The notes under the pieces were generated by a model. That model was not told where the DNA came from and made no database searches. It was given only the letters and a program-made list of their open reading frames with translations. A DNA stretch of 64,000 nucleotides from assembly GCA_951406725.2 (NCBI GenBank), contig OX597823.1, positions 31,682,001 to 31,746,000 on the forward strand, written 5' to 3'. This document shows, piece after piece, positions 1-64,000 of this stretch. Made by a program: the position numbers and the translations under genes. The DNA is from Octopus vulgaris. Taxonomy: Eukaryota. How positions within the stretch are numbered: position 1 is the stretch's first letter; every line of letters begins with the position of its first letter.

Positions 1-264
1 ATACTTGTATTTGCAGTGTAGGTGTTGACTAGTGGCAAATGAAAATATTGTCTCTTTCCGTCAGGCATGAAGTCTTCAGGCAGAATAGAGACCCAACGGT
101 TCCCAGCAATCCAAAGTTGTCTATGATATCGGTGTGTGTTATTTTTTCATTTATATCATTTATAGACAAATATTATTATTGTGTATGTGCAGGTGGTTGT
201 ATGCTGGATATAGTCATACATATACATGTATGTATAACATAATGTCATACAATCAGAACTATGA

Positions 265-315
<51 letters not shown>

Positions 316-448
316 TATAGGATTATATAAAGGATATATTTATTATTATTATGTACATTTAACATTACAAACAGAACAGAACCAAATACAGAAAACTATA
401 TTTGTATTTTTTTTTATTAACCAAGGGGATTCACTTGTCAAAGTATAA

Positions 449-488
<40 letters not shown>

Positions 489-489
489 A

Positions 490-780
490 CGGAGTAGATG
501 AAACCATGGCGACTGAAGAAGGGGAATTTTCCTTGCGTTATTTGTCCGGTACTCTATTTTTTCGTTGTTTAAGAAAAATGTCCAGTTCCTTGGTTTTGTG
601 TTTATGTTTTCGTTTCTCATTGTGTTCAACGTTTTCTTGGTGTCCTGTACCCATATATGCATGTGTATATACATGTAGATGTAGGTACATACATATATGT
701 ATGTATATATGCATATGTTTTATTTATTAATTTGTTATTACACAACAGAACGCACGCATCCATTTCTAAGTAAGTTTGTT
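490..780 (+). repeat. Interspersed repeat family D (possible PLE pLTR remnant); related copies at 12140-12372 (-) and 25590-25760 (-)
   Basis: Shared TGTCCTGTACCCATATATGCATG and (G/A)ACTGA(A/T)GAAGGG motifs, each copy next to microsatellites. Confidence 0.7.
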
Positions 781-961
781 CTCTATATATATACATACAG
801 GTGCAAGAGTGGCTGTGTGGTAAGAAGCTTGCCTCTCAACCACATGTTTCTGGGTTCAGTCCCACTGCATGGCACCTTGGGCAAGTGTCTTCTGCTATAG
901 CCTTTGGCTGACCAAAGCCTTGTGAGTGGATTTGGTAGACGGAAACTGAAAGAAGCCTATC

Positions 962-998
<37 letters not shown>

Positions 999-1064
999 CC
1001 GGAGTAAACACATAAATGTGAAACAAGGTAGAAAACAGAGTACTCAAATACCAGTGGTAGAGTA

Positions 1065-1200
1065 ATATGCTTTATTTAAAGCAGCAGAAAATTCAACAAA
1101 ACCTGTTACTCTGAGTTTTGCTAGCAAAAACTGTCCGATGAACGGCAATGGGAAACTCAGAGTAACAGGTTTTGTTGAGTTTTCTGCTCCTTTAAATAAA

Positions 1201-1206
<6 letters not shown>
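1065..1206. repeat. Inverted repeat (arms 1065-1118 and 1153-1206)
   Basis: About 54-bp arms with few mismatches, flanked by (TA)n. A related degenerate copy lies at about 6901-7070. Confidence 0.9.
1131..1168 (+). ncRNA. Variant minimal hammerhead motif inside an inverted repeat
   Basis: CTGT-CCGATGA-ACGGCAATGG-GAAA-CTCAGAG-TA-ACAG. The core has C at position 4, and stem II is weak. Confidence 0.55.
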
Positions 1207-1245
<39 letters not shown>

Positions 1246-1527
1246 CACACACACACATAGATATATATACATGTATATGTTTGTGTTTGTCCCCACCACC
1301 ATCGCTTGACAACCGATGCTGGGGTGTTTATGTCCCCATAGCTTAGCAGAGGGGAAACTGATTCCATCAACCCCAGCAGTACATACTTGGCTGGTACTTT
1401 ATTTTATTATCCCTAAAATGATGGAAAGCAAAGTTAATTTCAGTCCAATACTCTAATGATTCTATCAGTGCACCCACCATAATAATGATAATAATGGTAA
1501 TAATAAATAATGATGATGATGATGATA

Positions 1528-1745
1528 ATCCTTTCTACTATAGGCAGAAGGACTGAAATTTATGGAGAGAGGGTAAGTCGATAACATTGACCCCAGTATG
1601 CAACTGGTACTTAATTTATCAACCTCGAAAGGATGAGAGGCAAAGTCAACCTCGGCAGAATTTGAACCCACAACATGATGACAGTTGAAATACTGCTAAA
1701 TATTTCGCCCGGTGTGCTAACGATTCTGCCAGCTCACCACCTTAA
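1528..1745 (-). mobile_element. tRNA-derived SINE family B in an (AAT)n tract
   Basis: Head GAGCTGGCAGAATCGTTAG, B-box GGTTCAAATTC, body CCTCTCATCCTTTCGAGGTTGATAAATTAAGTACCAG. Confidence 0.88.
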
Positions 1746-2102
1746 TAATAATAAGAAGAAGAAGAATAACAACAACAACAACAGCAACAAGCAGTTGTAA
1801 TTAGTGAAAGAAGCAAAATGACTAGTCCTGTGCTTGCGTGTGTATGTATGCATGCATGAGTGCATGCGTGTGCTTATATGTAAGAACATATATTGATGTG
1901 TGTGTGAGCGTATGTGTGTATGCTGAGTCAACAGAAACCGAGGTTTTATATTTATCAATGATGGCAAAAGGTCAGATATAGACATACAGTGGTTCTGTTG
2001 TATGATTCACAGTGGCACCCTACCTACGCACATGGGTACGTGTGTGGGTGAGTGACTGTGTGTATACATATGTATGTATGCGTGCGCATGTATGTATGTA
2101 TG

Positions 2103-2144
<42 letters not shown>

Positions 2145-2499
2145 ACATTTATATGTGTACAAATAAATGTATGTTATGCATGTCAGTGCCTATCTATGTA
2201 TGGATATATATATAAATATACACACATGTCAACACACCACGTCTGCTTTCTCATACTGCCAAAGGCTGTTTACAGTTTCTGAGGTAGTGTTTTTACGGCT
2301 TGGTGCCCTTCCTGCTGTCCATCCTTTCTTTTATCTTTACCACATACAAGAATGCAGAGTACAGATTTCAAAACCAGGATAGAGATGGCAATGCAGTCTT
2401 CCCTCAACTATCGTGAGTGTTACATTCCAAACCCAACCCCCCTACAATAGGTGAAAATTCAAAAAGTAGAAACAGTACAGTACTCTCTCTCCCTCTCTC

Positions 2500-2887
2500 T
2501 CTTTTACTTGTTTCAGTCATTTGACTGTGGCTATGCTGGAGCACCGCCTTTAATCGAGCAACTCAGCCCCGGGACTTATTCTTTGTAAGTCCAGTACTTA
2601 TTCTATCAGTCTCTTTTGCCGAACCGCTAAGTGACAGGGACATAAACACACCAGCATCGGTTGTCAAGCAATGCTAGGGGGACAAACACAGACACACAAA
2701 CATACATATATATATATATACATATATACGACGGGCTTCTTTCAGTTTCCGTCTACCAAATCCACTCACAAGGCTTTGGTCGGCCTGAGGCTATAGTAGA
2801 AGACACTTGCCCAAGGTGCCACGCAGTGGGATTGAACCCGGAACCATGTGGTTGGTAAACAAGCTACTTACCACACAGCCACTCCTT
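2500..2887 (-). mobile_element. SINE family A, full length
   Basis: Reverse-complement match to 44822-45195. Confidence 0.92.
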
Positions 2888-2939
2888 ACTGTATATTTTT
2901 TCTTCTTTTTTTTTATAATTTGTATATATTTATTTTATT

Positions 2940-3086
2940 ATAAGGTTAAGAAGCTAGCTTCCCAATAGTAGGATTTTAGTTTCAATTACACTGCATTGCA
3001 CTTTAGGCAAGTGTCATCTATTATAGTCCTGGACCAACTAAACCCTTGTAAGTGGGTTTAGCAGATGGAAACAAAAAGAAGCCTAC

Positions 3087-3134
<48 letters not shown>

Positions 3135-3283
3135 AATGTGAATCCGTGATACTTCACTAGTTTATGAGTGATTTTGATTGGTTTCTGTCCTTCATGGAGA
3201 AATATTAACCTGCTTGGAAAGAAGTTAAGGGGTGGCAACCAGTAGAGCATCCAACTATAGAAAATCTGCCTCAATGAATTCCA
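2940..3283 (+). mobile_element. SINE A head + (TG)n + RTE-tail-like 3' module (chimeric type)
   Basis: 5' half of A, a microsatellite, then GGTGGCAACCAGTAGAGCATCCAACTATAGAAAATCTGCC. Confidence 0.6.
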
Positions 3284-3672
3284 ACCCCAGGACTTATTCT
3301 TTGTAAGTCTGGTACTTGTTCTATCAGTCTCTTTTGCCGAACTGTTAAGTTGCAGGGACATTAACAAACATATACACATACATACATATATATCCATATA
3401 TATACATACACACATACATACATACATATATTATATATATATATATACACACACACACATATATATATATACACACATACACACACATATATATATATAC
3501 ACACACACATATATATATGACAGGCTTCTTTCAGTTTCCATCCACCGATTCCATTCTCAGGCTTTGGTTAGCGCTAGGCTATGACACTTGCCCAAGGTGC
3601 CACACAGTGGGACTGAACTCGGAATCATGTGGTTGGTAAGCAAGCTACTCATTACACAGCCACTCCTGCACC
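3283..3672 (-). mobile_element. SINE family A, 3'-truncated
   Basis: Both halves are present around a TA/CA tract. Confidence 0.85.
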
Positions 3673-4900
3673 TATAATAATAATAATAATAATAATTCCA
3701 TAAACATTCAAGAGAATGTGAACTAGGTTTTTTTAAGGAATATTTTGAAGTAGACACCTAAAGCTATTAATAATAAAATAAAGATAAAGAACCTGATGAA
3801 TGAATTGAAGGAGAGAAGAAACGAAGGAACTAGTGTGTGAATGAAGGGGCAAAGGAAGGAGTGAATGAAGGAATACACAAATGAAGAAATGAAGCAATAC
3901 ACCATATAGATAAAGAGATGAGGGTGGGGGCGGGAGGAGGTGGAGAGCCATGGATATACAAAGAGATTATCACTTTTAGTCTTGACAAATTTATAGTGGA
4001 CTGGAATAAAATGAAAGAATTGTTCTTAAAATGCTTCCTGTAGAGGATTCTGTGGGTGCGAGGGGGGGGGGCGGATAGTAGTAGTAGTAGTAGTAATAGT
4101 TGGTGTGGGCGGATGATGAAGATAGCCTGGTGTCCAAGGGAGTAGAACCGAACTGAGGATGAATGGCATGGCATGTATGATGGTGATGTGGGATTGTATG
4201 TGTGTGTGTGTGTGTGTGTGTGGTAGTGATGATAACTGCTGGTGGATACTTATGTGTGTATGATGGTGATGATTAGTGCATGTGTGTGTACACATGATAA
4301 TGATAAACAAAGGGATGTATGTGTAAGATGATGATGCTGGTGATGATGACCATTATCACCCACAGGGGTGAAGCGTCAGTGGGGTGAGGTTAGCCATTTC
4401 TCCTTTTACTTTAAGTCATCTACGACCCCCACCTACCCACCATCTCATCCATATTCATTCATCCTCTCTGTCCTCATCACCAACCATCATCCCCCTCCTC
4501 CTCCTCCATCTCTATCAACTCTACTATTTCAGTTTCTATTTATTTTGGACAAAGACATTTTATCTCCAGAAAAAGTGGGTACATTGGTGGCATTGTGGTT
4601 GGGGTGGTGGTGGATGTATAAGAAGAGTAGAAGGTGGAGAAGTTGAACTAGAATCAGAAGGGTCCCAACCACCACCACCACTATCATCATCATCACCACC
4701 ACCAACACCACCACCAAATAATTCACTTCTCTTGACACATACACATTTGTGGACCCAATCAAGCCAAGATATGTGTGGGTGTGGGTGCATGTGTATATGT
4801 AAAAATGTGTGTGTGTGTAAAAATGTATGTGTATATATATGCGTGTGTGTTTATAAATCCATATACATGTCTCTGTGCATGTACGCATATATAAATATGC

Positions 4901-4938
<38 letters not shown>

Positions 4939-6219
4939 AAGAGAGAAGTGTTCCTTTTGTTCAAACAGACTTCTTAATATAGCTGGCTACCAGAAATGAT
5001 TGTGTAGGTGGAAGTGGTACTTAACGAGGACATAACAACAACAACACCATTCTACTACTGCGGCTGCTACTAAATTACAGTCCAGTTCTTCATTGACTCT
5101 TGTAACTAAACACCAACAAACAAGGAAAATGCTTGAGTTTTTTCTTCTTTTTTTTTTTATAAAACAGATAGGTTTTTGTTAAGGTGAATGGCAATAGTCA
5201 ACACCACCACCATTACTATTACAACTACTACTACTACTACTACAACTACTACACTAGTTTGATACATTAGAGATAAAATTACAGTAAAATTTAGTGGTAG
5301 CAATAATGTGGTTCCTAAGGAGATTATTAGGGACAAATATATACACACCCCTGATGTTAAATACATTTGTACATACAAATTTATCTTATCATTATTGTCA
5401 AACAATGATGATGATAATGATTATGATGTGTGTGGGTGGGTGTGTAGAATCGTTATCATCATTTTAATGTCCATTTTCCCATGCTCTCAAGTGGAATTTG
5501 TTGAAGCAGATTTTCTGCAGTTAATTTTTTTTCCCGTCACCAACCCTCGCTCGTTTCCAAATAAAATATGTTCACATGGAAGATTTCCGAAATGCAAATC
5601 ACTAGAAGGACAAGGACAAAGAGTAGCATATTGGTTGAGAAGACAGATTGCTGGGAGTCGTTGAGAGGGCATCATGGAATCTCATGAAATACATCGTGTG
5701 AAGACATTGGTTTTGCTTCCACATTGTTAAATTATATATCCAAAGTTTATCTAGCATACAGAATATATGAGATCTAATGCTCTTAGCTTAGACTTTTTTG
5801 GGGGCAACCAAACTGATCCATCTCAAGTGTAACTGCCCGAAATGGTCGTGACATCTGGTACCTGACTGAAGAAAGAAAGTCAAGAATGACCCATCTTCTT
5901 TTTGTGTGTCCTTCTAATTGTTGTTTGTCTTGTCTGCCTTTGTATAGTCTATCAGTCCAAATGTTTTAATGTCCTCTATTACATTTTTGTTCCATTTATA
6001 CACACACACACACACACACACACACAAGAGTTAAGGAATGGAATAGATAAGATCTGGACTACATATGTTTCATAGCGAGTGGAACCTTGGAAATGGTAAA
6101 TATCCAAGTGAGGCATATACTGCAGGCTAGTCATCAGACCAAGGGTATATTGATTGAGCAAAAGTTTACATTGTTGCAAGGAGGTACATGTTAAAACATG
6201 GAAGATTCAATCAGAATGA

Positions 6220-6263
<44 letters not shown>

Positions 6264-6377
6264 TATAATGGAATTCTTCTTTCAGTTTCCACCTTTCAAA
6301 TCCACTCACAAGGCATTGGTTGGCCCGGGTCTATAATACACAAAACTATGCCTGCACGCACACACACACATCTACAT

Positions 6378-6434
<57 letters not shown>

Positions 6435-7314
6435 TAGATACATACATACATACATACACACACACACATCTACTTACACACACAAACACACACTGGTGGT
6501 ATCTGCCTAGACAAATACTTGTTTACATTTCGATAAATAAGCCATCAACTACCAGAAATAATCATGAGTTTGTTAAAAGAAATGTGAAGGAATTTTAATG
6601 ACTTATTTTATGAAATATCAATGAAACCACTGAGTTAAACCCTCGTCCACAGCTGACAGAATGGCTCTGTTGCAAATATTCAGAAAGAGAAATGTGAGAT
6701 AGTGAGAGAAAAACTTTCCTATCAAGAGTCTATACTTTAAGTGTTAGCATTTAGAGTACTCTAAATGCACATTGGTTTTGAACTAATCCTGTATTAATTA
6801 CCTCATAGCTTCAAAATTTAGATGTGGTAGTTATCATTTAGAATGACATTGTGGTGAAGGAATGAGAGGCTGAATCTGGCCATTCCAATCTAAAACATGT
6901 AGAACAAGAGCACTCAAATACCAAAGGCAGAGTAAAATATAGTGTTTTATAGAAGCTAAAAAAAAAACTTCGCAAACTGTTTCATACAAACGATCTGTCT
7001 GATGATCAGATAAGCAGAACTTTCAATAGCAATTTGTGAAGTTTGTCAGCTTCAAAAAAGCATAGCATTTACACAACATAGAAAATGTTATTGGTTGTCT
7101 TACGCTTCAATATAGAGATGTTTCAACGAAGCAGCAGTTTACTCCTTCAGTATTTTAGTAATGGCCCATGCATGCAAGCACACAATTATATACCACCCAT
7201 CTGCAAACCCACACAAAAACAACTAGTGATACAAAATACAAGAAAAGAAAGTGACCAGCTAACATGCACTTTGCTAAGAGAATCTTTAAGCAGAAAGGTA
7301 AAAATATGAAAAAC

Positions 7315-7705
7315 AGGCACAGGAGTTGCTGTGTGGTAAGTAGTTTGCGAACCAACCACATGATTCCAGGTTCAGTCCCACTGTGTGGCACCTTGGGCAA
7401 GTATCTTCTACTATAGCCTCGGGCCGACCAAAAGCCTTGTGAGTGGATTTGGTAGATGGAAACTGAAAGAAGCCCGTCATATATGTGTGTGTGTGTATGT
7501 GTAAAGTGACTTTGGACACATACAACGTCACTTGACAACCAATGTTGGTGTGTTTACATCCCTGTAAGTTAGCAGTTCAGCAAACAAGACCCATAGAATA
7601 AGTACTAGGCTTACAAAGAATAAGTCCTGGGGTCAATTTGCTCAACTAAAGGCGGTGCTCCAACATGGCCACAGTCAATATGACTGAAACAAGAAAAAGA
7701 GCAAA
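7315..7705 (+). mobile_element. SINE family A, full length
   Basis: Head through the GACTGAAACAAG end. Confidence 0.92.
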
Positions 7706-8419
7706 GGAGTAAAAAAAAAAAAAGAAATCTTTTTTCTTTTTTTTTCATAAATTTAAAAACCACCATGTTAAACTATTGCCCATTCTGATGCTGTCTTAAA
7801 TTCCAGTGATGGAAGCCAGTGCTTGAATTCAGCTCTTAATACGCCAATAACATACATAAATGTGTCCAATCATAGAGACAAAAGGTGACAATATTATTTT
7901 AGAAGCCAGCATCAACCTATTTAACAGAAAGTGATTTCATGATACCTTGTTTTACATCACTGAAATGACTTAAATATTTCAATATTTATTTATAGATCTA
8001 TACACACACAATATATATATATATATATATTGTGTGTGTGTATACCTATATGTAGAGAGAGAGAGAGGAAGAACATTAAAAAAACGTGTGTGTGTGTGTA
8101 CATGCACACACCACACTTATTGTATATTTTCTCTTTTTATTTTCTGTGTAAATCCATGTCATAATAATTATCGCGAAATGTATGTCAGTCAGGCAGAGTG
8201 GTGTGCAGAGGGATGGAGAGGGGAAGTAGAAAAAGTATAGATGGTGAGGGAGAAGAGAGGAGGAGGAGGAGGTGTGGTTGTAGAGATTGTGTGCATGTGT
8301 GAGAGAGAGAGAGAGAGAGAGAGACTGGGGTAGCAGTGGTGGTGGGGTGCCCACGCTGGTTATATTGCACTCAATAGCACAGATTAACATAAGAGAGAGA
8401 GAGGTAAATGGGTGTATGC

Positions 8420-8452
<33 letters not shown>

Positions 8453-8865
8453 GATAATCTGCGAAGTAGAAAACAATAAGGATTAGTGGAAATACAGTTT
8501 CATTAGGTTTAATCCAGACAGTCCACATGGTGAATTAACACCTGTTATTACAGATCAATCGATAGTCTGAGACAAAACTCACACCTCCTAACTTGCACTG
8601 TCCATTCCATTCTCATTATTCTTCGTAGCTTTTAGCTGCACAAAGAAAATCGTTTTTTTTTTATTTATTTTTTTACATGCTTCTTGTTTCTTATTATTAT
8701 TCATTAATATTTACAGTAATTACAATAGAAAGAGGGGTGGGTGGAGGTAGTAAGCATTTCTCTCCCTACATACATATATATATGTGTATGTGTATATATA
8801 CATACATACACACACACGTATGTACATCTCTCTCTCTCTCTCTCTCTCTCTCTATACATACATAC

Positions 8866-8897
<32 letters not shown>

Positions 8898-8928
8898 ATA
8901 TATGTGTATATATATATATATGTGTATA

Positions 8929-8976
<48 letters not shown>

Positions 8977-8980
<4 letters not shown>

Positions 8981-9115
8981 AAGGGCATCCAGCTGTAGAA
9001 ACACTGCCACATCTGACTGGCCTGGTGCAGCCTTCGGGCTTCCCAGACCCCAGTTGAACCGTCCAACCCATGCTAGCATGGAAAGCGGACGTTAAACGAT
9101 GATGATGATGATGAT
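8977..9115 (+). mobile_element. RTE 3' tail with (GAT)n
   Basis: AGGAAGGGCATCCAGCTGTAGAAAC ... CATGGAAAGCGGACGTTAAACGATGATG matches 42100-42230. Confidence 0.9.
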
Positions 9116-9278
9116 ATATATATATGTGTGTGTGTGTATGTGTATATATATATATATATATATGTATATATAAATAGATGAGTGTATTTCTACCTTGTTA
9201 ACAATTAACACAGAAAAAAAATATAAATAGTTAAAAATATTTGATTTACACCTGCGTTAAACTCCATTTATTTATTCA

Positions 9279-9312
<34 letters not shown>

Positions 9313-9337
9313 CATACACACATATATAAAAAATAAA

Positions 9338-9584
9338 TGCACCCTTTTAAAGCCTAGCCAGGCTCATGGGCCTGGTTTCCCAGTTTCAATCGCGTATGTG
9401 TTCCCCAGCTGGACAAGACGCCAGTCCATCGCAGCGTTACTCATTTTTGCCAGCTGAGTGGACTGGAGAAGCATGAAATGAAGTGTTTTGCTCAAGAACA
9501 CAATGCATCGCCTGGTCCAGGAATCGAAACCACAATCTTACAATCATGATGCTGACACCCTAACCACTAAGCCACACACCTCCA
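9338..9584 (-). mobile_element. tRNA-derived CORE-like SINE family E
   Basis: Minus strand: TGGCTTAGTGGTTAG A-box, GTTTCGATTCC B-box, then GTGTTCTTGAGCAAAACACTT and CTGCGATGGACTGGCG. Confidence 0.85.
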
Positions 9585-9597
9585 CACACACACACAC

Positions 9598-9628
<31 letters not shown>

Positions 9629-9737
9629 TGTATGTATGTATGTATGTATGTATGTATGTATGTATGTATGTATGTATGTATGTATGTATGTATGTATGTA
9701 TGTATGTATGTATGTATGTATGTATGTATGTATGTAT
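9598..9737. repeat. (ATGT)n tetranucleotide microsatellite
   Basis: Perfect array visible directly in the sequence. Confidence 0.97.
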
Positions 9738-9834
9738 ATATATATACACATATTCATACACACATGAAAATATATATATATATTCACACAAACACATATA
9801 TACACATATGAATATATATTCTTTCTTTTACTTT

Positions 9835-9998
9835 CTTTTATTCGTTTCAGTCAGTTGACTGCGACCATGCTGGAGCACCGCCTTTAGTCGAACAAATCAA
9901 CCCCAAGACTTCTTTGTAAGCCTAGTACTTATTCTATCAGTCTCTTTTGCTGAACCATTAAGTTATGGGGATGTAAACGGGGGGACAAACAGAGACAC
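9835..9998 (-). mobile_element. SINE family A, 3' half
   Basis: GTTTCAGTC..CATGCTGGAGCACCGCC..GGGGGACAAAC. Confidence 0.85.
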
Positions 9999-9999
9999 T

Positions 10000-10172
10000 T
10001 AAGGGATATTTGCCTGTTTGTGACATAAGGGATATTTGCCTGTTTGTGACTTAAGGGATATATGCCTATTTGTGACGTAGGGGATATTTGCCTGTTTGTG
10101 ACTTAAGGGATATTTGCCTATTTGTGACGTAGGAGATATTTGCCTGTTTGTGACATAAGGGATATTTGGCTG
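10000..10172 (+). repeat. 26-bp minisatellite, about 6.6 units
   Basis: TAAGGGATATTTGCCTGTTTGTGACN repeated head to tail. Confidence 0.95.
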
Positions 10173-10774
10173 TTATATCTAGCAAGGTGAGCAACCAGGT
10201 ACACCCCCCAAATTTTGGCTTGCAGCTCATTGCTGATGTTGTTGGAATTATTGTTACACTAGTTACAAAAGATACATAAGGAATGATAGTTATGCTAGTG
10301 AGGTTATGTACCTAGGAAACTATCAACTTCTTACCATCGAGAGGGGAGCGCACACTTTGGTACAACCCACAATACATTCGCAAAGTCCTTTTCTATTCTA
10401 ATAGAATCAAATACATTAGTTTTTTTTAATAACTATATATGAACACACACACATTTGTATATGTTAAGTCAAAATGCATGACATAATCAGTGTTTAGAAT
10501 TTCATGCAATTCAGTCCAAGACTTCCTGCTACTGGTTTCCATGGTTATAAAGATCACCGAGTATCTACAGAGAAAGCTAGACTAGGGAGTATGTTCTGAG
10601 ACTCTTTACTTACAGAATCCTTATGCAAGTGAATACATCAACTCTGATGATGCGAAGATGTGATAATTATATAAAGCCAGACTTCACTGGAACACATGTA
10701 AGGACGCGACAAGTAATTTATTTCAGAACAAACTCTCCGACCTTGTTTCATACGATACTGCATAATATATGAAT

Positions 10775-10975
10775 ATGTGTGTGTCTGTGTTTGACCCCCA
10801 CCCGCCAAACATCACTTGACAACCGATGCTGGTGTGTTTACACCTTCGGCAAAAGTGACCGATAGAATAAGTACTAGGCATACAAAGAATAAGCCCTAGG
10901 GTTGATTTGCTCGGCAAAAAGCGGTGCTCCAGCATGACCACAGTCAAGTGACTGAGATAAGTAAAAGAATAAAAA
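10775..10975 (+). mobile_element. SINE family A, 3' half
   Basis: CTTGACAACCGATGCTGG..GCGGTGCTCCAGCATG..GTAAAAGA. Confidence 0.85.
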
Positions 10976-11507
10976 AGAATATATATATATGTGACATCAT
11001 TCTGCATGTTTTTTCCACATGATGAAATGTCTCACAGTTTGTTGTGGTCCTTCCTCATCTGGACTCAATAATGAAAATCTCAACTAAACCATGAGAATTA
11101 CATGTCACATATTTTGCCATTGCTTTTAAAGCTAGCCACCCTTCCCATGACAAATTACTTTACAACAAATCCTGAGAGTATTTTATTGAACCAGCCACTC
11201 AGAACCGGTTTCTCTTTTCTGTGATTCAAAGTTAATGCTCTCTTAGGTACATTGCCTGTACAGTAGATTGCAGAGTCCAGCTTTCCACTATTTGTTTCTT
11301 CTTAAGTTTACTATATCCACTATAGTTGCTAAGCCCATGCTGTAGCACTACCTTCTGAGCCAAATGTTCTGTCTTTTTTTTGTGTGTGTGTCTGTGTGTC
11401 TCTGTATATGACTACAGATCCAGTGCTTTTGTATGACTTATCTGCATACATGTGACTATACAAATTATTGAAGGACAAGGGAATAAGAATTACATAATCA
11501 ACCACAT

Positions 11508-11590
11508 TAGCTTACAGCTGTTTCTGCTACAAGGAGAAGTGCACTCAGAGCTGAGTGGTTGAGCAAAGTCCTTTAGCTTCCTCAGAGCCA
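11508..11590 (-). ncRNA. PLE-type minimal type I hammerhead motif
   Basis: Minus strand: TGGCT-CTGAGGA-A-GCTA..TAGC-A-GAAA-CAGCTG-TA-AGCTA. Long stem II (AAGGA/TCCTT, CACTCAG/CTGAGTG), palindromic stem III. Confidence 0.75.
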
Positions 11591-11667
11591 TTAAAATGAA
11601 GTGTATGTTTATTTCAGAAAGCATTTAAATACATAGAAATGATTAGCCTCCTTCCCTTCTTCTATTA

Positions 11668-11738
<71 letters not shown>

Positions 11739-12367
11739 AAAAGAATGAATTTAGACACAAAGCCGCCAATTGCCTGATTCAGCAAGCAGGATGTATTTAA
11801 GTAGCTTCAACATCACCTTGAAAACTGCAGAGGAGGGTGGGACTGAATGAGAGTGTAGACTTAATAACTATAACTAGTACATATTGCTTTTCAAGTGGTT
11901 CCTAGTGTGTGTGTGTATGTATGTGTGTTATACACACACACACACACGTTCATTAGAAAACTGATGATTCATTCTGTTATTAGTCAAATTCTAATTTTCT
12001 CACAATCTCAGATCTTTCAGGTGAAATAAAGATGAATAAATACTATACTATACTTTGACTTTGCTTTCTGCCATTTATACATGTAAACACATATGTGTGT
12101 GTGTGTGTACGTGTATATATATATATACATACATACATACTTGGAAAAGGATGCTTGGCGTTCGATCATATAATATAAATAATATATAATTATATGCATA
12201 TATACATACATATATGTACATACCTACATCTATATGTATATATACATGCATATATGGGTACAGGACATCAAAAAAACATTGAACACGAGAAACGAAAACA
12301 TAAAAACAAAAACATGGAAACAAACTTTTTTTTCAAACGACAAAAGAACAGAGTACTGTTTTTTCGT

Positions 12368-12409
<42 letters not shown>

Positions 12410-12434
12410 ATGTCATAATATATTTTTCTTTTAT

Positions 12435-12600
12435 TTCTTTTACCTGTTTCAGTCATTTGACTGCGGCCATGCTGGAGCAAACAGTCCCCACCGGACTTAT
12501 TTTTTTGCTGAACCGCTAAGTTGAGGGGAGATAAACACACCAGTATCAGTTGTCAAGCGATGCTGGGGGGAAGGGAGGGGGTAAACACAGACACGCAAAC
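12435..12600 (-). mobile_element. SINE family A, 3' half
   Basis: Reverse-complement match to the A 3' module. Confidence 0.8.
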
Positions 12601-12869
12601 TTATACACACACACATCCTAGAAGATGCAAATGCAGGCATTCACATGGTTTTATATTTATGGCATACTAATTACCAGAAACATTATTATTTTCAGCCAGA
12701 AACTGAAAACTGTGGAGCCAGCCACCTGCTTTTCTCATTTCCAGAGGTATATTCAAACAAAATCGCACCCATTAAAGCATACGGGCTTGTTCAAATGATT
12801 AAAATAGAATAGTGGAACATTTTATCATGTAGTCCTAGATATATTGTATCTCAACTATAAAGGCTGGAC

Positions 12870-13245
12870 AAGGAGTGGCTGTGTGGTAAGACGCTTGTTT
12901 CCCAACCACATGGTTCTAAGTTCAGTCCCACTGTGTAGCACTTTGGGCAAGTGTCTTTTACTACAGCCTCGGGCCAACCAAACCCTTATGAGTAGATTTG
13001 GTAGACAGAAACTGAAAGAAGCCCATCGTGTGTGTGTATCTATGTGACTGTGTTTGTTTCCCCACCATCACTTGACAATCAATGTTTAGTGTGTTTACGT
13101 CCCCATACTTTAGCAGTTCGGCAAAAGAGACTTATAGAATAAGTACTAAGCTTACAAAGAATAAGTCCTGGGGTCGATTTCTTCAACTAAAAGGCGGTGC
13201 TCCAGTATGGCTGCAGTCAAATAACTGAAACAAGCAAAAGAGTGA
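12870..13245 (+). mobile_element. SINE family A, full length
   Basis: Matches 44822-45195 throughout. Confidence 0.92.
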
Positions 13246-13619
13246 AACAACACTGCCAATGCATGTATGTGTAATCACATTTACATATCTTCATCACCTC
13301 CTCCTCCATCATCATCAGTTGTAGGTTTTATTGACATTATTTCACAGCTGGATGCTCTTCTTGTCACCAACCCTTGTTTTTATAGTAAGATATTGTTTTT
13401 ATTCCACAAATTCTCACACAGCAAAGCCAAAGAAGCTGCCTTGCTACAACTTGTACCAAAAGGTGTCATATGCAAATATATGTGGAAATAAAAGTCAACA
13501 CACACAGTCACATACCATCATAACCATCATCATTTTAAAAGGGAGCTGGCATAGAGATAAAAAAAGAACCCATCCAACTCATGCCAGCATGGAAAGCAAA
13601 CATTAAATGATGAGGAGGA

Positions 13620-13655
<36 letters not shown>

Positions 13656-13823
13656 CCAAGACAGTTAGAGGCTGTGAATCCAACCAACTAAGGGATAATA
13701 TCTATCCAATATACTGCTGGTAGAATACCCAGTTATTAATACACAAATGTTGGTTATTGCATGACAATTACCTTACTAAATATAATAACCAGGCGAGGGT
13801 AATAAGTGGTTTTGCCCTTAATT

Positions 13824-14078
13824 TATAAGGCAAGAAGAAAATGAATGGAATCCAGAGGTAGTATTCATCAGCTGTTAGACGGTATATTATGTCTATTTAT
13901 TTATTTATTTATTTAAAACAGTTTTGATAATATAGATACATTTGTAAAGTAGAAATTACTAGTACTTTACAAATGTATATACATTATCAGAACTGTTTTA
14001 AATAAATAAATAGACATAATATAATGTCTAACAGCTGATGAATACTACCTCTGGATTCCCTCCATTTTCTGCTTGCCT

Positions 14079-14082
<4 letters not shown>
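13824..14082. repeat. Long palindrome (arms about 120-128 bp, 11-nt loop)
   Basis: Arms 13824-13951 and 13963-14082 are reverse complements with few differences. Confidence 0.93.
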
Positions 14083-14110
<28 letters not shown>

Positions 14111-14215
14111 AAATGTCCAACTCATACCAGCATGGACAACAGACATTAAATGATGATGATATAATGAAAAGTATGCATAGATAACTCAAGAAATATATAT
14201 ATAAATATATAACAT

Positions 14216-14251
<36 letters not shown>

Positions 14252-15004
14252 GTCAGTCTAAGTAGCTCTCCACACAGAAACAGCATATTAAAAAAGTCTC
14301 CTGTTGAATTAATAGGTGTAAATAAATAAAGAAAGAAAAAGAAAAAGAGATGAAAAACTGAAATAGAGCAAAAAATAGCAATGTAAACAACATGAAGATT
14401 ACACATAATTATAGTATGGACATCTATCATTCAATCAGCAGCTTTGTTGATCTAATTAAACTTAATTACCACTATACATCACTTAGTGGTTGATTGTTGC
14501 AATGGCTTGGTTGTAGATAAAGCCATTATCTTATCTTAGTCATGGGGATAGAATGTGCCATCAGCACACCATGGTTGTATGTTAGGCTTACAATGGTTCC
14601 AGTCTTGTGGAGCCTAATATCAATGACAAAAGGGAGACGAGTATATACCTTGGTGTGATAAATATGGTCATTGTTATACAATTGTTATGGTGGTGAAAGG
14701 AAATTCTTGTAGCGTTTGTTTTAATTCTCTGTGATCTGTGTTCAAATCTTATCAGGCTCAACTTTGCTTTTTATCCTTTTGGGGGTGTTGATAGACAAGA
14801 TCCACTCCAAGGTAGTGAATTCACAGACTAATTAGAAAAGTCTGGGGAGATGCCTTGTGGTATCCATTTTGGTTCCTTGTGTTCTAAAGGTAACATCTAT
14901 GATGACACTTGTGCCAGGATGTCTTGGACCATGTTGGTAGAATTTCTTTCAGATAAACACTAGTGTCATAGAAAAGAGAGGCCTTCATGCATCAACACCC
15001 TATA

Positions 15005-15150
15005 TCATCATCGAACATCCGTCGTCCATGCTGGCATGGATTGGACAGTTTGACCAGGGCTAGTAAGCTGAGGGGCCAGAGACCAGACTCCAGCCTGAAC
15101 TGGCATGGCTTCTACAGCTCAATACCCTTCCTAATACTAACCACTCTAAG
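15005..15150 (-). mobile_element. RTE 3' tail
   Basis: Reverse-complement match to 42085-42230. Confidence 0.75.
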
Positions 15151-15253
15151 AGCATAATTCACTCTGAGAGAAATTCACAATGCATTTTAAAATGTATTGA
15201 ATTCTTTGTGTAGTGGTCTTCCTAATCATTCAATAAACTTTATCATACATATA

Positions 15254-15298
<45 letters not shown>

Positions 15299-15328
15299 TC
15301 ACACACAAACACATACATACATACATAC

Positions 15329-15367
<39 letters not shown>

Positions 15368-16614
15368 TTAGTTAGATAGATAGATAACTCCACCTAGCAT
15401 GATAAGAAACTCCCTCAATTTGCTACTTTCAGCTAAGTTTTGAGTTCTCTTTACTTCATCTTCGCTGACACAACCCTCAAAAGTACAAACCATGTCAACA
15501 TTCCAGTATGAAAGTAATGACTGAAGATTTCCTGTATATAAGTAGACAGACAGTCCCTCCTCCTTATACTGGCAGACATATAGAGGTGAGATTATGGTAG
15601 GTAAGTAAAAAGATAGGTAGGCACACACACACATACACACATGGGTTGATAGACAGATAGAGAAATAGATAGGTGAATAGGTAGGTTATGAGATAGATAT
15701 AGACAGACCTGGACACATATACACATAGCTAGCTAGCTAGATAGATAGATAGGTAGGTAGACAGCTAGACAGACAGATACCCAGCCTGAAGTCTCTGATA
15801 CAATTACAGGAATAGGGTGGGGTTGTGGAGGTGATTTCATTTATCTGAGGTGTTTTACATTATATGAAGAACAACAAGAAACCTGACCCTCCCTAGCTTC
15901 TCCCCTCTCTTTGTAAACTGATTCTAATGGTTGTTGGATGAATGCCATGGTAGAAGATAGAGCAATTTCATATCTGATAGGGAAGGAGGAAGAGAAGAGG
16001 TACTGTGGGGGCTAGAGTCAGTGGGTGGGGGATGAGAAGAGGGAGTGAATGGATGTTGTTATAGTAACATGCCTCACATGAGAGAAACAGACTGAGAGAG
16101 AGAGGGGGGAAGGAGGCAGGGAGGGGAAGAGAGATACAGTATACACATATTCCTTACACCAACTCTGACCAACACAACATTACCAAAGGCCAATACAACA
16201 CTATACCCTTACCAAAGGCCAATACAACACTATACCCTAACCAAAAAGTACAACAGAAGTTATCTCCATTCATTTCTTGTTTCCAGAGTTCAAGCAATAC
16301 TAGAGGGAGTTTTTATCTATGAATCATTTAGATAATCTCAGCTGAGCAAACTTTTATATCTCATTGTATTATTTATGTAAACCCTACCATATTTCTATTT
16401 AGTATGGAGGTGTTTTTGCCTCTGGGATATTCCGCCTTCTTCTCTCATTTTGTTGATGAGGGACACCCCCTTATCCCATTTTAATGATTTTCATAATCAA
16501 CTACACTCCCCCTATTTCCCTATATACTTATCATGTTTAAGTCTTGCCTTGAGAGTAGAATAAAATGTGCTAAAGAGAGACACATGTGTCCAATGATTTC
16601 ATTAGCTGGCTGAA

Positions 16615-16829
16615 GCCTTTTGCTGTTACATTTCAACTGAAAAATACATGTCTTTTGAAAATAATGAAGAATTTAGGAAAGTAACTTTGTCATTTCTAAT
16701 CTAGTGTGTGGAATATAAATGAAAATAAAATTTTGAAGGAAGATTTTAATTTTGGTCACTTTAAAACAGAGAGTTTGTATCATAAAATTGCTGAGGCAGG
16801 TAGTATTGGGCAGTGTGGTGTCAAAAGGA
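16615..16829. mobile_element. piggyBac-like MITE, diverged copy
   Basis: Internal similarity to 22766-22988 in the opposite orientation (TTTTGAAAATAATGAAGAATTT). Ends AAAAGGA-TTAA. Confidence 0.65.
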
Positions 16830-17449
16830 TTAAAGCCTAGATCCACTTTATTTTGCATTGTTTGTAGTGTCCAAAAATTTCAATTATCTGAGCTAATCAG
16901 AGTTCTCTCCCCTGCTTATTTTTTAGATTTCAAACACTGCTACATATAGAGTTCTTTGTTCTACTAGTTGCTAAGATAATCTTGTTTCATCAAAGATTTT
17001 CAACTCTGCTATATTACATATGTGAGACCCTGCCAGCTCAGCTGTTTCATCTACTACCCTGTTCATTCAGCCATTCTGTGCAAGTCTTCCTCTACCCGTC
17101 CTCCTACCCCACCTCCTCATAATACCAGAGCATGGATATTTTGGGAAGAGGACAAAGAAAGGAAGAATGTGGGAGGAGGAGATAAGAAAGCTGAACAGTA
17201 ATAAAGTCAAGACTGTACACACTGAAAGGGGTGTCATTAGACCATAATTACAATACACAATGCTATTGTTGATCCTGAGGTGGTGGTGGTGGTGGTGGTG
17301 GTACTTAGTGAGCTAAATGCAACTGAATATATGATTAAATTTAGACAACACAAAAGGGTCTCCTGATATATATAACTAAAAATATGTGGTGAATATATAT
17401 TGGTCAGTTGGTTTATATAACTAATGGTTTATATTTAATAGAGAAGACA

Positions 17450-17620
17450 TGAAATTGGCAGAATCGTTAGCAAGTCAGTCAAAATGCTTAGCAGCAGTTC
17501 TTCTGGTTCTTTAATATTCCGAGTTTAAATCTCCCCCCACCCCTTTGGGGTTAATAAAATACAGTACTGGGGTCAGTGTAATTGACTTGCCCTCTCTCCT
17601 TAAAATTTCTGGCCGTGCAC
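17450..17620 (+). mobile_element. SINE family B, diverged
   Basis: TGGCAGAATCGTTAGC..GAGTTTAAATC..GTACTGGGGTC. Confidence 0.7.
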
Positions 17621-17721
17621 TCTGCAATGGACTGGCTTCCTGTTCAGGGGGAATAAAGAGATCTGTCATTTAAATGCCAAGGAAACCAGGTAACTGACCT
17701 TAGGAGTCCTAGGGATCAAGA

Positions 17722-17995
17722 ATTATCATCATCATCATATCATTTAATGTCCACTTTCCATACTGGCATGGGTTGGATGGTTTGACTGAGTGCTGGTAAG
17801 CCAGAGGCTGCACCAGGCTCAATCTGATCTGGCAAAGCTTCTACAGCTGGATGTCCTTCCTGATGCCAACCACTCCAAGAGTGTAGTGGGTGCTTTTATG
17901 TGACACCGGCACGAAGGACAGTCAGGCGGTTCTGGCAACGACCATGCTCAAAAGGTGTTTTTTACATACTACCTGTACAGGAGCCTGGCATTGAC
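17722..17995 (-). mobile_element. RTE 3' UTR/tail
   Basis: Reverse-complement match to 41930-42230. Confidence 0.85.
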
Positions 17996-18479
17996 CACAC
18001 TCAATTTTTTTTTTTTTTGTTAGAGAATGATATTCAACCCTTGCCAGCATGGAAAATAGACATTAAATAATGATGATGATACACACATTCTTTCTCGCTT
18101 TATTTCCTCTTATTCCTTTCTGTTGAAGAGCTTAGGCTCAAAATGTAAATGACTTTTCCATTTTTCCCAAGCATCAAACTAATACACCTGTCTTCATCTT
18201 TTGTTTTTCTATCAGTTTCAACTACACACACATATATATATGTATAGTTAATCCAAACATGAACAAAGAGAAAACACAACAATGCGAGGACGTGGAACAA
18301 GTATAGTGTTATTGGATGCTCAGAAAAGGAAAGAAAATATACTAAATAGAGAAAGGTCTCATCTGTTGAGTTATATAAAGACATGTAGAAGGAACAGCTA
18401 GCAGTAACAGCATCCTTGGAATATAGAAATATAAGGCTCTCTAGAAGTAGCCGCTAGCTTCTGTTACCAAGGTAACATA

Positions 18480-19170
18480 ACAAGCAATGGAGGTGAGTGT
18501 TTAGTAAAAAAAAGGAACTAGAAGAAGAGCGGAATGGGAAAATAAAAATCAGTGAACTAAAATAACCTCAATTGGCAACAAAAATTCTGTCACTGAACAA
18601 AAGACAGATTGTATAATGCCTATGGATGAAGTATGGAATACTGAATGGTAGCAAAATATGGATATTTGTCCAGTAAACTCTATAAAGATGTTGGTCATAG
18701 GAAGGACATTAAGTCAGAGAAACCATGTCAAAAATGAAATATGTAATTGTATTGAAAGTAGAGGAAAATACAGAGTGGACAAAAATGAAGCGAACATGCT
18801 TAACTGGATGTGAAATCTTAGTGAGTACGAAGGGGAAAGAGCACAAATGAACCGAGGGAAAATTCGAATATAAAAAGGAATCAGAGATAAATTATAAGAT
18901 TATTGGAGCACGATAAAAAGCTATGATGGTATGGATATGGGATCAGTATGGAGAATGAGAGTTGGGTGAAGAAATATCAGTTAATTGAATTTTCAGAAGT
19001 TTACAGTTAATGGAAATTACAGAAAAAAAAAAACTTAAAGAAGCATACGAAGAAATGGTGAAGAGCAATCTTAAGATGGAACTTCATAAAAGGTCCAAGA
19101 GGTGGTGCTAGAAAAGACCTGTTCAACCCATATAGTTATGGGAAAAGAGCATAAAAGGTTGAAAATGATA
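18480..19170 (+). mobile_element. Highly degraded RTE-like LINE 3' portion
   Basis: EANMLNWM-like and L.WYG-like remnants, plus an ACCTGTTCAACCCAT tail-like end. Confidence 0.45.
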
Positions 19171-19185
19171 AATATATAGTCATAA

Positions 19186-19395
19186 ACCGTTTACTATATT
19201 ATTAATGAAATATAGTTTCTGTTATAATTAACTTTGAAAATAATGAAGAATTCAGTAAAGCAACTTTGCCATTTTAAGACTGCTATCTGAAACATAAATT
19301 AGCATGTAATTATGATGGGAGATTTTAATAAAGATCACATTCAAACAGGAACTTTGTATCATAGGAACAGGGGCAACGGGTTGGTGTCACAAAAG
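19186..19395. mobile_element. piggyBac-like MITE, diverged copy
   Basis: Same core (TTGAAAATAATGAAGAATT ... TTTGTATCATA). Ends AAAAG-TTAA. Confidence 0.6.
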
Positions 19396-19729
19396 TTAAA
19401 TAAAATCAGGTACTGTAGTTTCAATTCAAGAATTCAAGATTTGCTGTCAGTTTGAAATTTCAACTCAACATTTTGATAAAAGTGAAATCTCACCCCCACC
19501 CCTGTTAGCTGGCAGACAAGAAAGAAAATAATGAAAGAACTGAATAAAAATGACATTAATGTTGGCTATCTTTGAATTAAATCCAAGTCATGTTAGAGTG
19601 GTCTTATTTAGAATTTTTATCTTCAGTTTCAAAACACAATTTGCAAATTCATGTTCTTTTATCAAAGTTAACAAGGCTTAGATGATGATGATGATGATGA
19701 TGATGATGATAAATCACAAGGGTAGTTGA

Positions 19730-20200
19730 AAAGGAAGGCAAGAAATAAATACAAGATAGCCTGACTTTGGAAGATGAAAAAGGTGAAGATAGTGCCAATT
19801 ATTTACATTTTTTACATTTGACGAATATTAGTCCTCATCTTGTTTGTTGTAAATGTTTCAGCTGATATACCCTCCAGCCTTTATCAGGTGTCTTGGGGAA
19901 ATTTCAAACCTGGGTTCTCGTTCCTAAGGTATTTTTCAATGCTGTTGTTATTATTATTATTATTATTATTCAGGTAACTGCCTGGAATCTTGGGGTTAGT
20001 AGACCATGCTCTTAACCACTATGTCATATGCCTGTGGGCATATAGAACAGTGCCAATTATCGTTGGAGCTTTCAGGACAGTATAAAAAGTTATTGAGAGG
20101 AACATAAAGGAAATAGGAACAGAGTGCCCAGTTGAACTGTGGCAAAAAGTTTGCCTCCTTGGCACAGCCACAATCACCAGGAAAGTATTAGGAAGTTGCA
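19730..20200 (+). mobile_element. R4/Dong-like non-LTR element, restriction-like endonuclease C-terminus, split by the 19803-20048 insertion
   Basis: Removing the insert and one TSD restores IA*LWKMKKVKIVPIIVGAFRTV*KVIERNIKEIGTECPVELWQKVCLLGTATITRKVL. This matches the LW..VPIIVGALG..LQK..LLGTA.I.R.VL pattern. Confidence 0.8.
19803..20048 (-). mobile_element. tRNA-headed, hammerhead-bearing module (copy 2), stand-alone insertion with 12-bp TSD
   Basis: The reverse complement aligns end to end with 42649-42900, with the B-box deleted between ATTCC repeats. Flanked by AGTGCCAATTAT at 19791-19802 and 20049-20060. Confidence 0.88.
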
Positions 20201-20308
20201 GGGTACAAATAGCATGGTACTATAGGCAGCAAGCCCACTATGCATGCAAGATTCCAAGAGTTCCAACAAAACCTGAATTAAAAAAATAATTTGAAACCAA
20301 TAATAATA

Positions 20309-20527
20309 ATCCTTTCTGCTGTAGGCACAAGGCCTGAAATTTGGAGGAAGGGATTAAATCAATTACATTGACCCCAATGTATAACGGGTATTTATTTAAT
20401 CCACTTTGAAAGGATGAAAGGCAAAGTTGACATTGGTGGAATTTGAACTCAGAATGTAGTGACGAGCGAAATACTGCTAAGCATTTCGTCCAGTGTGCTA
20501 ACAATTCTGCCAGCTCGCCACCTTAAC

Positions 20528-20569
<42 letters not shown>

Positions 20570-21015
20570 CCTTTCTACTATAGGCACAAAGTTTGAAATT
20601 TTGGGGGAGTGAACTAGTCGAATACATTGACCCCAGCGCATAACACTCATTTTACTGACTCCAAGAGGATGGAAAAAGTCGACCTAGTGAAATTTGAACC
20701 CAACACATAGAGCTTGAAGAAGCACCACAAAGCATTTTGTCCAAGTTGCTACTGATTCAATCAACTTGCTCATCTGACAACAACAATTCCTTTTACTATA
20801 CAAATAAGGCCCGAAATTTTGGGAGAGGGAGCTCCGCGATTATGCTGACCCCAGAGTTCACCTGGTAACTGTTTTAGTGACCCCCAACAGGATGAAAGGC
20901 AAAGTTGTCTTTGACCAGATTCGAACCCAAAATATAAAAGATGTAGCTAAAAACAAAAAAAAAAAAAAAAAAATGATGCATGCACTTAGTTCAGTGCTCC
21001 ACCGATTATTCTACT
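20309..21015 (-). mobile_element. Three head-to-tail SINE B copies separated by (AAT)n/(AAC)n
   Basis: Copies at about 20309-20525, 20568-20775 and 20787-21015, each starting CCTTT(C/T)T(A/G)CT on the + strand. Confidence 0.85.
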
Positions 21016-21699
21016 GTACTAACAATAACAACAACACAAACCTACAAAAGCAGACAGAAGAAAGGAGGTGGGCTTATTGCTGTTTTGTTCAGCCGCAGAT
21101 CCATTCTGCTGAAGCCATTCCAGCTGTGACCATCCAGTCAGTTTCTCTTCTTCTCACACAGTGACTCTGTGACTGCATTAAGTAATGTGAGTTTTTTTTT
21201 TTTTTCTCTCTAAGTGTAATTTGAGTGAGCTTCGGCTGCTATTTCTAGTAAGTTGCACAACTTACTAGAAACCAACAGGGAGAGCTGACGTCATAATGAG
21301 GGTGTGATAGGCATTACGTGCTGTGGGTGTCAGGTAATGATTGGGTGGATTGGCAGAGGGAGGGAGATTTAATGAGAAATGTTCGTTTGAAATGTTCACA
21401 CGGAAGAAAAAAAAAATAAATATATATATACTATATATACTTTACGTGAATTTATATACTTCACAAATGTGTGTGTAATGACAGGGAAAAGACATAAAAG
21501 AAAAATGCTGATTATATAAATATAGATGTGTGTGTGTGTGTGTGTGTGTGTGAACTGGTTATTTGATATTGCTTTTCAAATGTATTTTGAGAAGTCACAA
21601 CAAAGACACAGTTTCAACTTGAACTAAGGTGTATAATGTTTATGTAGAAATGAAGATTTGTGTGTGTGTGAGTGCGTGTGGTTTTGTATGTACATGTGT

Positions 21700-22206
21700 A
21701 ACCTGCCTGAGATTGACCCTGGTTCTAAAATGAAAAAAAGAAATTTCGTTTAAATGTGATCTGAATTAAAACTTTCTATGAAAATGTTATAATTAATTTA
21801 TGCTTAAAACAGCAGTTTAATAATGGCAAATTTATTTTATTAAATTCTACATTATTTTCAAAATTAACTGAGACAAAGGTAATGTTTCTGGGTAGAAATG
21901 TGATAACAAGAGTCGAGGATGCCAACTAACATCCTAAGTACAACCCAACAATGGGCGACTCTCCAACTTTCTTTTTGTAGGGGGACTGATAACATATTAA
22001 GCTTTTTGTTGCCATAATTCAGTCGAAATACACTTCTTTTGTTTCAACTAATTTTGAAAATAATGAAAGATAACTTTGACATCTATTAAGCTTGTGTTCA
22101 GAACAGACATCGACATGTAAATTTAGTGCAAAGTTTTAATTTAAAACTGAGGAAGTTTGTTTCAAAGACCCAGGGACAGTATCAGGTAGATTTGTATGAA
22201 AAGAGT
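21700..22206. mobile_element. Two diverged piggyBac-like MITE copies in opposite orientations (about 21700-21910 and 22001-22206)
   Basis: Both share the core of 22766-22988. TTAA at 21997-22000 and 22207-22210. Confidence 0.55.
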
Positions 22207-22765
22207 TTAAGACGCAAATGCTGACTAAGCAGAAAAAAAGCGAGAGAAAAAAAAAACTAGATTAAAAATTCACTTATCTTCCAGGCAATCCTTTAAGCCA
22301 TACCCAACAACTATATTACCAAATATAACCTGTTTTTAAGTTTGTTTTCTTAACACTAAAAAAATCTATAAACAATATATGTACAAGATTTACTTGTAAC
22401 TGGGGCAACAGGAAAAAAAAATACAAATTGAACATTTTTCGTTTCTTTTCATTTTCTCTTTTTTTTTTCTTTCATAAAATCTGTTATAAAGGAAAAATAC
22501 AAATCGAAAAATTTATTGAAAATGATTCTTTGAAAAGTAATCTATATTAGTGGTAATTTATAAAAAAAAAAAAAAGTAATTCTAAAGAAATATTATTTCT
22601 ATTAAACAAAACACCTTTTAATTCATTTGTTTCAATCCTTAAAAGGATAAAAAAAGACACAAAATAATGAATTTTATTGCTAACTTAGAACTTAATACTT
22701 AAACGCTTTCGTTATCAACCTGCCAGAGACTGCCCCTTATTCTATTATACAAACTTGCTATTTAA

Positions 22766-22988
22766 CCCTTTCGTTACCAACCTGGCTGAAACCACCTCTG
22801 GCTCTGTAATACAAATGTCTTGTTTTCATTAGTTTTGAATTAAAATCTTCCACCAAACCTTAGTGACAATTTATGTTTGTAAGACTAGCTTAATGAATAA
22901 CTAAGTTATTTTACTAAATTCTTTAGTATATTTAAAATCAATTGAAAGGAACACAGAGCATCTCAAAATAAATACAGGAACAAAAGGG
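22766..22988. mobile_element. piggyBac-like MITE (best-preserved copy)
   Basis: TTAA-CCCTTTCGTTACC ... GGAACAAAAGGG-TTAA. Confidence 0.8.
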
Positions 22989-24837
22989 TTAAATATTTTG
23001 TGGGTAATAAAGAAATCATTATTATCATTATTATTTTTCTACAATAGGCACAAGGCCTAAAATTATTTTGAATATTGTGCCACCCCAAAATTTCAGGCTT
23101 TGTGTGTATTGTAGAAGAGATTATTTTTATTATTACTAAGGCAGAATCAATGGCAGATCTGACAAATTTTATTTTTCTGTCTTTCAGGATTAGTAAAAAT
23201 AAAGTACCAGTCAAGTACTGAGGTCAATGTAATTAATTAATTAATTACCCCCCCCCCCGCCCAAATTCCTAGCCGTATGCCAGTTTAGAAATAGTTGTTG
23301 TATATATTCTGTGTGTGTGTGTTTGTGTGTCTCCATTTTTTTCATTTATTGTTGAAGCCCCCTTTTTTGTAGGGTCTTTTTCATGGGGCCTTGGTACAGC
23401 TATTTCATTTGCAACATGGTTAAGTATAACACTGGAAAAAATACAACCATGTAGTTGTTTATGGGGACACACACACACAAAAAACACATGCATGTGTGTG
23501 CATAATGTAGCTAGAGAAACTAGACATGTGATTTTATAGACACAAATTAACACACACACCACATGTTCAATTTTATCATTCCTTCATCTAATACCCATTT
23601 ATTTCATGCTAGTATACATGTGTGTATGTATGTATGTATGTACAGACACTCATATGCATATATGAATACATACACACATATACACGGCTCTAATATGGAA
23701 TAAATACCAAAACAACAAAACATCGGGGGGGGGGGGCGAAGAATGCATGGATTGGTAGCGGTGGTGGTGATGGTTGTGGAGGGAACTGTAATTTTTTTAT
23801 TTCTTTATTTGTTTATTGTGGTTATTTGTAGGATTGAAAATGAGACCTGGTCTCTATAATTTGGGGACAGAACTGCAGACACACACACACACACACACAT
23901 GCAAACCAACATACAGTCATGGTTATTATTGTCATCAAGTGAAATCCTGTCCATTAAACACCATGTCCACCACAACCACCACCAACAACAACTACTAAGT
24001 GGTGAATGGGCCGCCACTTCCACCACCGCTACCACGACCACCACTGCCAGCCAAAAATAATCATTTAATAGCTAGCTATATATATTAGTTAAATTGCACA
24101 TTTGATGACTAAACTAAACTCTATACCATTAGATGCAGTAATAATGGTAGCCGTGGCAAAAACCACCTGTTACTAATCACAAAATCCACAAATACCATAT
24201 TACAGCTAGACTAAGCTTTGCTGATAAGGTATAAGGCTGAAACATGAGCAGAGTTATCATTACTGTACTACAAAAGATTAATGTCACTCTGCAGTGCATT
24301 CCATTTTATATTAATTTAAATTCCAGGATTATCTCCCATGACTTTCTTGAGCAGAGTTAATCATTTGACTAATGAGCTTTTCCCTTTCCTTCATTGCCAA
24401 AAGCATCTGTTTATTTGTTCAAATCAAATCCATTTGTTGTTGCGTACCTAGACAAATGGGTTAAGCAAATATGTTATTGAATATTTGGTTGAGATACAGG
24501 GTAGTTGATGTTAGGAAGAGCATCCAGGTATAAAAACCATGCCAAAACAGACACAGAAGCATGGTGCAGGCTTCTACCTGGCCTGCTTCTGTCTAACTGT
24601 CCAACCCATAGCAGCATGGAAGGAGGACGATGAAGATGAGATATACATGTTTAGATGTATGTATACATATGGACATAGATATATGCCTGTTTCTATCCCT
24701 CTGTCACACTCTAACTTCTCATCACCTAGCACAAGACCACATCCTCCAATAACCCACTTCTCAAAAGATCTTTGTCTTGCAAGTTACTTGGTGACGTCCA
24801 CCAGTGCTGGTGCCCTGTAAGAAGCATTCAATCCACA

Positions 24838-24972
24838 CTCTGCACATTTTCAGTGTTTATTGCTCCTGAGCATCTGCCACATACAAAAACTATCTTCCCA
24901 GTTAGCCTTCCTTTGATGTTGCTGCACCTCTTATGTGTCCATAGATTACAGCTTACACTGGGTACATCTTAT
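24838..24972 (-). mobile_element. Internal RTE fragment (PHD-finger region)
   Basis: The reverse complement encodes RCTQCK and WTHKRCSNIKGRLTGKIVFVCGRC, matching 41047-41140. Confidence 0.85.
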
Positions 24973-25166
24973 ATACATATACATATATCTAAATTGAGAG
25001 AACAAAGCAGGTAAAATCCGGGCTACATATGTTTCCTAGCTAGCAGAACCTCTGATGCAATGATTAGTCATTGAGGGGTACTCCACCAGCTACTCACCAA
25101 GCTGAAGCTATCTTTATTCGCATTCATAGCAACCGTAAATGCTAACCATGAATTATAAAATACAAT

Positions 25167-25227
<61 letters not shown>

Positions 25228-25256
25228 AATAATATAAATAATATATATGCATAACA

Positions 25257-25560
25257 CCATTGTGCTTCAGAACCAGTTACTGCAACAGCCTGGGTTTCAG
25301 GGGCCCACAGTGTTTTCATATTCTCCCAAAGAGCCTGAGGAACCTGCACAAAGTAGATGCAGGCGTTTTTAAATCCAGGCTGCACCTTTTCCTGTCGTGG
25401 GTCCCAGATGAACCTACCTCACGGCAAGAGGTGCAAATGAGGGTAGCTACATCAAACTCCATTCTTCACCAAGTGCCACATATTGGAGGAGGCTCTCAGT
25501 AATAACAGTGTAGCAAAACAGCAGTGCATCAGCATGGCTGCAGCTTTGAGCTGAAACTAT
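25257..25560 (+). mobile_element. CR1/L2-group LINE ORF2 C-terminus and 3' end
   Basis: NSLGFRGPQCFHILPKSLRNL..VFKSRLHLFLSWVPDEP..RVATSNSILHQ matches the N.LP..LR / FK..LD.FL..VPDEP / SNSL pattern. Confidence 0.75.
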
Positions 25561-26074
25561 AGCAAAAAAAAAAAAAGCTACACATATATGTATATATACA
25601 AGCATATATGGGTACAAGACATCAAAAAACATAGACAAAATGATAAATGAGACAGGCAACATAAAGAACATTCCCTTCATCAGTTGTCCCCTGTTTTATC
25701 TGCTCCACATTTTGAGGGTAGGGACAAGACGCGACTTCAATAAAACAGTCCTTCTTGCAAAGCAAATTTAATAAAATTTGGGATTTTTTGTGGAGGGTGA
25801 AAGTGGTAACAAAATCAAGACAGTGAGAACAAAACAGCAAAAACAAACGGTGAGGGCTGTTAAACCAAGATGATGTGAAGTGGTGAATGCTGGAAAAACA
25901 AGCTTTTGGAGAGACAGGTAAAAAAGCACATCTTGTCTTTAGGAAGGAAGTGGAAGAAAAATATATATATAATAAAGAGAGAGAGAGAATGAATGATGTC
26001 GATAAACACAATTAGGTTGATATATATAATTTTACATACATATATATACACATATAGATATATATAGGTATATA

Positions 26075-26314
26075 TTGGGTTGGTGCATAATTATTGTGGA
26101 TTATTTTCAACAAATTTTTTTCAACAAAAACAATAACAATATTTAACAAAAATATCTTTAAATGATGGTCTGACCGTCTGCCAATCATATGGGAAGCAGT
26201 AATTGAAGTAGATGGTGAATATGCTCCGGAATAATTATTTAAAGATGTTTTTGTTCCATGTTTTTATTGAATAAAATTTGTTGAAAAAGCTGCAATAATT
26301 ATGCACCAACCCAA
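26075..26314 (+). mobile_element. mariner-derived MITE
   Basis: TIRs TTGGGTTGGTGCATAATTATTG / CAATAATTATGCACCAACCCAA with TA on both sides. The interior encodes a mariner C-terminus, DRLPIIWEAVIEVDGEYAPE*. Confidence 0.9.
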
Positions 26315-26869
26315 TATATAGATACAAAGACTTAATACTTTCAAAAGATAAACGTATATGTACGAATTAACATATATGTACAAATTAATTTACTTTTATA
26401 TGGACTATAAAAGATACAAAAAACTAAGAGGAGAATGCATAGTTTTTGAACTCAACAGCTGTTTCTGGATTTCTCAAATAGCTACTCTTTATTCTATGGA
26501 CCCAGTCCTCAATAACTGTGGAGATTAAATTCAAATCATTTGAGCACTACATGTTTTCTATAATGAGCATCTCTAGACCTCACCTTTTGACTATATACAT
26601 ACACACACACACATATATATATATAAAAATATATAAAGTATGAGGTTTTAGTTCACGGGTGATCTAAACGACCAAGTACACTAGGTAAGTACTGTAACAG
26701 ATTACTTGGACTCCAAGGTTATATATATGTATATGAGTGGAGAAAAGAAAGAAGGGCATTCAAACAAATTTATTGGGAGTTAAAATTCAAAATAGCTGAT
26801 GACTAGCATCACACTTGAAATTCAGAGTACCAATGAATTTGAATGAAACTGTTTTGATCCATATATATA

Positions 26870-26963
<94 letters not shown>

Positions 26964-27764
26964 TCAAAACAAACACACACACACCATCTGACAGATAGAT
27001 AGATGAATATGTTACACACATATTAATGAATGCATTAATTTGATTAACAATGGTTGACCTAATTAGTAAAATGGTTTGGGCAAAATAGTGAAGTGTGTTA
27101 ATGACTGAGGATGTTGACCAAATTATCAAAGTAAGGCAAAACATCAACAACAACCACAGCAATAGCGTGGCAGCAGACTTTTAATGTGAGCGAAAGGAGT
27201 CTAAACTTTAAAATCTGTTCTTTTAGGAAAACAGCTGATGATTTACCACAAATCCCCACCAACTCCACTCACACCATGCCAAAACTACTGCTCACCACCG
27301 CCACCACCACCACCAGTAAATGACATCATCATACCACAACTTACCAGAATCACTGCCAACTGCCTCTAAAACTTACCATTCCACATCTCTCCAGCAACAC
27401 CCCACCCAAAATGTCACTAACTTTAATATCACCCTTGTCGACCACCCCACCACCACCACCACCAATACCCAACACCGCCACAATGAGACTGCAAGATTCA
27501 TCAACATTTTAAATGAAATGAAATAATATAAGTGCAACCAGGCAGTTTAAAATTCCATTTAAGAACATTGACACCTCCTACTAAATGAGGTGTAGGGAGA
27601 GGATGTGGCTGAGTTCATTAACCTACACCTGCCCTACTTCACACACACACACACACAACACTATGACCTCATAGTATATGTGCCCAAAGAAATTGTCGGT
27701 ACAGTTGAGATATGCATGCAAATAGGCACAGCCTATCTACACAAACATATCTTCTTTTATTTTT

Positions 27765-27946
27765 TTATTTGTTTCAGCTATTCGCCTGCAGCCAAGCTGG
27801 AGCACTGCCTTTAGTCAAACAAATCAACCCCAGGACTTATTCTATGTAAGCCGAGAACTTATTCTATAGGTCTCTTTTGCTGAACCACTAAGTTATGGGT
27901 GTCAAACAATAGTGGCAGTGGGGACAAGCACAGACACAAATACATA

Positions 27947-27988
<42 letters not shown>

Positions 27989-28110
27989 CATATATATAAA
28001 CATATACATACATATATACAAACACACACATACACATATATACATATATATAAACATATACACACATATATACAAACACACACACACAAATATACAAACA
28101 CACACACACA

Positions 28111-28161
<51 letters not shown>

Positions 28162-28322
28162 GACAAGATTCTTTGAGTTTCTATCAACCAAATCTACTCA
28201 CAAGGCTTTGGTCTGCCTGAAGCTATAGTAGAGAGACACTTGCCCAAGATATCATGCAGTGGAACTGGACCTGGAAACATGTGGTTGGGAAGCAAGCTTC
28301 TTACCATACAAGCACTCCTGCG
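27765..28322 (-). mobile_element. SINE family A with expanded central microsatellite
   Basis: Both halves are present, separated by about 220 bp of TA/CA repeats. Confidence 0.85.
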
Positions 28323-28429
28323 CAAGTAATATAAACATGTACAGAGAGTTATAGACACAAACACATACACAGTGAGTTCGATGAAGGCAAGCAAGCTGAA
28401 ACTTCGATGTCACTGTCAACCTTTTTACT

Positions 28430-28925
28430 ATATCTTGGAAATCCACTGGCCCAATGGTTTCCCTTCATGGCAGAATGAATAGTCAAGACTATTTAAGCAT
28501 TTTATCTGATCAAATTCATCCTATGGTTGCAGAACTGTTTCCAGAGGGAAATGCAATTTTTCAGGATGATAATGCACTAATTTTCACAGCTAAAGTTGTT
28601 GCTGAATGGCACAAGGAACATTCTAGTGATGTTGAACATTTTATGTGGCCACCACAGTCCCAAGATCTCAATATTATTGATCATTTATGGTGAATTTTAG
28701 AAAAAACAAGTAAGGAGTCAATATCCTCCACCATCATCACTACTAGAACTGGAGACTGTTTTAGCTAAGACTGGACAAAAATTCCTTTGGAAACAATTCA
28801 AACTTTGTACAGGGCCATACCCCATAGAATTGAAGCTGTAATTACTGCCAAAGGCAGTCCAACCCCATATTAATATAAATTTGTTTGAAATTTTAAGGTG
28901 TTTCCATTATTTTGTCCAACCCCTG
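28430..28925 (+). mobile_element. Tc1-family transposase C-terminal half plus 3' TIR
   Basis: Motifs IFQDDNA, WPPQSQDLNIIDHLW and IPHRIEAVITAKGSPTPY*. The element ends TTTGTCCAACCCCTG followed by TA. Confidence 0.9.
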
Positions 28926-28931
28926 TATATA

Positions 28932-29292
28932 TGGCACATAAGAAGCATTATCCAAACATGATTGATGCCAGGACCGCCTGACTGGCCCCCATGCAGTGGC
29001 ACATAAAAAGCACCATCTGAACGTGGCCGCTGCCAGTACCCCAACTGGCTTCTGTGCTAGTGGCACGTAAAAAGCATATCTGAACGTGATCGATACCAGG
29101 CTCGCCTGACTGGCTCCTGTGCCAGTGGCACATAAAAAGCACCCACTACACTCTCAGAGTGGCTGGCATTAGGAAGGGCATCCAGCTGTAGAAACAGATT
29201 GCCAGACCAGATTGGAGCCTGGTGCAGCTGCTGGCTCTCCAGACGTAGTCAAACCATCCAACCCTTGCCTGCATGGAAAACAGATGTTAAAC
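28932..29292 (+). mobile_element. RTE 3' UTR with four GTGGCAC(A/G)TAAAAAGCA-type repeat heads and tail
   Basis: Matches 41925-42230. Confidence 0.9.
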
Positions 29293-29902
29293 AATCACAT
29301 ATACACATATATAAACAGAGAGAGAGAGAGAGAGAGAGCCATAGATGAGATGTGCGTGTGTGTGTGAGACCATTGTTGTTTTACATCCACTTTCTATGCT
29401 GGCATGGGTTGGTCAAGTTGCTTACAGTCTCATTCAGTTCTTATTTAAGAGTTGAGAGCCCTTCTAGTCTTGCTCCTTTCAAACGATGTTTGGTGGGAGG
29501 AGGATTTTGGGGGTGAAATGATGGGTGGGGGTGTCAACTGTGTAGGTGTGGGAGTTGTCGGAGGTGACAGCAAGCAGGTGGTAGATGCGTAGAAAGAAGA
29601 GTTTGAGGGATCAAACACCACCAGAATTAGTATCAACAATAACAAAATCTACAACAACAACAGTATTAACAACACCAGAACTAATTCAAGTGATTTTACA
29701 GTTATTACATGTGAAAATAGTCTGCAGTTAATTAAAAACCTTAATGATGTTTTGTTTACAAAGAAAAAAATAATATTGTGATTAATTAAGTTATAAATCG
29801 CTGAAACACACATAACCGTCAAATATGCTACAATTATTACGCAATTCCTTTCTACTCTTATGAGAATAGAAGTTCAACGAAGGCATTATTATTATTACTA
29901 TT

Positions 29903-30107
29903 AAGGTGGTGAGCTGGCAGAAATGTTAGCATGCCAGGCGAAATGCTTAGCGGTATTTCATCTGTCATTAAGTTTTGAGTTTGCCATGCTCAGATTTGCT
30001 TTTTCTTCCTCTAGGGTCAATGAAAAAATGTAGCAGTCAAGTACTGAAGCTGATGATATTAAACCCATCTCCCCAAAATTTCTATCCTTGTACCAAAATT
30101 AAAAACA

Positions 30108-30138
<31 letters not shown>

Positions 30139-30139
30139 T

Positions 30140-30171
<32 letters not shown>

Positions 30172-30615
30172 CTAAGGAGACAAACTGGCAGAAACGTTAG
30201 CATGCCAGGCAAAATGCTTAGCAGTATTTCATCTGTCCTTATGTTTTGAGTTCAAATTCTGCCGAGGTCAACTTTGCCTTTAATCATTTCGGGGTCAATA
30301 AATTTAGTACCAGTTGTGTACTGGGGTCGATCTAATTGACTGGCCCCTTCCTCAAAAAATTTAAGGCCTTGTACCTAGAGTAGAAAAGAATATATCTCTT
30401 CACGGCAGTGAGCTGGCAGAATCGTTAGTATGTCGGGCAAAATGCTCAGTGTATTTTGTCTGTCTTTATGTTCCGAGTTCAAATTCTGCCATGGTCAACT
30501 TTACCTTTCATCCTTTCAGGGTCAATGAAACAAGTACCAGTGAAACACTTGGGTCGATATAATCAACTCGTCTCCTCCCCAAAACTGTTGCCCTTGTGGC
30601 AAAATTTGAAACCAT
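29903..30615 (+). mobile_element. Three head-to-tail SINE B copies
   Basis: Heads CTGGCAGAA near 29914, 30185 and 30414; the first two follow (ATT)n tracts. Confidence 0.88.
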
Positions 30616-31059
30616 TATTATCATTATTGTTGTTGTTGCTGTAGCATCGAGGCAAGGATTAGAACGTGGAAAGAAAAAAATTTTTTAATGCGGTAACTGT
30701 GTATTTAGGTTTAAGTTCTGAGTTCAAATCCATCACCCTGCTCATGGCTGTGATACAGCACACCATACCACACTTTGGTACCTACCTACAACTACACACA
30801 TTGGACTGTTGACAACCAACCATGTTTTTGTAGAATTTCACAGGCCTTATGCCTTTACAGGAACAATGCAACCAGAAGATTAGTGGGAGGGGGGGGGGGT
30901 AGACAAGGATACTGACTGTCTGTATGGTAGTTTCCACAAGCATAAATTTCACTTAATTAGCAAATTAGTGCATACTAATTATGTCAGTTAATTTAAGAAA
31001 GTAGACTTCAAATAGATTAAGTATGACAGACTAGAAAAGGAAACAAAGAGGCATACACA

Positions 31060-31156
<97 letters not shown>

Positions 31157-31737
31157 TTCAAGGCAGTGCTCAGCACGGCCGCAGTCCAATGACTGAAACA
31201 AGTAAAAGAATCAAAGAATATACACACACACACAAAATCAAAGCCAATGAATGAGTATGGCCTGGGGACATGTAAAATGCTTTTGTTTTTTGTTTGAGGT
31301 GCTTGTGTAGTCGCTAATAGATACAGTCACCGTCATGACACTGCTGCACAGCTCAGGAATTGAACCCATGCTTTTGATCATGAGCTGAACACTAACCACT
31401 TAGCCACATGCCATGCCACACGCTCACAGATACTTCTAGATACACATCAACACACACACACACACACAGATATTCATAAATATCTACAATCACCTACGTA
31501 CATAAACACAGACATATGTAGTCATGTATATTGACACCTCTATAAATATAAACACACATGGATATACATGCAGGCCACAGACTGAAATTAAATTCTAACC
31601 AGGTCACTGGACACCATCAAAACATGTCAGCTATTGTTGTAATTGGCTGTAATGAAGTGAGTCAATTACTGTTTCATTTGCGTTACATCCATTTCTGTAT
31701 GCTGTTATGGGTTAGATGAATGCGTTATTAAGGCATT

Positions 31738-31893
31738 AAGCACCCACTACACTCTCGGAGAAACACTGCCAGATCAGATTGGGGCCTGGTGCAGCCTCCT
31801 GGCTTCCCAAACCCCAGTCAAACCGTCCAACCCATGCCAGCATGGAAAACGGACGTTAAACAATGATGATGGTGATGATGATGATGATGATGA
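31738..31893 (+). mobile_element. RTE 3' tail with internal deletion
   Basis: AAGCACCCACTACACTCTCGGAG ... CATGGAAAACGGACGTTAAA(GAT)n. Confidence 0.85.
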
Positions 31894-32950
31894 AGCTCTT
31901 CCTGAGGTTAATCCTTACCTGATTTTCAACTGAGGGATCTCTTATTCCACACACCTTTTAAGGCACAAAGCAAGCAGACAAGTTACTGACAGGAGAAGTG
32001 ACAACAACACTGCCCAAACATTAGAATGAACACAGATATAAACACACACACACACACACAGAACAGGCTTCTTTTCAGTTTCCCTCTAACCCACTCACAG
32101 GGCTTTGGTTGGCTTGGGTCTGGCTATAGCAAAATACATTTGCCCAAGGTGGCTAGCAGTGGGACTGAACCTGAGCCATGAAGCTATATGGTTAGGAAGT
32201 GAGCCTCTCCTTTCAGTTTCTGTCTACCAAACTCACAAGACGTTCAATGGATAGAGTTATAGTTAGAAGACATTTGCTAAAGGTGCTGCACGGTGGAGCT
32301 AAATCTGAGACCACATGGTTGGGTAACCAGCTTCTCAGCTAATGCAATACACATGTCTGTGTAGACACAATGGTTGACAACAACACAACCTAGCTTTGAG
32401 GACAACAGCCATACAACCAACAAACAACAGCAAACAACACCGCCATGACCACCACCACCACCAGTTCTAAAATGCTGAAGCAAGCAACAAAGGAAACAAG
32501 ATACAAGAAGAGACCTTCACAGTATACATTGTTCTAATATAATAGGTGCGTAAGTAGGGAGGTAGACTTGAAACTGGATACTGGCCGATTGAATTACAGT
32601 CTTTTCTTTATTACTTATTAAACAGAGTGGCATCACCCAATCAGAGGCAAACATTGAAACAAACACGGGACAGGGATCAAAAGATACTGAAACTTAAACT
32701 GAAAAAGAAAAGAAAAGACCCAGGTCATTCTGGGAATTCAGACATCAACATCCATTCATCTACACACACACACAATGGTGAGAGTACCCAACACAAGAGA
32801 TAGAGTATATAATTTATCAAGTCTGCCCAAATTGGAAACTAATTTGTTTGGTATCCTGGGCTTCATGAAACTCAGAGTACAAACGTTAGTTTAGTCAACA
32901 CATCTAGTGTGTGTGTGTATGTATGTGTGTGTATATATACGTGTGTGTGC

Positions 32951-33001
<51 letters not shown>

Positions 33002-33089
33002 CTCAATGACCTTTCATATAATTTCCATCCATTACAAATAGTATTGGCCAGCCCCAGATTACAAATTGACTCTCTCTCTCACAGACACA

Positions 33090-33137
<48 letters not shown>

Positions 33138-33279
33138 TGTACACATACATACTATACACCCATATATAAATATTCACAGCTATATATATATACACACACA
33201 CACACATAAATACATATGCACAGGTTTCTATACAAATGCAAACATCCCTACAGAGATGCATACACACACACACACATAC

Positions 33280-33340
<61 letters not shown>

Positions 33341-33728
33341 CAAAGGAAAACATGGGAAGAGGCAATGCACTTGAATATCAAGTTGTGGGCGTCAAATAAG
33401 AGATGATGCAGAACAAAGGAAGAGAGAAAGAGTGAGACAGACAGACAGATAGGAGGAAGGGTGATGTGCTGTACTGTGTACTAAAGATCTGTCCAACCCA
33501 TCAATGCCAGCTGAGGTAAACAACACACAATCAGAAGAAATGGTGATGAGGATGATGATGATGATGATGGTGGTGATGATGTTGAAGAAGACAATGATGA
33601 TGTTTGCTGTTCACAGAATGTAGAGACATACAAGTAATTAACACAGGATAGTAAGAGATAGTAATTATATGACAAAACATTCTGTAAGAGTTTTATTTAC
33701 TCTAAAACCCTCTATATACCTATACCCC

Positions 33729-33774
<46 letters not shown>

Positions 33775-33807
33775 GTCTATCTATCTGTCTGTTTATCTAT
33801 GTATCTA

Positions 33808-33840
<33 letters not shown>

Positions 33841-34059
33841 ACATACATGCATATACACAAACGAAAGCTTCCCAGCATGTGGATAGTATTAGACGATATA
33901 ACCACTAATTAAACATCATTTAATCAAAATGGTTTTTAATTTCATTGGTAAAACAAAGTGAGTGGCTCGTTAAGTCATTCTAATGCAGTGTTGACTATTG
34001 TGTGGGAGGCGACGGGGGAGGGAAGCAGACAATTATTTTACACACAAACACAAACACAC

Positions 34060-34095
<36 letters not shown>

Positions 34096-34833
34096 GAACA
34101 GAATGAAAGATAAGGTTTAAATACACGTATATTTATATTATATATACGTATGTAAGTTTATAAACTAGACGCATAATCTGAAATGAAAGTTTGTAAACTA
34201 CAGAGAAAGACAGACAGACAGACAGATAAATAGAATGAAATGTAAGTGTGAAATATATTTTTAAATATATATGTTTGTAAACTAAATATACACACACTCA
34301 CGCAATGTATGTATGTGTGTATGTATGTATGTAACCACTTTGGAAAACAATGCAGATCATGATAGCTGGAATGGAAGAAATACAAAAGAACAAGGAAGTT
34401 GATGATGATGATGACGACAGGGAGGATTATGATGACAACGATGATGATGCTGATGAAGAGGAAAAGGAGGAGAAGGAGGGGGATAAGAGGAGAGGAAATG
34501 AAAAAGAAAATAGTTTCACAGTCACATGTTAGAAGTGTGTCTGTGTGTGTGTGGGTGGGCGGAGAGGTGGTAATGTATGAAAGGAAAAATCAATCTTAAG
34601 AAGAAGAAGAAGAAGAACAACAACAACAACAACAAGAAGAAGCAGGGATAATAAAACCAGTCAACAATTTTGAAAATGACAAATACATGAATAATGAATA
34701 ATGTGGTGGGAGGTGGGCGAGGGTGGGTTTGGAAAACCAGCAACAATGACAGTGTTGAAGAAATGAAAAGAAAAAGGATGAAGAGTTAAGACAAGTTGAA
34801 AATGTGATGGATAAAAAGGTGTGCATACGGACG

Positions 34834-36495
<1,662 letters not shown>

Positions 36496-37278
36496 ACAAA
36501 GATATAGACATGTGCATACACATACATATATACACACCTGCACGCAAATACAAATGTGCATGATGTATATAAGTACGTAAATAGATTAGTTGGTAAACAT
36601 GTGGGTGTGTTTGCATGCATCAGTGTGCATATATGCGTGAGTGATTGGTGTGTGTGCATATGTGTGCGTGTGTGTGTGTATGTGTGTGTGTGTGTGTGTG
36701 GCTATACGAGTGCTAATTATAGTTAGAATAATATTGGTAGATGGAAAGTGGAGTGGAGTGGAGCGGAGGGGGTGAGGTGGGGAGGGAGGAAGGGAGGAAG
36801 GAAGGAAGGGGGTGGAGGGTGAGGTCAAAATGAATGACAAGAACTATTGTAGTAGTAGTAGTAGTAGTAGTAATGGTGGTGGTGGTGGTGGTGGCTGTGG
36901 TAGTAGTGGTGGTAGTAGTAGCAGCAGTAGCGGCGAATGCAGTTTCTGAGTGCTCCACCTGTCCGTCAGACTGGCTGTCTGCCTGCCTGCCCCCCCCCCC
37001 ACCTGCTTTTTCTTTACCATGCAATGATGATGATGACGATGATGATGATGATGATTATCAATATCATCATCCTCATTACAGAATAAAGTAAACACCATCC
37101 TCATCAAACTAGCTAAAATTCTGCAAGACAGGCGAACACACAGACACAAAAGCTGGCTACCTGTGCAGTGTACCGCGTAACCTCGCTACACACACACACA
37201 CACACACACACATCTCAGTTTATATGATATTCAGCAGAAAGTTTTAACGAGCAATGCACCTCAACCTCCCCACCTCGC

Positions 37279-37309
<31 letters not shown>

Positions 37310-37608
37310 ATCTCCTTACCATATCAGCTACTCCCTTTTACTTACTACTCTGCTTGCCTGACCGCCTGCACCACATCGCTGAACGTAAAACCATTGTAAT
37401 TTAAGTCACAGGCAAAAAAAAAAAAAACAGAAACAACAGCTGCATGTGGTAGTTAATGTTACATACAATCACATGTACAACGGCCTCTCTGCGTGTATGC
37501 GCATGTAGGTGGACGGTTGTTGCTGTTGTTGTGTGCACGGTAGCTATGTATACAGTCACATGTACAAAAAGGCTGTATGCTTGCAACAAAAGGGTTACTG
37601 TATGTGTG

Positions 37609-37664
<56 letters not shown>

Positions 37665-37697
37665 CATGTGTACATATAAGTATCTCTCTCTCTCTCT

Positions 37698-37739
<42 letters not shown>

Positions 37740-37928
37740 CTCTCTTTTACTTGTTTCAGTCACTTGACTGCGGCCATGCTGGAGCGCTACCTTTAGTCGA
37801 ACAAATCGACCCCAGGACTTATTCTTTGGTAACCTAGTACTTATTCTATCGGTCTCTTTTGCCGAACTGCTAAGTTACGGGGACGTAAACACACCAGCAT
37901 CGGTTGTCAAGCGATGGTGAGAGGACAA

Positions 37929-37980
<52 letters not shown>

Positions 37981-38140
37981 GACGAGCTTCTTTCAGTTTC
38001 CGTCTACCAAATCGACTCATAAGGCTTTGGTCGGTCCGTGTCTATAGCAGAAGACACTTACCCAAGGTGCCACGCAGTGAGACTGAACCTGGAACCATGT
38101 GGCTGGTAGGCAAGCTACTTACCACACACCCACTCCTGTG

Positions 38141-38145
<5 letters not shown>
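37740..38145 (-). mobile_element. SINE family A, full length
   Basis: Reverse-complement match to the consensus of the other copies. Confidence 0.92.
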
Positions 38146-38182
<37 letters not shown>

Positions 38183-39709
38183 TGCACAAATATATATGTA
38201 TATATTTACACAATCATACACACCTTTGTGTATGCATGTGCACACGCATATGCATTTAAATGTATGTACATATTTATGCATTTATGAGTAACTAGAGATA
38301 TTGTGAGTTCATATGCAGGTGTGTACAACCACACCTTGTGTGCATGTGTGCGTGTATGTGTTTGTGTGTTTAACTCCAGATTGTATGTTTAGAGATGTTA
38401 GAATGTATGCCAGGCTTTGCAGAAATAAATTGAAGCCAGTTCCGAGCAATCTGTTTTACCTGTAAATATTGTAAACATGTTTAATAATAAAACTCCAGAC
38501 TAGATTCTTCACTTCACACTTCAGGTGAACTGGAAGAGTCGCTAGGGAATTAGTTTATACACCTGGCAGACGTTGAATGATGATTATGATCACCTGTAGG
38601 GTTGTTGTTGTTATTATTTAGCCCCGGGTCAGTACTGATTGAGCAGATCTATGACCAAGAACCTTCAGTTGTGACTATTCCATCTATTTCCTATATACAG
38701 GTAAGCGAGGAGCAGGGTAAGATTTGATGAAGGTTTGACAGCTATTTCTAGCTGATCAAACAATGGCACAGCGACTCTCTCATTTGTATGACCCCACCCC
38801 TTTTTTTTTGCAGTGCCTTTATATTCTTTGGCTCAAATTACACCAAAGGTTGTTTTGCCATTCATCCATTCAGCATAAAACAATACAAATGAAGGCTGAT
38901 GAAGGGGCATAGAGGGAAAAGAATAAGGACATACCTATGGGGTGTTTTAGGTTGTGCATTTCAAAATATGCTGTGGTTGAGTTTGCCCTTCATCCTTTCA
39001 GGGTCAACAAAATAAATACCAGTTATCTACTGATGTTTATAAAATCGACTATTGCCCCACAAACCAATCAACCTTCTATTAAATCAACTGTACATTTCCC
39101 ACTCCCACCAAATCGACATTTTGGTTGTTTTGGTGAGGATCCCATCAGGGGCAAGAGCAATGCCCATGACACTTTTCAAAGCCTCAAAGAAAAGTGAGGT
39201 GGGAGAGAGGTTGGAATGTACCTTCAAACCAGAGACATGCCCCCTGAATGCTTACAATACAGTGAATCCACTAAAGGCATGAAAGTACCAGTTAGGACCA
39301 AGCTGACCCCTGAAATTTAATTTGAGAGTTAAGAGGGGAAGCCTATCAAATATATTCTTCAATAGAACAGCTGATTCTAAGTCTTTTGCTGGTAATAAGA
39401 AGCCATAGAATTTGTGCTGCGGGGTTAAATATGGTCGTTCTGTTTGCCAAGGGCAACAAACAAAACAAGCATAACAAGAAGGTTTTATTTGGGAAATGCA
39501 GCCTCCAAAAATTAACTCTAGTACAACACCAGAACTTTACCCTACAGGTTACAGGGCCTACATGCTGACTTATCACACTCATTCGTTTACTTGTTTCAGT
39601 CATAGGACTTTAGTTGAACAAATCAACCCCACAACATATTTTCAAGTTTGACACTTATTCTCTTAGCTACAAAGCCATGATTGCATCTAGAGTGTTTGGG
39701 TGTGTGTGT

Positions 39710-39887
39710 TACTCTTTTACTTGTTTCAGTCATTTAACTGTGGCCATGCTGGAATACCGCTTTTAGTCGAGCAAATCAACCTCAGGACTTTGTAAGCCTA
39801 GTACTTATTCTATCGGTCACTTTTGCCGAACCTCTAAGTACGGTGTAAACACACCAGCATCGGTTGTCAAGTGATGGGAGGGGGCAA

Positions 39888-39924
<37 letters not shown>

Positions 39925-40093
39925 CGACAGGTTTTTTCCAGTTTCCGTCTACCAAATCCACTCACAAGGCTTTAGTCGGCACGAGGGTATAGTAGAAGAC
40001 ATTTGCTCAAGGTGCCATGCCATGCAGTGGGACTGAACCCGGAACCATGTGGTTGGTAAGCAAGCTACTTACCACACAGCTACTCCTGCACCT
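39710..40093 (-). mobile_element. SINE family A, full length
   Basis: Reverse-complement match to the consensus of the other copies. Confidence 0.92.
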
Positions 40094-40380
40094 AATTTTA
40101 TTAAAACTATTACCATATTTGATGACATAGACACAGGGGCAATTTCAGCAGTACATATTCACAATATCGAAAAAAAAAAAGTTAGGTGTGTGTGTGTGCG
40201 TGCATGTGTGAATTAATGCTTACAGGAGTTCCAACTGCATAGAGGGCATCAGGTTACATTTTTGATACTTTTGTAAAATAAGAGCACCTTATATGCCATT
40301 AATTACTGTAATTGAAATTCTATACCAATTAATGGCTGCATCATTAAATGTTTCTATTTCTATGACTTATACTATACACT

Positions 40381-41765
40381 TTCAAACTGCTGGATCAGGT
40401 GATGAAGGTCAGAAAGAGGGTCATAGACCATCTCATTAGGGAGAGAGGCTGCTTAGATGAGATGCAGTTTGGTTTTGTTCCAGGTAGAAGCACCACTGAT
40501 GCCATATTCCTGATTCAACAACTGCAGGAGAAATACCTAGCTAAAGATAAACCCCTCTATTTAGCTCTCATGGACTTGGGAGAAAGCCTTTGACAGGGTT
40601 CCCCGATCCCTTATCTGGTGGGCGATGCAGAAACTGAAGATTGACAAATGGATAATAAGGGCTGTACAGGCCCTATACAGAGAGGCTGTTAGTAAGGTTA
40701 GGATTGGCAATGAATATAGTGAAGAATTCCGGGTAGAAGTAGGGGTCCACCAAGGTTCAGCCCTCAGTCCCCATTTATTCATCATAGTCCTCCAGGAAAT
40801 AACAGAGGAATTCAAGACGGGTTGCCCCTGGGAGCTCCTCTATGCTGATGACCTGTTCATAGCAGAATCACTACCAGAACTAGAAAAGAAATTTTGGATG
40901 TGGAAGCTAGGTTTAGAATCAAAATGCTTTAGAGTCAATGTAGCAAAGACCAAAGTTATAGTAAGTAGGAAGGCGAACTCATCACACACCCCTTCAGGTA
41001 GGTGGCCCTGCTTGATCTGTAGAAAGGGTGTAGGTAGAAACTCCATAAGATGTACCCAGTGTAAGCTATGGATGCATAGGAGGTGCAGCAATATCAAAGG
41101 AAAATTAACCAAGAAGATAGCTTTCGTGTGCAGCAGATGCACAGAAAACAGATTCCATCACACTCCAGGGGAAGAAACTAGAAGTAGTTGATAGTTTCCG
41201 CTACCTAGGTGACCAAGTTAGTAGTGGAGATGGATGCTCAGAGAGTGTCACCACTAGAATACAAATAGCCTGGGCAAAGTTTAGAGAGCTTCTACCCCTA
41301 CTGGTAACAAAGGGTCTCTCACTCAGGGTGAAAGGTAGATTGTATGATGCATGTGTGTGAACAGCCATGCTTTACGATAGTGAAACATGGGCTGTGACTG
41401 CAAAGGACATGCGTAGGCTTGAAAGAAATGAAGCTAGCATGATCCGCTGGATGTGTAATGTCAGTGTGCACACACGACAGAGTGTAAGCACCCTAAAAGA
41501 AATGCTGGACATAAGAAGCATCGGATGTGGCATGCAAGAGAGACGTTTGCGCTGGTATAGTCATGTACTACAGATGGATGAGGAGAGATGTGTGAAGATA
41601 GCCACTCTCAAACAGTTGAAGGAATCCGGGATAGAGGTAGACCCAAGAAGACATGGGATGAGGTGGTCAAGCATGACCTTCTAACGTTGGGCCTCACAGA
41701 GGCAATGACGAAAGACCTAGATCTCTGGAGATATGCTGTGACTGCAAAGACCCGACAAATAACAT
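40381..41765 (+). pseudogene. Disrupted reverse transcriptase ORF2 of the RTE LINE, with an internal C4HC3 (PHD-like) finger
   Basis: ORFs 40399-40593, 40625-41191 and 41367-41684 are consecutive pieces broken by frameshifts and stops. Finger ligands: CLIC, CTQC, HRRC, CSRC. Confidence 0.92.
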
Positions 41766-42230
41766 GAGTTCATGGCTGTTTCCTGCACCAGCTTCACATA
41801 GCAGCCCCAGCCCATCCAAAGTACCTTGGATCACAGGATGGCCTGCTGTGCTTGAGGAGAACTATTGAGTACATCAACATCAAAATAAAAATCAAATGGA
41901 AATTGTAGTTGTGATACCTTTGCTGGTGGCACGTAAAAAGCATCATCTGAACATGGCCGATGCCAGCGCCGCCTTGACTAGCTTCCATGCCGGTGGCACG
42001 TAAAAAGCACCAACCAATCGTGGCCGTTGCCAGCCTCCCCAGGCACCTGTGCCAGTGGCACATAAAAAGCACCCACTACACTCCCGGAGTGGTTGGCGTT
42101 AGGAAGGGCATCCAGCTATAGAAACACCGTCAGATCAGGCTGGAGCCTTGTGCAGCCTCCTGGTTTCCCAGACCCCGGTCAAACCATCCAACCCATGCCA
42201 GCATGGAAAACGGATGTTAAATGATAATGA
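40381..42230 (+). mobile_element. 5'-truncated RTE-clade LINE (RT domain, C-terminus, 3' UTR, short GAT/AAT tail)
   Basis: Frameshifted ORFs give the RT motifs QFGFVPGRSTTDAIF, DL/EKAFDRVPR, GVHQGSALSPHLF, LLYADDL, VNVAKTK and FRYLG. RTE-type C-terminal motifs follow (AMLYDSETW, RRLRWYSHV). The 3' UTR ends in CATGGAAAACGGATGTTAAATGATAATGA. Confidence 0.95.
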
Positions 42231-42362
42231 CTTTGAAATTTTAAAACATCTTAGTACAGTAGTCCCTCTCTATATCATGATTCATCAATCACAGTTTATT
42301 ATTTAAGCTTACATTGATTCTTCCATGGTGTTGTTTTGCATTTATGATAACATAAATACATA

Positions 42363-42626
42363 AGAGCAGAGGAACATCACAAAGCTGTGACACGAGGAGA
42401 TATTGATAAATTGAGTATAGCTGATCATGTATGGAAAAATAGAGACCATGTCCCCCTGTGAGATAAAGTTAAAATAATAGACAGAGAACACCACTGGAAA
42501 ATACAAAAATTAAAAGAAGCAGCACATATGCTAGGACACAACAACCTCCTAAGCAGACTGAGTGCAGATATGAGCAGCATATGGGAACTGGTATTAAGGA
42601 AAGAGAGGAAAATATTAGATTTATAA
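42363..42626 (+). pseudogene. Penelope-like element GIY-YIG endonuclease, C-terminal part (Penelope/Poseidon-like)
   Basis: Manual translation: RAEEHHKAVTRGDIDKLSIADHVWKNRDHVPL*DKVKIIDREHHWKIQKLKEAAHMLGHNNLLSRLSADMSSIWELVLRKERKILDL*. This fits the R..EH / S.IA.H.W / H...W..V.I...E..W...KEA.H / W..L pattern of PLE endonucleases. One TGA (42459-42461) lies at a conserved Trp position. Not listed in the ORF track. Confidence 0.85.
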
Positions 42627-42648
42627 GCCCTAAAATTCACTCCATAAT

Positions 42649-42900
42649 TGCCCACGGGCATATGGCATAGTGTTTAAGAGCGTGGGGGCTCCTAACCTCA
42701 AGATTTCGAGTTCAATTCCAGACAGTGACTTGAATAATAATAATAATGATAATAACAACATGGAAAAATACCTTAGGAATGAGAACCCAGGTTTGAAATT
42801 TCTCCAAGACACCTGAAGAAGGGTGGAGAGTATATTAGCCGAAATGTGTTAACAACAAACAAGATGAGGACAAATATCCGTCAAGTGTAAATAATGTAAA
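42649..42900 (+). mobile_element. tRNA-headed, hammerhead-bearing module (copy 1), directly 3' of the PLE endonuclease
   Basis: A-box TGGCATAGTGT (42663-42673), anticodon-like loop CT-CCT-AA and B-box GAGTTCAATTCC (42708-42719). Then an (AAT)n spacer and ACAC-CTGAAGA-A-GGGTG..TAGCC-GAAA-TGTGT (42809-42849). Confidence 0.85.
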
Positions 42901-43193
42901 TATATACAAATTATGAAAAATAATAAAAAAATATACAGTACAGTACTGTTTCTTTCTACTTTGCAGATTTTAACCTATCGTGGGGAGTTTTGAAACATAA
43001 CACCTGCGATAGTTAAGGGATTAATGTACTTTCCATCTTTACTGTATTCTTATTAGTAATACCTGAGACTTTAATCCTTAATGCTTGAACACCAATGAGT
43101 TCATATCAATGTCCTTATTTTGAAACTTGGCCTTTGGATTTCTCACCTCCAAAAAACAGCACCTGTGAGAAAACCTTTTACATGCTCAGAATT

Positions 43194-43625
43194 ATCATCA
43201 TCATCATTTAACGTCCATTGTCCATGCTGGCATGGGTTGGACAGTTTAACCAGGGCTGGCAAGCTGGAAGGCTGCACCAAACTCCAGTCTGATTTGGCAT
43301 GGTTTCTGCAGCTGGCTGCCCTTCCTAACGACAACCACCCCGAGAGTATAATGAGTGCTTTTATGTGTCAATGGCACAGGTGCCATTTGTGTGACATTGG
43401 TATCTGCCACGACTGTGATTTTGTTCTGCTTGATGGGTCTTCTTCTCAAGCACAACATAATGTCAAAGGTCTCAGTCATTGCTTCCGTGAAGCCCAACAC
43501 TCAAAAGGAACTCAGCCACTTTGCCTCCCTCAGGCCCAACCCTTGAAAGGGAACTCAACCACTTTGCCTCCCTCAGGCCCAATGCTTGAAAGGAACTCAG
43601 CCACTTCACTTCCCTCAGGCCCAAA
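43194..43625 (-). mobile_element. RTE-derived non-autonomous element with three 42-43 bp tandem units at its 5' end
   Basis: The tail matches 42070-42230. The units CCCAAC..GAACTCAGCCACTTTGCCTCCCTCAGG at 43493-43624 adjoin sequence homologous to 41680-41720. Confidence 0.8.
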
Positions 43626-44563
43626 TGAAATAAATTATTTTCATTCATTATTAACTGTCAGGACACATCATTCTTCAACAATTCCATCCTTCTCAAAATT
43701 CACCAACAGACTCCAGACATGCTTTTGTATACTTTCCTTCATATGGATGTTTTATATGTACTTTATGTATTGTTACTGTCTGTCTTTATTCTACTTTTTT
43801 ATTACCATTTTCTATCTTCTCTTTTAGTCATTCTGGATGAGCTGTAGTGCACCTGATCACCGAATACAATAAATTGTTTATTATTTTTTCTATTATTATT
43901 ATTATTATTATTATACACACCATATTCCCCAGTTCTCACAGTGTTTTTATTGTCTTATTTTCATAATTTCTTCACAGACACAAAAAAAAAATTCAATTAT
44001 TAATTCTTGTTATTACCTGACTATTATTACGTTTCATTTTGCTATGGTATTGGTGTTATTTTCTTTATTATCTTTTCAACCATTCCAATTAACCTTTTTA
44101 TGATTTTTTTTCACCTCTGACTTTCTCATCCACCTTAATCTTCTTATTTCATATTTACTTTTCTTTACACACATATTTAGTGTGTGTGTGTGTGTATTGA
44201 TACTGGAGTGTCTTCACAGTATTACAGATTACCAGGCAAAGCAATGCACAGGGGATTCTACATATACAACCACAGCATACAAAGGTTAACTATAAGACCC
44301 CTAAATCCCCACACACACACACACCACTCCACACAACTGTCCAGTATGCCAATCTTTAAGATGTATGTATAAAGTACTATATATATGTCTATGTAATATT
44401 TTCATGTACATATGCATATACACACACAAATATTGAGCACAGCCACATGACTGAAACACAAACACACACAGACACAGACACACACACACACATGCACAGA
44501 GGATTTGAAAAATTACAATATATAAGGATAAGACATGTTATTTGGTCTCTAATTCATATGTTA

Positions 44564-44656
44564 ATGTTTTGGCGTATCCGCTGATGAAAACTTCGCCTTG
44601 CAAATTATTTTATTTGCTAATTAAAGTTTGAAACCTAAGGTCTGGCTGTAAAACAT
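44564..44656 (+). ncRNA. Type I hammerhead ribozyme motif, near canonical
   Basis: Core CTGATGA (44581-44587); stem II AAACTT/AAGTTT with inner GCAAAT/ATTTGC; GAAA (44630-44633); stem III CC-TAA-GG; GUC triplet ending at 44642; stem I CCG/TGG extended by ATGTTTT/AAAACAT. Confidence 0.8.
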
Positions 44657-44783
44657 GGTAAATGTTTTTATTTTTCATTCCCTTCAAAATTGCTCTTAAC
44701 TGTGGTTTGGACTTTTTGACTGTTCTTTCTAGTATGTTAGGCAACCTGTTAAGGCTCACCTCTTTGTGTACAAATGTACACTA

Positions 44784-44821
<38 letters not shown>

Positions 44822-44824
<3 letters not shown>

Positions 44825-45195
44825 TGTAGGAGTGGCTGTGTGGTAAGTAGCTTGCTTACGAACCACATGGTTCCGGGTTCAGTCCCACTGTGTGGTACCT
44901 TGGGTAAGTGTCTTCTACTATAGCCTCGGGCCGACCAAAGCCTTATGAGTCGATTTTGTAGACAGAAACTGAAAGAAGCCTGTTGTATATATGTGTGTCT
45001 GTGTTTGTCCCCCACCAACATCGCTTGACAACCAATGCTGGTGTGTTTACGACCCCCATAACTTAGCAGTTCGGTAAAAGAAATCGATAGAATACATACT
45101 AGGCTTACAAAGAATAAGTCCTGGGGTCGATTTGCTCGACTAAAGGTGGTGCCCAGCATGGCCGCAGTCAAATGACTGAAACAAGTAAAAGAGTA
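44822..45195 (+). mobile_element. SINE family A, full length
   Basis: GGAGTGGCTGTGTGGTAAG..GGTTCAGTCCC..CCTTGGGTAAGTG..GACTGAAACAAGTAAAAGAG, with TA tracts on both sides. Confidence 0.93.
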
Positions 45196-45607
45196 TATAT
45201 ATATATATATATATATATACATAAGATTGATATACACATATATTTCTAATTCTGCTAAGCTACAGCTGTAGCAATAACCAAGTTGTTAGAACTCAATATA
45301 TTTATACTTCACAAAATTAGCAAAGACCCAACAGTGAGGGGGCATGAATTATGAGATGTTCACCCTTGACTCTTATTATTAAATCAACAAGTCAGTACAG
45401 CGCTTGATATTAATTATAATTATTACTCTAGAGAAGCTGTAAGATGTTACATATTGGCACATACACTTATCCATCTTTGGTTCTTTCTTTGTTTTCTTGC
45501 TGAGGCATCTTTCTACAGATATATTCCATAAAACCAACCAGTCTTTTAATACTTCACTGATTTCTTTATATTTAACTATGCAGAGTCAAGATATTTACTT
45601 TACACAT

Positions 45608-46012
45608 CAACATCATTTTAACGTCCTGTTTTCCAGGCCAGGATGGGTCAGATGAAATTCGTTGGGGCAGATTTTCAATGGCCAGATGCCCCTTCTTGTT
45701 GCCAATGCTCAGCAGTTTCCAAGCAAGTTAATATTCCCTGTGACCAGGCATGTTTTCCATGGAAGGCACCTCTGCTTATATGGCAGTGGCATTTGTCTAC
45801 AATTACCACATAAAAGCAGGACAAGGAGACACATGCACATTCATATCTATATGTGTGAGTGTGTGTGATGAGCTTCTTTCAGTTTCCTTCTTCGAAATCC
45901 ACTCACAAGACTTTGGTTGGCCTGCGGTTATAGCAGAAGATGCCACATGGCAGGACTGAACCTACAACCATATGTTTGGGAAGCAGACTTCTTTAACTAC
46001 ACAGCCATGCCT
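45608..46012 (-). mobile_element. SINE A head + RTE-tail-like 3' module (chimeric type)
   Basis: A 5' half at 45865-46012. The module at 45608-45830 ends in GGACGTTAAAATGATG on the minus strand. Confidence 0.7.
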
Positions 46013-46072
46013 TCACATTGTAATGTAATATCTCTACGATGTCTTAGTCACCGTTGTTGTTGTTATTATTGT

Positions 46073-46423
46073 GGAGGTGCAATGGCCCAGTGGTTAGGGC
46101 AGCAGACTTGCGGTCATAGAATCGCGGTTTCGTTTCCCAGACCAGGCGTTGTGAGTGTTTATTGAGTGAAAGCACCTAAAGCTACACAAGGTTCAGGCAG
46201 GGGGTGGTAGCGAACCCTGCTGCATTCTTTCACCACAACTGTCTCTTACTCTTTCTTCCTGTTTCTTTTGTACCTGTATTTCAAAGGGCCAGCCTTGTCA
46301 CACTGAATCTCTCCAAGAACTACGTTAAGGGTACACGTGTCTGTGGAGTGCTCAGCCACTTGCACGTTAATTTCACGAGCAAGCTGTTCCGTTGATCAGA
46401 TTAACTGGAACCCTCATCGTACC
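46073..46423 (+). mobile_element. tRNA-derived SINE of a fourth family
   Basis: A-box TGGCCCAGTGG and B-box-like GTTTCGTTTCCC, followed by an unrelated body. No acceptor stem. Confidence 0.65.
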
Positions 46424-46965
46424 ACAATATTATTATTATTATTACTATTATAATTCCATTCAATATATCCTGTTTTAATCCTCTAACTAAAAGTGAGTGA
46501 CTCTATTCTTTTATCTAACAATCCTGATTGGTTTGAAAATAGTTTTATTGACGCTTTAATATCAATCAGTACCTTCTCTTTTACCCAGATCTTTGATGCT
46601 TTTTAATGTTATATATTTTATGTTGTTACTAAATTTAAGAAACCTTTCATCTACCTTCCTTTTTAGCACTTTTAGCATTTAAATACAGAAATTTACTACC
46701 CTTATTCAATTCCACAACACTTCCTCCCACCCCTCACCTAAGATTTTGTTTATTTCTTCTGGTTTATTAATTACTCTTTAGTTTCTTACCTTTTTCATTT
46801 GTTATTCATTTTTAATCTCACAGTTTATTTATTATCTACGGTTTCTTACTCCCATAGTTATATATCTGGTTCATTATTTAAAAACTTTCAGTATTTATCC
46901 CACTCCTTTCTGAATGGATTATGCCTTGCAATCTTCTTCTTCTTATTATTATTATTATTCAAGTG

Positions 46966-48325
46966 AAGGCTGCGAGCTGGCAGAGTCGTTAGCTTGCCAG
47001 GCAAAATGCTTAGCAGTATTTCATCTGTCTTCATGTTCTGAGTTCAAATTCCGCCAAAGTTAACTTTGCTTTCCATACTTTTGGGGTCGATAAATTAAGT
47101 ACCAGCGAAACACTGGGATCGATGTAGTTGACTAGTCCCCTCCCCATAATGGTTGTCCTTGTGACAAAATTTGAAGCTATTATTATTTTTCAAATGTGCC
47201 TCTAGATCAATGGTGAATGAAATGGAGAGGGTTCTTGCCCTAGAGGTCATGACAATTGTGGTTTTGTGAGGTTTCCATGAGCAGTGCTTGAAAGTCTCCC
47301 TCTGAAACCATTATTATTGACCTTCATGGAATTTGAACTCAGCACATAGAGCTGGTATTCCTTCCAGCTTTTAACATTCTGAGTCCTTTTCTTCGTGGTC
47401 AATAAAACCAAGAAGCAGTCAAGTACCAGGGACAATATAATCACTAACCGTCACCCATGCTGACCTTGTGTCACAGTTTAGTGCTGCCTCACAATTTTGC
47501 TAAAAGGTGACTGTAGCACAAATGGCCCAAGTGAATGGGCCCACTCTAAGCATGCACCTCTAGATTGAGGGTAGATGAAATGTACAGGGCATTTACCCCA
47601 GAGGTCAGGGCGATTGTACTTTTTGTGGGGTTTCCATAAGCAGCCCATTTTTGCGGATTTGTTATAATTTTGTAGGTGAGGGTGATTGTGCTTTTTTGTG
47701 GGGTTTCCACAAGCAGCCCTTGGAAGTCTCCCTTTTTGGGGGGATTTGTTATAATTTTGTTATTATTCTGTTTTTACATGCTTCAGTCACACTCTATTTG
47801 TATTGTGTTATCCTGTGCCGTTCCCAATCTTTTATATGAACCCTCAGGGGTGAATTATTATTATTATTGAGGCAGTTAGCTGGCAGAATCATTAGCATGC
47901 CAGGCAAAATATTTAACAGCATTTCATTGTTTTGGGGTCAATAAAATAAGGACCAGTTGAGCACTGGGGTCAGTGTAATTGATTTACCCCCTCTCCCAAA
48001 ATTGCTGGCCTTGTGCTAAAATTTGAAATCATCATTATTGCATTCTCTGCCTTTCGTCCTTTTGGGGTTGATAAAATAAAGTACCAGCCAAGCACTGGGG
48101 GTTAATTTGACTCGCCCCTTCCCTCAAATCTGCTAGCCTTGGGCCTAAATCAGAAACAATTATCATTTTGGCTTTTCACATTCTGAGTTCAAATCCTGTT
48201 GTCCCAGCTTCACCTAACACCCCTCTGTGGTTCATGAAACAACTTACCAGTCAAAAACTGAGGTTGGTGTAAATTGACATGCCCTGCCCCTCAAAACTGC
48301 AGGCCTTATGTGTTAGAATTAGAAA
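46966..48325 (+). mobile_element. Cluster of SINE B copies (about 46966-47180, 47330-47470, 47865-48030, 48045-48160, 48170-48325)
   Basis: Repeated GAGTTCAAAT / GGGGT(C/T)GATAAA / AGTACCAG / CTGGGGTC / GGCCTTGTG motifs. Confidence 0.8.
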
Positions 48326-48966
48326 AAAATCACCACCATCATCTGCATCGTCATCATCATCACCATCATTATCATCTGCATCAGTATTTAAGTATTTTTA
48401 TTTTTCTCCAATTACTTTAACTTCATTCATCTTTTCCTTCTTATCTACATAAATTTTACTATTGATTTTTCTCAGCCACCCATATTCAAATGTGTGTGTG
48501 TGTGTGTGTGTGTGTATTTCCAGTAACCACTTTTTCTACTTCCTAATACGACGCTGATTTCCTCGCAGGTATATATATTTAATCTCTCTGCTAATTAGCA
48601 TTCTACTTTATTAATGAACCTTTACCATTTATTTTTGCTTCATATAATAAAGCGAGTTCCATAGTGGTTATGTAAGCCACATCATTTTGGGGAGAATCAT
48701 TCGGTGCATCACCTTGTCATTCCCGTTTAACTTCCGCACAATCCTAAATGTAGTCATTTTACCTTTAGATATAATATCTCACCTAACGAGGCCTTACATC
48801 ATAACATTTAATCATTTTTTTTTAATATATATATATTTTACTTCATTTTAAATTAAGTAAATTCTGGAGATGTACTTGCATAGCAAGTGACCTGATCTGA
48901 GATTGTGTGCTGAAACGAAAACAACTGCAGCATGGAAGGTGCTTATAAGCCATTTAAAACACACAG

Positions 48967-49137
48967 AACTGTTAGATTCACTTCAACATTTAAATTTAAT
49001 TTACCAAAATATTTTTGTCACTTTGAGACCACGACCTGTTCACAGCATAAAATTTTATCAGTGAACAGGTCGCGGTTTCAAAACAACGAAAATATTTTGG
49101 CAAATTAAATTTAAATGTTGAAGTGAATGTAACAGTT
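48967..49137. repeat. Palindromic MITE-like element (77-bp arms, 17-nt loop)
   Basis: Arms 48967-49043 and 49061-49137. Confidence 0.9.
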
Positions 49138-49163
49138 TTTAAGTAAATTCTAATGGCCCTAAA

Positions 49164-49366
49164 CCCTCTTGATATCAAACTGCTCCTGGTTTTAAGAGAC
49201 AAACCTCCTGCTTTAAAACAATCCAAGTTACATCTTCTATCAAAACATCATGTTAATTTACGTTTCAAATACCAGATTAATAGTAACAAAGTTATTCTTT
49301 TAAATTCTTCAAAGTTAACTGAAACAAAAGCAGTTTATTTCAATAGAAATTTGGAAACAAAAGAAT
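49164..49366. mobile_element. piggyBac-like MITE, diverged copy
   Basis: CCCTCTTGATATC ... AAACAAAAGAAT-TTAA, with the same core. Confidence 0.55.
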
Positions 49367-50859
49367 TTAAAAGCCTTGATTAGATAACACAACCCTCTTC
49401 TCTCTTCACAGCCTCCCTATCACTTGGCTTTTACACCTCTGCACCCCTTCTCTCTCTCTCTTTCTCCCATTCTATTTCCTCTAGCTCACTCTTTCTCATC
49501 ACAACTTCCTCCTCCTCTTTCACATATTTCCCCCCCCCCCCGTTTCAAAAACTATTTTATTTTAAACCAAAGAACATAGAAAACTCCTTGATAAAAAAAT
49601 AACAAGCCCCTAATCTATGCCCCCACCACCACTACCACACACACACATTCTCAACTGTTCCTTTGATTTCATTCCACAGTCAAAATAGTTTAAAGGATTT
49701 GCTGTATACATCATTCTATAATACATTTTCAATAATTTTCCAAGCAATCACAATAGGAAGGCAAACAGAAGTGGACCAGTATATTTCTCATGGATAATTT
49801 GTATACAGACCTTTCTAGAGCGTGTTCAGTTTTTGACACAAAGATGACTATATACAACGGAAAACAATTCTCAGGGTACATATGAAAAGAGTACATAGTT
49901 TTTCAAAGAAGTTCTCACCTAAAATAACACCTTCACAACCGCTTATGTGGACTTTACACTAATTCGTGAATCAAACACTTCACAAAATGTTCAGAGAACC
50001 ATGAAAGCACAGAATTTAAAAAGACATTATATTTTATGTTTCTCTATGAATGTCTAATAACCTTACTGTATTCAAAATAGCTAAAATGCCCCTGGTTCGA
50101 CGCCAGTGTGTATATATATGTGTGTGTGTGTATCTGTGTGTTATTATTCTGTAGAAGGATAAAAGGTGGAAACTGCAACATCACTGTCAATTTCTTATAA
50201 ATGTTGAATAAACATGTAATCTGCTACAAAGTATTGGGTAGTTATTCAGTTTAATACTAAATTCATTTTATAGGAAGGAAAGAAGATCCAGTATCAAAAC
50301 TACCATTGTATGAAAGACAAGAATATTCTTTTCTACTCTAGGCACAAGGCCCAAAATTTTTGGGGAGGAGACCAGTCGATTAGATCGACTCCAGTACGCA
50401 ACTGGTACTTAACTTACACAACTCCAAAAGAATGAAAGGCAAAGTCGCGCAAAACACTTCATTTCACATTGCCCCAGTCCTCACTTTTGATTAGGGACGA
50501 TATTGGCCCGCTCACCTAAGCCAGCAGGGTGCTGTCATTCGAAGGCTAAAACAATGCAAATGCTCATTGTGATCAGTGATGTGTAACGTCTGATAGCTTG
50601 GTTGGTCACGTGATGAGTATTTCATAAAGATAAGGCACGTTTTAGTCATTATATTTTTACACATTTTCCTTAATAAACGTGTTTGTCCCAATCCTAATTA
50701 CTTACATTTAAATGTGTACCATCATTATGGTAAATGGTCAGTTGAATGGTCTCTTCTCTTTTTAATACTCTAAATTCTTCCAATTGAGGAAGGAGCTGGT
50801 TTCTAACAAAGACACAAAGCCGCATTGTTGGAATGTAGATAACAAAAACAACATAGCAT

Positions 50860-51070
50860 TTTAAACTTGAGAAAAGGCTTGCACATTTTTACTGTTCCAT
50901 TTACAAATTGTATTTGTTATGTGCAAGTTTGTTGGTTTCTTTTTCAAAAACTCCAGACTTCTTCAGACCGTGTCAGTTGGGCAATCGCTCCCGAAACCAA
51001 GTGTACCAATCATTATTGATACAAATGTGAATTTATAACCTGGATATTGAAGCTGGAGGTTTCGAAATAG

Positions 51071-51073
<3 letters not shown>
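50860..51073 (-). mobile_element. RLE-type non-LTR retrotransposon C-terminal fragment
   Basis: Translates QLFRNLQLQYPGYKFTFVSIMIGTLG and, after frameshifts, NGTVKMCKPFLKF. This is a typical end of RLE-bearing ORFs. Confidence 0.65.
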
Positions 51074-51102
<29 letters not shown>

Positions 51103-52119
51103 GTATGCATGCAAGCATGCGTTTAGAGATATTTCTCGAATATTTCACCCGGCAAACTTTTAAAGTACAAAAATCACAAAGCGCGAAATTCGAACCGCGG
51201 TTAGATCTATATCATGTATTGAGTACTCCAACGAACATACGCAATTTCCGCCCACCAAATTCCAGCTGGCAACGTATAGGCAACGTCAGCCCCGTGGCTA
51301 CAGCAGAAAAGACCCCTTACGCAAAGCAAGCATGGCGTGAGGTAGGATTCGAACTCGGAAACACGTGATTGCGAAATGAATCTTACTTAACCTTAAAGCC
51401 AGCCTTTGTATCTGGGGAAATGCCGCTCAATTTCATTAAAGTCTGATTTTTTAATACTTTTCTTGCAGAAATAGGTGGGGGGAAAAGGTAAAGGAAAAAT
51501 CCTGCACACACACACATATATATATATATGTGTGTGTGTGTGTGTATGCACATACACAATACATTAATATATACAAAACACGCAGCCCACATACAAACGA
51601 ACGCGCGCAAAATTAGCAGTAAAAATAAGTTAAGTGTGCGTAAAAATAGATCGTCGTCATCATTATCAACAACAACAAGCGTAACTACTCCGCCCTCCAC
51701 GCAACCACCACCATCACTACAACTTACCACACAATCCGTATCTATATTAATATTACCACCACCACCACCACCACCATCACCTCCATCCCCACCGTGTTAT
51801 TACAATCACAACCATCATAAACGCCATCACCACCATCGGCAGCAGCAGCGTGCAATAATCATCATAACAAACCACAGCCACAACCGTTACGAGAGAGGAA
51901 GAGAGAGGGGGTAAAAGCACAGTGCGGGAGTGACGGGAAGAGTAGGTATTACAATGAACATGTTAGAAGTAGCAGTTAGCACCGAATGACCCTGACCAAA
52001 GTAAACTTATGTGCACTGGACAACCTCGCTGGCTTGATCAATAAAGCTATGTGTCTGTGTGTCTGTCTGAATGTGTCTGTGGAAGTTCGTCTAAGCTCAG
52101 CTCACTCTCTTTCGTTCTT

Positions 52120-52150
<31 letters not shown>

Positions 52151-52412
52151 ATCTCTCTAACCGTTTCTATCGCTATCCTCCCCTTTCTCGCTGTACGGCA
52201 AAAGCAGGGAGAGAGAGAAAGGGAGAGAGAGACAGAGAGAGAGAGAGAGAGAAAAGAGGTTAAAACTGAGGAATACAGGAGAGTGGAATGATGAAAGAGA
52301 CGGAGGAGGAGAGAGAAAGAGAGAGAGAGACGACCAATAGGGGAAAAAAGAAAAGGAAAAGAAAATTACATCTATTTCACACACAAACATGCGTATGTAT
52401 GTGTATATATAT

Positions 52413-52582
52413 ATATCCAAATACCCATATAATAATCGACATAATATATACATCCATATATATATATATATAATATATACATCTATATGTATACACACAC
52501 ATATACATCAATAATATATATTATATATATATATATATATATATCCAAATACCCATATAATAATCGACATAAATATATACAC

Positions 52583-52622
<40 letters not shown>

Positions 52623-52726
52623 CATCTATATGTATACACACACATATACATCAATAATATATGTGTGTGAATATATTATATATATATCTCCAAATACCCA
52701 TATAATAATCGACAAATATATACACC

Positions 52727-52766
<40 letters not shown>

Positions 52767-52870
52767 AAGCTTCCCGTTTATTTTCATAAAGCTTCCCGTT
52801 ATATATATATATATATATATATATACATCTATATGTATACACACATATACATCAATAATATATATATATG
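52413..52870 (+). repeat. Tandem duplication of a microsatellite-containing unit of about 130-150 bp (3-4 copies)
   Basis: CCAAATACCCATATAATAATCGACA near 52417, 52545 and 52690; TACATCTATATGTATACAC occurs three times. Confidence 0.85.
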
Positions 52871-52978
52871 TGTGTGTGTATATTATATATATATATATAT
52901 ATATACACATACATATATATATATGCACACATCCATATTGTATGTATAGATATATATGTGTGTGTGTGTGTGTGTCTA

Positions 52979-53010
<32 letters not shown>

Positions 53011-53355
53011 CACACATACAGAGAGAGAGGTGGCTAGATAAAGAGACACAAAGCATAATAGTTTGACAGGTAATGATTAAAAGGTATAATAGAGATAGAG
53101 AGAAATAGGTGGGAAGGAGTAGTGTGGGAGGTAGATGAAGGTGAGAGGTTCAGTGGTTAGATATATGAGGAGGGGGGGGAGAACGGGGATTAACAGTAAC
53201 TGGTGAGGTGGGGGTGGGTAACTGGGCTAGTGGTAATATCTCTGCTCTGGAGAGTGTTAGGTGACGGAGGGTTAGGGTGAGAGATGAGGATGGAGAGCAA
53301 CTGGAGCAGGTTAAGAGATAAGTTAGAAAGAGACAGATTATATATATGTGTGTGC

Positions 53356-53425
<70 letters not shown>

Positions 53426-54104
53426 GTTTTTTCGTTTTGCAACCGTTTTTTTCCATGTATGCATGGGTTACACAGATATGTTACTGAGGTATTGTTTTAC
53501 AACCGGGGTGCTCTCCCAGACGTTAACCCTCACCTGTTTTTCCAGTAAGGGATCTATTACACCACAGGAAAGCCAGCTGGGCAAGTTACACAGGCGAAGT
53601 GCCAGCAACAACACCGCTTGAAAGTCGTAACTTTCGAATATTGTAACTAGATATGCAGGCGTGTACATACACAACAATCAGACAAAACCAGTACCCTACC
53701 CTCGGTTTCAGAAACGGAACTACACGCTGAAAGATCGAAACAGAAATTTCGTACATTGCGAAGCATAGGGTGCCGAGTCAGCTCTCGTTTTCGCTGACCA
53801 GATTAAAAATTACATTCGATTCACAGTTTTTAGCTCTTTCTTCCGATAGTGATCACAAAATCTCTCTATCTCTCTGAAATAAGAATTCAGAAGTACCGAG
53901 AGCGTTGGAGTGAATCGTTTTTAACGGTGGAACTTGGAAATAGTTAAAGCTATATAACAAAAAAAAAAAAAAAAAAAATAGCAGCCCGTCGGCAGCCTCC
54001 GATAGTCTCTCCCCCCAAAGGTGTTTTTAATCCAATATTTTACATGCTATTATTAATAGTTTTTTTTTACTTTGAGTCCACCGTTAAAAATCATTCGTCT
54101 CTCC

Positions 54105-54282
54105 ATTTCGATATTTCGTCTGTCTTTACGTTCTGAGTTCAAATTCCGCCGAGGTCGGCTTTGCTTTTCATCCTTTCGGGGTCGATAAATTAAGTACCAG
54201 TTGCATACTGGGGTGGATCTAATCGATTGGCCCCCCCCCCCCAAAAAAAAATTTCGGGCCTTGTGCCTAGAGTAGAAAAGTA
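54105..54282 (+). mobile_element. SINE family B, 5'-truncated, CpG-intact
   Basis: GAGTTCAAATTCCGCCGAGGTCGG..CCTTTCGGGGTCGATAAATTAAGTACCAG..GGCCTTGTGCCTAGAGTAGAAAAG. Confidence 0.9.
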
Positions 54283-54744
54283 TATATAAATAGGTTCCCG
54301 GAAAACCATAAGCGAAACAAAATATATTTTGTCGGACTAATGTTTATGGGTTTTATATATGAGAGACGCGTTTATAGAGAGACAGTAAATGAATGCAATT
54401 TAAGCAAGGAGAGAGAGAGTGAGTGAGAGAGAGAGAGAGAGAGATGATATAATTGCGTCAGGCAGGAGTCTCAAAGACCAATGTAATGCTGAGATGATGG
54501 TGGCGGAGTAGAGCGGTGAGGTGAGGTAGTTGTTAAGCTAAATTGCTGACTCGAGAAATAATTAGTGTTGTAACTCCATACTTGACGCAGACATTACTAC
54601 GCCACTTTCTATGCGATTTACGTATTGCAATAATTTCTATTTACAACAAGGATGTGTATTAGAATTTATTAATAAACTCTAGCACTTGACTAGTAGTGTA
54701 CTGTTGGAGAGAGAGTTATCCATATGTGTGTGTGTGTGTAATCG

Positions 54745-55100
54745 CAGACGAGGCAATGTGGTAAGAAATTTCCTTCCTAACCACTTGGTTCAGGGTTCAG
54801 TCCCACCGTGCGGCGCCTTGGACAAATGTTTTCTGCTTTTGTTCCGTACCGACCAAAGCATTGTGTGGATTTGGTAGATGGAAACTGGAACAAGTTGTAG
54901 ACAGACAGATGTGCCTGTTTGCCCACACCGCATCACCCCTCGACAACCGGTGCTGGTTTGTTTACGTCTCAGTATAGTAGAACTTCGGTTTAAGAGTCGG
55001 ATATAAAGATCAAGCTAAACGATAAATAGTGGGGTCAATTTGTTCGAGTAAACCCTTCAAAGAGGTGTCCCAACGAGGCCGCAGTCCAATAACTTAAGTA
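54745..55100 (+). mobile_element. SINE family A, diverged
   Basis: GTGGTAAG..GGTTCAGTCCCACCGTGCGGCGCCTTGG..GGGGTCAATTTGTTCGA. Confidence 0.8.
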
Positions 55101-55416
55101 AAAAAGGACTATATATTCTTTTATTCTCTTATATGTTTCAGCCTTGAGGCTGCGGCCATGCTAGGGCACTGACATATATATGTATATTTTTTTCCAATCT
55201 TATTGGTTCCAGCCAAAGGCTGGAGCCACGCTGGAGCAGATAGATAGATAGATAAATAGATAAATAGATAGATAGAGAGACAGACAGATACGTTTATATT
55301 GCCAGAGGAAAGAGTTTTCAATACAATTAACTCACAAAATTATTTCTAGCCTCACGAAATCAATCACCTACTTCGAAGTCACAGTCAAGCTTTCTTTGGA
55401 AAATACACACACCGCT

Positions 55417-55470
<54 letters not shown>

Positions 55471-55496
55471 GAACTGAGTCGACTCGTCTATTAAAA

Positions 55497-55718
55497 TATC
55501 CTTTTCTACTCTAGGCACAAGGCCCGAAATTTTTGAGGAGGGCGTGGGGGGGAAGTCGGTAATATCGACCCCCCGGTACGCAACTGGCACTTAATTCATC
55601 GACCTCCCGAGAGGATGAAAGGCAAAGTTGACCTCGGCGGGATTTGAACTCAGAACGTAAAGACAGAAAAATACAGCTAAGTAATTTCGCCCGGCGTGCC
55701 AACGATTCTGCCAGCTCG
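55497..55718 (-). mobile_element. SINE family B, full length
   Basis: Reverse-complement match including the GAGCTGGCAGAATCGTT head. Confidence 0.9.
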
Positions 55719-56567
55719 TTTATTAAATATAACTCTAAACGTAATATGTTGAGTGCGTTTGTCTTCCGTTTGTCCACCTGCTCGTGTGTCGAGTGGGGGG
55801 GGGGGAAGTGGTGTTTTAGTGGATGACCTAAAATGTTAAAAATGTCCATATATACACTAAGAGACTCAGCTGTTAATAGTCTAAACCTTGTAGTGCGTGT
55901 ATATTACTAGTTAAGTCCTGATATACATAAACGTATGACCAAAAGTACTTAAGATCACTTGTCTTTTTACCAGGTTGGTGTGTATATGTGTGCGAGGTCC
56001 AAATCAACATGTTCTTCACAATAAATTTTTCTACTTGCCGTATACAGTCACGCCATTAGCAAATACTCAGTTGCCGTTCTTAAAAGTGCTTTAAAATAAG
56101 TGTAGTAACATCGTAAAACACACCCACACGTGAGTGAGTGAGTGTGTATGTGTATGTGTGTGTGTGTGTGTGCAGACATAAAAATGAGGTGAGGGAGATT
56201 TAGTTACTATTTTTGGTGAGTCGAATATCCACCAAGCCAGATTGGTAAGATGAGGTTTGGATATCCTCCGACATGAAATACAACAACATCCGTCAAAATG
56301 CAGATGGTTTATGAACAGTCAACGACCATCCAATTTCATAATCTATACACTGAACGATGACGGAAATATCATAACATGGAACTGTCTCTTGTGTCAGTTT
56401 GCGGTGTCAGCCTTTCTGGTCTCTGCTACTGAAGAGGAGATAACCATTGCGAAATGCATTCATCAAACGGTCTAGTTAGGAGGCGCTGTGAACTGACTCG
56501 GTATATTTACACCTATTTCCGTATAGCTGTAAATTTTCTCTATGATGAAATACAGCGAATGGTTACG

Positions 56568-56625
<58 letters not shown>

Positions 56626-56754
56626 CACAATCAAAGTGCAGAAATGGCGTACTCAGATACCCTGTCTTCCCTTCCCTAAGCGTCTTAATACTTTGCATGT
56701 ACCACGTGCTCGCGTGGCTGTTTTCTTCTTTTCGATTAATTTTATTTATGTATA

Positions 56755-57378
56755 TTCTTTAACTTGTTTCAGTCATTTGATGCGGCCATGCAGGAGCACC
56801 GCCTTTAGTCGAACAAACCGACCCCAGGACTTATTCTTTGTAAGCCTAGCACTTATGCTATTGGTCTCTTTTGTAGAACCGCTAAGTTACGGGGACGTAA
56901 ACACACCAGCATCGGTTGTCAAGCGATGGTAGGTAAAGGGCAAACACAGACACACAAACATATATATATATATATATATAGGGAAGGTGGGGTTAGAATG
57001 TGTAAGGGTGCGATGGGCTTACGAGGGAGGGGTGACGGAGATGGGTAGGAGTGAAGAGAAGTAGGAGTTGGAGCAAGAGAAGAGAGGTGGGTTGGACGAA
57101 GTAGGTGTGAGGGGGAGAGAGGGGAGGGGAGGAGAGTTGAGCCCATGTGACGCAAAGGAGCGAAGAGAGAAGATTAATCTCTGTTCACGGCGCAAACGGG
57201 TGTCCGGATGGCCCCCGTGCAAGGACAATCCGAACACAGACAAGTGTTGCAAAGAGTGACCGGTATAGCGGAAATGGCGCGAGACCGGGGTGTCATTGCC
57301 GAGTCGAATGTCTCAGAGGTGTTCCGCGAACCGGTCAGCTAAGCGGCGTCCCGTTTCCCCGATGTGTGTGTGTGTGTG

Positions 57379-57438
<60 letters not shown>

Positions 57439-57500
57439 GCAGTGGGACTGAACCCAGAATCATGAAATTGGGAAAGTAGCTTCTTACCAGACAGCCACGC
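56755..57500 (-). mobile_element. SINE family A split by the Neptune PLE fragment
   Basis: 3' half at 56755-56960; head remnant at 57435-57500. Confidence 0.75.
56980..57366 (-). mobile_element. Neptune-like Penelope element: GIY-YIG endonuclease fragment plus pyrimidine-rich 3' region
   Basis: The minus frame from 57363 reads IGETGRRLADRFAEHL*DIRLGNDTPVSRHFRYTGHSLQHLSVFGLSLHGGHPDTRLRREQRLIFSLRSFASHGLN, with (Y)IGET..R..EH, PV.RHF, GHS, R..EQ..I and GLN motifs. The single stop is at 57313-57315, probably CGA>TGA. Confidence 0.92.
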
Positions 57501-58668
57501 CTAATATACATGCACATATATATACATACATATGCATATACGTAGCAGAGTGTGCGTGTGTGTATGTATGTGTGTGTGTGTATACATACATATACACTTA
57601 TACGGAGGTACAAATCGTTGTTACTGAGCAAAAGTGTCGTAAGTCCAAATCGTTGCTTTTTCAAAAAACGAAAAAATAGTTTCACCATTCCATTTCCTTT
57701 TTAACATTAGCAACAGTTTCAACTTAGCAATACTTTGTTGGATGCATAAAATCATAATTCCATACCTCTATGAGATTTTCAGTCAGAAATATATTTGCAA
57801 AATTGTTGTTATGTGGGACTTACTACACTTTTGAAAAATGCTAAACTGTTGTACTACACTTTGACAATTTTCATATCTTGGCATCTGAAGATACGATAGC
57901 TTGACTTAAAAAAAAATTTTTTTTTTAAACTGGCTATTGCAAGCAAAAATAAATATCGAAAAAAAAAATGCATTTGGCCAAATATGGACATACGACAGTT
58001 TAACATAATAGCAACGAAATGTAGTCTGGTGATAGAATTCGGTAGAAGAGAGAGAAAAATAACTCGCTCCACCGCCGCCACCACCACCACCACGGACATC
58101 ATCACTAACATCAACCACAACAACAATTTGAACAGTTACAATAATCTGAACGGTGTCAGAACGATATTAAAAGTAGTTCAAGTGCTGTAATTATGTGCAC
58201 CAGTGACCATTCTATCTTCTACTAGTTTCCCAGGTCAGCTTATGGCTAATTACAACGATAGCATGGAAACCTCGTTCCCCGCCGCCGCCGCCCCCACCGC
58301 CAGCACCCCACACCACCTCCTCCACCCACAACCCTCGCCCCCGATTCTCTCATTCTTTAGGTTGGGTCGACTAGATGCGCTGTGGTCATATTGCTGACCA
58401 CTAAACAATTAGTGGCATGCTGGGCAGACCAACTACTACTGTCCAGCAACTTTCCAAAGCTACTACTCATCATTTTGTGGACATTAGAAGACAAGAAAAA
58501 AAAAACTAAGATACACACACACACACACACAAAAAAAAATAAACTAAATATAAAAAACAACAACAACTGAATTCCTCTCTTCATTCCCTCCCCGACCTCC
58601 CCATTCAACCTCACAGAATGTGCACCCTCTTCTACATCAACACACACACTACGCGCCCCCCCCACTAA

Positions 58669-58715
<47 letters not shown>

Positions 58716-58718
58716 TAT

Positions 58719-58762
<44 letters not shown>

Positions 58763-58956
58763 TTTGCTGACAGTTTGGTAACATAACCTGCCGATGCGGT
58801 GTCTGCAACAATGGTGGAAATTGCATTATTATAAGGTTACATGCTTCAATTACAGAGTTTCGGCTGGCTGTTATGGTGAAGCCACACTTAACGAAAAGGA
58901 AGGACAGAGGGAGGGGAACGGAGGAGGAAAGGACGGAAATTTATACATTTTTATGT

Positions 58957-58999
<43 letters not shown>

Positions 59000-59435
59000 T
59001 GCACATAAATACATACTCACACACTTATACATTAAACTGAAACCAAATTCCAGACATAAGTTGGTTCTGAGGTTAACCTAATTTATATGCGCCTGTGTGT
59101 GTGTGTGTGTGTTTACATATTTCTTTCGGTACTAAGCTCTTCACAATGTACCTAGTACACCACAAAATGCAATCAAAAATACCAGATTGCACTCAACACA
59201 AAGGGTAACTCAGAAAAAATTCTAATTACTCCCAATACAAAGGGCACCCCAGAGAAGAAAAAAAAACCTGACTACCTTCAATAAAAAGAGCAATCCAATA
59301 ATCCCCGATTGCCCTTAATACAAAAGCAAGTACTTTCTCCATTGCGTCATCCCACCATGTTCAATTTTCCCATCTCCTTTGCTCATCTTCATAAGGGTTG
59401 AAGACTTCACTTTCACTTCAAGTGATGCTTTAATA

Positions 59436-59715
59436 CAGTGGTTCCCAATGTGGGCAGTATTCCCCTCTCTCCGCCATGGGGGCAGTGGAAAGTTCCAAGG
59501 AGACGTTGAAGAAAAGTAGGGCAATAATGGGGTAACGATTCATGTAAAAACAGAATAATGGGTTCATTAGGTTAAGTTTTATTTGTGGAATACAGTTGCT
59601 TCGAATTTGCTTCAGAAAGAGGTCTATGTTTGTGATGGTTAGTTTGGGCGCGGGCGCTAGGAATGTGGCCTGGGTGTCAAGGGGGCGGCGGCCCGAAAAA
59701 GTTTGGGAACCACTG
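59436..59715. mobile_element. hAT (Charlie-like) MITE
   Basis: TIRs CAGTGGTTCCCAA / TTGGGAACCACTG. 8-bp flanks CTTTAATA / CTTTAAGG (6 of 8 identical). Confidence 0.88.
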
Positions 59716-60320
59716 CTTTAAGGTATAATTAAGACTGTAGAGGAAGAGCTCTGACGTTCGAATGTCGATAAGTTTGGAGTTGCCATGGACAAGTGGAAGA
59801 AAATATGTTTTGGACACAGTTCCATCGACGGAATCATCTTGCAACACATCTCCGCCCTTCATAGCAACCCAACGTATGAACACTAAAACTCCCTTTGGGA
59901 TTTTACTATCACTGTTATGAATTTGCACCCTCACTGGTTTCCTTACACTTATTTCAACCCGGCTGGCTTCATCCACCTTGGTATTTCTTTTGGTCGGTAC
60001 CCCCACTCAACCAAAAACAGAGAAAGTTCGATATAGTCATTCGAACTACAAGAAATAGCAGCCAAATTCCCACCAAATCACACCTTAAGGTCTTGAAGAA
60101 GGCCACATTCAACAATGAAGTCCTATATACACAAAAGACATGAGGGTAACGGACGGTATTCCTTTAATCATATATTTGTTCAGTCAAGGACTGACTTAGG
60201 ATTTTCGATACCTTACCTGGATGGGTATTGATGACGGGTCTTCGAGTTGTTGGATCAGGACTAATCGGTAGATATTTTAGCGCTTTAAGGCTGCAAGAGT
60301 AAAGGGGCTTCAAGGATGGC

Positions 60321-60722
60321 ATTGATCTTAGATACAATTTACAATCAGATCAATAAAATGTTATTGATCTTTGTAATGATTTAAAATAAGATCATTGAGA
60401 AAGAATTGACCCTAGTAGAGTTAAAATCGGATCAACGAAATAGTAGTGATTAAAAGTAAAGATCAACGACGGGTGTGTGGATTCAATTATTGATTTAAAA
60501 TAAGATCAATAAAGAAGTATTGATCCTGGCAATGATTGGAAATCAAATCAATGAAAAGGCATTTAATCCTAGTAATGATTCAAAATGAGATCAATAACAG
60601 AGTATTGATCCTCGTAGCGATTTAGAATAAGACAAATGAACAGGTACTGATCCTAGGTATGATTTAAAATCAGGGGAATGAAGAGGTATCGATCTTTGTT
60701 ATGAAAACAAAATCGATGAAAA
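60321..60722. repeat. Diverged 42-bp minisatellite with dyad-symmetric units
   Basis: About 9-10 units of ATTGATCCTAGTAATGATTTAAAATNAGATCAATNAA.. Confidence 0.8.
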
Positions 60723-60922
60723 TATGGAAGAGGAGGCAGAGGAGGAATACCAAACTGAATATTCTTTAAAAACATATCTCGCTATTTTGGTGACACCCCG
60801 TATTTTCTCTCCGCTACAACCGTCGCTACTACAAACAGAAGCATCACCATTTACAATACAAGCCTTTTCTACCACTACCACCACCACAACAACAAAACAG
60901 CTACTACTATTACTACTACTAC

Positions 60923-61229
60923 CAGTGGCCGACTGGGTCTAAAAATATTGGTTGCCAGGCGACTAAGGGGTCCCACCCGCAACTACAATGCTATCATTTA
61001 TTTATTTATTCATTATTATTATTATTATTATTTGTTAAAAAATTTTTTTCAACTTTCTACAAACACAGCCAGGCTGAAATAATGCATTCTTCCAGGAGTA
61101 AATAAAAAATTCTCAAGCTTGAGGGGATGGGCCCCTTAGATACTAACATGGGCCCCCATATATGGATTCTAATGGCGCAGGGGCCCACTTGAAATCGGCC
61201 AAGCTGGCAACCTGGACAGTCCGCCACTG
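60923..61229. mobile_element. hAT-like MITE inserted in a (CTA)n tract
   Basis: TIRs CAGTGGCCGACTG / CAGTCCGCCACTG, with ACTACTAC on both sides. Confidence 0.8.
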
Positions 61230-62289
61230 ACTACTACTACAGCAATTACTGTTAGCCTCTGCGTGGTCGCTCATCATGCCAGAAATAGCAGTTAAATCTC
61301 CCCATGCTTGATTTTTAAAAGCAACGGAGTAGTCACGGCTGGAATGCCTTTAATTATAGGTCTGGCGAATTAAGTTAATCTGGAGCTGTATGACATCGCC
61401 GTCACCACGAGTAACAACGTAACTACATCAATAGACATGCATATACATACACACAACATGAATGTGTGAGAGGGGGAGGGGAGGAATTGGGGGGTTAGAG
61501 AAGGAGGGAGGTGGAGAGAGAGAGAGAGAGGGGAGGTGCGTTTGGGACGTTCAGAAATGGTTTTGATTTAAGCGTGAATCAGTAGTGTAATATTTGAAGA
61601 AGGTAGCAGAAACAGACAATTGAGACGACTTAGAATAGTGTGTGTGTGTGTGTGTGTGTATGTGTGTATGTGTGTGTGTGTGTATAATATTTTATTACTA
61701 GCTAGTGATTAAATGTAACTGATAATTAATTAGTTAGTACGAGCTATTACTAACAACACAGTAATTACTAGCTACAGAATAGCAACAACAGCTTATCTGC
61801 AAACAGCTGAACGAGAAACAACTTTCGATTGGTGATAGTGCATAAAAAGACAGTGGAGAGCATAAAAAATGTGGTAGACTAACCCTAAGGTTGTTATATT
61901 TCTAGTAAGAGTGATGGGATTGGTAGTATTGTAATCAATGGGGGCATGTATAGGTACGATGGGTTAGCTGCCGTGTAAGCCGTGTTGGGGGCATACAGAG
62001 GTAAGGTGGATAGAGATGTAGTGTAGCTTTAATAATCGTATCTGATCATCATCATCATCATCATTGTTTTAACGTCTACTTTTCCATGGATCAGACAGAA
62101 TTCGTTCGGGTAGATTTTCTACTGCTGGATGCCTTTCTTGCCGTCGACCTACACCTGTTTCCAGGCGAGGTATTTTCTTCTAGGGCAGGACATGGAAGTT
62201 TGGAAACAAATAGCACCACTAGTATGATGGTGATGCTCGTTTACAACTATCATGAAATATCAAGACAATGACACACTCACGCGCGCGTG

Positions 62290-62465
62290 AAGACGCGTGG
62301 TCTAGTGGTTAGGGTGTTGCACTCACGACCACGAGATTATGGTTCTGATTCCTAAACCGACTGTACATTGTGTTCTTGAGCAAAACACTTCATTTCACAA
62401 TGCTCCAGTCCACTCAGCGGTAAATGGGTCGCCCTGCGACGGAATACCCTTCCGATCGGGGGTGT
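62290..62465 (+). mobile_element. SINE family E
   Basis: TGGTCTAGTGGTTAGGGTG..GTGTTCTTGAGCAAAACACTTCATTTCAC..CCAGTCCACTCAGC. Confidence 0.82.
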
Positions 62466-62824
62466 GGGGGGATGTTGGCCTGCCCGTCGAGCCAGCGAGG
62501 TTACACCAATCGAAAGCTAAAACGATGAGAAGCGCTAGAAAAGCAGAAAATTTGAAGGCAAAAACTGTGAGAAGCATTAATAAGATCATCGATAGACTGT
62601 GTGGAAAATGGTTTCTGATTCGTTGTTTCTGTTTATCGAATGAGTGCGTGATCATAATAAGTATTGACGTCATTTGTTTCTGAGCGAACCTTACAACATG
62701 GAAGAAAGCTGAGGAAGGAAAAAAACTATCAGGCTTCCAGAGACAAATTATTGTTCTTTTCAAGAAAATTCGCTTTTCACGAATTTCCGCTTTTCTAGAG
62801 ACCACCCTGTATGTGTGTATGTGT

Positions 62825-62894
62825 AGGATGGATGGATGGATGGATGGATGGATGGATGGATGGATGGATGGATGGATGGATGGATGGATGGATG

Positions 62895-62945
<51 letters not shown>
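62825..62945. repeat. (GGAT)n(AGAT)n compound microsatellite
   Basis: Visible directly in the sequence. Confidence 0.97.
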
Positions 62946-63033
62946 CAAATTTACATAAAAATAAAAAGACGAAGCTAGGTGTAGGAACAACAAGCAGGTG
63001 TATTAGTTTAACGCTTGGGAAGAGTGGAAAAGT

Positions 63034-63069
63034 CTTTAACGTTTCGAGCCTACGCTCTTCGACAGAAAG
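63034..63069 (-). ncRNA. Variant minimal hammerhead motif in a PLE pLTR-like repeat (62945-63110)
   Basis: CTTT-CTGTCGA-A-GAGC-GTAG-GCTC-GAAA-CG-TT-AAAG. A decayed second copy lies at 18116-18151 (+). Confidence 0.6.
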
Positions 63070-64000
63070 GATTAAAAGGGGGAAAGGATTAAATGGAGAA
63101 AGAATTAAATACACAAACACATACAGACGCGCGCGATGGGGTTTTTTTTTTTCAGCCCGAAGCTATAGAAGGCATGCAATGGGAATGAACATGATACCAC
63201 GTGACTTAACGCCAGAGCAAGACCACCACGTAATAGTACTCCCATATTTTATAACTTCAATAACCACATCTGGTTCTCTGGCATCTCTACTCTATAGTCA
63301 GCTTGTAGAAGAAGAGCCACACAGGATCTTATATATCATTTTATAATTAAACTACCAGCTGCCAGTGTTACTCTAATTTTACAAAATTTTACAAAATCAT
63401 CAGCGGTCTCCTCCAGGCGGATCTATCAAACTCGTGTCAGCTACGGAAAAATTTATGTTTAAACCATGATGGTGGTGGTGGTGGTGGTGATGGTGGCGGC
63501 GGTAGTAATGGTGATGCAGCGAATAAGAAAAAAAACGGTGTCAGCAACCACACCTCTTTTAAGCATGGGAATGGCAAACAAAATAGTTGAGTAATAAAAA
63601 AATATATAATAATAATAATAATAAAAAGCAAGCTAGTATTATTTGCCTCAAGGTTATAAGAGAATGAGGAAGTTGAAGAGTGACTCTTAGGGTTTGGAAT
63701 CTATTTTCAATTGTGATAAAATGGAGTGGAGAAAAGTGTTTTAGTGGTAGTCGGAAAGGGGAGTGGGGGAGAATACTGAAGTGTCACTCAGAAAGGAGAG
63801 TGGAGGAGAAAACTGAAGTGTCAGTCGCTGAGAACAGAGGAATGAATGAAGAAAGTTATGTGTCACTGTGTGGTAGTGGAAAAGAGAGAGAGAGAGATAT
63901 TAGAGCTGTCAAGTGCCACTCAGATTGGGAAGGAGAGAAAGGCACTGAGAGTAGTGAGGGAGAGAGAGGAAAAGGGAGGGAATTTCTAAAGGGGCATGAG

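Follow-up and report, generated by a model that had tools for sequence, protein, structure and literature searches.

A tRNA-derived head in the terminal repeat of an octopus Penelope-like element and its possible reading by RNA polymerase III

A short module that joins a tRNA-like head to a hammerhead motif interrupts a decayed host element at positions 19791-20060 of a 64,000-nt stretch of Octopus vulgaris DNA (the window, for the whole of that stretch), and it raises the question of what kind of mobile element it represents. An earlier note, made from the letters alone, had seen in it an independent SINE-like unit. We compared the module with its relatives across the genome and now read the insert as a two-armed insertion of the terminal repeat (pLTR) of a Penelope-like element (PLE), whose tRNA-derived head, with its A and B boxes, likely drives transcription by RNA polymerase III (Pol III). 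Judged on sequence, we give this reading as a whole a probability of about 0.6.

The 12-mer AGTGCCAATTAT occurs exactly twice on the plus strand of the window, at 19791-19802 and 20049-20060, and these exact repeats flank 246 bp. It is present once in a consensus built from 29 relatives of the host element, and a loose form of the motif was matched in 18 of the 29 related host loci, in 16 of those as a single occurrence. The repeats therefore represent a true target-site duplication (TSD), as had been proposed. Excision of the insert and one 12-bp repeat yields a continuous reading frame for the C-terminal restriction-like endonuclease of the host, which we take to be a Dong/R4-like LINE from its motifs. 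The claim that the insert cleanly splits such an ORF is thus borne out by the empty site, which reads through, but the host itself is a dead remnant spanning about 330 bp (19746-20310) rather than an intact ORF. Its left part, the endonuclease end (19746-19802, plus strand), matches the host consensus at 86% and its right part (20049-20310, plus strand) at 80%. In the adjoining stretch 20310-20940 of the window, another short repeat is present on the minus strand as three decayed tandem copies with AAT/AAC runs between them; this repeat is presumably CORE-SINE-like.

The insert aligns by blastn to a second copy on the opposite strand (copy 1, 42649-42902; 82%), and both end at the same point, module positions +251/+254, as the earlier note had it. 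The long arm (19803-20040, minus strand) is a solo pLTR running from -7 to about +253, with the short 3′ end and no tail, and matches the family consensus at 85.8%. On the same strand, a near-palindrome at the head boundary (20029-20040; -7 to +5), the joining site of head-to-head pairs, overlaps the tRNA-derived head (19971-20033), in which the A box (20016-20026) carries two changes and a 12-nt deletion takes out most of the B box. An (AAT)n spacer (19941-19970), recognized from its sequence, is followed by the site of the first ATG of an ORF (19919-19921; +125 in the family), which reads ACG here, and by a minimal type I hammerhead within the coding frame (19848-19892), decayed, as each copy was said to be, with G8 changed and 5 nt lost. 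The insert is a dead copy of the terminal repeat of a PLE. The 8 nt ahead of the head (20041-20048, plus strand) had been taken for the 5′ start of the copy; they are in fact the reverse complement of the end of the element's own 3′ tail, and this inverted stub makes the focal copy a standard two-armed Penelope insertion. The junction of long arm and 8-nt stub recurs at 15 genomic places, and at the 5 of these 15 with a located 3′ end we read TSDs of 10-13 bp, each different.

Copy 1 holds the module in its native place. Here, the 3′ end of a GIY-YIG endonuclease coding region (42360-42626, plus strand; stop codon at 42624-42626) is followed by the pLTR (42649-42902, plus strand; head position +1 at 42656, hammerhead at about 42808-42853), and the stretch 42360-42902 matches the family consensus at 92%. 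The consensus unit, built by majority base, is 2,649 nt long (coverage at least 23, median 54) and runs from the head through (AAT)n, an ATG at +125, the hammerhead at about +154 to +199, the ORF and a 32-nt spacer to the head again. Its ORF of 831 codons encodes a reverse transcriptase (RT) and a GIY-YIG endonuclease (EN), with the first ATG inside the pLTR, upstream of the hammerhead. The RT is matched by RVT_1 (E-values of 5.5e-10 and 2.7e-6), the C-terminal GIY-YIG endonuclease and its CCHH residues were assigned by eye, and neither a GIY-YIG match in Pfam nor any match in a PDB sequence search was found for this ORF. A CX2-5CxxC zinc-finger linker between RT and EN is absent from the ORF and present in a Neptune-type control family; its absence marks Penelope/Poseidon elements, according to the available text of PMC8557442, and membership in this clade is accordingly a putative assignment made from domain features. 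The Neptune-type family (loci L303-L332) gave 943 candidates at first look.

We found the module downstream of ORF sequence at 30 of 30 loci with an ORF-end/head junction, the ORF being truncated at graded lengths. The module tail runs directly into the ORF at 12 of 30 loci chosen by the ORF N terminus (11 of 30 with a stricter motif), and most of the others are truncated ahead of this junction. Among individual loci, one begins at +4 of the head (L188), one is a partial tandem (L198), and one carries a 569-codon open RT+EN frame and then the module (L163). Secondary insertion of ORF-flanking copies could in principle place modules next to coding sequence, and identical junctions argue against it. 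The module is almost certainly the pLTR of an autonomous Penelope/Poseidon-type element. The sequence 3′ of copy 1 (window 42905-42960) resembles that 3′ of the copy at locus L022, and the two copies may share one insertion spot within another repeat.

An independent SINE-like unit would have its own non-autonomous source copies and would be moved in trans by Penelope enzymes. We counted exact patterns on the species' own 2.8-Gb genome, with reversed-pattern controls at 0, and found 5,195 matches to a 35-mer just 3′ of the hammerhead, 738 to a CpG-rich 35-mer of the head and 210 to a 34-mer across the ORF-end/head junction. True copy numbers are much higher, because copies diverge by 4.5-5.8% from the consensus outside CpG. 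The excess of short over ORF-linked copies (5,195 vs 210) is what a SINE would give, as are a sharp peak of 5′ ends and the slightly lower divergence of solo arms (4.5% vs 5.8%, biased by alignment length); rotifer pLTR sequences can moreover act in trans, as the accessible part of PMC3846280 reports. Against this, an identical module stands at both ends of the ORF and holds its start codon, and variants specific to solo copies are absent. In 120 solo arms, taken from the head, the majority base is that of the family at every position tested; in 91 ORF-linked arms the sole difference is at +248, where a short repeat makes the alignment ambiguous. Other differences between the two sets by Fisher tests are mostly gaps tolerated in the longer alignments, and both sets contain the linked variants +64A and +163A (30 of 72 and 15 of 64 ORF-linked copies; among solo copies, about 34 of 119 and 16 of 86). 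We thus found no diagnostic substitution that sets solo copies apart. By analogy with anole Poseidon, solo copies would also be poor templates, as they lack the stretch required beyond the RT start: about 55-60 nt past the start site (ORF nt 172 vs 111-118) are needed there, according to the text available for PMC11167929.

With the inverted tail stub added to these points, an independent unit becomes very improbable, and SINE as the identity of the module is largely refuted. Its tRNA-derived head with A and B boxes is that of a SINE2. The whole module, however, is part of an autonomous unit rather than a non-autonomous unit distinct from its partner, and in place of a fixed 3′ end with a LINE-type tail and single-arm insertion we find two 3′ ends inside the ORF and TSDs mainly at two-armed insertions. 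What we took as possible counterparts of the module were the octopus SINE 'Twin' or the OR1/OR2/OK SINEs. Annotation pipelines will read thousands of these pLTR copies as SINEs.

We investigated the anatomy of insertion in 92 of 100 listed 3′-anchored matches (every one from contig C1) together with 60 of the 738 matches to the head; after 5 duplicates and 38 short-arm or locus-edge entries had been dropped, 109 of 152 were used for TSD analysis. An adjacent inverted arm accompanies 53 of the 92 3′-anchored arms sampled. The 3′ ends cluster at +246-253 and +275-284 (the second point at about +279), and a short end is paired with a long one in 49 of 57 two-armed insertions (P = 3e-8). TSDs are mostly 10-15 bp long, and a TSD of at least 10 bp is seen in 37 of 57 two-armed vs 4 of 52 one-armed insertions, and in 33 of 1000 shuffled pairs; that one-armed copies mostly have no detected TSD is partly because their boundaries are harder to call. 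The pairing of short and long 3′ ends matches both the optional tail described on one inverted pLTR in rotifer PLEs (PMC3846280) and the two internal RT start sites of anole Poseidon, for which priming inside the ORF was shown in vitro (PMC11167929), each as given in the text available. The family supplies in vivo numbers for the Penelope mechanism: duplications track two-armed insertions, and the arms use different priming sites (49 of 57). As far as the available text of the two papers goes, EN+ Penelope/Poseidon elements (anole Poseidon PAc, PMC11167929; rotifer Pen2a, PMC3846280) share with ours the single ORF with RT and C-terminal GIY-YIG, the pLTR overlapping the ORF start, the minimal hammerhead near the start codon, the optional 30-40-nt tail on one arm, the inverted 5′ arm and the partial tandems; TSDs of 9-10 bp are reported for Pen2/Pen2a (PMC3846280), compared with mostly 10-15 bp here. 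Two sampled loci about 856 kb apart on contig C1 (L219, L220) share one two-armed insertion together with its 12-bp TSD, and represent a segmental duplication or an assembly duplicate.

The hammerhead had been reconstructed as a minimal type I motif from two decayed copies, with its CG deduced from CA by CpG decay, and about 270 genomic arms confirm this consensus. The family majority reads CTGA(T/A)GA-A-GGCTG-N10-CAGCC-GAAA-CG-TT-GTGT, with a full catalytic core, 5-bp stems I and II and a CG palindrome; among 278 arms, 77% have the C and 63% the G, and the deduced CG is therefore right. The core is kept in 131 of 262 arms, in 74 of them together with the CG, and core variation concentrates at the free position 7 (22%). 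Compensatory double changes number 3 over 10 stem pairs in 261 arms; little covariation is to be expected of dead copies that decay neutrally from few masters. Rfam, which the earlier note had suggested searching, gave no hammerhead match, either among the best 150 of the 356 entries of one scan, mostly microsatellites, or with two mutated single copies at an E-value of 10; minimum free energy folding of single hammerheads gave no significant z-scores. The lower divergence of the core (3.5% vs 5.3%), uncorrected for A-rich make-up, was not used as evidence, and a candidate second family with a variant hammerhead proved to be a mutated copy of the same family.

The inserted copies span the hammerhead cleavage site, in line with uncleaved RNA being the main substrate of anole Poseidon, as stated in the accessible text of PMC11167929. 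Sampled multi-copy loci are mostly inverted pairs or ORF-linked rather than retrozyme-type tandem monomers. In the parts available of the reports on metazoan PLE hammerheads (PMC4209133) and non-LTR retrozymes (bioRxiv 10.64898/2026.07.22.740005), the ribozymes have the same extra unpaired base before stem II, G-C as the first pair of stem II, a 5-bp stem I, palindromic positions 15.2-16.2 with no real stem III, and mostly dispersed single copies. Unlike those systems, our module has a tRNA head, lacks tandem monomers and has U as the cleavage-site base of its predicted ribozyme. The Schistosoma repeats Sm-alpha and Sj-alpha likewise join, by description, tRNA-derived sequence to a hammerhead in a short high-copy repeat; these are non-autonomous and SINE-like in the available text of PMC2770079, whereas the focal module forms part of a coding element, as its terminal repeat. 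Another type of minimal hammerhead, whose stem II has 4 bp and whose stem I also differs (L057, minus strand, near 1734; L179:5244), sits in a pyrimidine-rich repeat adjoining copies of the focal element, and a hammerhead-like motif of a third kind, its stem II 6 bp long, lies in another dispersed repeat (L044, L168:5555, L288).

If the module is a pLTR, where does its template begin? Among 37 arms reaching +10, 27 have their 5′ end between -18 and +10, with 1.65 expected from a background loss of 0.0025 per nt, which is equal in body and ORF. The first 30 copies, ranked by full-length match, were excluded from these statistics, and the background rate omits an excess of ends in the AAT run (19 of 71) that probably reflects insertions of later date and expansion of the repeat. 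A sharp pile-up at the head thus means that truncation is not random, as the earlier note had maintained. The note had also expected such a peak to favor a Pol III-derived SINE; the peak is there, yet a pLTR transcript starting at the head predicts it equally, and it cannot separate the two. Among 60 head-anchored copies, 47 end at -16 to +1 (44 at -6 to +1, and 3 fold-backs at -13 to -16), and the ends of the remaining 13 are spread from -36 to -719. The 5′ ends of arms are dispersed over -7 to +10 and do not fall on one base. A few ends at +195-198, adjoining the hammerhead cleavage site, were discounted as cleavage products, at least one of them being a deletion between repeated GTTAA words.

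In the family consensus head, the A box (+8) and the B box (+53) both have canonical form, in agreement with the tRNA-like head described earlier. Compared with 30 tRNA genes of six isotypes from the same genome, it matches best Arg(TCG), at 49 of 77 positions, and Arg(TCT), at 51 of 79, with Ala not far behind at 47 of 76. The head no longer folds as a tRNA and its acceptor stem is degenerate; ARAGORN called no tRNA in it, even at relaxed thresholds, nor did the Rfam scans recognize the head among the matches listed. The sense strand of the 2,649-nt unit has no run of four T (T4) and no 6-nt window with five T. Permutation of synonymous codons leads one to expect 2.95 T4 runs (P = 0.027), or 4.6 with Phe codons freed (P = 0.004), and base shuffling 4.7 (P = 0.008); under a dinucleotide shuffle the expectation falls to 2.5 ± 1.4 and 0 is reached, and G4 runs are likewise absent (base-shuffle P = 0.036). 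The T4 deficit is hence modest. A Neptune-type PLE of the same genome, our sole PLE control, has 8 T4 runs in 2,002 nt with 5.8 expected (in frame, 5 vs 4.1) and shows no A box within that recovered length, while a Dong-like control fragment is uninformative, with none in 886 nt and 1.3 expected. In individual copies, which are not independent, the T4 rate is 0.45 per kb for the focal element vs 4.2 for the control. For comparison, 23 of the 30 tRNA genes have a T4 or longer run within 30 nt downstream, exactly T4 in 9. A tRNA-like promoter combined with the lack of a Pol III stop signal suggests that the element is read by Pol III, a use that we regard as slightly favored, the T4 absence itself being suggestive of such reading.

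The head could instead be the remnant of a captured tRNA or SINE that is now silent, with transcription by Pol II, either from a promoter of the pLTR itself or by read-through. The pile-up of 5′ ends would then arise from RT stalling or fold-back, either of which could make the peak because a palindrome and a structured head sit there. Indeed, exact head-to-head junctions centered on the palindrome number 206, many of them counted on both strands, and rotifer PLEs carry palindromes at inverted pLTR junctions together with a TATA/Inr-like promoter motif, described for Pen2a in the available text of PMC3846280; the modest T4 statistics also leave room for this explanation. It is, however, at odds with 18 of the 60 head-anchored copies, which, ending at 0 or +1, include no more than the 3′ half of the palindrome. 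In the master consensus neither box departs from the canonical form, and a T4-free sense strand is not predicted by Pol II transcription, the control PLE having the expected number. We consider a silent head with Pol II transcription rather unlikely. RNase P cuts pre-tRNAs at +1, and read-through transcripts might be cut at the tRNA-like head by this or a similar enzyme to give a template with its 5′ end at +1. The commonest single 5′ end is indeed +1 (14 of 60 head-anchored copies), but in 12 of 60 the end lies at about -6/-7, ahead of such a cut. As the degenerate acceptor stem, the negative ARAGORN result and the T4 absence, which cleavage leaves unexplained, also speak against it, we hold processing of this kind to be very unlikely.

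Under the favored Pol III reading, the transcript would start at about -7 to +1, at the head. The element's enzyme may prime reverse transcription inside the ORF at two 3′ points, as in anole Poseidon, and copying back from these points to the 5′ end of the transcript would then yield a solo pLTR of fixed length. Each start point would likely contribute one cDNA, the two being synthesized on opposite strands of a staggered cut and then linked head to head, in many cases via the head palindrome, a process that would generate the 10-15-bp duplication; in the focal copy the second arm measures only 8 nt. As the sense strand offers no T4, Pol III would continue across the ORF and enter the following pLTR of a partial tandem, and this read-through may give rise to the ORF-bearing copies. 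Uncapped Pol III RNA is a poor mRNA, and the protein may therefore need another transcript.

The focal element belongs to a known class and has one unusual trait, a tRNA-like head on an element with no Pol III stop signal. To our knowledge, an autonomous retrotransposon is generally assumed to depend on Pol II. The same has been argued for the autonomous partners of Pol III-type TRIMs in the available text of PMC10886601, where the TRIMp3 elements Cassandra, Helenus and Ajax are short (311-1,263 bp) non-coding LTR elements, unlike the autonomous 2.65-kb PLE described here. Nor do the accessible parts of PMC11167929 and PMC3846280 describe for Penelope/Poseidon PLEs the tRNA-derived head, the 5′ pile-up or the T4-free sense strand of the focal pLTR. 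In a full-text search assessed by titles and starts of abstracts, outside subscription papers, Repbase and Dfam, we found no description of a PLE with a tRNA-derived pLTR; 190 Penelope-like families are listed, undescribed, in the available part of PMC13282606, and the focal family may already be catalogued. If true, a PLE that pairs a tRNA promoter with a coding strand free of terminators would contradict the Pol II requirement, and would raise the questions of how its transcript is translated and whether the hammerhead contributes to this.

The tRNA genes used for comparison show a feature of their own. About 9 of the 30, from four isotypes (L276, L280, L287, L291, L293, L294, L298, L301 and L302; 60 nt of 3′ sequence examined), carry the same short repeat right after the T-rich stretch. 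This repeat may be an insertion targeted to gene ends, or the loci may be tRNA-repeat chimeras.

Follow-up and report, generated by a model that had tools for sequence, protein, structure and literature searches.

The block at 42363-42896 in the window (the whole 64,000-nt stretch of Octopus vulgaris DNA that was analysed) is a single 5'-truncated insertion of a Penelope-like element (PLE) of the Penelope/Poseidon family, lodged within a TA-flanked MITE. In this family the pseudo-LTR (pLTR) permanently carries a tRNA(Arg)-derived head, at which RNA polymerase III (Pol III) likely starts the transcription of short pLTR RNAs as well as that of the full 2.9-kb coding RNA, a reading to which we give a probability of roughly 0.65. 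Support for the structure of the element is good, whereas the mechanism by Pol III is inferred.

We observed that one 10-bp duplication with a single mismatch encloses the whole block, and that none surrounds the head alone. The host MITE, of about 230 bp, exists in uninterrupted form at other loci: its left part was matched at 12 of 14, and in about eight of these it adjoins the right part. The sequence-only reading of this DNA had proposed a GIY-YIG C-terminus ending at a TAA, a tRNA-like head about 25 nt beyond it, and then an (AAT)n run and a hammerhead-like core, the whole forming one interruption of a MITE. This layout was confirmed in each respect (Table 1), the endonuclease being identified by way of the family consensus. 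The ORF fragment contains one in-frame TGA and stops at TAA 42624-42626. The head begins 23 nt later with a 6-nt leader and the 5'-terminal hairpin GCCC-AC-GGGC from 42650, followed by tRNA-Arg(ACG)-like sequence with an A box at 42663-42673 and a B box at 42710-42719. Position 42650, the putative start of Pol III transcription, is +1 in the pLTR numbering used throughout.

Table 1. Coordinates of the block, of its host MITE and of the second family member in the window.
Feature	Position	Strand	Basis or remark
Host MITE, left part, TA-flanked, with short terminal inverted repeat	42257..42352	+	Flanks rejoin at other loci
Left copy of the target-site duplication, 10 bp, differing from the right copy at 1 position	42353..42362	+	Window sequence
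PLE ORF C-terminus, 5'-truncated: second half of GIY-YIG endonuclease, ~aa 752-838 of 838-aa consensus	42363..42626	+	Alignment to family consensus
Spacer from stop codon to head, 23 nt	42627..42649	+	3' end ATAATT repeats the start of the AAT run across the head
tRNA-derived head	42650..42730	+	Consensus head aligned to own-genome tRNA genes; site where 5' ends accumulate
(AAT)n run of variable length, often hit by other elements	42733..42762	+	Window and family copies
ATG that opens the 838-aa ORF wherever the pLTR precedes the ORF; +128, 5' of hammerhead	42779..42781	+	Kept in ~96% of ~310 copies
Minimal type I hammerhead motif	42808..42851	+	Consensus stems and core; architecture as in the available part of PMC4209133
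pLTR 3' part, stopping at the short (+250) end class; the other end class of the family is +290	42852..42896	+	End-class mapping
Target-site duplication, right copy	42897..42906	+	Window sequence
Host MITE, right part	42907..43026	+	Flanks rejoin at other loci
Second family member in the window: solo pLTR starting at head	19803..20048	-	Perfect 12-bp duplication 19791-19802 / 20049-20060

The window copy has decayed, with a G>A change in the B box and a hammerhead that is broken by a 3-nt deletion at the cleavage site. Taken alone, it gave no tRNA with ARAGORN, no tRNA or hammerhead with Rfam and no GIY-YIG domain with Pfam, and its ORF fragment matched the Anolis PLE protein P0079 weakly (24% over 84 aa, E=2e-4). 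The identity of the block is settled because it is 92% identical to a family consensus that encodes an intact 838-aa RT and GIY-YIG protein. The solo pLTR on the minus strand of the window shows a fold-back base and an 8-nt inverted tail end.

Across the genome, the ORF normally continues into the head. Among the first 40, taken in order of position, of 822 matches to an 18-mer from the 3' end of the ORF, 38 run into the head at the same junction, and 28 of the 29 best matches show the endonuclease frame upstream and the same head downstream. These results support the head as a constitutive, captured module of the pseudo-LTR, as the sequence-only reading had supposed. The two exceptions among the 40 copies are one with a deletion reaching into the hammerhead and one (L501) that lacks exactly the head. 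L501 retains the ORF end, the spacer, the AAT run, the hammerhead and the tail, and is either a pre-capture relic or the product of a deletion between the ATAAT repeats flanking the head. The presence of ATAAT on both sides suggests that the head entered the pLTR long ago by inserting into its AAT run.

The consensus head has perfect A and B boxes and no cloverleaf fold, and neither the consensus nor a near-consensus copy gave a tRNA or a hammerhead with ARAGORN and Rfam. Because the fold is too decayed, the identity of the head rests on alignment to tRNA genes of the same genome. In this comparison of three isotypes, the consensus head matched tRNA-Arg(ACG) at 50 of 74 positions, tRNA-Asn at 46 of 75 and tRNA-Thr at 42 of 74, and shuffled sequences scored far lower. 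At another locus (L440, G000:C2:211892500-211901500), at least 14 tRNA-Arg(ACG/TCG) genes and pseudogenes are clustered, some of them spaced ~206 bp apart; the head likely derives from this class of tRNA-Arg genes. A tRNA-layout pattern had 788 matches, and most of the first 100 listed belong to another abundant repeat of tRNA origin that retains an intact T-arm (e.g. L309-L316). The pair L332/L333 was considered as a variant head and rejected, as it is one duplicated 5'-truncated copy. Contigs assembled from sequencing runs with several different organism labels also carry sequence of this family, the ORF-to-head junction among it.

A consensus of the full element was built from 21 long loci of the source genome (2.8 Gb), and thereby provided the full-length PLE that the sequence-only reading had asked to see assembled. 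The consensus unit of 2,959 nt carries an intact ORF (838 aa, 2,517 nt) encoding an RT with a GIY-YIG endonuclease at the C-terminus. The RT domain was recognized by Pfam in one copy (RVT_1, E=6.5e-8), and the endonuclease was assigned by alignment and motifs, the Pfam GIY-YIG model matching 2 of 20 homologs and not the family protein. Searches with the 838-aa protein returned 368 homologs at E<=1e-30, including an Anolis protein at 36%; the closest homologs are 55-66% identical, and metagenome loci are more distant (29-52%). By every feature checked the family belongs to the EN+ Penelope-like elements, its probable clade placement following from domain order and similarity to the Anolis protein. 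A search with the Anolis protein for a second, head-less sister PLE family gave only the present family (30 of 30 loci).

The pLTR repeat occurs both 5' and 3' of the ORF and overlaps the ORF start. In the 5' unit, the head is followed by the AAT run, the ATG at +128, the hammerhead and then the tail, which is in frame with the ORF. The sequence-only reading had missed that the pLTR is the 5' leader and supplies the start codon of the full element, as well as the absence of T4 from the ORF that is described below. The hammerhead extends from +157 to +202 and would be cut at +197. Contrary to the doubt that the family consensus might lack CTGANGA, GAAA and NUH, the consensus contains CUGAUGA, GAAA and a GUU site and its core is intact. 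Stem I has 5 bp, stem II has 6 bp with an unpaired base at its 5' end, and stem III is the palindromic ACGU. The motif has the features of the minimal type I hammerhead of PLE pLTRs and is a predicted ribozyme; in the available part of PMC4209133, the PLE hammerhead is described as having a short stem I, a long stem II, an unpaired base and a minimal stem III. Among long copies 10 of 52 retain an intact core, among short copies 15 of 62. In another organism, a homolog of 55% identity (P0004) bears the same hammerhead-derived peptide at its N-terminus, which places the ribozyme within the ORF of relatives as well. Identity to the consensus reaches 95-98.5% in the best pLTR copies and ~94% in the best long copies, and the family looks inactive.

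A run of four T (T4) is a Pol III terminator. We checked the prediction that a long RNA started by Pol III at the head would need a T4-free ORF, and found no T4 either in the ORF or in the consensus unit as a whole, with T3 runs numbering 14. Synonymous shuffles expect 2.9 T4 (P=0.028-0.032). In 141 kb of copies there are 66 T4, that is 0.47/kb, below the 0.65/kb expected from decay alone, and any one T4 site is shared by at most 6 of 61 or 5 of 23 copies. By comparison, an RTE ORF of equal T content from the same genome, used as a Pol II control, has 3 T4 in 1,722 nt, and RTE copies have 1.87/kb. In other organisms, 28 T-matched PLE-related loci average 1.93 T4/kb, and 70 related loci of at least 1 kb show a median of 3.4 T4/kb, with zero T4 in three short ones and in none above 1.5 kb. 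Allowing for the spread among the T-matched relatives, the probability of finding zero T4 is ~0.056. G4 runs are also missing from the ORF (expected 1.0). A looser measure of T-rich clusters (4 vs 10.4, P=0.005) was set aside, as the RTE control is depleted too (3 vs 6.3). The test is thus of moderate strength. The T4-free ORF suggests that the autonomous element is transcribed by Pol III, and we hold full-length transcription by this polymerase to be about as likely as not. Such a Pol III RNA, uncapped and with a leader of 127 nt, would have to be translated in an unusual way. Ribozyme-linked cap-independent initiation is reported for viruses in the available portion of PMC13725137, where it is also cited for HDV-like ribozymes of retrotransposons, but in the present family a hammerhead cut would remove the first ATG, the next one being codon 104.

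Most copies of the family are short. Exact 18-mer matches genome-wide number 9,163 for the pLTR versus 822 for the 3' end of the ORF, and about nine in ten genomic copies are the short repeat alone. The head motif has 2,365 matches genome-wide (some on both strands), 478 of them with the PLE spacer in front. We classified the first 100 pLTR matches ordered by position, a census of the first 28 Mb of a single chromosome that is biased towards copies of lower divergence and includes a few segmental duplicates. The ORF is upstream in 6 of these copies and 61 start in the head (35 of them at +1 to +10). Another 28 begin within the AAT run or are interrupted there, and the remaining 5 begin in the tail. 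The comparison of ORF-preceded with head-starting copies that the sequence-only reading had recommended thus came out at 6 vs 35. At junctions between the tail and the ORF, none of the 81 classified (of 88) runs upstream of the head, most being truncated earlier.

Many copies at L353-L439 end 25-400 nt inside the 5' part of the ORF, and not at +250 or +290, which suggests additional, weaker RT start sites downstream. In several copies (L062, L076, L083, L114 and L144) the AAT run has received 3' fragments of a LINE that encodes a restriction-like endonuclease, and other repeats land there too; by its motif we take this LINE to be of R4/Dong type. These insertions suggest that the pLTR offers target sites to microsatellite-targeting elements.

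The insertion footprint of the short copies is that of a PLE. A TSD of at least 10 nt was found for 27 of 72 units versus 4 of 212 shuffled pairs, and short copies are flanked by 10-13-bp duplications. The expectation that short copies could be moved by the PLE machinery is therefore borne out by a large population of ~250-290-bp repeats that start at the head and bear this footprint. Furthermore, an inverted partner is present in 60 of 100 pLTR copies. Of 51 head-to-head pairs, 44 could be classed, and in 40 of these one end lies at ~+290 and the other at ~+250 (expected share 0.50, P=6e-9). The asymmetric pairs match the two internal sites at which reverse transcription of the anole PLE PAc starts on its RNA in vitro (PMC11167929), together with the tail that PLEs are known to carry on one end only (available portion of PMC8557442). 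These 40 pairs provide genomic support for two-site, two-strand priming by PLE proteins.

In the mechanism that we propose, a copy of a tRNA gene together with its leader would once have inserted into the AAT run of the pLTR and brought in an internal A/B-box promoter, after which each pLTR copy could yield RNA from +1. The PLE protein would nick both target strands ~10-13 bp apart, and reverse transcription would begin inside the RNA, at ~+250 for one strand and ~+290 for the other, as it does for the anole PLE in vitro. An RT start in the first pLTR, or on a short RNA, would give a SINE-like solo pLTR, and an RT start in the last pLTR would give ORF-containing, mostly 5'-truncated copies such as 42363-42896. 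The end of the cDNA would fold back on the terminal hairpin and then join the partner cDNA, and the ORF would have been purged of oligo-T terminators because Pol III must read through it. The hammerhead is the ordinary PLE motif and is probably dispensable for the short copies; a role for its cleavage in the short RNA is not indicated, because short copies (~250-292 bp) keep both sides of the cut.

We consider it unlikely that a true SINE lineage has emerged from the pLTR, with source genes of its own and the PLE protein as its motor, the autonomous PLE being still transcribed by Pol II and the head merely lying in its UTR. Such a lineage would fit the excess of short over ORF-bearing copies (~10:1), their start at the head and their TSDs, as well as their slightly lower divergence (median 3.7% vs 4.6% for long copies, P=0.04, the long set being sampled with bias). 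Any solo pLTR could moreover serve as a source, since it has the promoter and, at a median of 89 nt, a first flanking T4. A distinct PLE-derived SINE lineage was also the proposal of the sequence-only reading, and this part of it was not supported: a single consensus fits 63 short and 54 ORF-attached pLTRs, a small sample of a family with tens of thousands of copies, and the sole site that differs at P<0.01 is a CpG. Because no diagnostic base splits the two groups, we recognize no separate SINE lineage, and the short copies are, as judged from their sequences, solo pLTRs that behave like a SINE and have no lineage of their own. A lineage of this kind would also leave unexplained both the T4-free ORF and the ends of the ORF-leading pLTRs, of which, with all loci pooled, 5 of the 6 that reach the head stop there, the sixth being tandem. 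With six such copies, the position at which the long RNA starts is not firmly set.

Alternatively, the head could be passive: Pol II would transcribe from upstream or tandem copies, the hairpin and the tRNA-like fold would halt reverse transcription, and the short copies would be truncations. Heavy 5' truncation and some tandem arrangement are known features of PLEs, and consistent with this account the cloverleaf fold is gone and 5' ends range from +1 to +10 and deeper into the head. Furthermore, one tandem copy (L173, 1217-2036) runs from an ORF end through a full pLTR into an ORF start, indicating that some template RNA began upstream of a head. We nevertheless find this account quite improbable. 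The hairpin is a weak stem of 4-5 bp, and stalling should leave ends at its 3' foot, yet 11 of the 35 head-stopping copies include +1 itself, 13 of the 35 are extended by a fold-back around the +1 hairpin, and the PLE spacer beyond -1 is absent from all 35. Moreover, 35 of the 41 copies that reach the head stop there (~85% within 10 nt), whereas 5' ends upstream of the head are scattered over hundreds of bases. The perfect A and B boxes of the consensus also speak against a passive head, which would leave the T4-free ORF unexplained.

An amplification of the retrozyme type, in which the hammerhead would cleave multimeric transcripts into monomers or circles that are then copied by the PLE protein, is highly improbable. 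It has a precedent in non-LTR retrozymes, which derive from PLE pLTRs according to the available part of bioRxiv 10.64898/2026.07.22.740005, and the octopus motif is a minimal, dimer-type hammerhead. The copies, however, run from the head to +250 or +290, span the cut at +197 and are not permuted there, and those in the census occur as dispersed singles or as head-to-head pairs, in keeping with the inverted partner seen in 60 of 100. We do not accept a clustering of 5' ends at the site of hammerhead cleavage, since the ends at +199 to +203 fall on a palindrome. Finally, a chance neighbour, that is an unrelated tRNA SINE beside a PLE fragment, has next to no standing and is refuted by the junction common to 38 of 40 ORF ends and by the single TSD around the block.

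An element with a captured Pol III promoter in its pLTR, the reading that we favour, is in most respects an ordinary EN+ PLE. Like Penelope of D. virilis and the Poseidon element PAc of the anole (available portions of PMC11167929, PMC8557442 and PMC4209133), it has a single ORF for RT plus a GIY-YIG endonuclease at the C-terminus, a pLTR that overlaps the ORF start, a minimal hammerhead, inverted 5' partners, a 30-40-bp tail on one end and heavy 5' truncation; as in anole PAc (PMC11167929), the start codon lies upstream of the hammerhead cut. In contrast to the elements described in these portions, the octopus pLTR opens with a tRNA-derived A/B-box head, solo pLTRs starting from this head make up most copies, and the ORF is T4-free. 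The same sources describe the pLTR promoters of Penelope and Chlamys-3 as overlapping a 5'-UTR intron. Metagenome relatives of the PLE showed no pair of A and B boxes within 450 nt past the ORF in a simple pattern test.

The octopus SINEs OK, OR1 and OR2 were reportedly described by Ohshima and Okada in 1994; OR1, presumably of tRNA-Arg origin, is a candidate match for the short form, and OR2 has been described as a CORE SINE. The short form may already be catalogued under a SINE name or in Repbase or Dfam. According to the available portion of SINEBase (PMC3531059), a SINE is shorter than 700 bp, has a tRNA, 5S or 7SL head, is transcribed by Pol III and depends on a LINE partner, and autonomous retrotransposons use Pol II. 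The short octopus form (250-292 bp, with a tRNA-derived head and A and B boxes) resembles the tRNA-derived SINEs of that source, OK, OR1 and OR2 included, also in its TSDs and very high copy number. It differs in that its partner is a PLE and not a LINE, the 3' part and the insertion footprint being those of the PLE, in its internal simple repeat and the PLE tail at its 3' end, and in forming no independent lineage, with no sequence identity apart from the autonomous element. The available octopus repeat literature lists SINE and Penelope classes with no link between them. In our literature search no tRNA-headed or Pol III-transcribed PLE was described, and SINE or repeat catalogues may hold the short form. 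These observations suggest that part of the SINE annotation in octopus genomes is PLE-derived.

The Schistosoma repeat SM-alpha is transcribed by Pol III. It is called SINE-like in the available part of PMC8490949, and, like non-LTR retrozymes (PMC7229834; bioRxiv 2026.07.22.740005) and MRC1 of Chlamydomonas (PMC8557442), it resembles the octopus repeat in being a short hammerhead-bearing or pLTR-like unit thought, in the available texts, to be moved by PLE proteins. Retrozymes are described there as tandem arrays processed by the ribozyme, whereas the octopus unit is bounded by the tRNA head and the RT start sites, and its head is part of an autonomous element; the words 'tRNA' and 'promoter' are absent from the available text on retrozymes in bioRxiv 2026.07.22.740005. 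Helenus, Ajax and Cassandra likewise contain tRNA or 5S sequences inside retroelement terminal repeats (available part of PMC10886601). They are non-autonomous LTR elements, unlike the present autonomous PLE with its intact consensus ORF.

The family blurs both SINEBase rules, Pol II for autonomous retrotransposons and Pol III with a LINE partner for SINEs: the SINE-like unit is a terminal repeat of its own autonomous partner, the motor is a PLE instead of a LINE, and there is sequence evidence for Pol III reading a 2.5-kb ORF. It also offers a direct test of SINE birth. The farthest-reading version of this proposal is one on which we are evenly divided: an autonomous PLE would be transcribed end to end by Pol III, having captured a tRNA-Arg gene as its promoter and lost all oligo-T from its 2.5-kb ORF, its uncapped RNA would be translated, and an internal RT start would yield SINE-like solo repeats ten times over the ORF-bearing copies. 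If true, end-to-end reading by Pol III would amount to a new, LINE-independent route of SINE origin.

Other repeats lie around the block in the window. A 5'-truncated and frameshifted RTE-type LINE, the one that served as the Pol II control above, occupies 40366-41770 on the plus strand, and is followed by a 3' region with short repeated motifs that extends to ~42230. An inverted RTE-type 3' region on the minus strand at 43198-43620 is 78-86% identical to 42065-42230, and three 43-bp repeats lie at 43479-43624. A further family of short repeats, which is probably another SINE, has several copies, at 40017-40101, 44814-44901 and 45872-45993.
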